A stretch of DNA of 64,000 bases from a virus. Of this stretch, positions 1 to 64,000 are shown one piece after another (position 1 is the first letter of the stretch; each line of letters begins with the position of its first letter). The notes beneath the pieces are model-generated. The model was not told the DNA's origin, ran no database searches, and worked only from the letters and a program-made list of their open reading frames with translations. The translations under genes and the position numbers were made by a program. Location: IMG/VR virus record IMGVR_UViG_3300022602_000058, positions 26,085 to 90,084 of that record; one strand, given 5' to 3'.

Positions 1-1227
1 AGTAGTGATGCCGGTCGTGGTGATTCAGTAAACGTTGTACTATTAGATGAGTTAGCATTTATTGATAATCATTTAGTTGAAGAGTTCTGGGCATCAGTTT
101 ATCCAATTATTTCATCATCTAAGAAATCTAAAATTTTCGTGGCAAGTACCCCGAATGGAACCGGTAATTTATTCCATGAGTTGTATGAAGGCGCTACAGA
201 GGAAGACCCTGAAAAGCACAATGGATGGAAAGCTGAACGCGTTGATTGGTGGGAAGTACCTGGTAGAGACGAAAAATGGAAGATCAAGACGATTCGTGAG
301 ATGGGGAGTAGGGAGAAGTTTGATCAAGAATTCGGTAATACATTCCTACAATCAGGTGAGAGTGCTATTGATGAAGCGTTCTTTGATCGTTTAAAAACGG
401 AGTGCACAGATCCATCCTTTGTATTTGATGATGGTCATTATCTGCTATGGAGAGAACCTAACAAAGAAAGATTATATGTTGTGGGTGTTGATGTTGCTGA
501 AGGCGTCGGTGATGCAGCTTCAGTCATACAAGTTATGGATATCACTGATTTACGTAATATAGAACAAGTGGCAATATATCATAATAACAACATAAGTCCA
601 TACAATTTTACAACAAAATTACATGAAATCCTTCAGCATTGGGGCAACCCGCCTGCGTTAATTGAAAGAAATAATTGCGGTGCACAGGTTGTTGATCAGT
701 TAAAAAATAATATTAGATATGAGAATATTGTAAGTTACGCATCAAAAGCAGGTGAAAAGACGTTTAATAATCCTGGTGTTGTAGCACATACCAATACAAA
801 GTATAAAGGTGTGACTAATATGCGTTATTGGCTCAATGAGTTAAACACTGTACGTTTAAAAGATATAAGAACAGTAATGGAATTAAAGAATTTTGTACGA
901 TATCCAAATGGTACATGGGCGGCAAAACCAGGGAGCGGTAATCAAGATGACAGAGTTATGAGTTTAATCTGGTCATTAATGATACTTGAAAACGAAATTA
1001 CCGAAAAATATTATGAAATTGTAGAATTAGATGATAATAAGCGACCGCTGAAACTCAAATCTCTTGATTACGGTATTAAATATTTTATAAATCCTACATC
1101 AATGTATAACAACGAAAACAATAAAGAAGAAGGTACTCCTATGCCTATTCTTTTTGATCTCGGTGACTCACCTGAAAAGACAGGCATTAATGAAATGGAG
1201 GATGATGGTTGGAAATTATTAAACTAA
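1..1227 (+). CDS. terL: Terminase large subunit (T4 gp17-like), 5' truncated by window edge
   Basis: Frame +1 is open from base 1: GRGDSVNVVLLDELAF (Walker B), VASTPNG coupling motif, nuclease motifs VGVDVAEGVGD, LIERNNCG and QDDRVMS. Confidence 0.95.
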   Translation, partial: SSDAGRGDSVNVVLLDELAFIDNHLVEEFWASVYPIISSSKKSKIFVASTPNGTGNLFHELYEGATEEDPEKHNGWKAERVDWWEVPGRDEKWKIKTIREMGSREKFDQEFGNTFLQSGESAIDEAFFDRLKTECTDPSFVFDDGHYLLWREPNKERLYVVGVDVAEGVGDAASVIQVMDITDLRNIEQVAIYHNNNISPYNFTTKLHEILQHWGNPPALIERNNCGAQVVDQLKNNIRYENIVSYASKAGEKTFNNPGVVAHTNTKYKGVTNMRYWLNELNTVRLKDIRTVMELKNFVRYPNGTWAAKPGSGNQDDRVMSLIWSLMILENEITEKYYEIVELDDNKRPLKLKSLDYGIKYFINPTSMYNNENNKEEGTPMPILFDLGDSPEKTGINEMEDDGWKLLN

Positions 1228-1231
1228 TATT

Positions 1232-1855
1232 ATGTCAAATGCTGTAACATATACCCAGAGCCCCTTTAATAAAACAAGAAAAGATAAATTTCTTATGGTA
1301 TTGAACATACCAACACCATTAAAGGCAATTGCTTCAAAATTTACACGTAATGGTATTAATATTCTCCCCGATACACTTCAATTTTCGGTATTTGGTACTA
1401 TTGTACCGGAGATTAATGTACCGGCGATAGAGAATCGATATGCCGGTCAAACACAATATGTAACATCGCATTCACGTACACCATATCCACCTGTAACTGT
1501 TAACTTTACTGTTGATAACCGCTTTAATAACTATTGGGTTATATATTCATGGTTAAATTTCTTAAACGATGCTAGTACTAATACATTTGATAATATGGAT
1601 TTAACTGTGCCGACCAGTACGATAGCAAATCCTCACTCAAAAGGTGCATATAACCAGTATAAAACAGCAGTTTCAATTTTTGGTCTTGATGAATATAATA
1701 AAAGAGTAATAGAATTTAAATACACTGAGGCTTTTCCAACAAATCTTGGTAATATTTCTTACTCTTACAGAGATGCAGATGAGTTGGAATCTAATTTTAC
1801 GTTAAATTACGATCAACTTCTTATTACCCCTGTATCAGAAATAGAAAGTCTATAA
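1232..1855 (+). CDS. Tail completion/tube terminator protein (T4 gp3-like, tube fold)
   Basis: VNFTVDNRFNNYWVIYSW and FKYTEAFPTNLGNISY resemble gp3/gp19-family patterns; next to the sheath gene. Confidence 0.65.
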   Translation: MSNAVTYTQSPFNKTRKDKFLMVLNIPTPLKAIASKFTRNGINILPDTLQFSVFGTIVPEINVPAIENRYAGQTQYVTSHSRTPYPPVTVNFTVDNRFNNYWVIYSWLNFLNDASTNTFDNMDLTVPTSTIANPHSKGAYNQYKTAVSIFGLDEYNKRVIEFKYTEAFPTNLGNISYSYRDADELESNFTLNYDQLLITPVSEIESL

Positions 1856-1884
1856 AAAGCTAAAAAAATATTTCTCAAACACCA

Positions 1885-1890
1885 TAAATA
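1885..1890 (+). promoter_or_regulatory. Late-promoter-like TAAATA before the sheath gene (representative of about 25 sites)
   Basis: Same hexamer 5-10 nt before starts at 4295, 4896, 7537, 10043, 11422, 18954, 25846, 31159, 62191 and many minus-strand genes; core of the T4 late consensus TATAAATA. Confidence 0.8.
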
Positions 1891-1896
1891 CTTTAT

Positions 1897-4278
1897 ATGG
1901 CAAGAACAATACAAAGTCCCGGCGTACAAATTAGCGAAGTCGATCTCTCACTTAATGCAAGTCTTGTAGCACCAACAAATATTTTAATTCCTGGATTTGC
2001 CCCTAAGGGTCCTTCATCAGATCCTATACAAGTCAGTACACTTTCAGAGTTCGAACAGATTTTCGGTACCCCAACTAATGCAGCTGAGCGTTATTTCTAT
2101 CAGACAACAAAGGCTGTTTTTCAATCACCCGCTAATGTCTCAGTTTACCGTCTTCCATACGGTGCAGGCGCCGGTTTAGGTTATAGTAGTCAGTATAGCG
2201 CTCTTGTTTATCCTGTAATTGCTGCTTCACTGTCAGCTAACGGTACTGGTATTGTAACATTAACATCAACAAATCTTAATTACCCAGCTTCAGCTTCCAA
2301 TATTAGCTATTTTTTCGGTGCACCTACGCACATTAGTCTAACAGAATCCGATTACCTCAATATCCAGCGTGGTAATGCATTCAACTGGTCAACATCTGCA
2401 GCCGATGCAAATGGTAACCCTGTGACATCATTCACCCCAACAAATACAGCTACAGGAATTGCAAATGCTAACCTTGGTTCTGCTGGTCTTATCGTTCTTA
2501 ACAAATCACAAGCTTCAATCAATAGCCGTTTTGAAGGTACATACATTGGTATTGTTGATAATACAGCACTAAACCGTGCATCACAATACGACGATTTCAG
2601 CGGTGTTGCTTCTGTTAATGTAAATGGCTATATCACACCTAATAACTTCGTTCAAGTACCAACACAGCGCTTGACATTCCCACTTTCTGCCACTGCAACC
2701 GGTGCAAGTAATAGTGTTTCACAGGTTGTTGAAGGTATTTCAACTTTTGATATCTCAAGCAACGCGTTTAACGATACAATTAACCTCGGTGTATTCAAAC
2801 TTCGTCAGTCTGTCTTCTCACCTGATACAATTCAACTCGATTACGTTCTACAGGAAGGCTATAACGCCTCATTTGACTATTACCGTCAGATTAACAATCA
2901 AAACGGTGGACCTGCTATTAGTTATTATCTTGATTCTGTCGATAGTAACTCAAATAACATTGTAACCATTGTTAACCCATATATTTCCAACAAGAATACA
3001 TCAACATGGTTGAGTCTTAGCGGTACGCCAAACAAGAGTGTACGTTTCTTAAATACAGCACGTGCTGTACCATATACTTTTGACACAGTAACATCTGCTG
3101 TTGATACATTTGCAACAAGAACCGGTGTTACATCCGCAGCATATAACGCCCTTATCAACACTTACGGTAGCACAAATCAACTCGTAGCACTTGGTGACTA
3201 CACAGTTGAGAATGTTGCAACTAAGGTAATCGGCGATGTACCGACGAAGGTCAATACAATGCTTGGAACTATTGCAAACCCTGACTTATATCCGCTTTCA
3301 ATCGTTTGCGAAGCCGGTCTCGGTACAGTATACGCTAATACATTCAATCCTTTAACATCCGGTTATTTTGATGATAGTGTTCCGTATAGCAATTCTGACT
3401 TTACAGCTCTTACAGCTCAAGATGGTACAGGTTCAAGTGCTGTAGTAGCACAGTACTATCAAGCCGTTGTTCAGCAATTCGTATCCTTCGCTTCACAACA
3501 GCGTAAAGATCACATCTTCATTGCCGATCCATTGACTAATATCTTTGTACAGAATAACGTTAAGACACTCACTGATCCTAACAATAACTTCTCATCAAAC
3601 ATCTTCTGGCCACTATACAACTTAATGGCGCCAATTAACAATAGTTATACAGTATCTTATGCAAATTGCGTACAAGTAGCTGACCAAGCTTCAAGTAGAA
3701 ATGTTTGGGTACCGTTCTCAGGCTTTGCTGCAGCAGCAATGGCTAGAACAGATTCAAATTACCAGCCATGGTTCGCACCAGCTGGCTTTACAAGAGGTGC
3801 TGTAGCCGGTGTAACAGATATTGCAATATATCCAAACCAAAAGCAGCGTGATCAGCTCTATAACATCTCGCTTAACCCAGTCGCATTCTTCCCAAATGAA
3901 GGATTCGTAATCTACGGGCAAAAGACAATGTCAAAGGTACCTAGTGCGTTCGATCGTATTAATGTACGTAGATTGTTCTTAACTCTTGAAAACCAGACAA
4001 ACGCAGTTGCAAGAAATTACGTTTTCGAACCAAATACACTCTTCACAAGAACACAAGTTCTCAACGTCTTAACACCAATCTTCGATAATGCAAAGAATAC
4101 AAGCGGTGTTTATGACTATTTGATTATTTGTGATGAAAGAAACAATACACCAGCGGTTATTGATGATAATTCACTCGTGATTGACATCTACTTGAAGCCA
4201 GTAAGAACAGCTGAGTTCATCTTAGTCAACTTCTACGCAACAAGAACAAGTCAAAACTTCGCTGAGATTGTTGCTTAA
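1897..4278 (+). CDS. gp18: Contractile tail sheath protein (gp18-like)
   Basis: N-terminal SPGVQISEVDLS; C-terminal WFAPAGFTRG, FDRINVRRLF, FEPN, IYLKPVRTAEFI. Confidence 0.97.
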   Translation: MARTIQSPGVQISEVDLSLNASLVAPTNILIPGFAPKGPSSDPIQVSTLSEFEQIFGTPTNAAERYFYQTTKAVFQSPANVSVYRLPYGAGAGLGYSSQYSALVYPVIAASLSANGTGIVTLTSTNLNYPASASNISYFFGAPTHISLTESDYLNIQRGNAFNWSTSAADANGNPVTSFTPTNTATGIANANLGSAGLIVLNKSQASINSRFEGTYIGIVDNTALNRASQYDDFSGVASVNVNGYITPNNFVQVPTQRLTFPLSATATGASNSVSQVVEGISTFDISSNAFNDTINLGVFKLRQSVFSPDTIQLDYVLQEGYNASFDYYRQINNQNGGPAISYYLDSVDSNSNNIVTIVNPYISNKNTSTWLSLSGTPNKSVRFLNTARAVPYTFDTVTSAVDTFATRTGVTSAAYNALINTYGSTNQLVALGDYTVENVATKVIGDVPTKVNTMLGTIANPDLYPLSIVCEAGLGTVYANTFNPLTSGYFDDSVPYSNSDFTALTAQDGTGSSAVVAQYYQAVVQQFVSFASQQRKDHIFIADPLTNIFVQNNVKTLTDPNNNFSSNIFWPLYNLMAPINNSYTVSYANCVQVADQASSRNVWVPFSGFAAAAMARTDSNYQPWFAPAGFTRGAVAGVTDIAIYPNQKQRDQLYNISLNPVAFFPNEGFVIYGQKTMSKVPSAFDRINVRRLFLTLENQTNAVARNYVFEPNTLFTRTQVLNVLTPIFDNAKNTSGVYDYLIICDERNNTPAVIDDNSLVIDIYLKPVRTAEFILVNFYATRTSQNFAEIVA

Positions 4279-4310
4279 TTGAGATATAAACAACTAAATA
4301 ATTACATAAT

Positions 4311-4877
4311 ATGGCCGATACAAACCAACTAATTAGTACATTCTACAGTGAAGCTGCAAATCGCGATTTCGCGCGTGATTTTAGTTTCAGAGTATTATCA
4401 ATATCAACAGGCGGTGCTACAGACGCTGCTAATCAAGTTATTAACTTCGGTGATACTGATCTTGTATATGTTAAGACAGCAACATTACCTGAAAGAGCTA
4501 TAACAAACGTACCTGTACCATATATGGGTCTTAACTTCAATCTTCCTGGTAATGCAACTTACCCAGGTTCTGAAGCCTATAGTTTAACTTTCTACGCTGA
4601 TGCTAACTCACAAATTAGACAGAAGTTTGAAGATTGGTCACGCTATACGTTTGACGACGCAAACAGTACAGGTGATTACCTAACACCAGATCAGACATCT
4701 GTTATCAATCTTGCACAGCTCGACAGCAAATTAAATCGTATTGCAACATACAATCTAGTTGGTGTATCACCACGTAGTGTTGGTGCTCTATCGTATAATA
4801 TTGCTGCTGGTACAGGTCAGACCATTGAGTTTACAGCTACAATGGCATACCATTATTTCACTCGTACATCACCCTAA
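4311..4877 (+). CDS. gp19: Tail tube protein (gp19-like)
   Basis: Follows the sheath; VKTATLP..VPYMG..PG..YPGS and FTATMAYHYF tube-type motifs. Confidence 0.85.
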   Translation: MADTNQLISTFYSEAANRDFARDFSFRVLSISTGGATDAANQVINFGDTDLVYVKTATLPERAITNVPVPYMGLNFNLPGNATYPGSEAYSLTFYADANSQIRQKFEDWSRYTFDDANSTGDYLTPDQTSVINLAQLDSKLNRIATYNLVGVSPRSVGALSYNIAAGTGQTIEFTATMAYHYFTRTSP

Positions 4878-4906
4878 AGAAGTAGCTACCTAAGCTAAAT
4901 AATTAG

Positions 4907-5803
4907 GTGAATGATCCGTTTAGTAGTGCACTCGATAGCTTAGGGCAGAATATTGCCGGTATTGGCTCGGGGTCTAACCCTCTTTTTGCCCCTCAAGCTG
5001 CTCAACTCTTTGGACTAAATCTTCCTGCTGTACCGATAATCAGTACACGGGATTATTTCCTGACTCAGATGGAGTCATGGTTTACAGCCATACCTATGGC
5101 AACTCAATGGATTATTCTTATTGATAGCTATCCACCTGGCTTGACGACATCTATTATTCAAGGATTAGAACGTACTGATGGTTCGAAGCAAGGCTTTGAT
5201 ATAGATAGTGCTAAGAATATTTTAACTTCATTCCCTTTAAACAAAGTCATTGGTTGTTTGTTTGCAAATAATATTACAATACCGAATGAAGCTTGGAATG
5301 TAGAAAGTGCCTCTGTAGATAATAATAGAGGTTTTATTCCAGGTGTTTTAGGTGGTGGTAGAAACCATGAAGCACCAGTTTTAGATATAGGTTTTAGAGA
5401 AACAAATACATCGTTTATTGATTTCGTTATACGCCCTTGGGTAATTCTTGCAGCTCACTTTGGTCTTGTGGCTAGAGACCCAAACGATACAGCCCAAGCA
5501 CTAAAGAACATGAAAGTTAATATGCACGTCATGCAATATACGCGCTCAAGGGCTGGTGTGTCAATGATACCTCGTAAGATTTGGAATTTCTATAATTGTG
5601 TACCGTTCACAGTTAACGAAGAAACTTTAGAGTATACAGAAGAGAAGATGACAGTGTTTAATACTCGCTGGACGTACTCCAACTACACAGTATCAAATAA
5701 TCTCTACTTACCAATTGTAGATATCATTCATAACTTTGCACAAAACGGTGCACCGCAAATCGGTAATCCTAGTATCTTCAAGGGGTATGGCCTACCTGTC
5801 TAG
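4907..5803 (+). CDS. Tube-like baseplate protein (gp54-like tube initiator)
   Basis: Tube-fold motifs (IGFRETN..F..VIRPW, WNFYNCVP); position after the tube gene. Confidence 0.55.
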   Translation: MNDPFSSALDSLGQNIAGIGSGSNPLFAPQAAQLFGLNLPAVPIISTRDYFLTQMESWFTAIPMATQWIILIDSYPPGLTTSIIQGLERTDGSKQGFDIDSAKNILTSFPLNKVIGCLFANNITIPNEAWNVESASVDNNRGFIPGVLGGGRNHEAPVLDIGFRETNTSFIDFVIRPWVILAAHFGLVARDPNDTAQALKNMKVNMHVMQYTRSRAGVSMIPRKIWNFYNCVPFTVNEETLEYTEEKMTVFNTRWTYSNYTVSNNLYLPIVDIIHNFAQNGAPQIGNPSIFKGYGLPV

Positions 5804-5840
5804 CATTGAGTTTCTCGGTCACATGTCTTAAGTAATCCTT

Positions 5841-6734
5841 GTGAGACAATTTGTATATACAGTCTACCTACCTGGACAGAAAAAGACAGTACAAATAAAG
5901 GAATTACAGTTTAATAGATACAAACATCTAGTCAAAATTATTACAAATAACAATGATGAAATTGTTGCAAATTTCTTCGATGAACTTTTAATTGATCTCT
6001 GTCCAGAAGAAAAAAATATACGCTCGTTTTCTTTTCTTGATAAACTTATAATACTTCTAACTATTCGTATAGTATGTATATCACCTCAATTAGAACTAAT
6101 TGTTAACTGCCCAGTAACACAAAAACAATTTAATACAACCGCTAAGCTTTCAGATATTATTGACAAATTACAAAATTTAAATCTTGCTGATGATGTATAC
6201 TTAACGACTAAAGAATATAACACCGGTGATTTAAAGATTGACCTAGGTATGCCTTCAACGCTTAATATTAAGGAAAGAGATCTTACAATTATAAACACCG
6301 TTGTTAAGAAAATCTCTCTTAGCAATAATAGCACAGATAATATAACAGAGCAACTTATTGATAGATTGCCTGCATTTATATTGAGTGATATTACAAGTTA
6401 TATTAGTTACTTTAATGAAAGCTTGCAGAATATAAATCTGATTAACATTCAATCACCCTTTGCTACAGCTGATACGAATATTAGCATACCATTAAATTTA
6501 TTTTCTAATTCAATAATAGAATTTCTTAAGATAATTTTTAAACGCGGTCTATTATCTATCTATGAACTTGAATACTTTCTAATCAATAAACTTAATATTG
6601 ATTACGATCTCATCAAAACATCAACACCCGCTGAATTAAACGTATATATAAACTTCTTTAAGGAAGAAAAAGAAAAGGAAGAAAAAGCTGAACGTAAGAA
6701 GAGCTTGAATTTACCAAATACTGGACCTATATAA
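5841..6734 (+). CDS. Baseplate hub assembly protein (gp26-like)
   Basis: FLDKLIILLTIRIVCISP..VNCP resembles the gp26 family; synteny. Confidence 0.55.
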   Translation: MRQFVYTVYLPGQKKTVQIKELQFNRYKHLVKIITNNNDEIVANFFDELLIDLCPEEKNIRSFSFLDKLIILLTIRIVCISPQLELIVNCPVTQKQFNTTAKLSDIIDKLQNLNLADDVYLTTKEYNTGDLKIDLGMPSTLNIKERDLTIINTVVKKISLSNNSTDNITEQLIDRLPAFILSDITSYISYFNESLQNINLINIQSPFATADTNISIPLNLFSNSIIEFLKIIFKRGLLSIYELEYFLINKLNIDYDLIKTSTPAELNVYINFFKEEKEKEEKAERKKSLNLPNTGPI

Positions 6735-6738
6735 TAAC

Positions 6739-7503
6739 ATGAGTAGTAATGTAAGCGATATTCTTAAGCAATTAGATACCTTAAATCAATCAACAGGTAT
6801 TGATGTTTTTATACCATCTTTAGCTAAAAAAGTTAAGTTTAAAAACTTAAACCTTAAACAACAAAAAGATTTACTCAAAGCGTCTGTTGACGAAACACTC
6901 ACTAAACTTTCCTTTATTGTTAATTTTTATAGCATCATTCAAGAGAACCTTATTGATACAACTATTGATATTAACAAGCTCTATACATTTGATCGACCTG
7001 CTATAGCACTTGCCCTTCGCGTAAGTGGTTTAGACAGTAACTATACATCTGAAGATAACGTATACGACCTAAACGAGCTGCTTAACACAATCCCTACAAT
7101 TGATACGTCTAAGCAAGAGTTAAACGCTATAATTGATATACAAAACTTGACAGTAGAACTAGAAGTACCGCATCTTAATACAGATAGGGATGTCAGCCTA
7201 GCTACAATTAACAAATTAAAAGGTATTCAGGATAAAGATATTAAGACACTTGTTGGTGAGCTCTTTATTCATGAAATTACTAAATTTGTTAAAACTGTTA
7301 CATTTAAAACAGAAACCGAAGATCAGGCAGTAGCGTTCTCAGGTCTTAAGATTGAAGATAAAATCGCTATTATTGAAAAATTTCCCTCCAACCTTACAAG
7401 CAAGGTATTGGAGTTTATTAAAAATTATAGAGATTTTGAAGCTAAATTTACAACAATCGATACAGTGAATATCGAGATTGATGGTAGCTTCTTTAGCGTA
7501 TAA
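6739..7503 (+). CDS. Baseplate hub assembly protein (second gp26-like paralog)
   Basis: IPSLAKKVKFKNLNLKQQKDLL and FDRPAIALALR match the gp26-like N-terminal pattern. Confidence 0.55.
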   Translation: MSSNVSDILKQLDTLNQSTGIDVFIPSLAKKVKFKNLNLKQQKDLLKASVDETLTKLSFIVNFYSIIQENLIDTTIDINKLYTFDRPAIALALRVSGLDSNYTSEDNVYDLNELLNTIPTIDTSKQELNAIIDIQNLTVELEVPHLNTDRDVSLATINKLKGIQDKDIKTLVGELFIHEITKFVKTVTFKTETEDQAVAFSGLKIEDKIAIIEKFPSNLTSKVLEFIKNYRDFEAKFTTIDTVNIEIDGSFFSV

Positions 7504-7548
7504 TTGAATCATACTTATATCTAGATTGTTTAGTGATAAATAATATAG

Positions 7549-10035
7549 ATGGATGGTATAACATTTGACCAATTACAATCTGTTTTCGGTGATGTAGAGT
7601 CTGAACTAAAACAGACAAGTAGTCTTTTGGAAAACATTCAAGGATTTCTTAATCAAAAACTTAAATCTTTTGATGAACCTCTTGAAAAGCTTAATCAAAT
7701 TTCATCATATCTTAAACAATTAAAAGAGCCAATTGATGTAAAAGAAATTGACAAACAAAAAGTTGTTAATAAAGAGACAAAACAAGACAAAGATAATACA
7801 GCTAAAAAAGGTAATTCGATATTTGATATTGAAGCAACTACAGCTTCAAAAGTTATTTCAGCTAGCGCAAAAGTTCTACCTGTACGTGTAGTTGATGATC
7901 CAAAGAAACATACCCAAGTCGACATTCTCATTCCACCTGTAACAAGAGTTTTTATCGAGAATTTGCTCGGCGATAATATAAAATTATTAACCGAATTTAT
8001 TTCACATGAAACTGATCGTTTAATTAAATCCCTAAGTAAGAAAGAAGAAAAAAAAGAAGAAAAGAAAAATTGGTTAGATAAACTTTTAGCGGGACTAATG
8101 GGTGCTGGTTTAATTGGTAAATTACTAGGTGGTCTATTAAAACCATTTGAATGGCTTGCAGGTAAACTTTTTAAGTTATTACCAACTATTCTCAAGGATC
8201 TCGGTAAGCTTGTAATGCCCATTATACGTGGACTTCTCGGAGCTGTTGGCCCATTACTCGCCGGTGCAGGACTTGCTATAGCTGGTATTGCAACACTCTT
8301 AAGCGGTCTGAAAGATTCTGGCCCATATAAGGGATTAAAAAAACTTCTTGGTAAAGGGCTTTTAAGTATAGGATCAGGAATTTTAAAAAAAGAATTTGGT
8401 AAATTGAGTAAACTTGCTTTCGATTCAGCTAAAAGTCTCTCAAAGGAAAGTAGAAAATTTGTTTTTGGTGCAATGAAAGGCTTAAAAGGTATTTTTAAAT
8501 ATATAGCTGAAGCACCTGGTAAACTTTTCGGTGGTATATCAAAGGCGATAAAGAATCTCTTCTCAGGAGGCGCTTTAAAGGAGGCTGGTGAAGTTGCAGC
8601 AAAAGGTGCTGGTAAAGGTGGGTTTAAGGCTATTTTGGGTAACGTTGGTAAATTTTTAAGTGAAAAAGTTCTCAAGCGCTTACCGTTTATTGGTACTCTT
8701 ATTGGTTTAGGGTTTGCTTTTACACGTTTAATGAAAGGTGATGTTATAGGTGCTTTACTTGACGTTGCGTCAGCGCTTGCTACCTCTGTGCCTGTAGTTG
8801 GTACAGCTCTTTCTATCGCTATTGATGTATTTAGCGCTGTAAGAGATACTCAGACAGGTGGATCTGAAAAGGCAGGTGCAGGAAATATGGAGTGGATAGA
8901 AGGTATGAAAAAGTGGATCTGTGAACGTATTAAATATGTACCTGTTATTGGACCGTTAATTGATATGGTCAAGGCATTCGGTGACGGTAATTATCTCGAT
9001 GCGTTAGGTTACCTTGCTAAAGCTGCTATACCTCCTCTCGGTATTCTTATTGATATATTGAACAATAAAGAAGCTGTTAGTAATAATATTGCTGACGCTG
9101 GTAACTGGGTTGCTGATGCTACATCTTGGATATATAGTAAAGTAAAAGATATTCCAGTTATTGGCTCGTTAGTGAAAGCTGGTGAGGCCATTGCTGGAGG
9201 TAAATGGGGAGATGTATTAGGGTATCTTGGCGAAGCTATTGAACCTCTACAATATATCGGTAAATTAATTGAAAGTGGAGCTGAAAATGTCGCACAAGCT
9301 GTTACTACCGGTGATTTTAGCAGTATTAAAACATTCTTTACAACCATTAAAGATAGTCTTATTAAAGCTGTACTAAATTTACTACCTGATGAAATTTTTG
9401 GTATTAGTGTACGGTCAAGAGTAGCAAAAATGTTAGGTATTACCGGGTACGGTGATGTTAAAGACGGTGATAGTGCTGCCCAAAGTACAAGTGGTCAACC
9501 TTCGCCAACAACATCTACTAAAGCACCAAAGAAAGAAGAAAGTCACTGGTGGAATCGTTTTAGTAAAAAGACTAACGAAACAACTAATACCAGTGCAGCA
9601 AATACACCGCAAGCTACAACACCGAATAATAACAACACAACACAGCCTAGTACAAGTACTGGTAACGTAGCACCTGTCACATCACAGCCTAATATAAATG
9701 CAAGCGAGTCATCAGCACCTACTTTACCATTAGCTGTAAACATACAGCCTAGTGACCAGCCATTTGTACCTGATGCAAGTGATGATGATAAGGATGATAC
9801 AGCAGATAGTATGAGCGATATGAGTGACTCATTAAGTGAGCATTCAAATCTCTTGAAAGGTTTAATTGAATATCAAAAACAAACTGCAGCTAATACAAAA
9901 GAATTAATACAAGCCTTCATGAAAAATCAAGGTAATAATAACAACGTAAACGTAAACAATGTTAATAGTTCTACAAATATTATATCAAGCCCGGTAACAA
10001 GTTCTATGTTCAGACAGGCTGTACTGCAACGATAG
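7549..10035 (+). CDS. Tape-measure-like / gp29-like baseplate hub protein
   Basis: 828 aa; Gly/Ala/Lys-rich amphipathic helices; repeated (L/V/I)P(F/V)IG units; position in the tail module. Confidence 0.65.
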   Translation: MDGITFDQLQSVFGDVESELKQTSSLLENIQGFLNQKLKSFDEPLEKLNQISSYLKQLKEPIDVKEIDKQKVVNKETKQDKDNTAKKGNSIFDIEATTASKVISASAKVLPVRVVDDPKKHTQVDILIPPVTRVFIENLLGDNIKLLTEFISHETDRLIKSLSKKEEKKEEKKNWLDKLLAGLMGAGLIGKLLGGLLKPFEWLAGKLFKLLPTILKDLGKLVMPIIRGLLGAVGPLLAGAGLAIAGIATLLSGLKDSGPYKGLKKLLGKGLLSIGSGILKKEFGKLSKLAFDSAKSLSKESRKFVFGAMKGLKGIFKYIAEAPGKLFGGISKAIKNLFSGGALKEAGEVAAKGAGKGGFKAILGNVGKFLSEKVLKRLPFIGTLIGLGFAFTRLMKGDVIGALLDVASALATSVPVVGTALSIAIDVFSAVRDTQTGGSEKAGAGNMEWIEGMKKWICERIKYVPVIGPLIDMVKAFGDGNYLDALGYLAKAAIPPLGILIDILNNKEAVSNNIADAGNWVADATSWIYSKVKDIPVIGSLVKAGEAIAGGKWGDVLGYLGEAIEPLQYIGKLIESGAENVAQAVTTGDFSSIKTFFTTIKDSLIKAVLNLLPDEIFGISVRSRVAKMLGITGYGDVKDGDSAAQSTSGQPSPTTSTKAPKKEESHWWNRFSKKTNETTNTSAANTPQATTPNNNNTTQPSTSTGNVAPVTSQPNINASESSAPTLPLAVNIQPSDQPFVPDASDDDKDDTADSMSDMSDSLSEHSNLLKGLIEYQKQTAANTKELIQAFMKNQGNNNNVNVNNVNSSTNIISSPVTSSMFRQAVLQR

Positions 10036-10053
10036 AAGTAATTAAATAATAGT

Positions 10054-11391
10054 ATGCCAAATTTCCTCTGGGGATTCACAAATAATATTACGGGTGCAAG
10101 TGATGCATCACCTAATAGCCTTGCTTTACCTGAAATAAAGCCAGCAGGTACAATAGCTAACGGCTTTAGCGTTAACACTATCAAGACACCAACAAGTCTT
10201 GTAAATGTTGTAAGAGACTTTTATTGGACATATTCGCCAGTCGGTGATGTGGCGCGTGCTGAGGTGCCGAGAATTATTTTAACTGAACGTAAATTAAGAA
10301 CAAATGCTCTAATAAGTCAATTAAAATACTCACTTGGCCAAGCTTTTAGTGGCGGTGCGCAGACATTACAGAATATACAGCAATTCGGTAATAACACCGG
10401 CGCAACAGCTGCGTTACAGAGTGCAGGTCAGACTATAGGCAGTGGGTTAACAAAATTCATATCTGGGTTACAAAATACCTCAATAGGTCAAGCTGCTGGT
10501 AGTATTGCCCAGGGTGCCGGTACAGCAGTTACTGATGAAGCAAGCAAGGTTGGTGGTCAGATCGCCAATAATTCTGCATATCAACAAGGCCTTGGTGTAG
10601 CCAAAAATGCGTATGCACAAGTTAGCGATGCGTTAGGTGCGACATTTGTAGATGATAATAATCCAACGGTCAATAGTAGTCCTTGGTTAGCGCCTTACAG
10701 AAATCTTTATTTAACAGACCCTACAGGATGGGTTTATGTACTACCATATTTTAGCAACAATCAAGCTAATCAATCTAATAATTTTTCTGATTCAGGTAAT
10801 ACCGGTGCTTTCTCGGATAAGTTTCTTGGCCCTGCCGCGGGAATAGCAAATGAAGCTGCAGGTCTTATAGCTTCTATTAATAATCCAGCTCAAATTACAT
10901 ATATTGAAAAAGCTAAGTTTTATAATTATCCAACTGAAGGTGAAGACATAACAGTTGAATTTCCTTTGATTAATACCGGTAATGTATCATATGATGACGT
11001 AGTACGTAACTGGCAATTTTTATTCCTTTTACTTTATCAAAACCGTCCAGGTAAAACAAGTCAAAATACAGTCGATCAACCTGTAATTTATCAAGTTGAA
11101 GTACCAGGTAATAAATTCTTTCCATTCTGTTTTATTCAAAGCCTCAATATTGAATTCATGGGATCAAGACGCGAGATGAATATTACAGTACCATCTAATA
11201 CATCTACATCTGCAGACTTAGGACAAGTTGGACAGGCACTTGGTAATGCATCTAGCTCTGTATCGATTCCTGTAGTAATACCAGATGCTTACAAGGTAAC
11301 AATAGCATTGAAGAGTATGATTGCTAATTCAAAGAACTTTATGCAACATATGATTGGACCACATCAAATTGTAACAACAGGTACAGCGTAA
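10054..11391 (+). CDS. Baseplate tail-tube cap-like protein (gp48-like)
   Basis: Synteny before the gp53-like gene; C-terminal PVIYQVEVPG..FCFIQSLNIEFMG tube-like fold. Confidence 0.45.
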   Translation: MPNFLWGFTNNITGASDASPNSLALPEIKPAGTIANGFSVNTIKTPTSLVNVVRDFYWTYSPVGDVARAEVPRIILTERKLRTNALISQLKYSLGQAFSGGAQTLQNIQQFGNNTGATAALQSAGQTIGSGLTKFISGLQNTSIGQAAGSIAQGAGTAVTDEASKVGGQIANNSAYQQGLGVAKNAYAQVSDALGATFVDDNNPTVNSSPWLAPYRNLYLTDPTGWVYVLPYFSNNQANQSNNFSDSGNTGAFSDKFLGPAAGIANEAAGLIASINNPAQITYIEKAKFYNYPTEGEDITVEFPLINTGNVSYDDVVRNWQFLFLLLYQNRPGKTSQNTVDQPVIYQVEVPGNKFFPFCFIQSLNIEFMGSRREMNITVPSNTSTSADLGQVGQALGNASSSVSIPVVIPDAYKVTIALKSMIANSKNFMQHMIGPHQIVTTGTA

Positions 11392-11432
11392 GAGCTAAGT
11401 TGTGAAACCAGAATAGGTTCCTAAATACTTAC

Positions 11433-11840
11433 ATGGCAGGTTCAAATCAAAATATTACAGCTTTACAGCCCCTATCAACATATGGGCAATATCAGAATAA
11501 TATTTCGTCATTACCTGAGCTTAATATCTATAGATACGAAAAGATATTAAAATTATATCAAACTGGTAATAATCAGTATTTTTATAATTTAGTACAGTCC
11601 TTATTTCTCCCTGATAAACTAGATAAACGTGCTTTATTTTATATTACAGTACAAGGACAACAACCCTGGACCACTGTAAGTTACAATGTATATAAAACAA
11701 TTGAATTATGGTGGTTGATTTTATTAACTAATAAAATTTATAATCCTTTTGATATACCTAAAACAGGTACAGTTATAGCGGTAATTAAACCTCAATACGT
11801 ACCTGATATCCTAAAGGAAATTAACGCCTCTCTACAATAA
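11433..11840 (+). CDS. gp53: Baseplate wedge protein gp53-like (LysM-like)
   Basis: WTTVSYNVYKTIELWWLILLTNKIYNPF is a gp53-type signature. Confidence 0.8.
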   Translation: MAGSNQNITALQPLSTYGQYQNNISSLPELNIYRYEKILKLYQTGNNQYFYNLVQSLFLPDKLDKRALFYITVQGQQPWTTVSYNVYKTIELWWLILLTNKIYNPFDIPKTGTVIAVIKPQYVPDILKEINASLQ

Positions 11841-13612
11841 TGAGTACTAGTGTTACAGCGTATAATCACAGAATCAATAACAGTGACTATATTTTTAAAG
11901 TCACACTAGTGAGTGCTGCCGGTGGTAAGTCAAGAGCTCAAGATATTAAACCAACAGCTATTAAAGAATTGCTTATTAGTGACTCATTTAAAGACTTTTT
12001 TCAACAAGGTTATATTATTATTAATAATTCCCAAGACGTCATAGAGCGCGATACACCTGATACCCAGCCTTATAATAAACCCGCGTACTATAATAACGCA
12101 GGTAGTACAACAAATGGTACAAACCCTGACGACCCAGACGGTGCTACAAGTAATGCTGACGCTGGGTTTTTATTCCGTGGTGAATCACGTGACATACTTC
12201 GTATTGATATTATGCCTAGACTTGATAACCCTACTATTGACAGTCTAGGTTCTGCTGAAGGTAGAAAATATTTTTATATAGGTGCAGATTTTGCTATCTA
12301 CGACTCTGAAGAAATTATAGGCGAATCACCAGGTCAAAAATATAAAAAATTATATTTTTGGGATTTATACTACCAGTTAATGCTTGAAAAGAATGTACAG
12401 TTCTCAACAGCAAATGTTGTTAATTATATAAATTCCACAACACCAGGGCTCACTACAACAACATCAAGTCCTTCAGCTACATTACCACAAAATGCTGATA
12501 ATAGCGACCGTGCTGTAACAACAGGAACAGCCTTAAAAGAATTTCTTAAAGCGGCTTTTCCGGATAATGAGAAATATCCTATTAGTTTTTCTGTTACAAT
12601 ACCAGGTGTTGATAATACACAAGGATTATCACAGCAAGATCAAGATCAACAAAATATTGACTGGGACTTAGGTGGTACTAACTTATTTTTTTCAACACCA
12701 GCAAACTTTAAAGCTATTGATTGCGTAAAATATATCATGCAGCGACACGTCTCAAATTCCAATTCAAATTTTGACCAATGTTTCTTACGGTTAACAGGCG
12801 ATAAAAGAGAATTTACATTTAAGAGTTTGACACAGTATTTTAAGCAAGCATATAATCCTGAAACCGATACACCTGGTGATTACTATTTAGAAACAGTTAA
12901 GATTGGTGGTAATACCCAACAAGACGGTAAGAGTAATGTAGCACCTTATTTCACACCTAGTACAGGCGTTTATTTTGAACGCATCGGTACCATCAAAAGT
13001 TTTTCTTTTGATAATATAGCAGGCATTCATGCACAACAGAGACTAGTACCGACATTTGTACATAGTTACGATACCCAAAATAAACAGTTCAATATAGATA
13101 TTGAACGCAACGGTATTGAACAAGCGATGAAAACATATCAGCAGAACTATATTAATCATATGAATAGTTCTTCTGAAGAACCTGCATTTACAAACTTCGC
13201 ACCTGGTCAATTAAGATATCAAAATAAAAATGTGCAGAACGTATTCTCTGTATCAGAACAAGATCCTGATCAGCGGTTAGCTTGGGGACGAAATGAATTC
13301 TTATACGCGAGTATTTTTACTAATAATTTGATCTCATTCCGTCTTCCTGGTTCAACACATCGTGAAGCAGGCTCATTTATAGGCATAGATAGAGATGGTG
13401 CAATACCAAATAGTAAATTCGATAATAAATTATTAGGTATCTATTTTATTGTTGAAGTGAAACATTCTTTTACCGGTAATGAATACTTTAATGATCTTTA
13501 CTGTATCAAAGTTTATAACTTTAAACAGCTCGATGATACATATACTGGTAATGAGAAAACTACTACCGGTGATAGCTTACAATTGAAAGGATTAGTGTCA
13601 AACGGTTTATAA
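11840..13612 (+). CDS. Baseplate hub protein (gp27-like)
   Basis: C-terminal LPGSTHREAGSFI..LLGIYFIVEVKHSF typical of hub/late-control-D proteins; follows gp53. Confidence 0.6.
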   Translation: MSTSVTAYNHRINNSDYIFKVTLVSAAGGKSRAQDIKPTAIKELLISDSFKDFFQQGYIIINNSQDVIERDTPDTQPYNKPAYYNNAGSTTNGTNPDDPDGATSNADAGFLFRGESRDILRIDIMPRLDNPTIDSLGSAEGRKYFYIGADFAIYDSEEIIGESPGQKYKKLYFWDLYYQLMLEKNVQFSTANVVNYINSTTPGLTTTTSSPSATLPQNADNSDRAVTTGTALKEFLKAAFPDNEKYPISFSVTIPGVDNTQGLSQQDQDQQNIDWDLGGTNLFFSTPANFKAIDCVKYIMQRHVSNSNSNFDQCFLRLTGDKREFTFKSLTQYFKQAYNPETDTPGDYYLETVKIGGNTQQDGKSNVAPYFTPSTGVYFERIGTIKSFSFDNIAGIHAQQRLVPTFVHSYDTQNKQFNIDIERNGIEQAMKTYQQNYINHMNSSSEEPAFTNFAPGQLRYQNKNVQNVFSVSEQDPDQRLAWGRNEFLYASIFTNNLISFRLPGSTHREAGSFIGIDRDGAIPNSKFDNKLLGIYFIVEVKHSFTGNEYFNDLYCIKVYNFKQLDDTYTGNEKTTTGDSLQLKGLVSNGL

Positions 13613-13615
13613 AAA

Positions 13616-15214
13616 ATGAGTACGCCTAATACAACAAGAAAGCCTGATACAAATATTATAACTATAGCACCGTATATAGCTGATATTGATCTAGCAGATT
13701 CGTACGATCAACTCGTTAGTACAACTAATACATCGTTAAGTTCTGTATTACCTGCAGATGTACTACCACCTGTAGAGCTACAAGCTACAGTAGATTATAG
13801 AAATTCATTTAAACAAGGCGATACAATAACTGCTGTAAATCAATTTTTTAAAAATTTAACCACAACATCCTTCAAGCAGCCAGACTTTTCACTTGACGCT
13901 ATACTTTACTGGTACCAGAAATCGACATATAGTAATAAGGAAATAACATCGTATAAATCACAAAATAGTTTTAATAATCAAAATATCTTATTAAATCAAA
14001 TTCCAGGTGCAGCTGCTTTTGCGCAGAATATTGTCAACGATGCAAACGCTACAACCAGTTATTTTGATATTGTGAGTGATAGCATCGGTGTTATTGCTAA
14101 TTCAAAATTTATACAACTTGATAGTACTTTACCGCTTTTTGATGTCGATCAAAAATATTATGGTGTACCAATTCCTATAGCCGCATCAACGGATAATAAG
14201 ATTAGCGCTAATACAAGAAATGTAATGTATAATTTAAGCCAAAAAACAACAATGATTATGAAGCGTAACTTACTAAACATTGGCTATACAAATACTTTAC
14301 TACAGCAAAATCTTGCAGCTGACGCTACAACTTCACATGGATTAAATCTTATTAACGACTTACCAACATTTGTTAATATCAATAAAAAACTCGAGCAATT
14401 CAAATCAGCTCTTGCAGCAGTTTATGCGCAATTAAAAACATTTAGTTTTGTACAGTATCTTAATAATATCGGTAATACCACAGCTCTCAACTTACGTGAT
14501 ATCTTCCCAGTAGCAGCAGGTGATCGTGAATTTACAGTTGTAACATCACAACAAAATGCACAGGCATCAGTAGCTGAAGCCCAGCAAATACAATCAGATG
14601 CAACTGCCGCCGCTACATTAGCACAGCAACAATATCAAACATCAGTAAGTAGCGGTAATGCCGCTTTTGGTAATCCTAACGTTTTTGTACCAGGGCCTGC
14701 TGTAACAGCGACAGGTTCATCTTCTGTCGCGCCTGTTGGTGAGAAGCCTGGTTATACTATTATAAACCAAGGCGATAAACAGTATATATCTCAGCAAGAT
14801 CTTTACAATATTAACAAATACAACGTTGAAAATTCCGGCCTTGTAGGTTATGTACCTACTGACGGTGCTAAGTATGGTATTACAACAGGATCTGCTGATG
14901 AGTGGGCAAATTATTTTACCAACTACGCTCCTAACGAATCTGCAACAACAAGTAATGGATTAATACAAGTTAATGAAAGCTTCACTGAAAGTAATGGTCA
15001 AATATCAGCAGGTGTATTTAGTATGAGTGTTGGTGAAGAAGGACTCACATCGACATCAATAAATGACCCTGCAGCGAACTCAGCCGCTGCTATTCAAACA
15101 TCAGCAAATCTTATTAAACGAGATGGTGTTATTGCTGCACAATCACCATCAGGCAAATGGCAGGGTATGGCGGCATATTTTGGCCCGTTGAGGAGGGGCG
15201 CAGGACAAGTATAA
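13616..15214 (+). CDS. Virion protein with C-terminal SLT-like lytic transglycosylase domain
   Basis: W..Y...APNES, SAGVFSMS, NDPAANSAAAI and RDGVIA..GKWQGMAAYFGPLR resemble lysozyme-like SLT motifs. Confidence 0.55.
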   Translation: MSTPNTTRKPDTNIITIAPYIADIDLADSYDQLVSTTNTSLSSVLPADVLPPVELQATVDYRNSFKQGDTITAVNQFFKNLTTTSFKQPDFSLDAILYWYQKSTYSNKEITSYKSQNSFNNQNILLNQIPGAAAFAQNIVNDANATTSYFDIVSDSIGVIANSKFIQLDSTLPLFDVDQKYYGVPIPIAASTDNKISANTRNVMYNLSQKTTMIMKRNLLNIGYTNTLLQQNLAADATTSHGLNLINDLPTFVNINKKLEQFKSALAAVYAQLKTFSFVQYLNNIGNTTALNLRDIFPVAAGDREFTVVTSQQNAQASVAEAQQIQSDATAAATLAQQQYQTSVSSGNAAFGNPNVFVPGPAVTATGSSSVAPVGEKPGYTIINQGDKQYISQQDLYNINKYNVENSGLVGYVPTDGAKYGITTGSADEWANYFTNYAPNESATTSNGLIQVNESFTESNGQISAGVFSMSVGEEGLTSTSINDPAANSAAAIQTSANLIKRDGVIAAQSPSGKWQGMAAYFGPLRRGAGQV

Positions 15215-15218
15215 TCTT

Positions 15219-16403
15219 ATGGCAACGTCACCATTCATACAAGGTAACTTAAGTTACCTTAATAATTATGATAATAATATAGCACAGCCTGGTATTACAC
15301 CTAATCCGTACGGGGTATTATCACCTGCTGCACAATCTCTTACAGCCCCTAACCCACAAGCTAGTACTCTAACTAGTTCGACAGGTGCCGATGCTCTAAT
15401 GAGTAAGGCAAAAGGAGACTACAGTAATAAACAATTTATAGCACCTTTTTCTTATACACAAAATGTTGAAGGTACAATGATACAAGTTGATTATCTCGGC
15501 AAAAAAGTTAAAACGAATAGTTCAGCATCTTTTAGATCTATTGTATCTCTTTCGGCAACCGCTCTACCAATAACGTTAATTAATGATCCTAATGATAATA
15601 ACCCTGACAGAGTAATAAAAACATTTAACCCGTCGACATTTACCGGATCACCAACTAAAAACGTAGCAACACAAATCTTTGGTACCGGTACAAGCGCTGT
15701 CACACAAAGCTTAGCAGGAAGAACACAGCAATTTTCTAGTCTTATACAGCAACCTACAGGTCAGCTCTTCAGCAATCTAGCTGCTAGTGGACCTGCTGCA
15801 ATATCAGGACAATTACAGAATCTAATACCTTTCTCTAACATTAATCAATCGATCGCAAATCTTCCAGGTTTTAGTGTTGTTACAAACGCATTAGGTCAAC
15901 TACCTGGCGGAAGTAATATTGCCGGTGCACTTACACATCCAGTTGGAGCTGCATCCGGTTTAATACAACAAACATTATCTGATAGCATACAGCTTCAAGG
16001 TGGTTTACCTTCAGTATCTCTTGGATCACTCGGTGATGTATTTAGCTTTGCAGCAAATATCGCTAGCTCCGGGCCTCCAACAAGTCTTACAGGTATCATC
16101 TCTCTTGAAAAACAAATTAAATCAATTGTATGTAATTTTACATTACCAATTATTAATATACCACCTTACGACGCTATTCTTAAATTTACCTTTCCTAAGC
16201 CACAAGATATCTTTAAGCAAGTCAAGAAGCAGTTTGACGATCTTAAAGCAAATATCATTAATCAGTTCGATATTGTTAAACAGCTTAACAATATTCTACC
16301 AGATCCGCACGAAATCTATGAAGCTGTCATTAAGGAAATTACTACCTGTGATAAAAAACCGAGTAATGCTAATAATGCAAAGAACGGTAAAGCAGGCGGT
16401 TAA
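15219..16403 (+). CDS. Hypothetical baseplate-associated protein
   Basis: 394 aa ORF co-oriented in the tail module; S/T/Q/G-rich. Confidence 0.5.
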   Translation: MATSPFIQGNLSYLNNYDNNIAQPGITPNPYGVLSPAAQSLTAPNPQASTLTSSTGADALMSKAKGDYSNKQFIAPFSYTQNVEGTMIQVDYLGKKVKTNSSASFRSIVSLSATALPITLINDPNDNNPDRVIKTFNPSTFTGSPTKNVATQIFGTGTSAVTQSLAGRTQQFSSLIQQPTGQLFSNLAASGPAAISGQLQNLIPFSNINQSIANLPGFSVVTNALGQLPGGSNIAGALTHPVGAASGLIQQTLSDSIQLQGGLPSVSLGSLGDVFSFAANIASSGPPTSLTGIISLEKQIKSIVCNFTLPIINIPPYDAILKFTFPKPQDIFKQVKKQFDDLKANIINQFDIVKQLNNILPDPHEIYEAVIKEITTCDKKPSNANNAKNGKAGG

Positions 16404-16867
16404 CCTATACGTCTATCCTCAACAATCTCTGCTTCAATTGGCTTAGCTTTATCAATAAGCATTTTAAAAATTTCTTCTCTTGTAGCAAGTTGTTTATGCT
16501 CTATATTAGTCTGTTGAAGTTCTTTCTTTGATGATATATCCATTTCCTTAAGCTTTACAGAAGTGTTTGAGCGCTTATCGGCGATAGTAAGTTGATTGAG
16601 CGAATCAATAGCAGATGAAGCAGCCTTTATTAAACCTGCATATGCTTCAACATCTTCAGCGTTAGGTGCAGAAATAATAAAATCCTTGACAGTAGCTACC
16701 ATGTCGAGCGCATCCTCAACTAGAGATGCACCTCTCTCTATGGTAAACTTCTCTAATTCTTCTTTTGTAACAGGATTTCTTTCTTTTTTTACTTGCTCTA
16801 CTTTTGTGCTAACTGCTTGAAGCTGGTCTAGTAACGTACCTACCTCATTATTTAACTCATCATCCAT
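16400..16867 (-). CDS. Probable terminase small subunit (gp16-like)
   Basis: Helical pattern SLVEDALDMV..APNAEDVEAYAGLIKAASSAIDSL..ATREEIFKML resembles T4-like small terminases; TAAGTA upstream. Confidence 0.5.
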   Translation of the reverse strand: MDDELNNEVGTLLDQLQAVSTKVEQVKKERNPVTKEELEKFTIERGASLVEDALDMVATVKDFIISAPNAEDVEAYAGLIKAASSAIDSLNQLTIADKRSNTSVKLKEMDISSKKELQQTNIEHKQLATREEIFKMLIDKAKPIEAEIVEDRRIG

Positions 16868-16926
16868 ATTCGTAGATATACTTATTCAGGGTTGATTTTA
16901 AATAAAGGTATAATAATATTGTTTAT

Positions 16927-17373
16927 ATGGATCCTAATATTCAATATCTTCCAATTTTAAAGTTTGAAAAAACACACGAGTTAGCTAAGCTACCGACAAA
17001 GAACCATGAATCAGATACAGGTTATGATGTTTATAGTGTAGAAGATGTTACTGTACCAGCTAGAGGCAGTGCTGTTGTACCAGTAGGATTGAAATTTGCT
17101 TATATCCCAGAAGGTTACTGGATTAAGGTAGAGTCAAGAAGCGGTTTAGGATTTAAGCATGGTATTTCAGCTCATCCAGGTATTATTGATAATGCTTACC
17201 GTGGTGATGCTGGCATTAAATTATACAACAATACAGATGTTGACTATAACATAAAATCTGGTGATAGAATTGCTCAATTTGTAATTTATTTAAATATCCA
17301 TATGCCTGTTGAATGGGGTATAGCAGGTGAGACAGAAAGAGGTAGTAAGGGATTTGGTTCATCTGGTAAATAA
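16927..17373 (+). CDS. dut: dUTPase (trimeric)
   Basis: Motifs TGYDV, SRSGL, GIIDNAYRG, GDRIAQ, RGSKGFGSSG. Confidence 0.97.
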   Translation: MDPNIQYLPILKFEKTHELAKLPTKNHESDTGYDVYSVEDVTVPARGSAVVPVGLKFAYIPEGYWIKVESRSGLGFKHGISAHPGIIDNAYRGDAGIKLYNNTDVDYNIKSGDRIAQFVIYLNIHMPVEWGIAGETERGSKGFGSSGK

Positions 17374-18305
17374 TGAATTACGATTTTTCTAATCTCTGGG
17401 TCGAGCGTTATAGGCCGTCAAAGCTTGACGACTTTATTAGCTCATCTTTTATAAAAGAGTCTCTTATATCCTTTAAAAATAAGGAAGAGATTCCAAACTT
17501 GCTTTTTACAGGCGCAGCTGGTATTGGTAAAACATCTGCAGCAAAGATTATTGTAAACGATATTCTTGAATGTCAATATCTTTATATTAATGCTTCAGAT
17601 GAAAATGGCATTGATACAATCAGGCACAAAGTTGTAAACTTTGCACAAACCATGAGTATAGATGGTAAGATTAAAGTCATTATTCTCGATGAGTGTGATG
17701 GTCTATCTATTGACGCACAACGTGCACTTAGAAACACAATGGAAGAGTTTGCAGGCATTACTCGTTTTATTCTTACAGCAAACTACAAATATAAAATTAT
17801 ACCCGCTCTACAGAGTAGATGCCAGAGCTTTGATCTAACACCACCGCTTGACCTTGCCGTAAAAAGATGTGCAAGTATTCTTAAGAAAGAAAATATTACT
17901 GTGCCTGATGAACAGCGTGTAAAGCTTGTTGAATTTATTAAAGGTACATACCCTGATCTTCGCAAATGCATTAATGAGCTACAGAAATATTCTTCTTCTG
18001 GTACTCTCGTATTAGCAGATGTTAAAAACAATAAAGTTCTTGAACTTATCTTTAATGAAGTAAAGAAAAAAAATGTTGAATCTCTTCGTAAAGCACTGAT
18101 TGAAAGTGAGCAATTGTTTAACGCTGATTATACTTCTCTTTTACGTAATCTTTTCAATTACATAGACGAGAGCGAAACAAATACTGATTTAAAACGATTC
18201 TATCTGCTTACTATATCTGAATATCTATACAGGGACGCGTTTGTTGTTGACAAGGAAATTAATTGTTACGCTTGTTTAATTCAGTTATCTGAAATTAAAC
18301 TTTAG
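17373..18305 (+). CDS. gp44: Sliding-clamp loader AAA+ subunit (gp44/RFC small-like)
   Basis: WVERYRP, GAAGIGKT (Walker A), INASDENG, ILDECD (Walker B), ALQSRC. Confidence 0.95.
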   Translation: MNYDFSNLWVERYRPSKLDDFISSSFIKESLISFKNKEEIPNLLFTGAAGIGKTSAAKIIVNDILECQYLYINASDENGIDTIRHKVVNFAQTMSIDGKIKVIILDECDGLSIDAQRALRNTMEEFAGITRFILTANYKYKIIPALQSRCQSFDLTPPLDLAVKRCASILKKENITVPDEQRVKLVEFIKGTYPDLRKCINELQKYSSSGTLVLADVKNNKVLELIFNEVKKKNVESLRKALIESEQLFNADYTSLLRNLFNYIDESETNTDLKRFYLLTISEYLYRDAFVVDKEINCYACLIQLSEIKL

Positions 18306-18894
18306 GTAAATATCCTGCTGTATAAGAAGCAGGGTCCTTATGATTTACAGCCGGTGAAGCCGGAATCTTAGTATTAATGTTTTTAAGCTTTGTATCTGTT
18401 GGAGCTAACTTATTATTACCAAGATCTGCTGTACGTGTACGAGCTGGTGAATAAAAAGGCACTTCTTCAGCTTCATCTTTAACTTCTTCAGGCTTAATCT
18501 TTATCTTGTTATCGTACTTGTTTCTATTAGGTACTTCTTCAAGACCTGGAACGGTATCGATTTTATCAATCATACCGACGTGAACAATAGCTGTATTGAA
18601 TATTCTACCACCGCCTACATCGAGACCTACCTCAACTGTAAAGTCAGGACCTGTATCATCAGCATTACCAACACCCATAACCGCTGGATATTTGTTAATA
18701 ACGTTTGTAACTCTAAGCGTACGACCATCCTTAATTATTTCTGAAAGATTCTTTACAAGCTCATCTGATTGGGTTGCAACAAAGGGATGCTTAAGAGCAT
18801 CAGCCTTAAATTTGATAATATCACCTTGTAAGAAACCACCGTGGTTATAACGAGTTAACCAGCTTTCATAGAGCTTTAAGAAACGCTTTTTCAT
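18295..18894 (-). CDS. Hypothetical protein
   Basis: 199 aa ORF with TAAATA 8 nt upstream of the ATG. Confidence 0.7.
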   Translation of the reverse strand: MKKRFLKLYESWLTRYNHGGFLQGDIIKFKADALKHPFVATQSDELVKNLSEIIKDGRTLRVTNVINKYPAVMGVGNADDTGPDFTVEVGLDVGGGRIFNTAIVHVGMIDKIDTVPGLEEVPNRNKYDNKIKIKPEEVKDEAEEVPFYSPARTRTADLGNNKLAPTDTKLKNINTKIPASPAVNHKDPASYTAGYLPKV

Positions 18895-18964
18895 GTAATA
18901 TTATTTATTGTCCGAGGTGCAATAAACCAATCACTGAAACCTTTTAAAACAGATAAATATCTTT

Positions 18965-19477
18965 GTGGCTTCTATAAAATTAAACAGTTTAATACAAAGA
19001 CCTACTAAATCTAATGCAGGCTATACGTATAACGATCTACATCTAGACTTTACACCTATTTTCAAAGACCCCCCTTTCGGTTCATATACACAAAATAATC
19101 AACTTTTTCATCCAAAAGAAATAGTAGATATAGTAGCTGATTATGACTTAGGGGCTATATCCAATTCTATTAGAAATCTATTTTTAACAATACCCGGTCA
19201 AAAAATTTTAAATCCTCTATTTGGTCTCAATCTCGTACAGTATGTATTTGATGCATGTACAGAGGAAATGGCTGGTGTTATTGGTAATGAGATAGTAGCG
19301 GGTATTACAACTTTTGAACCTAGGATATCTCTTACTAATGTAACAGTTATTGCCCAGCCTGATCAACAACAGTACAATATTACTATTTCTTTTACAGTAC
19401 CTGCTATAGGTACAACTAGCTTCTCACTAAATGGAGTATTAAGTACTTCTGGGTTCGTTTACATCAATACTCAATAA
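18965..19477 (+). CDS. gp25: Baseplate wedge subunit gp25-like
   Basis: AISNSIRNLFLTIPGQKILNPLFG..FEPRI. Confidence 0.92.
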   Translation: MASIKLNSLIQRPTKSNAGYTYNDLHLDFTPIFKDPPFGSYTQNNQLFHPKEIVDIVADYDLGAISNSIRNLFLTIPGQKILNPLFGLNLVQYVFDACTEEMAGVIGNEIVAGITTFEPRISLTNVTVIAQPDQQQYNITISFTVPAIGTTSFSLNGVLSTSGFVYINTQ

Positions 19478-19483
19478 TAATAT

Positions 19484-21364
19484 ATGGCATCACCTAACAA
19501 TAATCAGTTTAACGATTTTAATTTACCTATTAACGGATACGCAGCATTTGATGCGTTAAGTTTAAAGAATCTTATTATCGCAAGACTTAATTCTACTAAT
19601 GCATATACCGATCAACGGTATGAAGGTAGTAATTTATCATCTATTATTGATATTATTGCTTATGCATACCACGTACTGCTCTTTTATCTAAACCGTACGA
19701 GTGCTGAAACGACACTTACAACAGCTGAACTCTACGAAAACGTTAATAAAATTGTTAAATTAATCGGATATAATCCTATCGGTTATCAAACAGCAATCCT
19801 ACCATTTAAAGCAACAGCTAATACTAGTTTTGCACCAGGTACCTATACCATACCACGCTATGCATATTTTAATATTGGCAATATTACATATTCTTTTAAT
19901 GCTGACGCTACCTTTACATATAACAATCTAGCAAATAGCTCTGCTTCAATTACCGACTTACAAGATAAAATACTTCTTTATCAAGGTGTATATACAGAGT
20001 ATCCAACATACTTTGCTACCGGTGCTCCATTTGAAGTACTCACACTTGCTATTGTAGATCCTAATAACCAAAATATTATTATTGATCACTTTAATATTGA
20101 TGTATATGTAAAAGATAGTTTAGATCCAAACGCTAAGTGGGTTCAATGGGCACCAACACAGTCATTATTTCTTGAACAATCTAATGCAACAAAATATGAA
20201 ATTCGTTTAAATGAAAACGGGCGTTATGAAATTAAATTTGGTAATAATGTAACAGGTAAACAACTCAATCCTAATACTCAAGTTGCTGTGTATTACATAC
20301 AATCTGCTGGCACAAGAGGACAAGTTGGACCAAATACACTCAATAATAATCAATTATTTTTCTACAGTACTGCTAGATTTAATAGTATTTCTAACGACGT
20401 AATACCTGCAAACTTAAAGTCGAATATTATCTTACCAACACAATCAGCTAATATTAATTTTTCAAACACTGACCCTTCGACAAACTTTGTAGCCGCTGAA
20501 AATGTTGATAGTATAAAATTAAACGCAGCAAATACTTTTAGAAGTCTATATAGACTCATCACACCCGACGACTTTACAACTTATATTAATAAAAATTACA
20601 GTAATATAATTGTATCAACACAGGTAGTGAGTAACTGGGATTATATTAGCGGCCATTTAAAGTACTATTTTGATTTAGGTATTTCTACACCTAACGTACA
20701 ATCACGTGTATTATACAATCAAGTTAAATTTGCAGATTCAACAAACTTTAATAATGTTTATATTTATGCTGTACCGAAATTAACAAAAATTTCATCAACT
20801 TCTACAAGAGTAAATTATCTTAATAACGCTCAAAAACAACTCATTACAAATGACTTACAGGGTGTTAAACTTACAACTGCCGAGCTAATTATTAACGATC
20901 CTGTATATGTAGAAGTCAGTCTTGGTGTAACTGTTCCAAATGTAGCGTTAGACCCATCATTCGGTAATAATACTAAACTAGTCATAACACGTGATATTGC
21001 ATCAAATACTACTGTCTCATCAATTCAAAGTCAGGTATCTAATATCTTTCAAAATTATTTTGCTACAACAAATAATAACCTCGGTCTCTTTATCGATATT
21101 AATACACAATTAACAAATGAGATTTTAGCTATTAATGGCGTTATAAGCGTAACTACACAATATACAGATCCAGAAGGTAATGTCTATACTGTACCAGGTG
21201 TAAGTTTATTAATTTATAATCCGATTTACCCATACGATGATATTAACGTATATACACAAAACGTACAATTACCGTATTTTAAATTCCCATACTTGAAAGA
21301 TACACTTAATTTTAGCAATAATATTAGCGTAATTACACCATCAATTCAGACACTGACTAATTAA
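19484..21364 (+). CDS. gp6: Baseplate wedge subunit gp6-like
   Basis: YTDQRYEGSNLSSIIDIIAY, YEIKFGNNVTGK, RLITPDDF. Confidence 0.92.
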   Translation: MASPNNNQFNDFNLPINGYAAFDALSLKNLIIARLNSTNAYTDQRYEGSNLSSIIDIIAYAYHVLLFYLNRTSAETTLTTAELYENVNKIVKLIGYNPIGYQTAILPFKATANTSFAPGTYTIPRYAYFNIGNITYSFNADATFTYNNLANSSASITDLQDKILLYQGVYTEYPTYFATGAPFEVLTLAIVDPNNQNIIIDHFNIDVYVKDSLDPNAKWVQWAPTQSLFLEQSNATKYEIRLNENGRYEIKFGNNVTGKQLNPNTQVAVYYIQSAGTRGQVGPNTLNNNQLFFYSTARFNSISNDVIPANLKSNIILPTQSANINFSNTDPSTNFVAAENVDSIKLNAANTFRSLYRLITPDDFTTYINKNYSNIIVSTQVVSNWDYISGHLKYYFDLGISTPNVQSRVLYNQVKFADSTNFNNVYIYAVPKLTKISSTSTRVNYLNNAQKQLITNDLQGVKLTTAELIINDPVYVEVSLGVTVPNVALDPSFGNNTKLVITRDIASNTTVSSIQSQVSNIFQNYFATTNNNLGLFIDINTQLTNEILAINGVISVTTQYTDPEGNVYTVPGVSLLIYNPIYPYDDINVYTQNVQLPYFKFPYLKDTLNFSNNISVITPSIQTLTN

Positions 21365-21369
21365 ATCTA

Positions 21370-24300
21370 ATGTCAACACAAAGTCTTAACTATACATACA
21401 TATATTTTGACGTGCGTGATTACACGAACAGCAATGTTTTATCATCATACACCCTAGGCAATACACCGCTTACCTTTATACCTGATTTTACAACATCAAA
21501 TATTCTATCTGGTGCACAGAATATTTCAAGTAAAACGCTCCGTTGGGAGTTCGGTGACGGTGCATATTCAAACGAGTTGAGTCCAACCCATTATTATCAA
21601 TGGCCTGGTGAGTATAATGTTACATTAACAGTTTATGATGGCAGCGGCAACGCATATGATAGTACATTCAGTTCAACGGTGCAGATTTATGATTTTATCG
21701 CAACTCAAATTTCCTTTCAAGATTATAAGAGCTTAATCTATGATATACCTGTCGGGCAATTAATCGACCCTTTAATTATTAATGCATATTTTAGCTGGCA
21801 AAACTATCAAACATTAAGTGCGACAGGTTATACTATTAATCTCTACGCATCCGGTGCGAGGGGAGCTTATAATTATGTTACAAAAGAGCAAAACGATAAA
21901 TGGGCACACCTTAGAAGTCTAAGTCGTTTTTATACACTATCAACTATTAACGGTAATCAGGGCTACGTTACGATAGAAAGTATACAACCAACAATAAAGC
22001 CAATTTACGTTAATATACAAAATAATCAGCTACAGCTTTGTAATTCTACAGATCCTGGAAGTATACTAGCTGGTGTTACCGGCTCATGTCAATTCTGGTA
22101 TACAGATGATATACCTGCAAATCTATTAACCGAGAGTAACCCAATTATTATTTTTGCATCTATTGATAATTCTAAATTTGAAGATGCATTTACACAAAGA
22201 ACTAACGTGTATGATTACATTAGTTACCCGCCCTACGGTTATCAAAATATCGACCCTGCTGTATTTCCGGATATTAAAACTCGCTATAATCCAGCAAATC
22301 ATCTATCAATCACTACAACGGGTATTGACGGTGAGGGTAATTTGATACCACCGTTTTCAGACTTTAATATCCCATATAGCAGTTGGCAAGACACTGAAGT
22401 ACCATATGTAATAAAATTTAAAGATAATATTAATTTTACAACTAAAAATTATCCACCACTTTCATCATCAATAGCTAACCCTTCAATTGCCCCGCAACCT
22501 GCTTATGATGTACAAACCGGTATTGTCTATGTAAGTGGTTATGGTATTGTACCATTAAGCAGTACAGTTTTAGTACCAGTGAGCGAGGTAACATTTTATG
22601 AGGATTTTCCTGCACAAGCACCACAGTCATTAGGAGCCTTTTATAAGGGATATTTTATAGCACAGCAATCAACAGAAAATTGTTATCTTACAGCTTCTGT
22701 CAATGTAATCGATCCACCTTATTACAAGAAAGACGCTCTTGTCAACTGGATTACAATACCACAATATAATTCTGCCTTGCGAATTATCAAGCAAGAAAAC
22801 TATAACGGATATAATAATTTACTAACTGTTACCTTTACTAATAATTCACTATTTCCGACAAGTTCAAATAATACATACGCAATTACCGTTGCACCTTCCG
22901 GTATCAATGCAGCCAATGATTATCAGACATGGTTTGCAGACCCTGTAAATGACCAGATATTAAAATATGATATATACGGTAATTTAGTGACATCATATTC
23001 ATTATCATCAGCTATTACACTAGTAAATAATCTAACAACAACACAAAATTTTCAAACACCAGCTTCAAATGGTATTCTACCTCATGCAACACCTAATGAT
23101 ATGGCTCTTGATGGTAATAATAACTTATGGGTTACGTTATTTGACAGTGGTTCGGCAATTAAATTTGATGCATCAACAGGATATATAACCGCTATTGCAA
23201 CGCCAAGTGGGTCAATTACGACGACATCTAATTTCTTCCCTACGCTAGGTTCTGACTATAATAGTTTGAGCGGATTTGCTGGTGAAAGCCTATTATTACC
23301 ATCTTCAATTGATACAGATATAGATAATAATATATGGGTTGCTTATACGCATCCAGATGCAAGCGCAATTGTAAAATACCAAGGCTCAAACAATCTTACT
23401 ATAGCTGCTGCTCAGCTCACAGCCATACCATTTCCATCAGGTATTACACCGGAGCAACTACAAATTGATAGAAACGGTTATGTTTGGGCTACAGCAATTA
23501 ATCACAATACTAACGGTGTAGGGTTTAATAATAGAAATGATTATCTCTATAAGTTTGATAGTAATGGCAATTTACTACCCGGGTACCCTTTAAGTGGTTT
23601 TAACCAAATTGGTAATATTACAATTGACGGAAATCAAAACGCTTGGGTCGTGCAAGGTGCTGAGACATTAACGAAAATCGATGGTGTCTCGGGTATAACA
23701 ACCAATTATATTGCAGGACTTGGTAAAAACCAGACAAATTATATTTGCAGTGTTGGTGGTTTAACCTGCGATACATCAAATAATATTTGGGTCATTAATA
23801 ATTTTGATAATAGAGTATATGTTATTGATGCTAACTTACCATCAACAGGTGCACTTAATGCAAAGTATACAATACCTCTCAATTATCCTAACTCTACCTT
23901 ACCACCTATAACATCTTATTCTTTTGATGCCGATACTTTAGCGTATTTTCAAACAGCTAATATTACAGATTCCGTAGCACAACAACAACTTGCATTCTTT
24001 ATAGCAGGTGTAAAGCAGCTTGGACTTTGGAATAATCTTATTTGCTGGCCTTTAATAAGTACGCAGAATTCTAATACAGGTACAATATATAGTTTAGGTG
24101 GATATGGCTCGTATAACGGTTATCTTGCAAGTTATAAAAATGGTCTATACACCACACCTACCTCTCTCCCTACATCCGGTCCAGGTGCAACAGTTTCAAG
24201 TGTACTAACTATAAGTGGTTTTACCACTACGACTGTCAATTCAGCGATGCTTGTAATACCTAATGCTGATATATTATCCGGTGATCCAATAACATCGGGT

Positions 24301-25839
24301 ATTGTATATGAGGGTATTGAACCTCTTTGGGCCGGTGGAGAGTTTTGGATGTATGGTAATACATACGGTAATACTGGTAATCCTAATGGCGGTGGTTGGT
24401 TTAGAGAATCAGGTGATGTTGGTATTTTAAACCAGATGCATAATACCACAATGACAGACTCTATTACATCATTTACTTCTAGTGATGGTACATCACACGG
24501 TCAATTATTACTTTATACTAACGTAACACAAGGTACTAATTCGTATAATTTTAATAACGGTACATCTGATCGCATACAGCAAGTACCTGCATATCAATAC
24601 CCACCTGCAACAGGCTCATATTCATATCAAGTAGGTCGATCGACCAGCACAGCTCTACCTGCAGCTACAGGTAGAGCAGCATTCCATTATGTTGTTAAAA
24701 ATACCGCGTTAACAAGCGGTCAAGTAGCTGCATTATATGCTCTTTATATTACAACACTTGGTAGTAATTTAAAGAATTTTGGTACACCGCAAAGTTATAG
24801 TACTAATACACCACTTGTAACAAGTTTTACACCCACTACAATTCCCCCTAATCAATATAGCGACGGATTACAAGAATTTCAAGCTTACGGGGACTGGAAT
24901 GGATATAATTGGTTAAACAAATATGCTTCACCTATCAGTACATTTCGTACTATTACCGGTGCATCAAATTTGTTCAATATATACCCGGCAACAGGGCAAT
25001 TCAACATTGCAAAAATAAATGAAAATTGGAATGCATCTGGTTATTATGACTCATTACGCTTTCAAGAAACACTCTTAGATAAACAGGTCTTTTTTGATCA
25101 ATTCTTAGGTGTCATTCTCGGTAATATGGACGCACAGCCTTATGAACTCGGTAAAACAGTTTATGAAAAGATAGCTAACTTTGTTGATAATAACGCTGAC
25201 ATTGATAAGGTCAACATCAACGAATTATTTTCATTCTGCACTGAATTATCAATAGAATTTGACCAATACAATGTTGTGTTCCCACCACAGTTACGTCGTC
25301 TTGTTGACCTTCTATCTATTAAACAGAGTAAGCTATGGGGTACAACTAATAAGTACGGTACAAACTTTGATGCACGGGGTACAATATTTCCAAATAATAC
25401 ATACGGTATTAATTTAAGCTCTATTATTGATCCTCTCACCGGTACATTTATAAACGGAGTACCGATTGTAGCGCAAGAAACATTCTCCGGTAACTATAAA
25501 GTTGTTAATACTAATCTTATCAATGATTATAATATCGGTGATAGTATACCACTTTCCGCCTATACACCTAATTGGGGTTGGGGGTTGGTAGCACCTGATA
25601 TTACAGGTTATCAAATTAACAATTATTATAGTTTCTACGTATATAACCCTGTATATAGTGATACACATTATGACAATATAATTGATTGGAATGACCCGTA
25701 TACTACCCTCGCACCAACTAATAGCGCCTACGCAGATTGGAGTTCTGATAACGGTATAGTACAGAGTTTGCTTAGCTATGAGATAACTAAAGGATTCCGG
25801 TTATTTACTTCGGCAGCTAACATTACATACAACAACTAA
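21370..25839 (+). CDS. Large virion/baseplate protein with PKD domain and beta-propeller repeats
   Basis: WEFGDG..PTHYY..PGEYNVTLTV (PKD); repeated D.(N)NN(L/I)WV blades; follows gp6. Confidence 0.7.
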   Translation: MSTQSLNYTYIYFDVRDYTNSNVLSSYTLGNTPLTFIPDFTTSNILSGAQNISSKTLRWEFGDGAYSNELSPTHYYQWPGEYNVTLTVYDGSGNAYDSTFSSTVQIYDFIATQISFQDYKSLIYDIPVGQLIDPLIINAYFSWQNYQTLSATGYTINLYASGARGAYNYVTKEQNDKWAHLRSLSRFYTLSTINGNQGYVTIESIQPTIKPIYVNIQNNQLQLCNSTDPGSILAGVTGSCQFWYTDDIPANLLTESNPIIIFASIDNSKFEDAFTQRTNVYDYISYPPYGYQNIDPAVFPDIKTRYNPANHLSITTTGIDGEGNLIPPFSDFNIPYSSWQDTEVPYVIKFKDNINFTTKNYPPLSSSIANPSIAPQPAYDVQTGIVYVSGYGIVPLSSTVLVPVSEVTFYEDFPAQAPQSLGAFYKGYFIAQQSTENCYLTASVNVIDPPYYKKDALVNWITIPQYNSALRIIKQENYNGYNNLLTVTFTNNSLFPTSSNNTYAITVAPSGINAANDYQTWFADPVNDQILKYDIYGNLVTSYSLSSAITLVNNLTTTQNFQTPASNGILPHATPNDMALDGNNNLWVTLFDSGSAIKFDASTGYITAIATPSGSITTTSNFFPTLGSDYNSLSGFAGESLLLPSSIDTDIDNNIWVAYTHPDASAIVKYQGSNNLTIAAAQLTAIPFPSGITPEQLQIDRNGYVWATAINHNTNGVGFNNRNDYLYKFDSNGNLLPGYPLSGFNQIGNITIDGNQNAWVVQGAETLTKIDGVSGITTNYIAGLGKNQTNYICSVGGLTCDTSNNIWVINNFDNRVYVIDANLPSTGALNAKYTIPLNYPNSTLPPITSYSFDADTLAYFQTANITDSVAQQQLAFFIAGVKQLGLWNNLICWPLISTQNSNTGTIYSLGGYGSYNGYLASYKNGLYTTPTSLPTSGPGATVSSVLTISGFTTTTVNSAMLVIPNADILSGDPITSGIVYEGIEPLWAGGEFWMYGNTYGNTGNPNGGGWFRESGDVGILNQMHNTTMTDSITSFTSSDGTSHGQLLLYTNVTQGTNSYNFNNGTSDRIQQVPAYQYPPATGSYSYQVGRSTSTALPAATGRAAFHYVVKNTALTSGQVAALYALYITTLGSNLKNFGTPQSYSTNTPLVTSFTPTTIPPNQYSDGLQEFQAYGDWNGYNWLNKYASPISTFRTITGASNLFNIYPATGQFNIAKINENWNASGYYDSLRFQETLLDKQVFFDQFLGVILGNMDAQPYELGKTVYEKIANFVDNNADIDKVNINELFSFCTELSIEFDQYNVVFPPQLRRLVDLLSIKQSKLWGTTNKYGTNFDARGTIFPNNTYGINLSSIIDPLTGTFINGVPIVAQETFSGNYKVVNTNLINDYNIGDSIPLSAYTPNWGWGLVAPDITGYQINNYYSFYVYNPVYSDTHYDNIIDWNDPYTTLAPTNSAYADWSSDNGIVQSLLSYEITKGFRLFTSAANITYNN

Positions 25840-25856
25840 TTTAGCTAAATATTTCC

Positions 25857-28800
25857 ATGGCCGAGACCTTACAATTTATAGATGAAAGACTCAGCAATTC
25901 GATTACCGCTATTGTACCGACTGATAAGCCTGTAGATAGATTACAACCGCTAACATTTACCGATTGGTTGTCATATAATACAAAGCTATTTACAACAACT
26001 AATGAATTTTTAAATAGATATCAATCTTATCTCAATAATTGGTATGCAGCAAAAGGAGCTAATGTAAAACAGGCATCTGCCGGAATACAAACATACTACA
26101 CTAATTTAATAAACGAAATTGTTATTAGTTACACATCTGCAGACGAGCAGCGTTACTTACAAAATATTGATGTAACAAATCCACGAGATCTCGCTATCGT
26201 TGTACCTTTTATATCACAGAAGATTAAGGATATTTGCATATATTATAGTAATCTACGTGACGACGTTAAAACAGCGTCAACGCAGTATAACTTAAAAGGT
26301 TCAAATATCGGTATAGAGAACTTACTATATGTTAACATTATAAAGGCGCTTAAAACGCAGAATTTAAGTACCACTCTTAATACGTTAAATCTTTCTCTTT
26401 CTACTATCAGTAATAATCTCATTATAGACATCGAAGATCTATTTGATACATATACTGACTATTATGATATTAGCCCAACAGCACCCGCATCAGCGTACAA
26501 CGTCAATAAAGGCGCTAGAAAGGATTATTTTAGTTTAAATCAAAACAATATTGACCCGTATCTGTATCTTAATATTAATCAGAGCGTATTAAATGCAATT
26601 CTTTCATATCCATTTTATACAATTGAATTTGGTACCAATAACTTTACTATTGATCCTTTAGTAAACTCAAGCCAATTAAATTTTCTTAAAGATCGTGATT
26701 TTACTTCTACAGTTAATGACGGTGATGTAAATAATCTTAATTTACAAATTCAGAGCCAGGAAATTACAAAGTATATTGGAGCTGATTTTTATTATATCGC
26801 GACAGGTAGTACACAGACAGCCTATACTTCAGGTTTGCTCTTTAAATCAAATAGCGAGTACGCTAACGTTTTAAATAAACGATACCCAAGTATTGCTGCT
26901 GTACCTAGTGAGGAATTTTTAAAAACAGGTAAAGAGATTGGTTTGTTTTTTAAACCAGATAAAATCGGTTTGATTAATTTTACAAATTTTAACTTTACTG
27001 CAACAATTGATCTAACCAAGCTACAACCTAATACGGTATATTACTTCCCGGATCCATCAAAATATGGTAATATATCTGGCAATACTAAACTTGACTTTCA
27101 ATCACCGGTAACGTTTTTTGAAAATAATTATTTCAATAAAATTGATTACTCTAATCAATATATGTTTGGTGATGTAGTAAGTGATCCGTATTATCAGACA
27201 TTTCGTGCCTATCAATCACGTGAACAAACTCTAAACTATTCTAATTTCGGTGTTCAACGATATACAGATTCACAAGATTTCTTTAAAGGAGATCAAGATG
27301 CAATATGGAGTAACGTTGACGTATATCCAATAACACCGTATGGTGAATATCCATTAAATGAGAGAACAGAGGCGTTATTACCGATTAATAAAACACTTGT
27401 TCAATATAAGAGTGACGTATATGGTAATCAGTATGGTCTTTATAAATCAGCTGTTAATAAACAATTTGGCTCGATTGTACCTTCACATATTATTAATGAT
27501 GTTGTATTTGATGGGTATGTGTTTAATTTAACAGCAGTAGATATAAACTGGCCAGGTTGGTATAAAGCTAAAGGTAATGTTGAGAATGTTAAATATATGA
27601 CGCTTGGCTCAACATTGAGCTATTCAGGTGTTGCGTTTAAAACAAGTATTACCGAATCAGTAGATACTACTTACGGTACACCTATTACATCAAACAATAA
27701 TACAACATTTAATACACTGTACGACTATTACGGTGAACTAATCTACAGTAATATATATGTTGATAATAACGGCTCATTTCTTGACGGTGGCGATGCAATC
27801 GTGCTAGAATCATATGATTTTTCAACCAACGATACAACACATAATGGGTTTGGCGGGTATTTAGCCACATATACCTGTAGTATAAGAGATGCGGAGTCAT
27901 TTATTAGTCCGCTTACAGCATTTCTTCCTGATTCACCAAGCGATCAAGCCGGCTTTAACATTGCTGATTCATCACTCTATTATAACACACTAGCAGATGC
28001 GTCACCGCAACCAAATGGGCCTAACGCAGTTGCAACATTCTTAGATCAGGCTCATTTCTATACAAATAATACTACAAATAATTATATAACCGAAACATAT
28101 GACTGTAATGTATTCATTGATTCAAACAACGTTAACCCATGCCCAGTAGTCGGTGCATTAAGCGGTATACACGATACAATAATATATACATATTCATACA
28201 CTGAGCCTACTAACTTCGAAAATATAAGACTATCAAATACTGATACAGTTTTAGATTTCTCTCTTACTGGTGTTAATACAACAAAGAATTCTATCTATTA
28301 TACACGCAATGTAGAGTATGGTGATTTCTATTTTAGAAACGCAAGCAATACATTCATCGGACCAATTTCTTCATCTTTAAGTGCCGTATTTGTAAATTTC
28401 TCACCAGCTGTAAGTGCAGAGCTAACGAATAGTGTTATTAATTTTGACATGTACTATGATACACTACAAATAGAAACAGAAAACTATTTAGTGTTTAATA
28501 AGCTTGTTTATGATTTTGATACCAATCAAGTACTAGGCACAACAAATCTTTATTCAGTAATAGAACGTGGTGATTCACCTGAAGTAGAGAAATTCTCAAC
28601 AGTTTGGTTGGATGAAAGAGAAAATACTCTTATTGCTGCTAAAACAACATTACTGCAAGGTAATTTAAGTGCTACTAATTACAAAGTAATCTACCCTACA
28701 ATTTATAAGACTGATTTAGTAACAGGTCAAACAATTCAAGTATACCCTGCTAAACCAGCAAATACCTTAACGTTTGCCGAGCTCAGTGCTTTCTCTCTAC

Positions 28801-29144
28801 TAGGTAAAAATCTCGAAGTTGAGATTGTACGAGTCGAGAAACCAACACTCAAATATAGTAACGATACGGATTACTACACATTAACATATCTAGGTAAGGA
28901 CACAGCTAACTGCTTCTATATTATTACTATTCGCTTCCAGTATATACAGAATATAATTCAAAACTTAACATGTACCCTTCACAAGCCAGCCACAGACGTT
29001 TATAATATAACATTCGCTAATCAACTACCCAATGGTACACGTGTGGGTAGTCCATATTTTAACACATATACAGTTGCTGGATCTGCAACTGGGCGTATAG
29101 CTAATGACCAAACGTTTATTTGGGGATATAATGTTAATGCTTAA
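25857..29144 (+). CDS. Large virion structural protein (hypothetical)
   Basis: 1095 aa; N/T/Y-rich; TAAATA 5 nt upstream; continues the baseplate block. Confidence 0.6.
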   Translation: MAETLQFIDERLSNSITAIVPTDKPVDRLQPLTFTDWLSYNTKLFTTTNEFLNRYQSYLNNWYAAKGANVKQASAGIQTYYTNLINEIVISYTSADEQRYLQNIDVTNPRDLAIVVPFISQKIKDICIYYSNLRDDVKTASTQYNLKGSNIGIENLLYVNIIKALKTQNLSTTLNTLNLSLSTISNNLIIDIEDLFDTYTDYYDISPTAPASAYNVNKGARKDYFSLNQNNIDPYLYLNINQSVLNAILSYPFYTIEFGTNNFTIDPLVNSSQLNFLKDRDFTSTVNDGDVNNLNLQIQSQEITKYIGADFYYIATGSTQTAYTSGLLFKSNSEYANVLNKRYPSIAAVPSEEFLKTGKEIGLFFKPDKIGLINFTNFNFTATIDLTKLQPNTVYYFPDPSKYGNISGNTKLDFQSPVTFFENNYFNKIDYSNQYMFGDVVSDPYYQTFRAYQSREQTLNYSNFGVQRYTDSQDFFKGDQDAIWSNVDVYPITPYGEYPLNERTEALLPINKTLVQYKSDVYGNQYGLYKSAVNKQFGSIVPSHIINDVVFDGYVFNLTAVDINWPGWYKAKGNVENVKYMTLGSTLSYSGVAFKTSITESVDTTYGTPITSNNNTTFNTLYDYYGELIYSNIYVDNNGSFLDGGDAIVLESYDFSTNDTTHNGFGGYLATYTCSIRDAESFISPLTAFLPDSPSDQAGFNIADSSLYYNTLADASPQPNGPNAVATFLDQAHFYTNNTTNNYITETYDCNVFIDSNNVNPCPVVGALSGIHDTIIYTYSYTEPTNFENIRLSNTDTVLDFSLTGVNTTKNSIYYTRNVEYGDFYFRNASNTFIGPISSSLSAVFVNFSPAVSAELTNSVINFDMYYDTLQIETENYLVFNKLVYDFDTNQVLGTTNLYSVIERGDSPEVEKFSTVWLDERENTLIAAKTTLLQGNLSATNYKVIYPTIYKTDLVTGQTIQVYPAKPANTLTFAELSAFSLLGKNLEVEIVRVEKPTLKYSNDTDYYTLTYLGKDTANCFYIITIRFQYIQNIIQNLTCTLHKPATDVYNITFANQLPNGTRVGSPYFNTYTVAGSATGRIANDQTFIWGYNVNA

Positions 29145-29500
29145 TTAAGCGTAAGAAGATACTTGAGACGATTTAATTCACCTAGCATCTCGTCACGTAT
29201 ATTTAAAAGATCAGTATCATTGACAGGATCAACCTCGTTTGTAATATCAATAAGATATCCAATATATTCATCAATAGCTAATAAAAAATTATCACTAAAA
29301 TTTTCAAGCTCAATAGTATAATGGGTTGAAGCCTTAGCACGGCCATACTTACCCATAAAGGTCTCGACAAACTGATCAATTAACTCATCAAAATGCTCAT
29401 ACGCTTTATTAAAGGCCTTGTGTTGGGAGTAGCTAGTTGTTTGCCAATGAAAGATTCTTATTTGATTCTGTATTTTGAGAAAAGGCGTTATAAGTTTCAT
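29141..29500 (-). CDS. Ferritin/Dps-like four-helix protein (DUF5856-like)
   Basis: IFHWQTTSYSQHKAF..IDQFVETFMGKYGR..LLNIRDEMLGELNRLKYLLTL. Confidence 0.75.
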   Translation of the reverse strand: MKLITPFLKIQNQIRIFHWQTTSYSQHKAFNKAYEHFDELIDQFVETFMGKYGRAKASTHYTIELENFSDNFLLAIDEYIGYLIDITNEVDPVNDTDLLNIRDEMLGELNRLKYLLTLN

Positions 29501-29514
29501 TTTCTATATTTATA

Positions 29515-29970
29515 TTAAGAAGCTCCAAAGGCAGTACAGAGAATAGATGTTGTATCATGTTGCGTACTAATAGTTGATGTACTATAAGATTCATATTCAC
29601 CATAGGGATCGGCAGACATGGAACTAGCAACCACTGGTTGCGGCGTAGTAATTGATTTATCTAATTTAGCTAAAATAAGTACAAGAAGTTGATGCATAAC
29701 AATATCAGAGTTAGCTTCATTTACAAACTCTACGATATCAGCCCGTGTAAGTTTGCCTTTTAAAACTTCAAATGGGTTAGCATAATGCCCAAACACAAAA
29801 TGAGGCAGATATTTGTTAGCCAAAGTAGCACAATCTTTAATAACATGAAAGGCTGCAGGTACTTGAATAGTGACACCTGTTTCTGGCCTTTCAGAAGCTT
29901 TTTTTGAGGGACCGTTAAGCTTAGCTTCTTTAATCTGACTATTTTCAAATATCACATCAATAAACTTCAT
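29515..29970 (-). CDS. Hypothetical protein
   Basis: 151 aa ORF coupled to the upstream gene (TAATG overlap). Confidence 0.65.
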   Translation of the reverse strand: MKFIDVIFENSQIKEAKLNGPSKKASERPETGVTIQVPAAFHVIKDCATLANKYLPHFVFGHYANPFEVLKGKLTRADIVEFVNEANSDIVMHQLLVLILAKLDKSITTPQPVVASSMSADPYGEYESYSTSTISTQHDTTSILCTAFGAS

Positions 29971-30653
29971 TATCGTAGATAGTTAAGCATAGATATAATT
30001 TCATGCTTCATATAATTTACCGGGTAATGTGTAAATTTACAAGCCTCTCTATCAAAATAAAGTATACCGAGTTGTTGTACTTTTCTACCTGTTATTCCTT
30101 GGTACATATAGGCATATAGAGAAAGCTGTAAAGCATAATTTGAATATTCACAAGCTGGTAAATGTTCTACAGGGGAAAGCAAATAATCATTGTACTGACT
30201 ATACATATTAAACTTTTTATTAGTCTTGAAGTCAAATACACTAAACCCACCCTTATCTTCAATACGAATAATATCTGCAGTACCTGCTATCTTATATTCA
30301 TGATTATATACTTGTTGTTCAATAAGAAGATTATCACGCTTACTATCAATAAGATCTAAGTCAATATAAGCCTGGATAATATCGACATATTGCACGTCAT
30401 AGGTACCTAGCTTATTGTATTGCTCAATTGCTGCGTGTATCTCTGTACCGTAGCTTTTGCTAAAATCGTTTGATTGCTTCCATTCCGCTTTTACTTCTTC
30501 TACAGTACACTTTCTCTTCTTTGCTACTCGCTCAGCAACAATATCAGCTTCAAAAGGCTTCTTAAATTTACTTAGTACTGACGAGGCTGAAGCATAAACT
30601 TCACCTGTAAATTCGTTTTTATATGAATGGGCTATAGGGTCAAAAACTAACAT
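29970..30653 (-). CDS. PD-(D/E)XK exonuclease (Cas4/RecB-like)
   Basis: GTEIHAAIE, IAGTADII, VFDFKT, YALQLSLY. Confidence 0.88.
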   Translation of the reverse strand: MLVFDPIAHSYKNEFTGEVYASASSVLSKFKKPFEADIVAERVAKKRKCTVEEVKAEWKQSNDFSKSYGTEIHAAIEQYNKLGTYDVQYVDIIQAYIDLDLIDSKRDNLLIEQQVYNHEYKIAGTADIIRIEDKGGFSVFDFKTNKKFNMYSQYNDYLLSPVEHLPACEYSNYALQLSLYAYMYQGITGRKVQQLGILYFDREACKFTHYPVNYMKHEIISMLNYLR

Positions 30654-30661
30654 ATCGAATG

Positions 30662-30690
30662 ATTATAAATCATACGAGTTGTATAATCAA
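30662..30690 (-). promoter_or_regulatory. Sigma70-like early promoter
   Basis: TTGATT-N17-TATAAT upstream of the PD-(D/E)XK nuclease gene. Confidence 0.65.
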
Positions 30691-30692
30691 CT

Positions 30693-30899
30693 CTATTCTG
30701 TATAAACATATGTACAGGTATATCCTGTATCAATAAGAGATTTATGAACTAGAGTGCATCTCATTGAGAGTAAACGTCTGTTCAATGTCGCAAACCATTG
30801 CTTCTTAACATTAACAATAATACTATTTTTCTTGTTATCAACAAGCATAGTGTCTGTGAATTCTTCGCATATTGAAGCTATGGACGCAAGAGCTGACAT
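30693..30899 (-). CDS. Hypothetical protein
   Basis: 68 aa ORF with TAAATA upstream. Confidence 0.5.
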   Translation of the reverse strand: MSALASIASICEEFTDTMLVDNKKNSIIVNVKKQWFATLNRRLLSMRCTLVHKSLIDTGYTCTYVYTE

Positions 30900-30937
30900 T
30901 ATACATATATTTAAGTTTTCCTACCAGCTGTTATGAT

Positions 30938-39086: not shown

Positions 39087-39752
39087 TTAATTAATTTCAG
39101 CCACATGATGATCAAATGTCACTTGATCATACAGCCTGAATTTTGCTCTTAGCTCAGCAAAGGAAATAGGTTTAGAACATATTTCAACACCAACATCCAT
39201 TGTCTTTGCCTTATAGAGAAGCTTTCCGAGCTCAGACTTATATAGATTACCATGAGAATGACTATGAAGCTGCCAAGCTCCTTTATGCTGACCGTTCCAG
39301 GTAGCCTGTGCATAATGACACATGACAATAGCCTGTCCATTCACTACAACCTCGAGATAGTTTGGAACAAAGTGAATTAGCTTCTCATGGCCATTAACAT
39401 TGAGAACATTCTCATGTAATGAATCTAGGATCTGTTTGTACCCTGCCTGATGGTTACCAGGGAGAATATAGAGCTCTTTAAAGTTAAGTCTGTTAAAAAG
39501 CTTTAACAACCTCTCATCAGCTTTGTATCCAAAGATAGTATCACCTAAAAGGAAGCCAATAGTGTTCTTATTAGCTTTTGAGTTCCAGTTTTTAATTAGA
39601 CCCTCATCATGCTCCTCAGAACTGTTATACCCTCTGGTCTTCCAGATAGGAACATCCCATTTTGGATCATGACCATAGTGCATGCAGCCCCAGAACAGAA
39701 CATTATGATCTGTTGAGCTAACCTTTACAGGTTTATAAAATACATCCTTCAT
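39087..39752 (-). CDS. Calcineurin-like metallophosphoesterase
   Basis: GCMHYGH, LLGD, PGNH, MCHY, HSHSH, DVGVE; start taken at MKDVFY after TTGAAG-N17-TACTAT. Confidence 0.85.
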   Translation of the reverse strand: MKDVFYKPVKVSSTDHNVLFWGCMHYGHDPKWDVPIWKTRGYNSSEEHDEGLIKNWNSKANKNTIGFLLGDTIFGYKADERLLKLFNRLNFKELYILPGNHQAGYKQILDSLHENVLNVNGHEKLIHFVPNYLEVVVNGQAIVMCHYAQATWNGQHKGAWQLHSHSHGNLYKSELGKLLYKAKTMDVGVEICSKPISFAELRAKFRLYDQVTFDHHVAEIN

Positions 39753-39790
39753 ACCAATAATAGTATATCCAACCCTAGGACACTTCAAGT

Positions 39791-40060
39791 TTATTCTTCT
39801 TCTATCTTATATCTATTTGTATTTTCAAATCTATTTGCTACAAATACTTCAAAAGCTTCTAGAATATCCTCTTCAAATTGAACTTGGTCCTGTTCATCAA
39901 CCATATCAACAACACAATCTAAGATTGCTGTCATAAAGCCAGCTATCTGAGTACTTCTCAAGCTATCATCATAATCTAGAGTCTTTATTGCAGGGTTACC
40001 TTTATACATCCCTACAACGAAAACAGGGACAAAGTCTTCATCGTTTGCTTTATTGCTCAT
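39791..40060 (-). CDS. Acidic hypothetical protein
   Basis: 89 aa ORF. Confidence 0.65.
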   Translation of the reverse strand: MSNKANDEDFVPVFVVGMYKGNPAIKTLDYDDSLRSTQIAGFMTAILDCVVDMVDEQDQVQFEEDILEAFEVFVANRFENTNRYKIEEE

Positions 40061-40181
40061 CGTACCCCTTCCATATTACATCAAATAACCAATAAGGCAA
40101 ATAAGCATAACTAAGAATATAGAATCTTTTTCTCCAAGACATTCCTTCAGTAATATACAGAAATCTTTTAAGGAATTTCAT
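40050..40181 (-). CDS. Small hypothetical protein, 43 aa (not in the ORF track)
   Basis: Manual translation MKFLKRFLYITEGMSWRKRFYILSYAYLPYWLFDVIWKGYDEQ; overlaps both neighbours and fills the gap. Confidence 0.5.
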   Translation of the reverse strand: MKFLKRFLYITEGMSWRKRFYILSYAYLPYWLFDVIWKGYDEQ

Positions 40182-40527
40182 TACCTAAAAGCTTTTTGCA
40201 CAAATTATTACAAGAGATCCTATACTCACACTCCATAGGATCTCTTGCCTCAATGGCATTGAAATACTGCTCATCATTCTCAATAAACTCTTCTTTTAAC
40301 TGCTTTTTAAAATCAGGGTTGAGCTTAGCACTAATCAACTCAAGAATAGGTTTAACATCTAGATCTGATAAATGTAAAGTAATTTCAGAGTTATCATATT
40401 CTGAACCATAATTAAACTCAAGCTTTAGAGTTACAGGAGGATGATAGAGATCACCAAAAGGTTCCCCGGTAAAGTCAGAAAAGTAAGTTACTTCTTCGTG
40501 TTGTTTTGGAACTAATATTTTTTTCAT
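40168..40527 (-). CDS. Hypothetical protein
   Basis: 119 aa ORF, ATGA-coupled to the upstream gene. Confidence 0.65.
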   Translation of the reverse strand: MKKILVPKQHEEVTYFSDFTGEPFGDLYHPPVTLKLEFNYGSEYDNSEITLHLSDLDVKPILELISAKLNPDFKKQLKEEFIENDEQYFNAIEARDPMECEYRISCNNLCKKLLGNEIP

Positions 40528-41408
40528 GATTTGTTTAAAGAGTTGTAGATGTCATCATAAGCTCCAAGAGAAGCATACTGTTTCTTTTTTAATGCTTTCT
40601 GCTCCTCTTGGAACTTTCTTTCTGATTCTTGATAAAAGTTCTCTACTCCTGTATTGATGATATTATAGGTACCATCTTCTAGGATTTCAAGAACTTGTTG
40701 AAGACCACAATCAATATCAATACAAAGTCCCTTATTTCGAGTCTCCTCTATATCAATACCATGACGCATGGGTGTATGGCCATAGACCTGCTTAATACCT
40801 GATTGATCATTCCAGTATGAACCTGTATAGGGTTCTTGAAAATGATCTCGCCAAACCGCACCACCGACCCGATGAATGCCCCCCCTACACTTTCCAGCTC
40901 CAGCTAGTTCTTTACTAAAGATTCTCGCATCAAAATCCTGTTGTATCTTCTTGAGCTTAATATTAATTATCTCATTATCCATACCATAAGGCGGGCTTGA
41001 GAACCAAAACGGATGAAAGCCAGCGTGTGAAAACCAAAAACCATTTTCATAATGAGCAAATTTGAGCTTATCCCAGTCTTCATTAGTCATGATTCTGTTA
41101 ATAGCGTCATCCTTCTGCGGGGTATAACCTATGCATTTATAAATTTGATCGCCGATATTAGAGCCAGGACGAATATTTTTATAGTGATAGCTCAAATCAT
41201 GATTACCAATAAGAGCGACGTGATTAGCTTTGTTTATAAATCCTTTAAGCCATTTAGCCGTTTGATCAGCATTAATAGCAGAATCACCAAAGTCATCGAA
41301 GAAATCCCCGACTGCAACAATAGTGTGCGTATCAGTGTACATTTCAACAATATGCTGTGCCTCGACGATATGGTTATGAATATCACCCACGCATAGTAAT
41401 TTAGCCAT
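40524..41408 (-). CDS. Calcineurin-like metallophosphoesterase
   Basis: GDIHN, GDFFD, GNHD, SHAG, YGHT. Confidence 0.9.
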   Translation of the reverse strand: MAKLLCVGDIHNHIVEAQHIVEMYTDTHTIVAVGDFFDDFGDSAINADQTAKWLKGFINKANHVALIGNHDLSYHYKNIRPGSNIGDQIYKCIGYTPQKDDAINRIMTNEDWDKLKFAHYENGFWFSHAGFHPFWFSSPPYGMDNEIINIKLKKIQQDFDARIFSKELAGAGKCRGGIHRVGGAVWRDHFQEPYTGSYWNDQSGIKQVYGHTPMRHGIDIEETRNKGLCIDIDCGLQQVLEILEDGTYNIINTGVENFYQESERKFQEEQKALKKKQYASLGAYDDIYNSLNKS

Positions 41409-41442
41409 GTATAAAGTATAGATACTTTAGGCGGAAAGGCAA

Positions 41443-41524
41443 TAAAAAACTCTCGAGACGATATTGATGTGTCATGACCAATATTAGTACAAACGACTAT
41501 AGTCGCAAAGTTCGTCTCGAGAGC
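41443..41524 (-). ncRNA. Predicted structured small RNA divergent from, and partly antisense to, the LAGLIDADG nuclease mRNA 5' end
   Basis: 12-bp perfect inverted repeat 41450-41461/41512-41523; inner hairpin CGAC-TATA-GTCG 41494-41505; T-tract on the minus strand; TAAGTA 5 nt before the predicted +1; 41470-41490 matches 41536-41556 at 19/21. Confidence 0.6.
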
Positions 41525-41537
41525 ATAAATACTTATG
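41524..41537. promoter_or_regulatory. Bidirectional late-promoter quasi-palindrome CATAAATACTTATG
   Basis: Exact reverse complement of 38377-38390; TAAATA on +, TAAGTA on -. Confidence 0.6.
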
Positions 41538-41539
41538 TC

Positions 41540-42397
41540 ATGACAAATATTATTACTACACGAGAACTCTCTTTCAATAAAAAGAATAAATTAACATCTG
41601 AACAAAAGCTGCAGATATGTAGGCGGTACATAGAGGGGGAAAGCTGTGAAAGTTTATCACGTACATTTAATGTATGGTGCGGTACGGTGGTTCGCCTACT
41701 AAAACGTAATAACATTCAAAGACGGGATCATAGAACATCATGTTCAAGATACAAATTTAATCATAGATTTTTTACAAATATTGATACAGAGGCTAAAGCA
41801 TATTTTATTGGATTTGTATTAGCTGACGGTTGTGTGCGCCGCGATTGCCTAACAATCCAATTACATCAACAAGACACGCATATTCTTGAATATTTTATTA
41901 GCTGTATAGAAGGTGACTGTAAACTCTACTCTAGTAAACAAAGAAACGGGGACGTACACCCTGTATTAAAGCTGTCTTCTCTACAAATGATTACCGATCT
42001 AAAGCAGCACGGTATAATAGAAAACAAAACATACAATTTAACAACATTACCCGCAATACCTGAACATTTAGAAAGACATTTCTGGAGAGGGGTTATGGAT
42101 GGTGATGGGTGCGTGTACTTATCTAAAGATAAAAAACAATTTCAAGCGTTTATATGTAATTATCTGAAGCACCCTATCGATGCATTTGAATCTTTTTTAC
42201 TTAGGAATAATATCGAAACACGAGGTATAATAAAATACCCTGGTGTTTATAACTTAACACTATGTAACAAATATGCTCTTAAATTTCTTAAGTTAATTTA
42301 TACAGATTCTGATCCCGAACTCTGCTTAAAGAGAAAATATGAAAAGTATTTAAAATATACAGACTCAGGATATGTCAATGAAGAAAGTAGAGAATAG
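41540..42397 (+). CDS. LAGLIDADG homing endonuclease with N-terminal HTH
   Basis: KAYFIGFVLADGCV and RHFWRGVMDGDGCV; likely start is ATG 41540 (the ORF-track start 41474 lies in the upstream duplicated segment). Confidence 0.88.
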   Translation: MTNIITTRELSFNKKNKLTSEQKLQICRRYIEGESCESLSRTFNVWCGTVVRLLKRNNIQRRDHRTSCSRYKFNHRFFTNIDTEAKAYFIGFVLADGCVRRDCLTIQLHQQDTHILEYFISCIEGDCKLYSSKQRNGDVHPVLKLSSLQMITDLKQHGIIENKTYNLTTLPAIPEHLERHFWRGVMDGDGCVYLSKDKKQFQAFICNYLKHPIDAFESFLLRNNIETRGIIKYPGVYNLTLCNKYALKFLKLIYTDSDPELCLKRKYEKYLKYTDSGYVNEESRE

Positions 42398-42479
42398 CCT
42401 TAATAAGACTCCACCACATTAAACAACCAAGAATCATTGCTCCTAGCCAAGTAGCTAAGGGTATAAAATCTCTATCCAT
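42375..42479 (-). CDS. Small membrane protein, 34 aa (not in the ORF track)
   Basis: Manual translation MDRDFIPLATWLGAMILGCLMWWSLIKAILYFLH; TTGCAT-N17-TAGCAT upstream. Confidence 0.45.
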   Translation of the reverse strand: MDRDFIPLATWLGAMILGCLMWWSLIKAILYFLH

Positions 42480-42522
42480 CAGTTAATGCTATATACTATT
42501 ATTGGTATATGCAAGCAATATT

Positions 42523-42861
42523 TTAATTATATTGTATTAGATATCCTTTATCAGATAACTTTGAATACCCTGCTACGTTATAGAGTATTATGTCTATGTT
42601 ACCGTATGCACTAATATTTGGTAAATTTACAGTAAATAGATTATCATTTGTATAATAAAAGCTGCTTAATGGTAAGCCATAACCTGTAAAAGCGGGGAAT
42701 AGAGCTGATACTTTATGATTGTTTGTAAAATTATTTACTGTACTTAAACTCGGAAATGTAACATTACCAGAACTAAGGAATACCTGCTGAATATGTTCAA
42801 ACATCCTACCTTGAAATAGAATGGATGCCGTTTGTGGATATGTAACGGTAATATAGTTCAC
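42523..42861 (-). CDS. Hypothetical virion-associated protein (possible Ig-like fold)
   Basis: Beta-rich 112 aa ORF; TAAATA 6 nt upstream. Confidence 0.55.
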   Translation of the reverse strand: MNYITVTYPQTASILFQGRMFEHIQQVFLSSGNVTFPSLSTVNNFTNNHKVSALFPAFTGYGLPLSSFYYTNDNLFTVNLPNISAYGNIDIILYNVAGYSKLSDKGYLIQYN

Positions 42862-42878
42862 TAACTATATTTAATAAA

Positions 42879-44738
42879 TTACTTTTTAAGAGATTGAACT
42901 TCTGCTTTAAGTTCTTTAATAGCCTGAAGAAGAAGTGGTATTATCTTATCGTAATTAACTGCTTTATACCCATCATTGCGTGTAACAACTGCTTCAGGTA
43001 AAACTTGTTCAATTTCCTGTGCTATAACACCAACATCATGACCGGTATGAACAGTTTGAAGTTCAGTATTCCAATCATATTCAACACCGTTTATACTTTC
43101 AATCTTATCTAATGCCGATGTAATTGGTTGTATATTATTCTTTAATTGTCTGTCAGAAGAAGCAAAAGCAATAATATCACCATCAGCACTAATTGTACTA
43201 GTAGCATGAATTGTACCAGTTACGTCAAGTGTTGTAGCTGGAGTTACTGTGTTAATACCAACACAGTGAGTATTATTATTATCAACAAACATTGTAGTAA
43301 CAGTATTTGAATTATCTTGAAAATACGTACCGCCTGTTGCCGGTCGAAGAGCAAGATTAGTACTATCACCGTAAATGTAACCCGTACCACCGAGGTAGAT
43401 ATTATTACTATCAACCTTTAAATTACCATTAACTTCTAATTTCTGGGATGGTGATGATGTACCAATACCAACATTTCCACCGTTAATAGCTGTAGTTATA
43501 TTACCAGATTGATCGATCTTTAAGCGGTTAGTACCAGAACCAAGTACGTTAGTCCAAATATTGAACGTATTATCCGTCTCTTTTGTAATTGTAAACCCTT
43601 GTCCATTGACATTGTTACCTAATTGTAATGCAGCGTAATTTAACGCATTAATCTGTAGGTTACCTACTGGTGATGATGTACCGATACCAACACTACCACC
43701 GAATATCGTAGTACCTGAAGCACTAATTGTACCGAGTACTGATAATTGTACGTTAGGATTTGTTGGGGGTATTACACCAATACCTACACTACCGTAGTTA
43801 TCTACGTAGAAAGATTGAGGTATTGTGCGATTTGTATCTTGTATAACTAGAGAGGGACCTGAGCCTACTTGTTTTATTGAAACGGCCGGTAGAGCATTAT
43901 TAGTTGGTATAAATGTAACCGTTGACTGACCATCGCCAACATTTGTTAGTGTACCGCCTGATAGGTATAAAAATCTATTCGAGATATAAGCGTTAGTACC
44001 TGCGCGAGAATTATAAATTGATTGATCAACATATAATTTGTTTGTTAGATCACTATTATTAACAGGCAACGTACTTACACTAACACTTGTCGTACTACTT
44101 AGTGTACCGAAAACCGTTGCTACCCCGCTCAACGGTACATAGTTATTACCTACATAGTTTCTTGTATATGTTTCTGCTGTTCGGACACCAGAAAGTAATG
44201 CATTAAGATTAACAATATCTATTAAATTAACTGGGTCACTAAGGATAGTACCGCTATTAACACTTATTGAGCTGACATTAAGTGTGTATGAGGTAATATT
44301 ATTTTTAATATTAAGTGAGGAGGTAGTAGGATCTGTACCAGTATCTAAAGTAAGATAAAGAGGATTAAAAATTAATTGACCTGTTGTATAATCAAAAGGA
44401 GAGCCATAAACAGGATGTATATTAGTCCATCCATTAATCTTACTAAAGGAATATAGCTTATTATCAGCGTTACCGTTAGCATCAAAATTTTGAAACGCAA
44501 GATCACCGTTATACGCTAAAGATGAATACTGATCTCTATTATTAACAACACCAAAATTAGTATTACCTACGAGTATACCGCCTTGGGTAACACCGTCACC
44601 TATAAAAAGACGCTTTGTATCAACAGTGTAGCCAAGTTCGCCAGAATAAAAAGTAATATTCTGTCTATCTAAATCAGTACCACGCCTGATAATAATCTTA
44701 ACTACTGTATCTGATGTAACATTAATAGTGTTGGCCAT
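42879..44738 (-). CDS. Tail fibre with Mtd-N-like N-terminus and C-terminal peptidase S74 intramolecular chaperone
   Basis: IIIRRGT..GELGYTVDTKRLFIGDG; G(N/S)VGIGT repeats; SSDRQLKNNI..GVIAQEIEQVLPEAV..VNYDKIIPLLLQAIKEL. Confidence 0.9.
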   Translation of the reverse strand: MANTINVTSDTVVKIIIRRGTDLDRQNITFYSGELGYTVDTKRLFIGDGVTQGGILVGNTNFGVVNNRDQYSSLAYNGDLAFQNFDANGNADNKLYSFSKINGWTNIHPVYGSPFDYTTGQLIFNPLYLTLDTGTDPTTSSLNIKNNITSYTLNVSSISVNSGTILSDPVNLIDIVNLNALLSGVRTAETYTRNYVGNNYVPLSGVATVFGTLSSTTSVSVSTLPVNNSDLTNKLYVDQSIYNSRAGTNAYISNRFLYLSGGTLTNVGDGQSTVTFIPTNNALPAVSIKQVGSGPSLVIQDTNRTIPQSFYVDNYGSVGIGVIPPTNPNVQLSVLGTISASGTTIFGGSVGIGTSSPVGNLQINALNYAALQLGNNVNGQGFTITKETDNTFNIWTNVLGSGTNRLKIDQSGNITTAINGGNVGIGTSSPSQKLEVNGNLKVDSNNIYLGGTGYIYGDSTNLALRPATGGTYFQDNSNTVTTMFVDNNNTHCVGINTVTPATTLDVTGTIHATSTISADGDIIAFASSDRQLKNNIQPITSALDKIESINGVEYDWNTELQTVHTGHDVGVIAQEIEQVLPEAVVTRNDGYKAVNYDKIIPLLLQAIKELKAEVQSLKK

Positions 44739-44772
44739 TGTGATTATTTAGTATAAAAGTAATGAAATCCAA

Positions 44773-46419
44773 TTAGTTCAGATATACAATTTGTTGTGTG
44801 CTCTTGTAAGCCTGTACATCAGCCACTAAAGCAGATAACAAAGCTTGTTGTGCATTAAAGATGTATTGAAACGGGCGATTAATAATATTATTCTGAAATA
44901 TTTCGTTTATACCAATAAAGTTTGTTACATCCTGGTTAAATTGTAGTGTATTCAACTCAGCAGGTAACAGGTAACGAGTACCCGCAAGAAGAGTATCACC
45001 AGAGATAGTATTTTGATTATAGAGGAATCTACTTGAGATATTATCTCTCAGTCTCATATGATTCATTAAAAGTTTAGAAATAGATTTATTAATAACCCAG
45101 TTTTGTAAATATTCTTCTTTACTAATAGTGATGCCACTTAACGGATAAACATCAAACACATCGTCAGTTAGTATACTTGCAACATTAAGATTGTCCTGAA
45201 AGAGGGAGATTCGATTACCACCACCGGTTTGATAGCTAATTGTAAAATTATAATCGTATTTTACATTATTACTCGTCGTTGATAAGGTAGCAAATGTAGT
45301 AAAATTTTGATTTGAAATATTAAATCCACTCAATTGATAACTACCTACTGTATCGTAAGACTTATCAACAAGTTTTTTGTATATATTGTTGTTCGTTATA
45401 AAATAAAAAACGTTTGAGTCAGATTGTGAAAATACAAGACGTTTTACACTATCATTTGCGGCAGATAGTGCTGTAAAATCAAGAATTTGTTTGTTATTAA
45501 AATTATTACTATATTTGTAAACGGTCCAATTTTTATTAAGGACATAATTATTACCAAATTGATCATGTGTAATCTGTACAGGACCGGCAGATAAGAAATC
45601 TCTAAAAAGCCTATATGTTGTAAGCCAATTTAAATTTTTATCGTACGTTTTGATACAGCTATTACCAGCATCTAAAACATAAAGAGTAGAATTATAATAA
45701 TCTATACTAATTGGAGCATTAAATTTTGTATTATCAGTAAAAGCCCCGAATCCACCAGTTTGGTTTTTATAGATAAGAATATTTTGTAATAAATTATCAT
45801 TAGTTAGAAACCCTGACGCATCGTATAGGTATATACTATTACTGCCCTGATCTAAAACATACATTGAATAATCATCTCCAAAAACAATATCTTGAATCTT
45901 TTGAAAATTGATGTTTGAGCCTTGAAACGTTGTATTTGTAATAAAGGCTGTAGTAATGTTTGTAAATGTAGAATTACTTTTTAGAAAATTTAACGTTATA
46001 TCTAAAGGTCCATTATATGTTGTTGTTGCAAGGATATATTGATCTAAGTCCTTATTATATTTTACCGCTAACACGCCAGGTGCTGTTTGAACAACAGCAC
46101 CACTACCTCCAATCGACGGACCTATACTACCGATTAATGCGGAATTAATACCATTATACCAATTAAATGAATTATTATACACCCCAGCAACGGCAACACA
46201 CGTAATTGGTATAACATTTGACGCAACGTGTGCTGATTTATAGAGGTATAGATAATTATCATACAGCTTAGTAATGATATTATTAATATTAAAGTTGTTT
46301 ACTGTTTCATTAGGCTGAATTTTAATCGAGTCAAAGCTAGAATACGGCAAACTTAATGTTGATCCTAGATAACGGTCATAGATTATGCCTTGCTGAGATA
46401 TGATATCGTTAATATTCAT
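44773..46419 (-). CDS. Virion protein with NHL/beta-propeller repeats
   Basis: MYVLDQGSNSIYLYD and FNAPISID..LYVLDAGNSCIKTYD. Confidence 0.65.
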   Translation of the reverse strand: MNINDIISQQGIIYDRYLGSTLSLPYSSFDSIKIQPNETVNNFNINNIITKLYDNYLYLYKSAHVASNVIPITCVAVAGVYNNSFNWYNGINSALIGSIGPSIGGSGAVVQTAPGVLAVKYNKDLDQYILATTTYNGPLDITLNFLKSNSTFTNITTAFITNTTFQGSNINFQKIQDIVFGDDYSMYVLDQGSNSIYLYDASGFLTNDNLLQNILIYKNQTGGFGAFTDNTKFNAPISIDYYNSTLYVLDAGNSCIKTYDKNLNWLTTYRLFRDFLSAGPVQITHDQFGNNYVLNKNWTVYKYSNNFNNKQILDFTALSAANDSVKRLVFSQSDSNVFYFITNNNIYKKLVDKSYDTVGSYQLSGFNISNQNFTTFATLSTTSNNVKYDYNFTISYQTGGGNRISLFQDNLNVASILTDDVFDVYPLSGITISKEEYLQNWVINKSISKLLMNHMRLRDNISSRFLYNQNTISGDTLLAGTRYLLPAELNTLQFNQDVTNFIGINEIFQNNIINRPFQYIFNAQQALLSALVADVQAYKSTQQIVYLN

Positions 46420-46423
46420 TGAT

Positions 46424-49400
46424 TTAGTTAACCCAGGTTATTTTATTTAGTTTCGTATACACAGGTGCAGAATTTTGAAGCGTTTTTTGTATACGTTGTT
46501 CAATCTCACCCTGTAATCCTACATCGGTGATACCTGTATTACGTAAAATTACATTGTATTGTGTTGATTTAGCGCCAGGTACATCAGCTTTAAAGTATCT
46601 TTCTACTTCTTCAAGATAGCTTCTACGGCCACATGGTATATCAAAATGCAAATCTTTCATTACACCACTCTGACGTGCGTGCATTATAATATCATAATCA
46701 TTTAACGGCGTGTCGTATAGATAGAAATTCTTAATCTTTGCATTCTCCATCAAATAAAGATTTTTCTGAAGGTATTGGAACAAGGGTTTGGAGTTATTAA
46801 TATTTGATGAACCAATAAGGAACGGTCGATATATTAAATTACTAAAATGATATTTTCTTGGTGCGAATTGAATACTTTGTACTAATTGTGCGTCAATGAA
46901 TAGTGACATGTAGCCATTATAACTGTCAAAGCGAATTGCAAAATGATGATAACCGGGATCTAGAGCAGATAGATTATATACAATTTCATTCAGACTGATA
47001 TCTGATTTATCGTATAAGTTTGTTGTTACAGCTTTAATATTTAAATTTGATTTTGGATATACTCCTTGTACAAACTCGCGTAGATATGTTGTATTTGTTA
47101 ATACAGGTCTATTTGCTGTTTTTGTAAAATAAAATGTACTTGATAATTGGCTACCATTCGTATCATATACCAAGAATTGATATGCAGGTGTTGACGTAAG
47201 AGCAGTTACTGTATTTGATAGTGTCTGATAGGAGTATCCTGTGCGAGCAAAGAGTACATTGTTATAATATTGACCGTTATAAAACTCTGATATAAAACCA
47301 ATAGTGGAATTTGTAAAGGTATCTAAATTTTGCGTATATTGAATAGTGCCTTGATAACCGGAAAGAGGTGGATTTGTAAATACCACGTTGCTACCACTAA
47401 GGGTAAAATCAAATACCGGTCTAAATGGTGTATTGTTAATATTAACAATAAGATCTTGTGTAGCAAGTCCCGGTGCCGCTGTTATGGGGTATGTAGATGT
47501 ACTACCATTACCAGTCAATGTTACTGTAGTTGTTACAGGGGTATTTGATGTTAGTGTACCAGATAATAATAGCTGACTATTTTGTGTAAACTTATAGTAA
47601 TTATTGTTATTATTAATAATCCAAATATTACCATCGAAATCGATATTAAAATCACTTAATAATGTATTTTGGGTTGGTGATATTCTAAACGCGGTAATAG
47701 GTTGAGATACTGTACCGTTTTGGACGCTGCCAATATTCCAGCTAAACAGTGTTCTACCAGCATCACCGCGATAATAAATTGTATTGTTAATACGTTTAGC
47801 GTTATCGTTTGGTGTAAAAAAGAAATTACCATTGTAGAATGTAACCGAGCGAGATGATACTGGTGGTAGGGATTTACCAACTCCTGCCACATAACAATTA
47901 TTATATATGTTGGATGAAAGTACAGGTGTAACGGCGTTAGTAAATAAATTTGCTGATAATAATGTTGTCGTTGTCGTACCAGGGCATAAAATAAAAGCTA
48001 CTGTATCTGTATTAGTTGTAAATACAGTATTTGATAAATACGGTGAAAATGTTTGACGTAATAATTGGTTATTACACGTATACTGTCTTAGATAGCCATC
48101 ACTAAAAGCAACTGAATAATTTTCTACAAAGTTAGGACGAATAAATGCAAGCGCTGTTGTAGGATATGTTATAGTATCAATTTTGGTAAAATCAGTATTG
48201 AGTACATCAAGGCTAGATGTAGAATTGACAAATATTGTTGGTGTAATTATATTTTCATTAAAGATACCAAAACCGTCATTGAGTAAATTGCCAATAATTT
48301 GATTTGCAAACGGTGCGGACCAGTTTTGATTATACATATCAAAGCAAATAGTAAATTGACTTGAGTCTTGTATACCTGAAAGCGAATCTGTTATTGCATA
48401 TTGATTTCCATTAAAACTATATTCTTGAGCTGCATCTAAGCTTGGATATGCTATAGCGCCGTTTGTTGTAAAAAAGTTTGGAAAACCATTTTCAACAATA
48501 AATGGCTTAAAGATATTCAAATAATTTAATACGTCTGTAGGTCCGTAATGATGGTAGGCATAATATGCACCTGGTTCAAATGTAAGACTTGATGGTACAT
48601 CAATTACAACATCGGTATTGTTTACGCTAACTGATGCATCTATAAGACCTTCAAAAGATGTTGTATAGGTGACTGCTTTTAATGATCTGGTAGTAAGAGC
48701 AGCAAAAAATGATGTTTTTGATGGATTATAATATCTATCAACCCAAATTGGATATTCGGTTATGTCAGTACTACCCGATAACCAGCTACAGAGAAATGTA
48801 CCATTTACTTCGCCTGTTGTACTACCGAACGGTGATGTATGTTTTGCATCGGCTAATTTTTTAAAAATTTTATCCGACTTTACCGGGTGGTCACCTGCAA
48901 TAGCACCAGCCTCTATTAATCCAGAATCATTAATGTTTATTTGAAGGAATGGATATAAGGTCGGCGGTACATGAAAGTACGTTACCTTGTCACCCTTCAG
49001 TACGATATCTGTCGTATATGATTCATATCCAAGAGTAATATTATCATTGCCAAGTAATTGATTGGAGCCTGAAAATAATGATTTATAATCGCGCATCTGA
49101 ACATCACTCTCAGATAAGAACGGTGATTTATTAAACTGAAACGGATTATTTCTTGATTGATAATTTTCCGGCGTTGTAGTATTCTTTAAGGATACAGCAT
49201 TAACATCGAGTTGATTGCCTGTTAACGTTAAATATTGACTATGTAGAAGAATATTAGAATTAATATTTTGTGTAGACTTATCGATGTTAATATCTTGAGT
49301 GTTGGTCAAGAAATTTTGACCATAACTAACCCATGGGTCATATAATATTGTATTATTTGGTTCAACTGGACGTGATACACATGCAAGCACTGCTGTTGGC

Positions 49401-50083
49401 GGCCATGAAGGTACACCCGATACTGATGGAAACCCTGTCAATGTTTGAGTTAAAGCATCATAGCCAAAATAATGCGGAAAGTCTTGTAAATTCTTTGATA
49501 ATATAAAAAGATTAGTCTGTCTATTATAATCGTAATTAAAATATTGCGGACTCTGGTCACCAAGGTAGTCAGTACCTAGATCAAATGAAAAATATAAATT
49601 AAGATCTGCACCCATTGTGAGATACCTCACTATATTTGCATTAACGTGCTCAACTTTACAAAGTGTATCAGAGTGAAACTTTATAGTAAAGAAATATCTA
49701 TTATCCATGTTTGCCGATAAACCAGACATGGATAATGATGCTGTAGCAATGTTAGCTGCTGGTTCTTCAACAACAAGAAAATTAGAATCCGATGTCACGC
49801 CACCCGTGGCATTAGCTGCAAGATAGGTTGTGAGCCCATTATCGGGAATATAATTAAGATCCTGTATATAAGCAGCACTTATAAGAGGTACATTTTGTGT
49901 AAGGAACAAATTTGAATAATTATTGGTGGAACTATCATTTGCTTGCGATAAAACTTCAGAAAGAGGTAAGTCAACACCTTGTTCGGTATAAAAAACATTT
50001 TGATCAAATTGCAACAAACTATCCGGGCTATAATTGGCTGAAAGTCCTATATAGTTTGCTGAATTTAAAGTGACGACCTCCAT
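46424..50083 (-). CDS. Large virion protein with LamG/ConA-like domains
   Basis: GYHHFAIRFDS..MSLFIDAQLV..IKNFYLYDTPL; 1219 aa; TAAATA 5 nt upstream. Confidence 0.65.
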   Translation of the reverse strand: MEVVTLNSANYIGLSANYSPDSLLQFDQNVFYTEQGVDLPLSEVLSQANDSSTNNYSNLFLTQNVPLISAAYIQDLNYIPDNGLTTYLAANATGGVTSDSNFLVVEEPAANIATASLSMSGLSANMDNRYFFTIKFHSDTLCKVEHVNANIVRYLTMGADLNLYFSFDLGTDYLGDQSPQYFNYDYNRQTNLFILSKNLQDFPHYFGYDALTQTLTGFPSVSGVPSWPPTAVLACVSRPVEPNNTILYDPWVSYGQNFLTNTQDINIDKSTQNINSNILLHSQYLTLTGNQLDVNAVSLKNTTTPENYQSRNNPFQFNKSPFLSESDVQMRDYKSLFSGSNQLLGNDNITLGYESYTTDIVLKGDKVTYFHVPPTLYPFLQININDSGLIEAGAIAGDHPVKSDKIFKKLADAKHTSPFGSTTGEVNGTFLCSWLSGSTDITEYPIWVDRYYNPSKTSFFAALTTRSLKAVTYTTSFEGLIDASVSVNNTDVVIDVPSSLTFEPGAYYAYHHYGPTDVLNYLNIFKPFIVENGFPNFFTTNGAIAYPSLDAAQEYSFNGNQYAITDSLSGIQDSSQFTICFDMYNQNWSAPFANQIIGNLLNDGFGIFNENIITPTIFVNSTSSLDVLNTDFTKIDTITYPTTALAFIRPNFVENYSVAFSDGYLRQYTCNNQLLRQTFSPYLSNTVFTTNTDTVAFILCPGTTTTTLLSANLFTNAVTPVLSSNIYNNCYVAGVGKSLPPVSSRSVTFYNGNFFFTPNDNAKRINNTIYYRGDAGRTLFSWNIGSVQNGTVSQPITAFRISPTQNTLLSDFNIDFDGNIWIINNNNNYYKFTQNSQLLLSGTLTSNTPVTTTVTLTGNGSTSTYPITAAPGLATQDLIVNINNTPFRPVFDFTLSGSNVVFTNPPLSGYQGTIQYTQNLDTFTNSTIGFISEFYNGQYYNNVLFARTGYSYQTLSNTVTALTSTPAYQFLVYDTNGSQLSSTFYFTKTANRPVLTNTTYLREFVQGVYPKSNLNIKAVTTNLYDKSDISLNEIVYNLSALDPGYHHFAIRFDSYNGYMSLFIDAQLVQSIQFAPRKYHFSNLIYRPFLIGSSNINNSKPLFQYLQKNLYLMENAKIKNFYLYDTPLNDYDIIMHARQSGVMKDLHFDIPCGRRSYLEEVERYFKADVPGAKSTQYNVILRNTGITDVGLQGEIEQRIQKTLQNSAPVYTKLNKITWVN

Positions 50084-50113
50084 GTCTTTATTTATCTAGA
50101 ACTAAAACGGACG

Positions 50114-51847
50114 CTAGTTCGTTTGTAATGTTAAATTCCACTTATTAACAAGATAATTCTGTACTAACGCTATTTCATCCGGTGTAAGAGGCTTGTTAAA
50201 TATCATGAATTCAGAGATTTCTGTATCAGTTAAGTAACTATTATAGTATGCATCACTTGTACCGAGAAGCCCAAATACAAGTCCATCATTACCTCCTCCC
50301 CCAATTGTACCTGTATCATATGTACCAGGGGCTACGTACTGCCCATAAACTGGGTTAGTACCGCCGGAGAGGAAAGAACTTAATGTTGATGTATAGAGGT
50401 TCAGGAAATTAACAGGAGGTGTTACAGTATTATCTCGTTTAATAATAGCTGTATCAGCGGTAAAATATGCTGTAGCATTTTCATTACCGCTTATGGTTAC
50501 AGAAAATAAACTGTATGTAGCTAGATTTTGTGAAATTGGCCCGGTAGTAACAGGCTGATAGATACCATTACTTGCATCAAATGCGCTTGTACTAAAGTAA
50601 AAGCTCGTATCACCTTGTTCTACGACAACAGAAGCGTTATTTGTAACACCAGAAGGTGATTGAAGAGATACATTAACATACGGGAGATAGTTCAAGCCAT
50701 CACCCTGACTATTTCGTACCTGTTCATCAGTATTTAAATCGTACGCAAATAAAGTATCATGTGTACCAATTTGATTTATCTTCATTACTGCAAAAACAGT
50801 AAATCCTGGTACACTACCAGTACGATTATAAAAAATACTATCAATATAATTTGGCCCACCGACCGGTAGAGCATACAAGTACTGATTATTTATCACATTA
50901 CCCTGACCGGCAGCGCGAAAACGTACACACTTTCTTTTTGATTGGCTGTTAGCCGGGTATTCAAAAATAGGAGACTGCGAACCATCATTTGCATTACAGA
51001 AATAATTATTTCCATAGACACTCTTATCGTACCATAAAAAGACACGTCCAAATGAATCTTTACTAATTGTTGTTTCATCTGAAGCATCCAACCAAGTAAT
51101 TAAATTATACGCTGGTATAGATACATTTGGATCAAACGGGTATATGGTCGGATAGTTAGTATCAACAGTGCTTAGAACGCGTGCGACTGTGAGATACGCA
51201 GGATTTTCTAATTCAAATATATTTTGTGTTTCGGTAGTAGATAGCTGTGGAGTATTACTTATGAGATGAATATCATCAAAATCATAGATTGAACTAGGTA
51301 CGGATGATAGACTAATATTGTAAATCCAGCGAGTGAGATTACTGTAAAATGCTGTAACCGATGGATTAAAAGTTGTTATAGTAGAATTACTCAACGGAAA
51401 ATAATTATGAGTAATAGATGTACCAGCTGGAGTGCTTGCAGAGGCTGGTTGACCTTGTGTTGTTGCTTGTAAGCTTAGAGTATTACCTACAACTAGGTCC
51501 TGTGTACCATCGCCGAAATTATATACTATTTTTAATAATGGAACGTTTGAACTATAAAGATCACTAGGATCAAATGTAATTGAATACGGTCCTTTAAGAA
51601 GACCAAGTGAAATATCCGTTACAAAGTCTCTTACAAGATATCCCCACGGGGTATAATCTGTATCATCAGCTGTTGCAGTAGGTAGACCTGTGCTATAATT
51701 GTAATCTGAACCATCATCTGTCGACAGATATGTATAATTGGTACCGTAAGGATCGTTTTGTGTTGTATTCCAAATCTGTCCACCATCTAAGACTTGTGGT
51801 ATACCATACAATGCATTACCGCTTAATATTACCGTAAGAGATTTCAC
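50114..51847 (-). CDS. Virion protein with PKD-like and LamG-like domains
   Basis: YNFGDGT; LITWLDASD..WYDKS; ISEFMIFNKPLT..VQNYLVNKWNL. Confidence 0.7.
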   Translation of the reverse strand: MKSLTVILSGNALYGIPQVLDGGQIWNTTQNDPYGTNYTYLSTDDGSDYNYSTGLPTATADDTDYTPWGYLVRDFVTDISLGLLKGPYSITFDPSDLYSSNVPLLKIVYNFGDGTQDLVVGNTLSLQATTQGQPASASTPAGTSITHNYFPLSNSTITTFNPSVTAFYSNLTRWIYNISLSSVPSSIYDFDDIHLISNTPQLSTTETQNIFELENPAYLTVARVLSTVDTNYPTIYPFDPNVSIPAYNLITWLDASDETTISKDSFGRVFLWYDKSVYGNNYFCNANDGSQSPIFEYPANSQSKRKCVRFRAAGQGNVINNQYLYALPVGGPNYIDSIFYNRTGSVPGFTVFAVMKINQIGTHDTLFAYDLNTDEQVRNSQGDGLNYLPYVNVSLQSPSGVTNNASVVVEQGDTSFYFSTSAFDASNGIYQPVTTGPISQNLATYSLFSVTISGNENATAYFTADTAIIKRDNTVTPPVNFLNLYTSTLSSFLSGGTNPVYGQYVAPGTYDTGTIGGGGNDGLVFGLLGTSDAYYNSYLTDTEISEFMIFNKPLTPDEIALVQNYLVNKWNLTLQTN

Positions 51848-51892
51848 TATTAATTACTTATTAAAGTAATACAGAGCTACAAGTCTTTAATT

Positions 51893-52312
51893 TTACATGA
51901 AAAACACATAAACATCATCACCTACAATAGAAGTTGACATATGTTTAAATCCAAACTTTGATTCGTTAATACCCTTTACAAAGTCCGGCCATTCCTTAAT
52001 AGATGTTTTAGCCACTTTTCCTGAAATATCTGCAGGTAAAACTTTATTGAAGATTGCTTCAATATGTTGTAGTATATTACTTTTAATTGCAAAATCATAT
52101 AATAGTGATCCAACATCTTGCTTATGTATTGATACGTATGTGGATATTACGTTTCTACAACTACAATTTGCATTAGATGAGGCACTTTCAATATCTGCAG
52201 CAATAGAAGGTGCAGCTTCCTTAAAAAGTGCTTTAAAACCAGAGTCAATAGTTATTACTTGTAATATAACATTACCTAATAACGTTGAATCTATAAAATC
52301 CTGCTTTGTCAT
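51893..52312 (-). CDS. Hypothetical protein (CxC)
   Basis: 139 aa; NANCSCRN. Confidence 0.6.
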   Translation of the reverse strand: MTKQDFIDSTLLGNVILQVITIDSGFKALFKEAAPSIAADIESASSNANCSCRNVISTYVSIHKQDVGSLLYDFAIKSNILQHIEAIFNKVLPADISGKVAKTSIKEWPDFVKGINESKFGFKHMSTSIVGDDVYVFFM

Positions 52313-52315
52313 ATA

Positions 52316-52627
52316 TTAATTTATAAAATTAACTGACTGTGTTCCAGTTTTTTTCTTATAAAGAAAAGCTGCAAATAAATGAGCTACAAGCCCACAAAAA
52401 ATATTTGTAAGAAGTGGAATTTTAATATCTAGATATATTGGATTATATAAAAATGATGTAAGCAGTCCAAACCAAAATGACGCACATTCCGGGCATTGTA
52501 ACGGTACTCTTATATAAGGAATATATGAAATCTTATTACGTACCGGTTTAAAGATATCAGAAAAACTATACATATATGATACGCTTAAGCTTAAGCATAT
52601 AAAATATAGTAAATTTAAAAAATACAT
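52316..52627 (-). CDS. Membrane protein with CxxC (DUF1360-like)
   Basis: Three hydrophobic segments; LQCPECASFW. Confidence 0.6.
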   Translation of the reverse strand: MYFLNLLYFICLSLSVSYMYSFSDIFKPVRNKISYIPYIRVPLQCPECASFWFGLLTSFLYNPIYLDIKIPLLTNIFCGLVAHLFAAFLYKKKTGTQSVNFIN

Positions 52628-53028
52628 TATACCACAAATTTAACCTGCCCGGTAGGTGTCGAAATAACAGCAGGTGTACCTGGATTTGGTGACGAAACAA
52701 CCACAGAGAAGGTACTGTACGGTAATGCTTCAGGTGTCAACGATACTGTAACAGGTATATTGAGACTGTCATTAGCTGCTGCAATTATATTGCTATAGTC
52801 AGTAGATTCGGTTGCGATTATTTTCTGAACAACTGGGTATATAAGCTTTGCAACCTGTGTATTAAAATCTTGAGTTGGATCAAATATTGATAAATCGTAA
52901 CTATACGCAGGATATTGATCTGGAGCATTTTTAAATAATGGTGAATGTGGTCTAATAACAATTTGACCTGTTTCCTCATTAATTGAATCAATAATAAAGC
53001 TTACATCTGCTACAGAAGGGGTACTCAT
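52627..53028 (-). CDS. Hypothetical protein (possible fibre assembly factor)
   Basis: 133 aa ORF directly downstream of the adhesin-like gene. Confidence 0.55.
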   Translation of the reverse strand: MSTPSVADVSFIIDSINEETGQIVIRPHSPLFKNAPDQYPAYSYDLSIFDPTQDFNTQVAKLIYPVVQKIIATESTDYSNIIAAANDSLNIPVTVSLTPEALPYSTFSVVVSSPNPGTPAVISTPTGQVKFVV

Positions 53029-53040
53029 AATATATGTTAT

Positions 53041-53907
53041 TTATTTCAGAAGTCCTAAAACGCTACCTGTATTCGTAAAGCTTGCAACATAGATCGTACC
53101 ATCTAAATAGTACCCCGGTGATCCACCCTTTCCACCGGCACTAGTATATCCTCTCTGACCGGCCTGACCATTAGAACCCGGTCCACCAAAAGTACCACCT
53201 TGACCACCGTACCCGCCGTAATTAACACCGGGATTTATCGCACCTGCAGCTTGATTATATCCTTGACCAAGACTACCAGCTGATCCATTAGCATCTAAAC
53301 TTCCACCATAGAAACATTGATATGATGGGTTAACCCCTGGGCAAAAAGCACACGCACAGCAATTCTGCCCACCGCACCCACCACATGAATCACCACCACA
53401 GCTTCCACCGCCACCGCCACCGCCGCCGCCGCTGTAAATATTTCCCGTATTAATTATTGTACAAACATTTTGTAATAAAATTACATCACCACCATTACCA
53501 CCAGCGCTACCTGCAGTCTGTGATAAAGGTGTACAGCAGCCACCAGCACCACAACAACCTGTATACGCACACCCCGACACGCCACCGGCACCACCACGTA
53601 CACCACCGGCACCCTGCAAAGAACCATTATTTGTGAGTGTAATTCTATCTCTGGTTGGATGAAAATTTGCTATAGTAATTACAGGCTTAGTAGGATCAGA
53701 TGAACCCACAACAACGCCGTTATTAATAATTATGCGTAGGTTTAAACTAGCATTTACACTTTTGATTATATTTTGACTAATGAGATACGATCTTATATCA
53801 AAAGCTTTGCCTGGTTGTAGAGTTGTAGTATCAACACTACTTGTAAATGTGTATGTTATAGTTGCACCAGAATCAGCTGTTGTACCAATAATGTTAGGAA
53901 TTGACAT
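53041..53907 (-). CDS. Gly-rich, Cys-rich receptor-binding adhesin (gp38-like)
   Basis: IIINNGVVVGS, LTNNGSLQGAGG, NTGNIYSGGGGGGGGG; polyglycine motifs separated by variable loops. Confidence 0.7.
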   Translation of the reverse strand: MSIPNIIGTTADSGATITYTFTSSVDTTTLQPGKAFDIRSYLISQNIIKSVNASLNLRIIINNGVVVGSSDPTKPVITIANFHPTRDRITLTNNGSLQGAGGVRGGAGGVSGCAYTGCCGAGGCCTPLSQTAGSAGGNGGDVILLQNVCTIINTGNIYSGGGGGGGGGSCGGDSCGGCGGQNCCACAFCPGVNPSYQCFYGGSLDANGSAGSLGQGYNQAAGAINPGVNYGGYGGQGGTFGGPGSNGQAGQRGYTSAGGKGGSPGYYLDGTIYVASFTNTGSVLGLLK

Positions 53908-53914
53908 AAGAATT

Positions 53915-56491
53915 TTATGCTAAATCACCGAATAATACCCAACCGAATGTGCTATTCCACGTTAAAGTGGCAGCAGAGTATCTAGCTGATAATTTAGTTA
54001 GACTATAAGCCTGATTAATAGTACCGCCGGTGAATGTAACATCTCCTGTATTTGTTCTAATAATAGTTACCTGAAAACCGTTTCTCACTGTAGCACCAGC
54101 GATCGTAACATTATGTGCTGCAGTACTATTCATATAAATTGTACCACCACAATCACTATCAAGAACAGTGTAATCAGCATCTGTAACAGTCTTTGTTGGA
54201 GCCCCCGCAGATGTCGTACCACTAGAATTAATATTACCAGTTGCATTAATACTACCACTAGAATTAATATTACCAGTTGCATTAATACTACCACTAGAAT
54301 TAATATTACCAGTTGCATTAATACTACCATTAACGTCTAAGGCTTGTGCAGGATTTGTGTTATTAATACCGACACGATTGTTGGTATTACTATCAACGTA
54401 TAATGTTGTTGTAGACCCTGCATTATTCTGAAAGAATGTTCCGCCACCTGTAGGCGGTCTAAGAGCTAAATTACTACCATCACCATAATAATATCCTGTA
54501 CCACCGACAATGACTCTACCACCATCGACTTGTATGTTACCATTAACTTCTAATTTCTGTGCTGGGCTAGGTGTACCGATACCCACATTGCCATTTGAGG
54601 CAATACGCATACGTTCTAAACTATTTACACCATCCCAGAAATAAAGATTATTATCACCTGCTGCGCCTATATCCGTACCTATTTCAAAAGATGGATTATA
54701 ATTTTTTTGGAATTGAATTGTATTTTTCCACTGACTACCGATTGTATTATTTAGATATAATATTGGTTGACCGCTATTTCTAATTACACCATTACCAACA
54801 ACCTCAAGAGATTGACTAGGTGATAGCGTACCTACACCAACATTACCGTTACTTGATATGTACATTGCACTTAGTTGAGGATTACCTACTGTAAATAATG
54901 TATTACCGTTTGAAACAACGTTAAGTAGTGCAGGTGATATACCAAATCCGTAACTACCAACACTAGTTCCTGAATCAAATAAACGAATTGTGTTTGTCTG
55001 ACCAGGTGCACCAACAGTCGATGTACCAAAGGAAAGTGGCGCACCAGGTGTAGTTGTACCAATACCTACATTGCCACCACTTGTATATGATAATACATTA
55101 CCAGCGGTATTATCATATAAATTAGTAACATCGCCGTTTCTATAGAAAGCACTAGAACGTCCATTTCCGTTTCTATCATAGGCTGTAAAGCTACCATTTG
55201 TACTACAAGCATTAAATCCATTATTTGCTGCTATACTGCCACCTGCTGTTATACTACCTGGTGCACTTAAATTATTAACGTACGTGTAGTTAACTTGTGA
55301 TGCACTTAAATTTGATCCAAGAATAAAGGTATTTTGGTATCCTTTAGTATCATTAGCAGATCCACCTGCAACAAATGAATAATTGCTAGAAGCAGTATTG
55401 CATAAGCCACCAGTAACAACAGAGCGTACACCAGAAGCTGTATTACATTTTCCACCACCAATAAACGCACTACTATTACTTGCAACATTTGTATAACCTG
55501 CTGCAATAGCAGCATTATATCCACTAGCAATATTTGCCGTACCACCACCAATAGAAGCACCGTAACCTGATGCTGTATTACAAACGCCACCAGCAACATT
55601 TGAATAAAAACTTGTAGCACGGTTACTGAAACCACCTGTAACGTTACTATAGTTACCAGATGCTGTGTTGCAGGTACCTCCTAAAACACTTGAATAATAT
55701 CCTGAAGCAGTATTAAAATTACCGCCACCGACATTAGAGGCTGAGCCTGTTGCAGTATTGGTACCATGTGCTGGTATAATTGATGAAACAGGGGCATTGT
55801 ATGTATAGGTAAGATATGAAAAGGAACTAACAACATTATAGGCAGTTTGCCAGTTACCACTATTAGCGGACATCGTTGAATATGTACTCTGCCAAATACC
55901 ACTATTGGCTGTAAGATTAGAATAAGAATTTGTCCATGCAGCGCTATTTGATGTAAGGTTTAAATAACTACTCGTCCAACTAGCACTATTAGCTAGGGAA
56001 TTAACATAAACACTATTCCATTGATCACTATTACCTGCACTTGTAAAGACAGAATTTGTCGAAGAAAGATTATTTACTAATGTAAAACCTGTTATTGATG
56101 CGGTAATATTTGAACCAAGAATAAACGAATTATTACCTGTTAATGTATTATTAATACCACCAAGGATTCCAGAATAATTACTAGATAGATAAATGGTATT
56201 TGTACCGATATTATACGCCGGTATTGCTATTGTCGTAGTACCAGGAACTAGAATGAGTGGGTAGGAGCTAACAGGGTTATTAAGAGTAAAAACAGGTGTT
56301 GATGGCCATAGACTATCATTAATCTTTGGACCATAATATAAACCTGTATTTGAATCTACATAAAAATCTGCTGATAGTCCAAGAAAATTACTTGGAGGGC
56401 CTGCTGAAACATATATAATACTACCTCTATTACCTGTACATAAAGCGGTAATGGCTGGGACGTTTAGTGAAAGTGTAGCTGCAATGGCCAT
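53915..56491 (-). CDS. Long tail fibre with beta-roll (GGxxNTASG) and GNVGIGT repeats
   Basis: About ten 15-aa GG..N(T/I/V)AS repeats; ANS..W heptad repeats; GNVG(I/V)GT modules. Confidence 0.8.
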   Translation of the reverse strand: MAIAATLSLNVPAITALCTGNRGSIIYVSAGPPSNFLGLSADFYVDSNTGLYYGPKINDSLWPSTPVFTLNNPVSSYPLILVPGTTTIAIPAYNIGTNTIYLSSNYSGILGGINNTLTGNNSFILGSNITASITGFTLVNNLSSTNSVFTSAGNSDQWNSVYVNSLANSASWTSSYLNLTSNSAAWTNSYSNLTANSGIWQSTYSTMSANSGNWQTAYNVVSSFSYLTYTYNAPVSSIIPAHGTNTATGSASNVGGGNFNTASGYYSSVLGGTCNTASGNYSNVTGGFSNRATSFYSNVAGGVCNTASGYGASIGGGTANIASGYNAAIAAGYTNVASNSSAFIGGGKCNTASGVRSVVTGGLCNTASSNYSFVAGGSANDTKGYQNTFILGSNLSASQVNYTYVNNLSAPGSITAGGSIAANNGFNACSTNGSFTAYDRNGNGRSSAFYRNGDVTNLYDNTAGNVLSYTSGGNVGIGTTTPGAPLSFGTSTVGAPGQTNTIRLFDSGTSVGSYGFGISPALLNVVSNGNTLFTVGNPQLSAMYISSNGNVGVGTLSPSQSLEVVGNGVIRNSGQPILYLNNTIGSQWKNTIQFQKNYNPSFEIGTDIGAAGDNNLYFWDGVNSLERMRIASNGNVGIGTPSPAQKLEVNGNIQVDGGRVIVGGTGYYYGDGSNLALRPPTGGGTFFQNNAGSTTTLYVDSNTNNRVGINNTNPAQALDVNGSINATGNINSSGSINATGNINSSGSINATGNINSSGTTSAGAPTKTVTDADYTVLDSDCGGTIYMNSTAAHNVTIAGATVRNGFQVTIIRTNTGDVTFTGGTINQAYSLTKLSARYSAATLTWNSTFGWVLFGDLA
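54217..54329. repeat. Perfect 36-nt tandem repeat x3 (encodes GSINATGNINSS)
   Basis: Unit TACCACTAGAATTAATATTACCAGTTGCATTAATAC at 54217, 54253 and 54289. Confidence 0.95.
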
Positions 56492-56534
56492 GTCTATGAT
56501 TATTTATTCCTTAGTATTTGTTTTTTAAACAATA

Positions 56535-57563
56535 CTAGGCGTGTAGTGTTACGTTAACATAACGGTCACCTGACGTGTAAGGCGCACCAGGATCAGCTGG
56601 TTCAACCTCAATGAGCGGCTGACCTGCTGTAACTACAGGATTTACTGTCGTATGGTTGTCGTAATTATTTAAAATATTAAGTGTATCGTATGAGTAGAAG
56701 ATACCACCTGGATTAACGTATGTAAGCGTAGCATTAGCTGATAATGATGGGCTGTTTATATCATATGTATAGGTATCTTGTGAAGCGTATGTAGTAAACG
56801 CACCGTTTATATTAAAATTTCTAATTTTAAAGATTGTATCTGCTACCTCACCGGTTGAAAACCCTATACCACATCTAACTGTTGGTGTATAATTAACAGG
56901 TGTACTGCTCAACGGAACACCATTTATAGTTACAGCTGTACTTGATAATAACGAGTTATTATAATTTGTAAAGCTATAGTCTAGATAATTTGTAAAAATT
57001 AGATCATTAGGTGATTTAATATCTACAATAACTCGTTGCCCGAAATCTGTTAATCTTACACGAATACGCTTAAAATCTGGTGTTTGACCGGCCGTTATTT
57101 GTTGATATAGACTAACATTTTTAGGATAAGCACGGTTATTTAAATTTAAAGTGTTAGTAATAAAGTCAAAATCATTATCTGAGTTAGAACGTAAGGCAAT
57201 GGAATTTGGTGTAATACTATCTAGGCCCGATTTAAAAAAAGTATTGTTACCGAAATTACCTGATATATCAAACCCTACACCCAGTCTACCGCCTTGTAAT
57301 CCCTTGCTGTTATTGCTATCGTATATAGGTATACCTGTTGCATCAACATTATAAACTGAACTATATGCTAACCCTGGACCGGGCCCGCCACCCTGGGCGT
57401 TAGGTGCAGAGGTATCATAGAAGAAAACACAAAAACCTTCACTACCGTTCATACTAGGTCCATAACATGCGTAATCAAAAGATACAACTATATCTTTAGT
57501 TATATCCAAATACCGTTGAAACGTAACTGAACCAGCGACTGTATTTGGTGGTAAAATATACAT
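56535..57563 (-). CDS. L-type (legume-like) lectin domain virion protein
   Basis: GSEGFCVFFYD..GGGPGPGLAY..GGRLGVGFDISGNF..CGIGFSTG. Confidence 0.72.
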   Translation of the reverse strand: MYILPPNTVAGSVTFQRYLDITKDIVVSFDYACYGPSMNGSEGFCVFFYDTSAPNAQGGGPGPGLAYSSVYNVDATGIPIYDSNNSKGLQGGRLGVGFDISGNFGNNTFFKSGLDSITPNSIALRSNSDNDFDFITNTLNLNNRAYPKNVSLYQQITAGQTPDFKRIRVRLTDFGQRVIVDIKSPNDLIFTNYLDYSFTNYNNSLLSSTAVTINGVPLSSTPVNYTPTVRCGIGFSTGEVADTIFKIRNFNINGAFTTYASQDTYTYDINSPSLSANATLTYVNPGGIFYSYDTLNILNNYDNHTTVNPVVTAGQPLIEVEPADPGAPYTSGDRYVNVTLHA

Positions 57564-57577
57564 AGATTTAAACTATG

Positions 57578-58306
57578 TTAACTTGTATAAATGGGAATAT
57601 ATCCAAGTAAAACTCCTGACGAATTATAGATCGGAAATTTATTAGTAATAGTACCGTTTGTTGGTGTACCGACAACATTACCGATCCAAAGAGCACTTGT
57701 CGATGTCACACCTGTCGAGCTAATGTTATTAACATATGTGTAATTAGTTCGACTTGCACTTAACCCGGTACCAAGAATAAAAGTATTTGCATTACCGTTG
57801 TCTGTATTATTATAGCCGTTAGCAATGAAGGAATATCTACCCGACGCTGTATTTGTCTTACCGTTAAGTATACTAGAATAATATCCTGAGGCAGTATTAT
57901 TACTACCTATACCAATAAAATTTGTTCCGCTTAGTGCTGTATTATTCTGACCGCCTATAATAGTGGAAAATGATGTATTTGTTACATTACACTGACCGCC
58001 GATAATATTTGTAAATGGACCATTTGCGGTATTACAGAAACCGTTACCTATAAAAGAATTAGAACCTGAAACTGTAACTGTATTACAGCATCCACCAGAA
58101 ATATTTGAATATGCACCAATAGCGTTATTACTATTAATTACCGGTTGAACTGTACTAATACCCGAGCCAGCTTTGTATACATTAGTACTGTTAATAATGG
58201 CATATACATCTTGCCCGCCAGATAGAAATTTACCTGCTGTACTTATATCAGATTTTGCACTAAATGTACCGGTAGTAGTTGTATTATCAAGAAAATTAAG
58301 TGACAT
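57578..58306 (-). CDS. Short fibre/adhesin with GGxxN beta-roll repeats
   Basis: Repeats SGGCCNT, GGQCNV, GGQNNT, GKTNTASG; paralogous to the 53915 and 59577 fibres. Confidence 0.7.
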   Translation of the reverse strand: MSLNFLDNTTTTGTFSAKSDISTAGKFLSGGQDVYAIINSTNVYKAGSGISTVQPVINSNNAIGAYSNISGGCCNTVTVSGSNSFIGNGFCNTANGPFTNIIGGQCNVTNTSFSTIIGGQNNTALSGTNFIGIGSNNTASGYYSSILNGKTNTASGRYSFIANGYNNTDNGNANTFILGTGLSASRTNYTYVNNISSTGVTSTSALWIGNVVGTPTNGTITNKFPIYNSSGVLLGYIPIYTS

Positions 58307-58361
58307 ATAATATAATAGTATTTATCAACCAGTCCTTTATATTAATAGAGGTATTCATAAA

Positions 58362-59561
58362 CTATTGAGTAGGCCCGACAGGTGCATTACCAGTTATACT
58401 ACCATTTATAAAATTTTTACCTATAATAGAATATCCCGGGTTTTGCTTACTACTATCACTACCTGGCCCGCCAGCTAGAACACCATTATTTATTATAGTT
58501 GTCAAGCTTGTGAGTGTGAGAGCAGGTCCTCCTGGTAGATCTGGTGTATACGATATTGAAGCGCCACCATCGTCACCACCCTTACCGAATCCACTATTCC
58601 AATTATTATCATTTACACCACCGCCGTCACCGCCCTTACCACCGCCACTACCTGAGCTACCGCCACTACCATTTACACCACCACCACCCCCCCCACCGGG
58701 TGTAGCAATATTGGTACCGTTAACACTTATGTAACCACCGCTACCTGATGTACCACCCTTTGCTGCAACACCTCGCTTACCACCAGATCCAGCGTCTCCG
58801 CCACCACCACCTGCACCACCACCAAACTTCACAATATCACCAGCCTTTACTGCAACAGTACCACTTGCACTGCTTCCTCTACCACCACTACCACCTGCCT
58901 TTTGACCAGCGTCACCAGGGCCTCCACCTGCTCCACCACCTCCACCACCGGCGACAAAATAACTAATTGATGTTTGACCTTCATTTACTGTAATTGTACC
59001 GCTTCCACTATAACTCTTAACCGGTGTCTTATTGGTAGCCCCAATTATTGTACCATTATTAACAAGTTGTAATGTTGTATACTGATTGAACGATGATAAT
59101 CCATTTGAACTCGTTCCCATGATAATTGCTGGTGAGCTTACAGATGTTGAGCCGACAACACTGTTATTTGTTAGAATAATGACAAATGGTATGTTTGGCT
59201 CAGTTAAGCTATGACCATAGTTTTGTCGAGCGTAGGTACTGGCATTATCAAAAACGTTATAGTTGTTAACAGGTGTAGTTATTGCAAGTAAAATAGGAAA
59301 TGCAAAACGTTTACCATGAAAAGGATCAAAATTGATTCTTTTAGTTATTGAAATAGGAAGTGATGGATTAGATGGTGTTACAGTTTGCTGTAATGCCAGC
59401 GATGAACCACCAGGTGTATATGTTTTAAATAAATCACCATAATATGTATCTACTGCAACACGCGAACCATCAGAGTATGACTGATACAAATACAAAGCGT
59501 CAGCTATAGCCTGTAGTGATAATGGACCACTAGAAGGTAGTGAATTAATATTATTAGGCAT
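58362..59561 (-). CDS. Glycine-rich receptor-binding adhesin (gp38-like)
   Basis: LPSSGPLSL N-terminus; LTNNSVVGS, LVNNGTIIG; extensive polyglycine tracts. Confidence 0.7.
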   Translation of the reverse strand: MPNNINSLPSSGPLSLQAIADALYLYQSYSDGSRVAVDTYYGDLFKTYTPGGSSLALQQTVTPSNPSLPISITKRINFDPFHGKRFAFPILLAITTPVNNYNVFDNASTYARQNYGHSLTEPNIPFVIILTNNSVVGSTSVSSPAIIMGTSSNGLSSFNQYTTLQLVNNGTIIGATNKTPVKSYSGSGTITVNEGQTSISYFVAGGGGGGAGGGPGDAGQKAGGSGGRGSSASGTVAVKAGDIVKFGGGAGGGGGDAGSGGKRGVAAKGGTSGSGGYISVNGTNIATPGGGGGGGVNGSGGSSGSGGGKGGDGGGVNDNNWNSGFGKGGDDGGASISYTPDLPGGPALTLTSLTTIINNGVLAGGPGSDSSKQNPGYSIIGKNFINGSITGNAPVGPTQ

Positions 59562-59576
59562 AGTCCTAATTATTTA

Positions 59577-62003
59577 TTAAAAGCCTACAATTGATATATT
59601 ATATGCTGTTAATACCGGTACAAACGAGAAGTTTACTTGAATGCTTGATAAATTAGGCACAATAATCGTTGGATAAACAATTTGATTTGTACTGTTGTCA
59701 ATAACCGTTGTAAAGACGTTTTTAGTGCTTAAGTTATGATTAACAGTAAAGCTTGAAACAGTACCATTACCGAGTGTAGAAGAATATCTATTACCAGGTA
59801 ATATTGCAAAATTTGGTGAACTTAAAGTACCATATACTGTCTGATTCCCGTTAATAATGCTATTGTTTGCAACACTTGTTCCGTTTACAATTGAGCAACG
59901 TGAAACTGAACAATAAGCACTTAGTGCACCGTTTGCAAAGATTGTATTACTAGCACTAAGATTTGACACACAGAGATTAGTTGAACAAATATTACCGCTG
60001 GCAATAATATTATTCACATATGTATAACCTGAATAGGTAGCAGTTATATTTGTACCTAAAATAAAAGCACCACTCACACCAGGCGTTATAGTATTATTAC
60101 ATCCACCGGCGATGTAATTGTAATAACTTGTATTACTATTAATTGTGTTACAAACACCACCGATAATACTACTATAGGTACCGGAATTTGTATTCTTATA
60201 ACCACCAACAACAATTGAAGCTGATCCTGTAACTGAATTTGTACAACCACCACCGATAAAACCATAGGCACAAACAGTATTATTATTACCACCTAGTACA
60301 CTACCATAAACAGAATAGGTCGTATTATTTGAACCACCACCTATTATCGAGCCACTACCATTTGCAGTATTTCTATAACCACCAACAATACTACTATAAA
60401 CACTGCTTGTTGTATTGTTAAAACCACCACCTACCGTACTACCGTTATTTGTTGTTAAGTTGTTACAACCGCCAGTAATAACGGAATAATTACCTGACGC
60501 TGTATTATTACCATTGGTAGGGCGTATAGTACCAGTACCTGCACCCGGACTATAGAGAGTATTTTGATAATACAGATTTCCTGAAGCTGAAATATCACCA
60601 ACTACTGTCAAGCTTGATGATGGGTTCATACTTCCAATACCGACATTGCCGTTGGAAGTAATACGAACACGCTCATTACTTGCAAGAGTCCCACCGGTAT
60701 GGAAGAGAATATTTGCATTAGCTGCTGTACCAATAGCGAGGTTTTTACTCTGTGTGTAAAGATATGCATCGCCTGCACCAGTTATACCATAACCAGGTGC
60801 AGCGTAGGTACTACTATTAATACCAGCGTTGAGATAGTTTTGTGTATCAGTACCATTATCAGCTGTAATAACTATATCCGAGGAAGCATATATACCGCTA
60901 TTGGTGTTTTGTACATTTACCTGTGCGTAGCAATTGGTATTAGCAAAAAACTGACCAATAGTATTAGGCAATGTTGTACCTGATACACCGACACTTAAGA
61001 AGGTTGGAAAGGCATTCGCTGAATATACGTACCCTTGCGACGATAGGTTATTTACGAATGCATAATTTGATAGATTTGATGTAATACTTGATCCTAATGC
61101 AAAGGAATTACTACCAGATAGACTGTTGTTTGTACCACCAAGAATAGAAGAATAATTTCCTAAAACATTATTATTTGTACCGTTTAATATGCTTGAATAA
61201 CAACCTGAGGATGTATTAACACTACCACCTACAACTAAAGCGCTGTAGTTCGACGCTGTATTAAAGAGGCCAGCTAATACAGCTGAATAACCGCTTAAAG
61301 CGCGGTTACCAACATTTGATGCAATAGAGGATATATTTGAATTGAATGTATATGGCTGGGATGAAATCTTACTAAAAACTGTTTGGTTATATGAATAAGT
61401 TGAAGTTGCACTATTAGCTGTAACAAAACTATATACAGCGTTTATTTCATTCCAACTCGCACTATTAGCGCATACCGCTGTATATGATGTGTTCCAGTTA
61501 GCACTATTTGCTACTAGAGTTGTAAGTGATAATTTGCCACCGTACCATAAACCGCTATTACCTGATACTGTTGTATAGGTGGAATTCCAATTTTTACTAT
61601 CAATACCAGAAAGTGAACCAACTACTGAAACACCGTTAAAGAATGTTGTATTACCGGAGAGTGTATTTTCAATTACGGCAGGAGCCGGTGTATTTAAATT
61701 ACCTACTAAAGTTACCGGTATTGCATATTGAATGCCGGATAGCTGGACAATAAGAGAGCTTGTAGGGTTAAATCCAATAGTTGCTGAGAGTACAGGAACT
61801 GGTATACTAATATTTGAAAGTGTATTAAATGCTGTATTGAGGGCACCAGTTGCGTTAATATTACCTACAACATTAAAATCACCAATAAACGGTTCAGCAG
61901 CTGAAGCGATCGGATCAGTAGCTGAATCAGGGTAACCAGCGGTAGGCAGGGTATGGTGATTCTTTCTATGAAGCTTATTATGGAACCGGGCGTTGTCAGA
62001 CAT
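59577..62003 (-). CDS. Long tail fibre with beta-roll repeats
   Basis: Two blocks of GGxxN repeats; ANS..WN heptads; ERVRITSNGNVGIG; C-terminal VNHNLSTK domain. Confidence 0.8.
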   Translation of the reverse strand: MSDNARFHNKLHRKNHHTLPTAGYPDSATDPIASAAEPFIGDFNVVGNINATGALNTAFNTLSNISIPVPVLSATIGFNPTSSLIVQLSGIQYAIPVTLVGNLNTPAPAVIENTLSGNTTFFNGVSVVGSLSGIDSKNWNSTYTTVSGNSGLWYGGKLSLTTLVANSANWNTSYTAVCANSASWNEINAVYSFVTANSATSTYSYNQTVFSKISSQPYTFNSNISSIASNVGNRALSGYSAVLAGLFNTASNYSALVVGGSVNTSSGCYSSILNGTNNNVLGNYSSILGGTNNSLSGSNSFALGSSITSNLSNYAFVNNLSSQGYVYSANAFPTFLSVGVSGTTLPNTIGQFFANTNCYAQVNVQNTNSGIYASSDIVITADNGTDTQNYLNAGINSSTYAAPGYGITGAGDAYLYTQSKNLAIGTAANANILFHTGGTLASNERVRITSNGNVGIGSMNPSSSLTVVGDISASGNLYYQNTLYSPGAGTGTIRPTNGNNTASGNYSVITGGCNNLTTNNGSTVGGGFNNTTSSVYSSIVGGYRNTANGSGSIIGGGSNNTTYSVYGSVLGGNNNTVCAYGFIGGGCTNSVTGSASIVVGGYKNTNSGTYSSIIGGVCNTINSNTSYYNYIAGGCNNTITPGVSGAFILGTNITATYSGYTYVNNIIASGNICSTNLCVSNLSASNTIFANGALSAYCSVSRCSIVNGTSVANNSIINGNQTVYGTLSSPNFAILPGNRYSSTLGNGTVSSFTVNHNLSTKNVFTTVIDNSTNQIVYPTIIVPNLSSIQVNFSFVPVLTAYNISIVGF

Positions 62004-62201
62004 GATGTTTAAGATTATTTATTGATAAATCCTTAAAATAGTAAGGGCTAGAATACTTAATAATGAAAGATTAAATATATACGTGTCTATGAGACACAAA
62101 TATGAGATTGATTTTATCAGCTCTCTGTTATATGTTCCCTACGTATATAGAGAATCTTAGAGAAGACGTACGTTATATTTTGAGAAAGAATAAATATTAA
62201 C

Positions 62202-63329
62202 GTGGAGTTTTTAAAGAAAATATTTCAGCGAGAAGCTGTTACAGAAAATACTGTTATACCACAGTATCATACTATTTTTGGTTTTACGACTAATAATAAT
62301 ATAGCTGCTACAGCTATTGATATTGTATATTGGTTTATTATTTTTGTAGCGTATTGTTTTGCCTTTCACGCACTTAATGTAATTCTTATTAGCTGGAACT
62401 GGATATTGATCGCATTGGCAAGCTTTGCTGTAGTTGGTTTACCGTATTGTGTTAAGATTATTTTATTCGGTAGAAAACAATTTCCTTTTAAGGCAGCTAT
62501 ATTGAGCTTATTTTTAAGTCTTTTACCAACGATCTTTGATTTTGCAGGTTTGTATTCTGAAACCGGTGTACAGGATAGTTTAAAAGATAGCAAAGTTCAA
62601 ATTACAGATACACTATCTTATTTTGAAGCAGAAAGCAAAAAAGCCGTACAACAACAACAGCTTGAAATTAATAATGAAGGTAGAGATAAGAAAGCAGAAG
62701 TAGAAAAAGCTGTTTTGACCAAAACAACAACACTCAAACAACAGGTAGAGGACGCCAATCAAGAGGTAATTGACGAGCGTCAAGGGGTAAAGGGAAAGGC
62801 CGGTGACGGTCCAAGGACTAAAGAGCTTCAATCTCAGGTTCGTAAACTTCAAGCACAATCCGATATTGAGTTGCAGTCGTCAAAAGCTGAGCTTAAAAAG
62901 CAAGACGATACAATCGATCAAGAGGTGGCAGAAAAACTTCAAGCTCTTGAAAAATCAAACAAACTATTAGGTGATAAAATTATCACGTGTAAGAAAGCTA
63001 TTAATGAAACAACGAACTTTAAAGAATTAGAAATTTCTGTTATTGAGGCTAATAGCCTCATTTCATCAATTGCATCAACATTAAACACGAAATTTGTACC
63101 AATAAAAATTTTAGGAACGGATAATATTATTAAAGTATCATTTACAGCTCTAACTAATGCCGATATTACAGCTCTAGTATGCTTTCTTTTAGCTTTTCTT
63201 ATGGAGATAGGTGATATTATTATTGTCTACACTATGCGTTATGAGAAGAAAGTTTCCATACCTCTTATCAAGAAAGAAGATGAGTTTGTACACCGTGTTA
63301 AGTACACGAAGACATACGAAGGGTATTAA
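62202..63329 (+). CDS. Membrane-anchored coiled-coil protein (DUF4407-like)
   Basis: Three N-terminal TM helices, a long coiled coil containing GKAGDGPR, and one C-terminal TM helix. Confidence 0.65.
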   Translation: MEFLKKIFQREAVTENTVIPQYHTIFGFTTNNNIAATAIDIVYWFIIFVAYCFAFHALNVILISWNWILIALASFAVVGLPYCVKIILFGRKQFPFKAAILSLFLSLLPTIFDFAGLYSETGVQDSLKDSKVQITDTLSYFEAESKKAVQQQQLEINNEGRDKKAEVEKAVLTKTTTLKQQVEDANQEVIDERQGVKGKAGDGPRTKELQSQVRKLQAQSDIELQSSKAELKKQDDTIDQEVAEKLQALEKSNKLLGDKIITCKKAINETTNFKELEISVIEANSLISSIASTLNTKFVPIKILGTDNIIKVSFTALTNADITALVCFLLAFLMEIGDIIIVYTMRYEKKVSIPLIKKEDEFVHRVKYTKTYEGY

Positions 63330-63913
63330 GCTGCTTTATACTTCTTAGAGAAGTGCTTAGCTGTAGATAGACAATGTTTAGCGTATTGACAGTGATCACA
63401 ACACCGGTCAGAATTAAGATAGAGTTGAGGTGCTATGCACGAACCATTTTTAGTATTATCAATAATATAAGCTTCTTTTGACGGGTATACTTTTGGTTCC
63501 TTTGGTATCCATTTAACAGAAATTTGCTGTACCTCTTCAATAGTAAGCTTCTTATTGCGGGGTTTTTTGAGCAATTTCTGACGTGCAAGTACTTGATGGT
63601 CAATAGAGAATGGTTTCAGTCCAGGTGGTCGAAGCTGTTTCTGTACTTCCTCTGGTGATATACGCTGACGTAGAAGACGCTTAGCATCATTTCCTACATA
63701 GTTTTCAATAAATGTAGGTAGATCACCGAATTTCTTAATACCCTTTGCAACACCTGCTTTTGATACACGTCGCTCTAAGCCTGATACAATACAGGCCATA
63801 ATCCTGCTCTTAGGCTTATTATCATCTACGATAGTAGCCTTTACTTTTGCTGGCTTCACCTTTGCAGGCTTTACCTTTTGCTTTGGAAGTTTTTTGACCT
63901 TAGCTCGTTTCAT
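63326..63913 (-). CDS. Basic hypothetical protein with C-terminal Cys cluster
   Basis: KVKPA repeats; CIAP..CCDHC..HC; start taken at MKRAKV after TTGAAA-N17-TAATAT. Confidence 0.65.
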   Translation of the reverse strand: MKRAKVKKLPKQKVKPAKVKPAKVKATIVDDNKPKSRIMACIVSGLERRVSKAGVAKGIKKFGDLPTFIENYVGNDAKRLLRQRISPEEVQKQLRPPGLKPFSIDHQVLARQKLLKKPRNKKLTIEEVQQISVKWIPKEPKVYPSKEAYIIDNTKNGSCIAPQLYLNSDRCCDHCQYAKHCLSTAKHFSKKYKAA

Positions 63914-64000
63914 TGGATGTATATTATGTAGGCAAAAGACAAATTTCAAGCTTGATTTTTAAAAATTTTAATTTTATTATTCGAACATGCCTTACATTAA

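What the first reader, a model, noticed from the sequence alone, without database searches (positions are those of the whole stretch)
41443..41556. LAGLIDADG-associated predicted sRNA (locus 2) with an imperfect self-match
The predicted minus-strand RNA from 41524 is GCUCUCGAGACGA-ACUUUGCGACUAUAGUCGUUU-GUACUAAUAUUGGUCAUGAC-ACAUCAAUA-UCGUCUCGAGAG-UUUUUU. The 20-nt loop segment is complementary to GUCAUGACAAAUAUUAUUAC (predicted +1 at 41537, AUG at 41540) with two true mismatches. These may tune repression, or the best target may be elsewhere (a paralog or a competing phage's allele). The copy is 66 nt upstream and in frame, so gene callers extend the ORF to 41474 and hide the element.
Basis: partly seen in the sequence, partly recalled or inferred. 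Interest (0 to 1): 0.8.

Follow-up and report, generated by a model that had tools for sequence, protein, structure and literature searches.

The report
Antisense RNA lock on phage nucleases
Beside a selfish DNA-cutting-enzyme gene of an uncultured T4-like phage lies a small hairpin RNA gene whose loop mirrors the first letters of the enzyme's message; at least 13 such genes share this portable design, which most likely keeps the enzyme scarce.

Summary
A perfect 12-bp inverted repeat (41450-41461/41512-41523) follows an A6 run, which is a U6 tail on the minus strand. Its loop holds a 21-nt near-copy (2 mismatches) of the start of the LAGLIDADG gene, 66 nt downstream.

It is one of 13 distinct instances of the same module: two in this window, nine in other viral contigs and two in metagenome contigs. 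The module sits in front of LAGLIDADG, GIY-YIG and HNH/EndoVII-like nuclease genes.

- Stems covary. Non-Watson-Crick positions are G.U on the minus strand in 9 of 10 cases and A.C on the plus strand.
- Every loop copies its own gene's first 8-14 nt. Identity starts exactly at the predicted transcription start.
- A 14-bp quasi-palindrome supplies two back-to-back late-promoter boxes. The same box lies 5 nt before leaderless late genes.
- The 22-codon extension from 41474 is missing in 15 of 17 homologs. The start is 41540.

Best reading: a divergent antisense sRNA of about 81 nt blocks the near-leaderless nuclease mRNA. No RNA data exist.

I found no paper describing this. Unchecked notes of this scan describe similar modules on other phage DNA.

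The parts
41444..41524 (-). Predicted sRNA of locus 2, about 81 nt: 5' G at 41524, 12-13-bp closing stem, structured interior, U6 tail
   Evidence: Fold z = -4.38. CM R1 scores 39.3 bits, E = 3.4e-7, on the minus strand. Start and end are predicted, not mapped.
41444..41449 (-). U6 run (A6 on plus) directly after the stem: terminator-like tail
   Evidence: At least 5 consecutive U in 11 of 13 family members (my reading of the output).
41450..41461 (.). Stem arm (3' arm of the minus-strand RNA)
   Evidence: I1. Covariation across 13 loci.
41512..41523 (.). Stem arm (5' arm of the minus-strand RNA)
   Evidence: I1..
41470..41490 (-). Antisense segment: the complement of this stretch pairs with the nuclease mRNA 5' end. 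The anti-start CAU sits in an 8-nt apical loop.
   Evidence: P(unpaired) at least 0.93 for CAU. Duplex -20.6 kcal/mol starting at mRNA nt 1.
41493..41506 (-). Small inner hairpin (4 G-C/A-U pairs plus a closing G.U on the minus strand, which is A.C on the plus strand)
   Evidence: fold. Sequence.
41524..41537 (.). 14-bp quasi-palindrome with two overlapping late-promoter-like boxes: TAAATA at 41526-41531 on plus (nuclease mRNA, +1 about 41537) and TAAGTA at 41535-41530 on minus (sRNA, +1 about 41524)
   Evidence: Only 2 copies in the 90-kb contig. TAAATA lies 5-7 nt before 23 long-ORF starts. The motif is kept in all 13 loci.
41536..41556 (+). Target: predicted 5' end of the nuclease mRNA, including the AUG at 41540
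41540..42397 (+). LAGLIDADG homing endonuclease gene (285 aa) with an N-terminal helix-turn-helix. This is the true ORF; the 41474 start is an artefact.
   Evidence: Pfam LAGLIDADG_3, 33.8 bits (cut-off 22.5). phrog_4645 E = 1.1e-46. N-termini.
41415..41442 (-). Sigma-70-like promoter (TTGCCT-16-TATACT) just after the U run, in front of the minus-strand metallophosphoesterase gene 40524-41408
   Evidence: 9 of 12 matches; consensus scan only. A similar element stands at locus 1.
38295..38377 (-). Sister sRNA (locus 1): same architecture, different stem and loop
   Evidence: CM R1 scores 52.6 bits.
38321..38338 (-). Locus 1 antisense segment (copy of the HNH-like gene's first 18 nt, 1 mismatch)
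38377..38390 (.). Locus 1 quasi-palindrome, the exact reverse complement of the locus 2 motif
38390..39085 (+). HNH/EndoVII-like nuclease gene (231 aa, GTG start at the predicted +1)
   Evidence: phrog_28061. That family co-occurs with phrog_1035 'endonuclease VII' and Pfam HNH in L008 and L162.

Best explanation
The feature is a small RNA gene that belongs to a portable 5' cassette of free-standing homing endonuclease genes in T4-like phages.

A 14-bp quasi-palindrome carries two overlapping, back-to-back late-promoter boxes. One box fires rightwards. It gives a nuclease mRNA with a 0-4-nt leader; here +1 is about 41537 and the AUG is at 41540. The other box fires leftwards. It gives an RNA of about 81 nt (41524 to about 41444) that is essentially one long hairpin closed by a 12-13-bp stem and ended by a U run.

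Inside the hairpin, usually in a 5-9-nt apical loop, lies the exact complement of the first 8-14 nt of the neighbouring nuclease mRNA, start codon included. The sRNA pairs in trans with the extreme 5' end of that mRNA. This hides the 5'-terminal start codon from ribosomes, and the duplex may be cut by a double-strand RNase. The selfish nuclease is therefore made only in small amounts.

Shown by computation: the structure, its strand, the promoter-like boxes, the loop/target matching and the correct start codon. Inferred: that the RNA is transcribed, that it terminates at the U run, and that pairing represses rather than activates.
For: 1. The family is real.
- 13 distinct instances have the same order of parts: A run, CTC-stem, loop copy, stem-GAG, quasi-palindrome, gene start.
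- Among sites carrying the 17-nt motif, 9 of 76 viral, 4 of 116 metagenome and 0 of 121 bacterial/archaeal sites have a stem of at least 9 bp.
- All 13 sites with a stem also have the loop copy, which was not used for selection.

2. Stem covariation.
- 6 of 10 pairs changed on both sides. The covariation score is 0.695 against 0.234 in shuffles (0 of 500 reach it) and at most 0.094 when partners are slid.

3. Strand.
- The 10 non-Watson-Crick stem positions are G.U in 9 and a mismatch in 1 on the minus strand. On the plus strand the numbers are reversed.
- Within stem positions 1-11 all 5 are G.U on the minus strand.
- The minus-strand fold is the more stable in 12 of 13.
- The U run exists only on the minus strand.

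4. Loop matches its own target.
- The longest target prefix found in the own loop averages 11.5 nt, against 4.1 nt for non-cognate pairs. Shuffled loops reach the observed value 0 of 1000 times in 11 loci, 1 and 2 of 1000 in two.
- Cognate duplexes average -21.9 kcal/mol against -9.7. The cognate sRNA ranks first for 11 of 13 mRNAs and second for 2. Every duplex starts at mRNA nt 1.

5. Sharp boundary.
- Copy identity is 13 of 13 from -1 to +6, 0 of 13 at -2, and about 0.3 further upstream and beyond +14. So what is copied is the transcript's 5' end, not the promoter.

6. Promoter.
- TAAATA lies exactly 5 nt before 14 long-ORF starts, and 5-7 nt before 23, out of 112 occurrences. Scrambled controls show no such peak.
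- The same 5-nt spacing puts the sRNA start on the G at the base of the stem.
- A CM hit found without the motif (G002, 32.9 bits) has a stand-alone TATAAATA 6 nt before the stem-base G.

7. Presentation.
- The anti-start codon lies wholly in an apical hairpin loop in 8 of 13 MFE folds, and with 2 of its 3 nt in 4 more.

8. The upstream copy is not a coding start.
- It reads into the gene in only 2 of 13 loci.
- The invariant Tyr is at residue 17-32 in 14 of 17 homologs, 30 for the 41540 start and 52 for the 41474 start.
Against: - There is no expression evidence of any kind for this or any family member.
- The instances were picked by motif plus stem, so '100% paired' is partly by selection. 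Several loci are close relatives (L009/L012, L171/L172, L114/L143) and are not independent.
- The promoter assignment rests on a motif/spacing statistic and on recalled knowledge of T4 late promoters. At locus 2 the sRNA-side box is the variant TAAGTA, which precedes only 4 long-ORF starts among 53 occurrences.
- The 46-76-nt hairpin is long for an intrinsic terminator.
- 8-14 nt of perfect pairing is short. For OrzO/zorO, 12 nt of continuous pairing did not suffice (PMC3919570, passages read).
- A syntenic relative (L003) keeps the nuclease at the same site without the module, so the module is dispensable.
- The direction of the effect (repression) is inferred only.
Confidence: 0.6

Rival explanations
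1. The minus-strand RNA exists, but pairing does something other than repress its own nuclease. It might protect or stabilise the mRNA 5' end, time expression, or act on the allele of a co-infecting phage.
For: - Locus 2 has two true mismatches.
- L172's loop fits L171's target better than its own: 17 nt against 8.
- The locus 2 sRNA pairs almost as well with the L162 mRNA (-21.8 kcal/mol) as that mRNA's own sRNA does (-22.1).
- An antisense RNA that protects mRNA from RNase E during phage infection is in print (PMC3113571; title and abstract seen in the listing only).
Against: - The pairing always covers the start codon and nt 1 of the mRNA. That blocks initiation on a leaderless message.
- No second match exists in the 90-kb contig.
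- The only IMG/VR match is in an unrelated GC-rich contig; one to a few such hits are expected by chance by my own rough estimate.
- Cognate pairs are best in 11 of 13.
Confidence: 0.15
2. The hairpin plus U run is only a transcription terminator or insulator of the cassette, of the PeSL kind (stem-loop plus early promoter). It stops minus-strand transcripts that run antisense through the inverted nuclease gene before the next gene's own promoter. The loop copy would be a by-product of duplication or gene conversion.
For: - In 8 of 13 loci the nuclease gene is inverted among minus-strand genes.
- At both window loci a sigma-70-like promoter follows the U run.
- Composite terminator/promoter cassettes that shuffle genes are known in T4-like phages (PMC4122927, abstract read).
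Against: - It does not explain why every loop carries its own gene's first 8-14 nt with a boundary exactly at the predicted +1.
- It does not explain why the anti-start codon is displayed in an apical loop.
- In 5 of 13 loci the upstream genes are co-directional, so there is no antisense read-through problem of that kind.
- It does not explain the conserved second promoter box facing the hairpin.
Confidence: 0.1
3. The element acts on the plus strand or as DNA. It could be a cis leader or uORF that controls translation of read-through transcripts, as in the T-even RBS-sequestering hairpins. Or the 12-21-bp direct repeats could drive deletion of the promoter segment.
For: - The plus strand also folds well (z = -3.48).
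- At locus 1 the upstream copy opens a 19-codon ORF that ends in the palindrome.
- A late promoter nested beside a hairpin is the known T-even design (PMC2988022, passages read).
Against: - The two copies are direct repeats, so nothing on the plus strand can pair with the start region, which lies outside the hairpin.
- Stems carry A.C mismatches on the plus strand in 9 of 10 non-Watson-Crick positions.
- The upstream ORFs have no conserved frame or length: 3-28 codons in 11 loci, and 5 of 13 in frame.
- In 8 of 13 loci no plus-strand gene lies upstream to supply read-through.
Confidence: 0.07
4. Translation really starts at 41474, and the hairpin region simply encodes a 22-residue N-terminal extension.
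For: - The frame is open from 41474.
- Two database homologs (95% and 86% identical) are recorded with the extension.
Against: - 15 of 17 homologs lack it. The invariant Tyr is at residue 17-32 in 14 of them, against 52 with the extension.
- In-frame read-through occurs in only 2 of 13 family loci.
- No late-promoter box stands 5-7 nt before 41474, whereas one stands 5 nt before 41537.
- The syntenic L003 gene starts 5 nt after its own box with a short N-terminus.
Confidence: 0.03

Closest known systems
Divergently encoded type I antitoxin sRNAs: OrzO/zorO, IstR-1/tisB, OhsC/shoB (PMC3919570, passages read)
   Same: The sRNA gene lies next to, and is transcribed divergently from, a potentially harmful gene. 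A short stretch of complementarity (18-21 nt there, 8-21 nt here) to the 5' part of the mRNA arises from a local inverted copy. Paralogous pairs are kept apart by a few nucleotides; here the two window pairs are orthogonal, -22.7 and -20.6 kcal/mol cognate against -10.2 and -11.3 crossed.
   Different: The targets there are small hydrophobic peptides with long structured 5' UTRs in bacterial chromosomes. Here the targets are 200-360-aa homing endonucleases in lytic phages with near-leaderless mRNAs. Pairing is at the very 5' end and start codon. The two promoters overlap in one palindrome. Toxicity and addiction are untested.
RalR/RalA of the rac prophage (PMC4041452, abstract read)
   Same: A DNA endonuclease is held in check by a small trans-acting RNA with 16 nt of complementarity to its mRNA, in a phage-derived context.
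   Different: RalA needs Hfq, and RalR is a non-specific DNase of a cryptic prophage. No shared sequence, palindromic promoter or hairpin design; no homology was tested or claimed.
RBS-sequestering hairpins with a nested late promoter before T-even homing endonucleases: I-TevI, I-TevII, I-TevIII, segB, mobE (PMC2988022, passages read)
   Same: Same biological problem and same phage group: a late promoter placed at a hairpin just upstream of a homing endonuclease gene, limiting its translation.
   Different: Those hairpins act in cis on the same strand and contain the ribosome-binding site. Here the start region lies outside the hairpin, the folded strand is the opposite one, and the mRNA has no Shine-Dalgarno leader.
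CfrI antisense RNA of cyanophage S-PM2 (PMC2984593, passage read; PMC12197685, passage read)
   Same: A small RNA of a T4-like phage associated with a homing endonuclease gene.
   Different: CfrI is a cis-antisense RNA of about 225 nt overlapping the endonuclease gene and psbA. The RNA here does not overlap its target gene and pairs through a duplicated segment.
PeSL promoter/terminator cassettes of T4-like phages (PMC4122927, abstract read)
   Same: A small composite stem-loop plus promoter element sits at the borders of variable genes and is shared between unrelated genes.
   Different: As described in that abstract, PeSLs pair a terminator with an early promoter and serve recombination. No antisense loop or late bidirectional promoter is described there. 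I did not read the main text.

Membership tests
Type I toxin-antitoxin locus with divergent sRNA antitoxin | sRNA gene adjacent and divergent to the protein gene, with a short region of complementarity to its mRNA | tested here: met
   Divergent arrangement and 8-14-nt perfect (up to 21-nt imperfect) complementarity in 13 of 13 loci.
Type I toxin-antitoxin locus with divergent sRNA antitoxin | Toxin is a small (usually under 60 aa) hydrophobic peptide | tested here: not met
   The targets are 156-364-aa nuclease-type proteins. RalR is a known nuclease exception.
Type I toxin-antitoxin locus with divergent sRNA antitoxin | Protein is toxic when over-expressed and the sRNA rescues | not testable with these tools
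   Needs expression experiments.
T-even cis RBS-sequestering hairpin with nested late promoter | The hairpin on the mRNA strand contains the ribosome-binding site or start codon | tested here: not met
   The start codon at 41540 lies 17 nt outside the hairpin. The copies are direct repeats. 9 of 10 non-Watson-Crick stem positions are A.C on the mRNA strand.
T-even cis RBS-sequestering hairpin with nested late promoter | Late promoter placed so that late transcripts escape the hairpin | tested here: met
   A TAAATA box lies directly after the hairpin, 5 nt before the predicted +1. The promoter is predicted only.
PeSL (promoter-early stem-loop) | Stem-loop terminator immediately followed by an early sigma-70-type promoter | tested here: inconclusive
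   TTGCCT-16-TATACT follows the U run (9 of 12 matches, and the scan found no more promoter-like sites than shuffles). A similar element stands at locus 1. Not examined in the other 11 loci.
Any Rfam family (including int-alpA RF02996, named in earlier notes of this scan) | Match to the covariance model | tested here: not met
   No match at E <= 1 in window 37500-43000, both strands.
Cis-antisense RNA (CfrI type) | Transcribed from the strand opposite to, and overlapping, its target gene | tested here: not met
   The predicted RNA (41524-41444) ends before, and does not overlap, the target (41537 onward).
LAGLIDADG homing endonuclease (the target gene) | Pfam LAGLIDADG domain above the curated cut-off | tested here: met
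   PF14528, 33.8 bits against cut-off 22.5. Motif columns D118/G119 and D209-G212 are invariant in 18 sequences.
Intrinsic (Rho-independent) terminator | G+C-rich stem directly followed by a U run on the transcribed strand | tested here: met
   12-bp stem plus U6 on the minus strand. Termination itself is untested.

The most novel reading that the evidence does not exclude
T4-like phages carry a portable, 'programmable' RNA lock. It is a cassette of about 100 bp made of one palindromic bidirectional late promoter and a hairpin sRNA. The sRNA's apical loop is rewritten to match the first dozen nucleotides of whichever homing endonuclease mRNA it is fused to. LAGLIDADG, GIY-YIG and HNH genes all use it. 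Each pair is orthogonal to the others in the same genome. It works by pairing with the extreme 5' end of leaderless mRNAs, a mode of sRNA control for which I found no description in my searches.
Probability: 0.45. Interest if true: 0.8.

Novelty: new variant of a known kind. Interest (0 to 1): 0.72.

Why it matters
Homing endonucleases are selfish nucleases that a phage must keep at a low dose. The known controls in T-even phages are cis hairpins and autorepression.

A trans-acting sRNA built into the mobile cassette itself would be a third solution. The cassette is shared by three unrelated nuclease families and re-matched to each gene. It would resemble a type I antitoxin and would travel with the selfish gene.

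It would also give a natural set of orthogonal sRNA/5'-end pairs acting on leaderless mRNAs. That makes two questions directly testable: how leaderless messages are regulated, and how little pairing suffices.

Practically, it shows that gene callers mis-start such genes (41474 instead of 41540) and thereby hide the RNA gene.

Tried and rejected
Searches that found nothing useful
- Megablast of 40400-42600 against cultured phages: no match.
- blastn of the module (41436-41600) against cultured phages: only 7 short chance pieces, E >= 0.5. No cultured phage with the module was found.
- tblastn of the nuclease against cultured phages: distant homologs only (at most 35% identity), aligned from query residue 12-35 onward.
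- RNA runs: no RNA holder was listed.
- Rfam: no family in 37500-43000 at E <= 1.
- A target elsewhere: none in the own contig. There is one IMG/VR match (L342), at the start of a gene in an unrelated GC-rich contig with a Shine-Dalgarno site. About one to a few such hits are expected by chance by my own rough estimate. Rejected.

False or weak candidates
Only L008 and L114 had the architecture.
- L007, L010 and L011 and L287 and L292 carry the motif but no A run or loop copy. Dropped as chance.
- Weak CM hits in the own genome (21.8 bits and below), in G001-G005 and in G007 (19.2 bits) were not counted as members. The own-genome 21.8-bit hit was looked at and lies inside the metallophosphoesterase gene.
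- G002:216422-216495 (32.9 bits) has the hairpin, a promoter box and a loop copy. Its 'target' opens only a 5-codon ORF. It is used as support for the promoter only and is not counted among the 13.

Other limits
- The MAFFT alignment A3 is unreliable in the interior, so only the outer stem was modelled.
- The cis pairing of 41467-41478 with 41537-41548 (I2) comes from a locus-specific 8-nt palindrome. It has no counterpart in other loci and was rejected as a general mechanism.
- Literature: 8 answered searches. None listed a paper describing a divergent sRNA matched to a homing endonuclease 5' end. Supplements were not consulted.
Full report
WHAT IS THERE

The window is bases 26085-90084 of a 90,084-bp IMG/VR viral contig that CheckV rates 41% complete. 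It is a distant T4-like myovirus: it has a gp18-type tail sheath, a gp25 baseplate protein and dUTPase.

At the reported place the plus strand reads, in order:
- A6 (41444-41449).
- A 12-nt arm (41450-41461).
- A 50-nt interior.
- The complementary arm (41512-41523).
- A 14-bp quasi-palindrome (41524-41537).
- The ATG at 41540 of a LAGLIDADG endonuclease gene.

The interior holds a 21-nt near-copy (41470-41490, 2 mismatches) of 41536-41556, exactly 66 nt upstream. The 20-mer occurs nowhere else in the window or contig. The minus-strand 91-mer folds far better than shuffles (z = -4.38).

IT IS A FAMILY

A second locus in the window (38295-38406), before an unrelated HNH/EndoVII-like gene, has the same parts in the same order but a different stem and a different loop copy. 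The two proteins share only 9 of 16 residues at the N-terminus.

Scanning public collections for the palindrome with its GAG flank gave these results:
- Viral contigs: 78 loci, 9 with the hairpin.

Together with the window that makes 13 distinct instances.

In a control set of 121 motif sites from bacterial and archaeal genomes, none has the stem. All 13 sites that have the stem also have a loop copy of their own gene start, a feature I did not use for selection.

The downstream genes are:
- LAGLIDADG (locus 2).
- GIY-YIG plus NUMOD1 (L157, L171, L172).
- HNH/EndoVII-like (L008, L162, L114, L143; locus 1 and L225 through phrog_28061).
- Three without a clear family (L009, L012, L260).

WHICH STRAND

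The outer stem covaries. Six of 10 pairs changed on both sides. The covariation score is 0.695 against 0.234 in shuffles and at most 0.094 for slid partners. The caveat is that stems were a selection criterion.

The strand-diagnostic evidence is independent of that. Of the 10 non-Watson-Crick positions in the stems, 9 are G.U and 1 is a mismatch when read on the strand opposite to the nuclease gene; on the gene's strand, 9 are A.C and 1 is G.U. The five that lie in stem positions 1-11 are all G.U on the opposite strand, at different positions in different loci. The opposite-strand fold is the more stable in 12 of 13. Only that strand has a U run after the stem: at least 5 U in 11 of 13 by my reading. 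The folded molecule is therefore a minus-strand RNA.

WHERE IT STARTS

In this contig TAAATA lies exactly 5 nt before 14 starts of long ORFs, and 5-7 nt before 23, out of 112 occurrences on both strands. Composition-matched controls have no such peak. These genes have no Shine-Dalgarno sequence.

By my recollection the T4 late promoter consensus spans -13 to -6. If so, +1 falls on or just before the start codon, which means leaderless late mRNAs.

The quasi-palindrome contains two such boxes back to back, overlapping by 2 bp:
- At locus 2, TAAATA (41526-41531) points at the nuclease gene, giving +1 at about 41537.
- At locus 2, the variant TAAGTA (41535-41530) points at the hairpin, giving +1 at about 41524, the G at the base of the stem.

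At locus 1 the motif is the exact reverse complement, so the strong box faces the hairpin.

A covariance model of the outer stem found one further hairpin in a complete 217-kb phage genome that lacks the palindrome. That hairpin has a stand-alone TATAAATA 6 nt before the stem-base G, and a loop copy of a start 5 nt after another ATAAATA about 70 nt away. Its target ORF is only 5 codons, so I count it as support for the promoter only.

WHAT THE LOOP MATCHES

- Each loop contains the first 8-14 nt of its own gene's predicted transcript without a mismatch. The mean is 11.5 nt, against 4.1 nt for non-cognate pairs. Shuffled loops reach the observed value in 0 of 1000 trials for 11 loci, and in 1 and 2 of 1000 for two.
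- Copy identity is 13 of 13 from position -1 to +6, falls to 0 of 13 at -2, and decays to background after about +13. The copied unit is the 5' end of the mRNA, not the promoter.
- Predicted duplexes average -21.9 kcal/mol for cognate pairs and -9.7 for non-cognate pairs. The cognate sRNA is the best partner for 11 of 13 mRNAs and second best for 2. Every duplex begins at mRNA nt 1.
- The complement of the start codon lies wholly in an apical loop of 5-9 nt in 8 of 13 minimum-energy folds, and with two of its three bases in 4 more. At locus 2 it sits in an 8-nt loop with P(unpaired) of at least 0.93.
- Locus 2's two mismatches leave 9 + 7 + 3 paired bases and -20.6 kcal/mol. That is ordinary for the family, so the 'imperfect self-match' needs no special explanation.
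- The two window pairs do not cross-pair: -10.2 and -11.3 kcal/mol.

THE START CODON

- The upstream copy reads into the nuclease gene in only 2 of 13 loci. In the other 11 it opens ORFs of 3-28 codons, and it is in frame in 5 of 13 overall.
- Among 17 homologs of the LAGLIDADG protein, only the two closest (95% and 86% identical) carry the 22 residues. The invariant Tyr is at residue 17-32 in 14 of them, 75 in one with an unrelated longer head, 30 for the 41540 start and 52 for the 41474 start.
- A related phage (L003) has a 45%-identical nuclease at the same site, next to a 71%-identical metallophosphoesterase. It has no hairpin, and its ATG lies 5 nt after its own ATAAATA.

The gene starts at 41540.

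MECHANISM AND RIVALS

Best reading (0.6): a divergent, late-promoter-driven hairpin sRNA of about 81 nt pairs through its loop with the 5' end and start codon of the near-leaderless nuclease mRNA and represses it.

Rivals:
- The RNA exists but has another effect or another target (0.15).
- It is only a terminator or insulator of the PeSL kind (0.1). This fails to explain the loop matching, and the 5 of 13 loci whose upstream genes are co-directional.
- It has a plus-strand or DNA-level role (0.07). The direct orientation of the copies and the A.C mismatches contradict this.
- It is a real N-terminal extension (0.03).

No RNA evidence could be obtained.

COMPARISON WITH WHAT IS KNOWN

The design works most like the divergently encoded type I antitoxin sRNAs (OrzO, IstR-1, OhsC; PMC3919570) and like RalA/RalR, an sRNA restraining a DNase (PMC4041452). 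It is not a member of those families: the targets are large nucleases and no homology is claimed.

It solves the same problem as the cis hairpins with nested late promoters of the T-even endonucleases (PMC2988022), but on the other strand and in trans. It differs from the cis-antisense CfrI of S-PM2 (PMC2984593). No Rfam family matches.

Eight literature searches listed no description of such a cassette.

Earlier unchecked notes of this scan describe the same two loci (e1-6120823, -824, -826). They also describe similar 'divergent hairpin antisense to the nuclease 5' end' modules in other T4-like phage contigs (e1-5989627, e1-5726749, e1-6112199). The design therefore recurs on other DNA. I did not test those loci.

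VERDICT

This is a real, conserved RNA element, most likely a trans-acting antisense lock carried by homing endonuclease cassettes. It is a new variant of a known kind of regulator and is computationally well supported. Its expression and its effect are unproven.

Noticed in passing
whole contig; e.g. window 1897, 7549, 18894(-), 50083(-), 53028(-), 56491(-): Late and structural genes have TAAATA exactly 5 nt (14 cases) or 6-7 nt (9 cases) before the start codon and no Shine-Dalgarno sequence. This implies leaderless late mRNAs in this T4-like phage.
   Followed up: partly
L329 (G002:C1:216340-216500), near the end of a complete 217-kb phage genome: A family-like hairpin with its own TATAAATA box. 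Its loop copies a start 5 nt after another ATAAATA about 70 nt away, but that start opens only a 5-codon ORF followed by non-coding, more G+C-rich sequence. A tRNA gene lies about 750 nt away. It may be a decayed cassette or a lock on a non-coding RNA.
   Followed up: partly
L003:883-1755 with neighbour L003:1-843: A related phage has a 45%-identical LAGLIDADG gene at the same site beside a 71%-identical metallophosphoesterase gene, but without the hairpin module. The module is therefore an optional add-on.
   Followed up: yes
window 38390-38440 and 41540-41590: The HNH-like and LAGLIDADG proteins are unrelated except for their first roughly 17 residues (9 of 16 identical). The shared cassette seems to include the first codons, and different nuclease bodies are joined behind it.
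   Followed up: partly
position -2 of the loop copy in all 13 loci (window 41469 and 38320): The base before the copied segment is never the A found at the target (0 of 13 identical). So the loop copy never recreates the ATG that the palindrome contains. This is unexplained.
   Followed up: no
window 41415-41442 (-) and 38262-38293 (-): Just after the U run, both loci have a similar sigma-70-like element (TTGnnT, 15-16 nt, TATACT) in front of the next minus-strand gene. The cassette may bring a replacement promoter for its neighbour.
   Followed up: no
window 40561-40622 (+): A weak covariance-model hit (21.8 bits, E = 0.006): an 8-bp hairpin inside the metallophosphoesterase gene on the opposite strand. 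It has no promoter box or loop copy and is probably chance.
   Followed up: partly
L162 versus window 41444-41524: The locus 2 sRNA is predicted to pair with the mRNA of an EndoVII-like nuclease in another contig (L162) almost as well as that gene's own sRNA does (-21.8 against -22.1 kcal/mol). The same 5' 'address' is used by different nuclease families.
   Followed up: no
L342:3018-3037: A perfect 20-nt match to the loop copy at the start of a gene in an unrelated G+C-rich phage contig that has a Shine-Dalgarno site. I judged it a chance match.
   Followed up: yes
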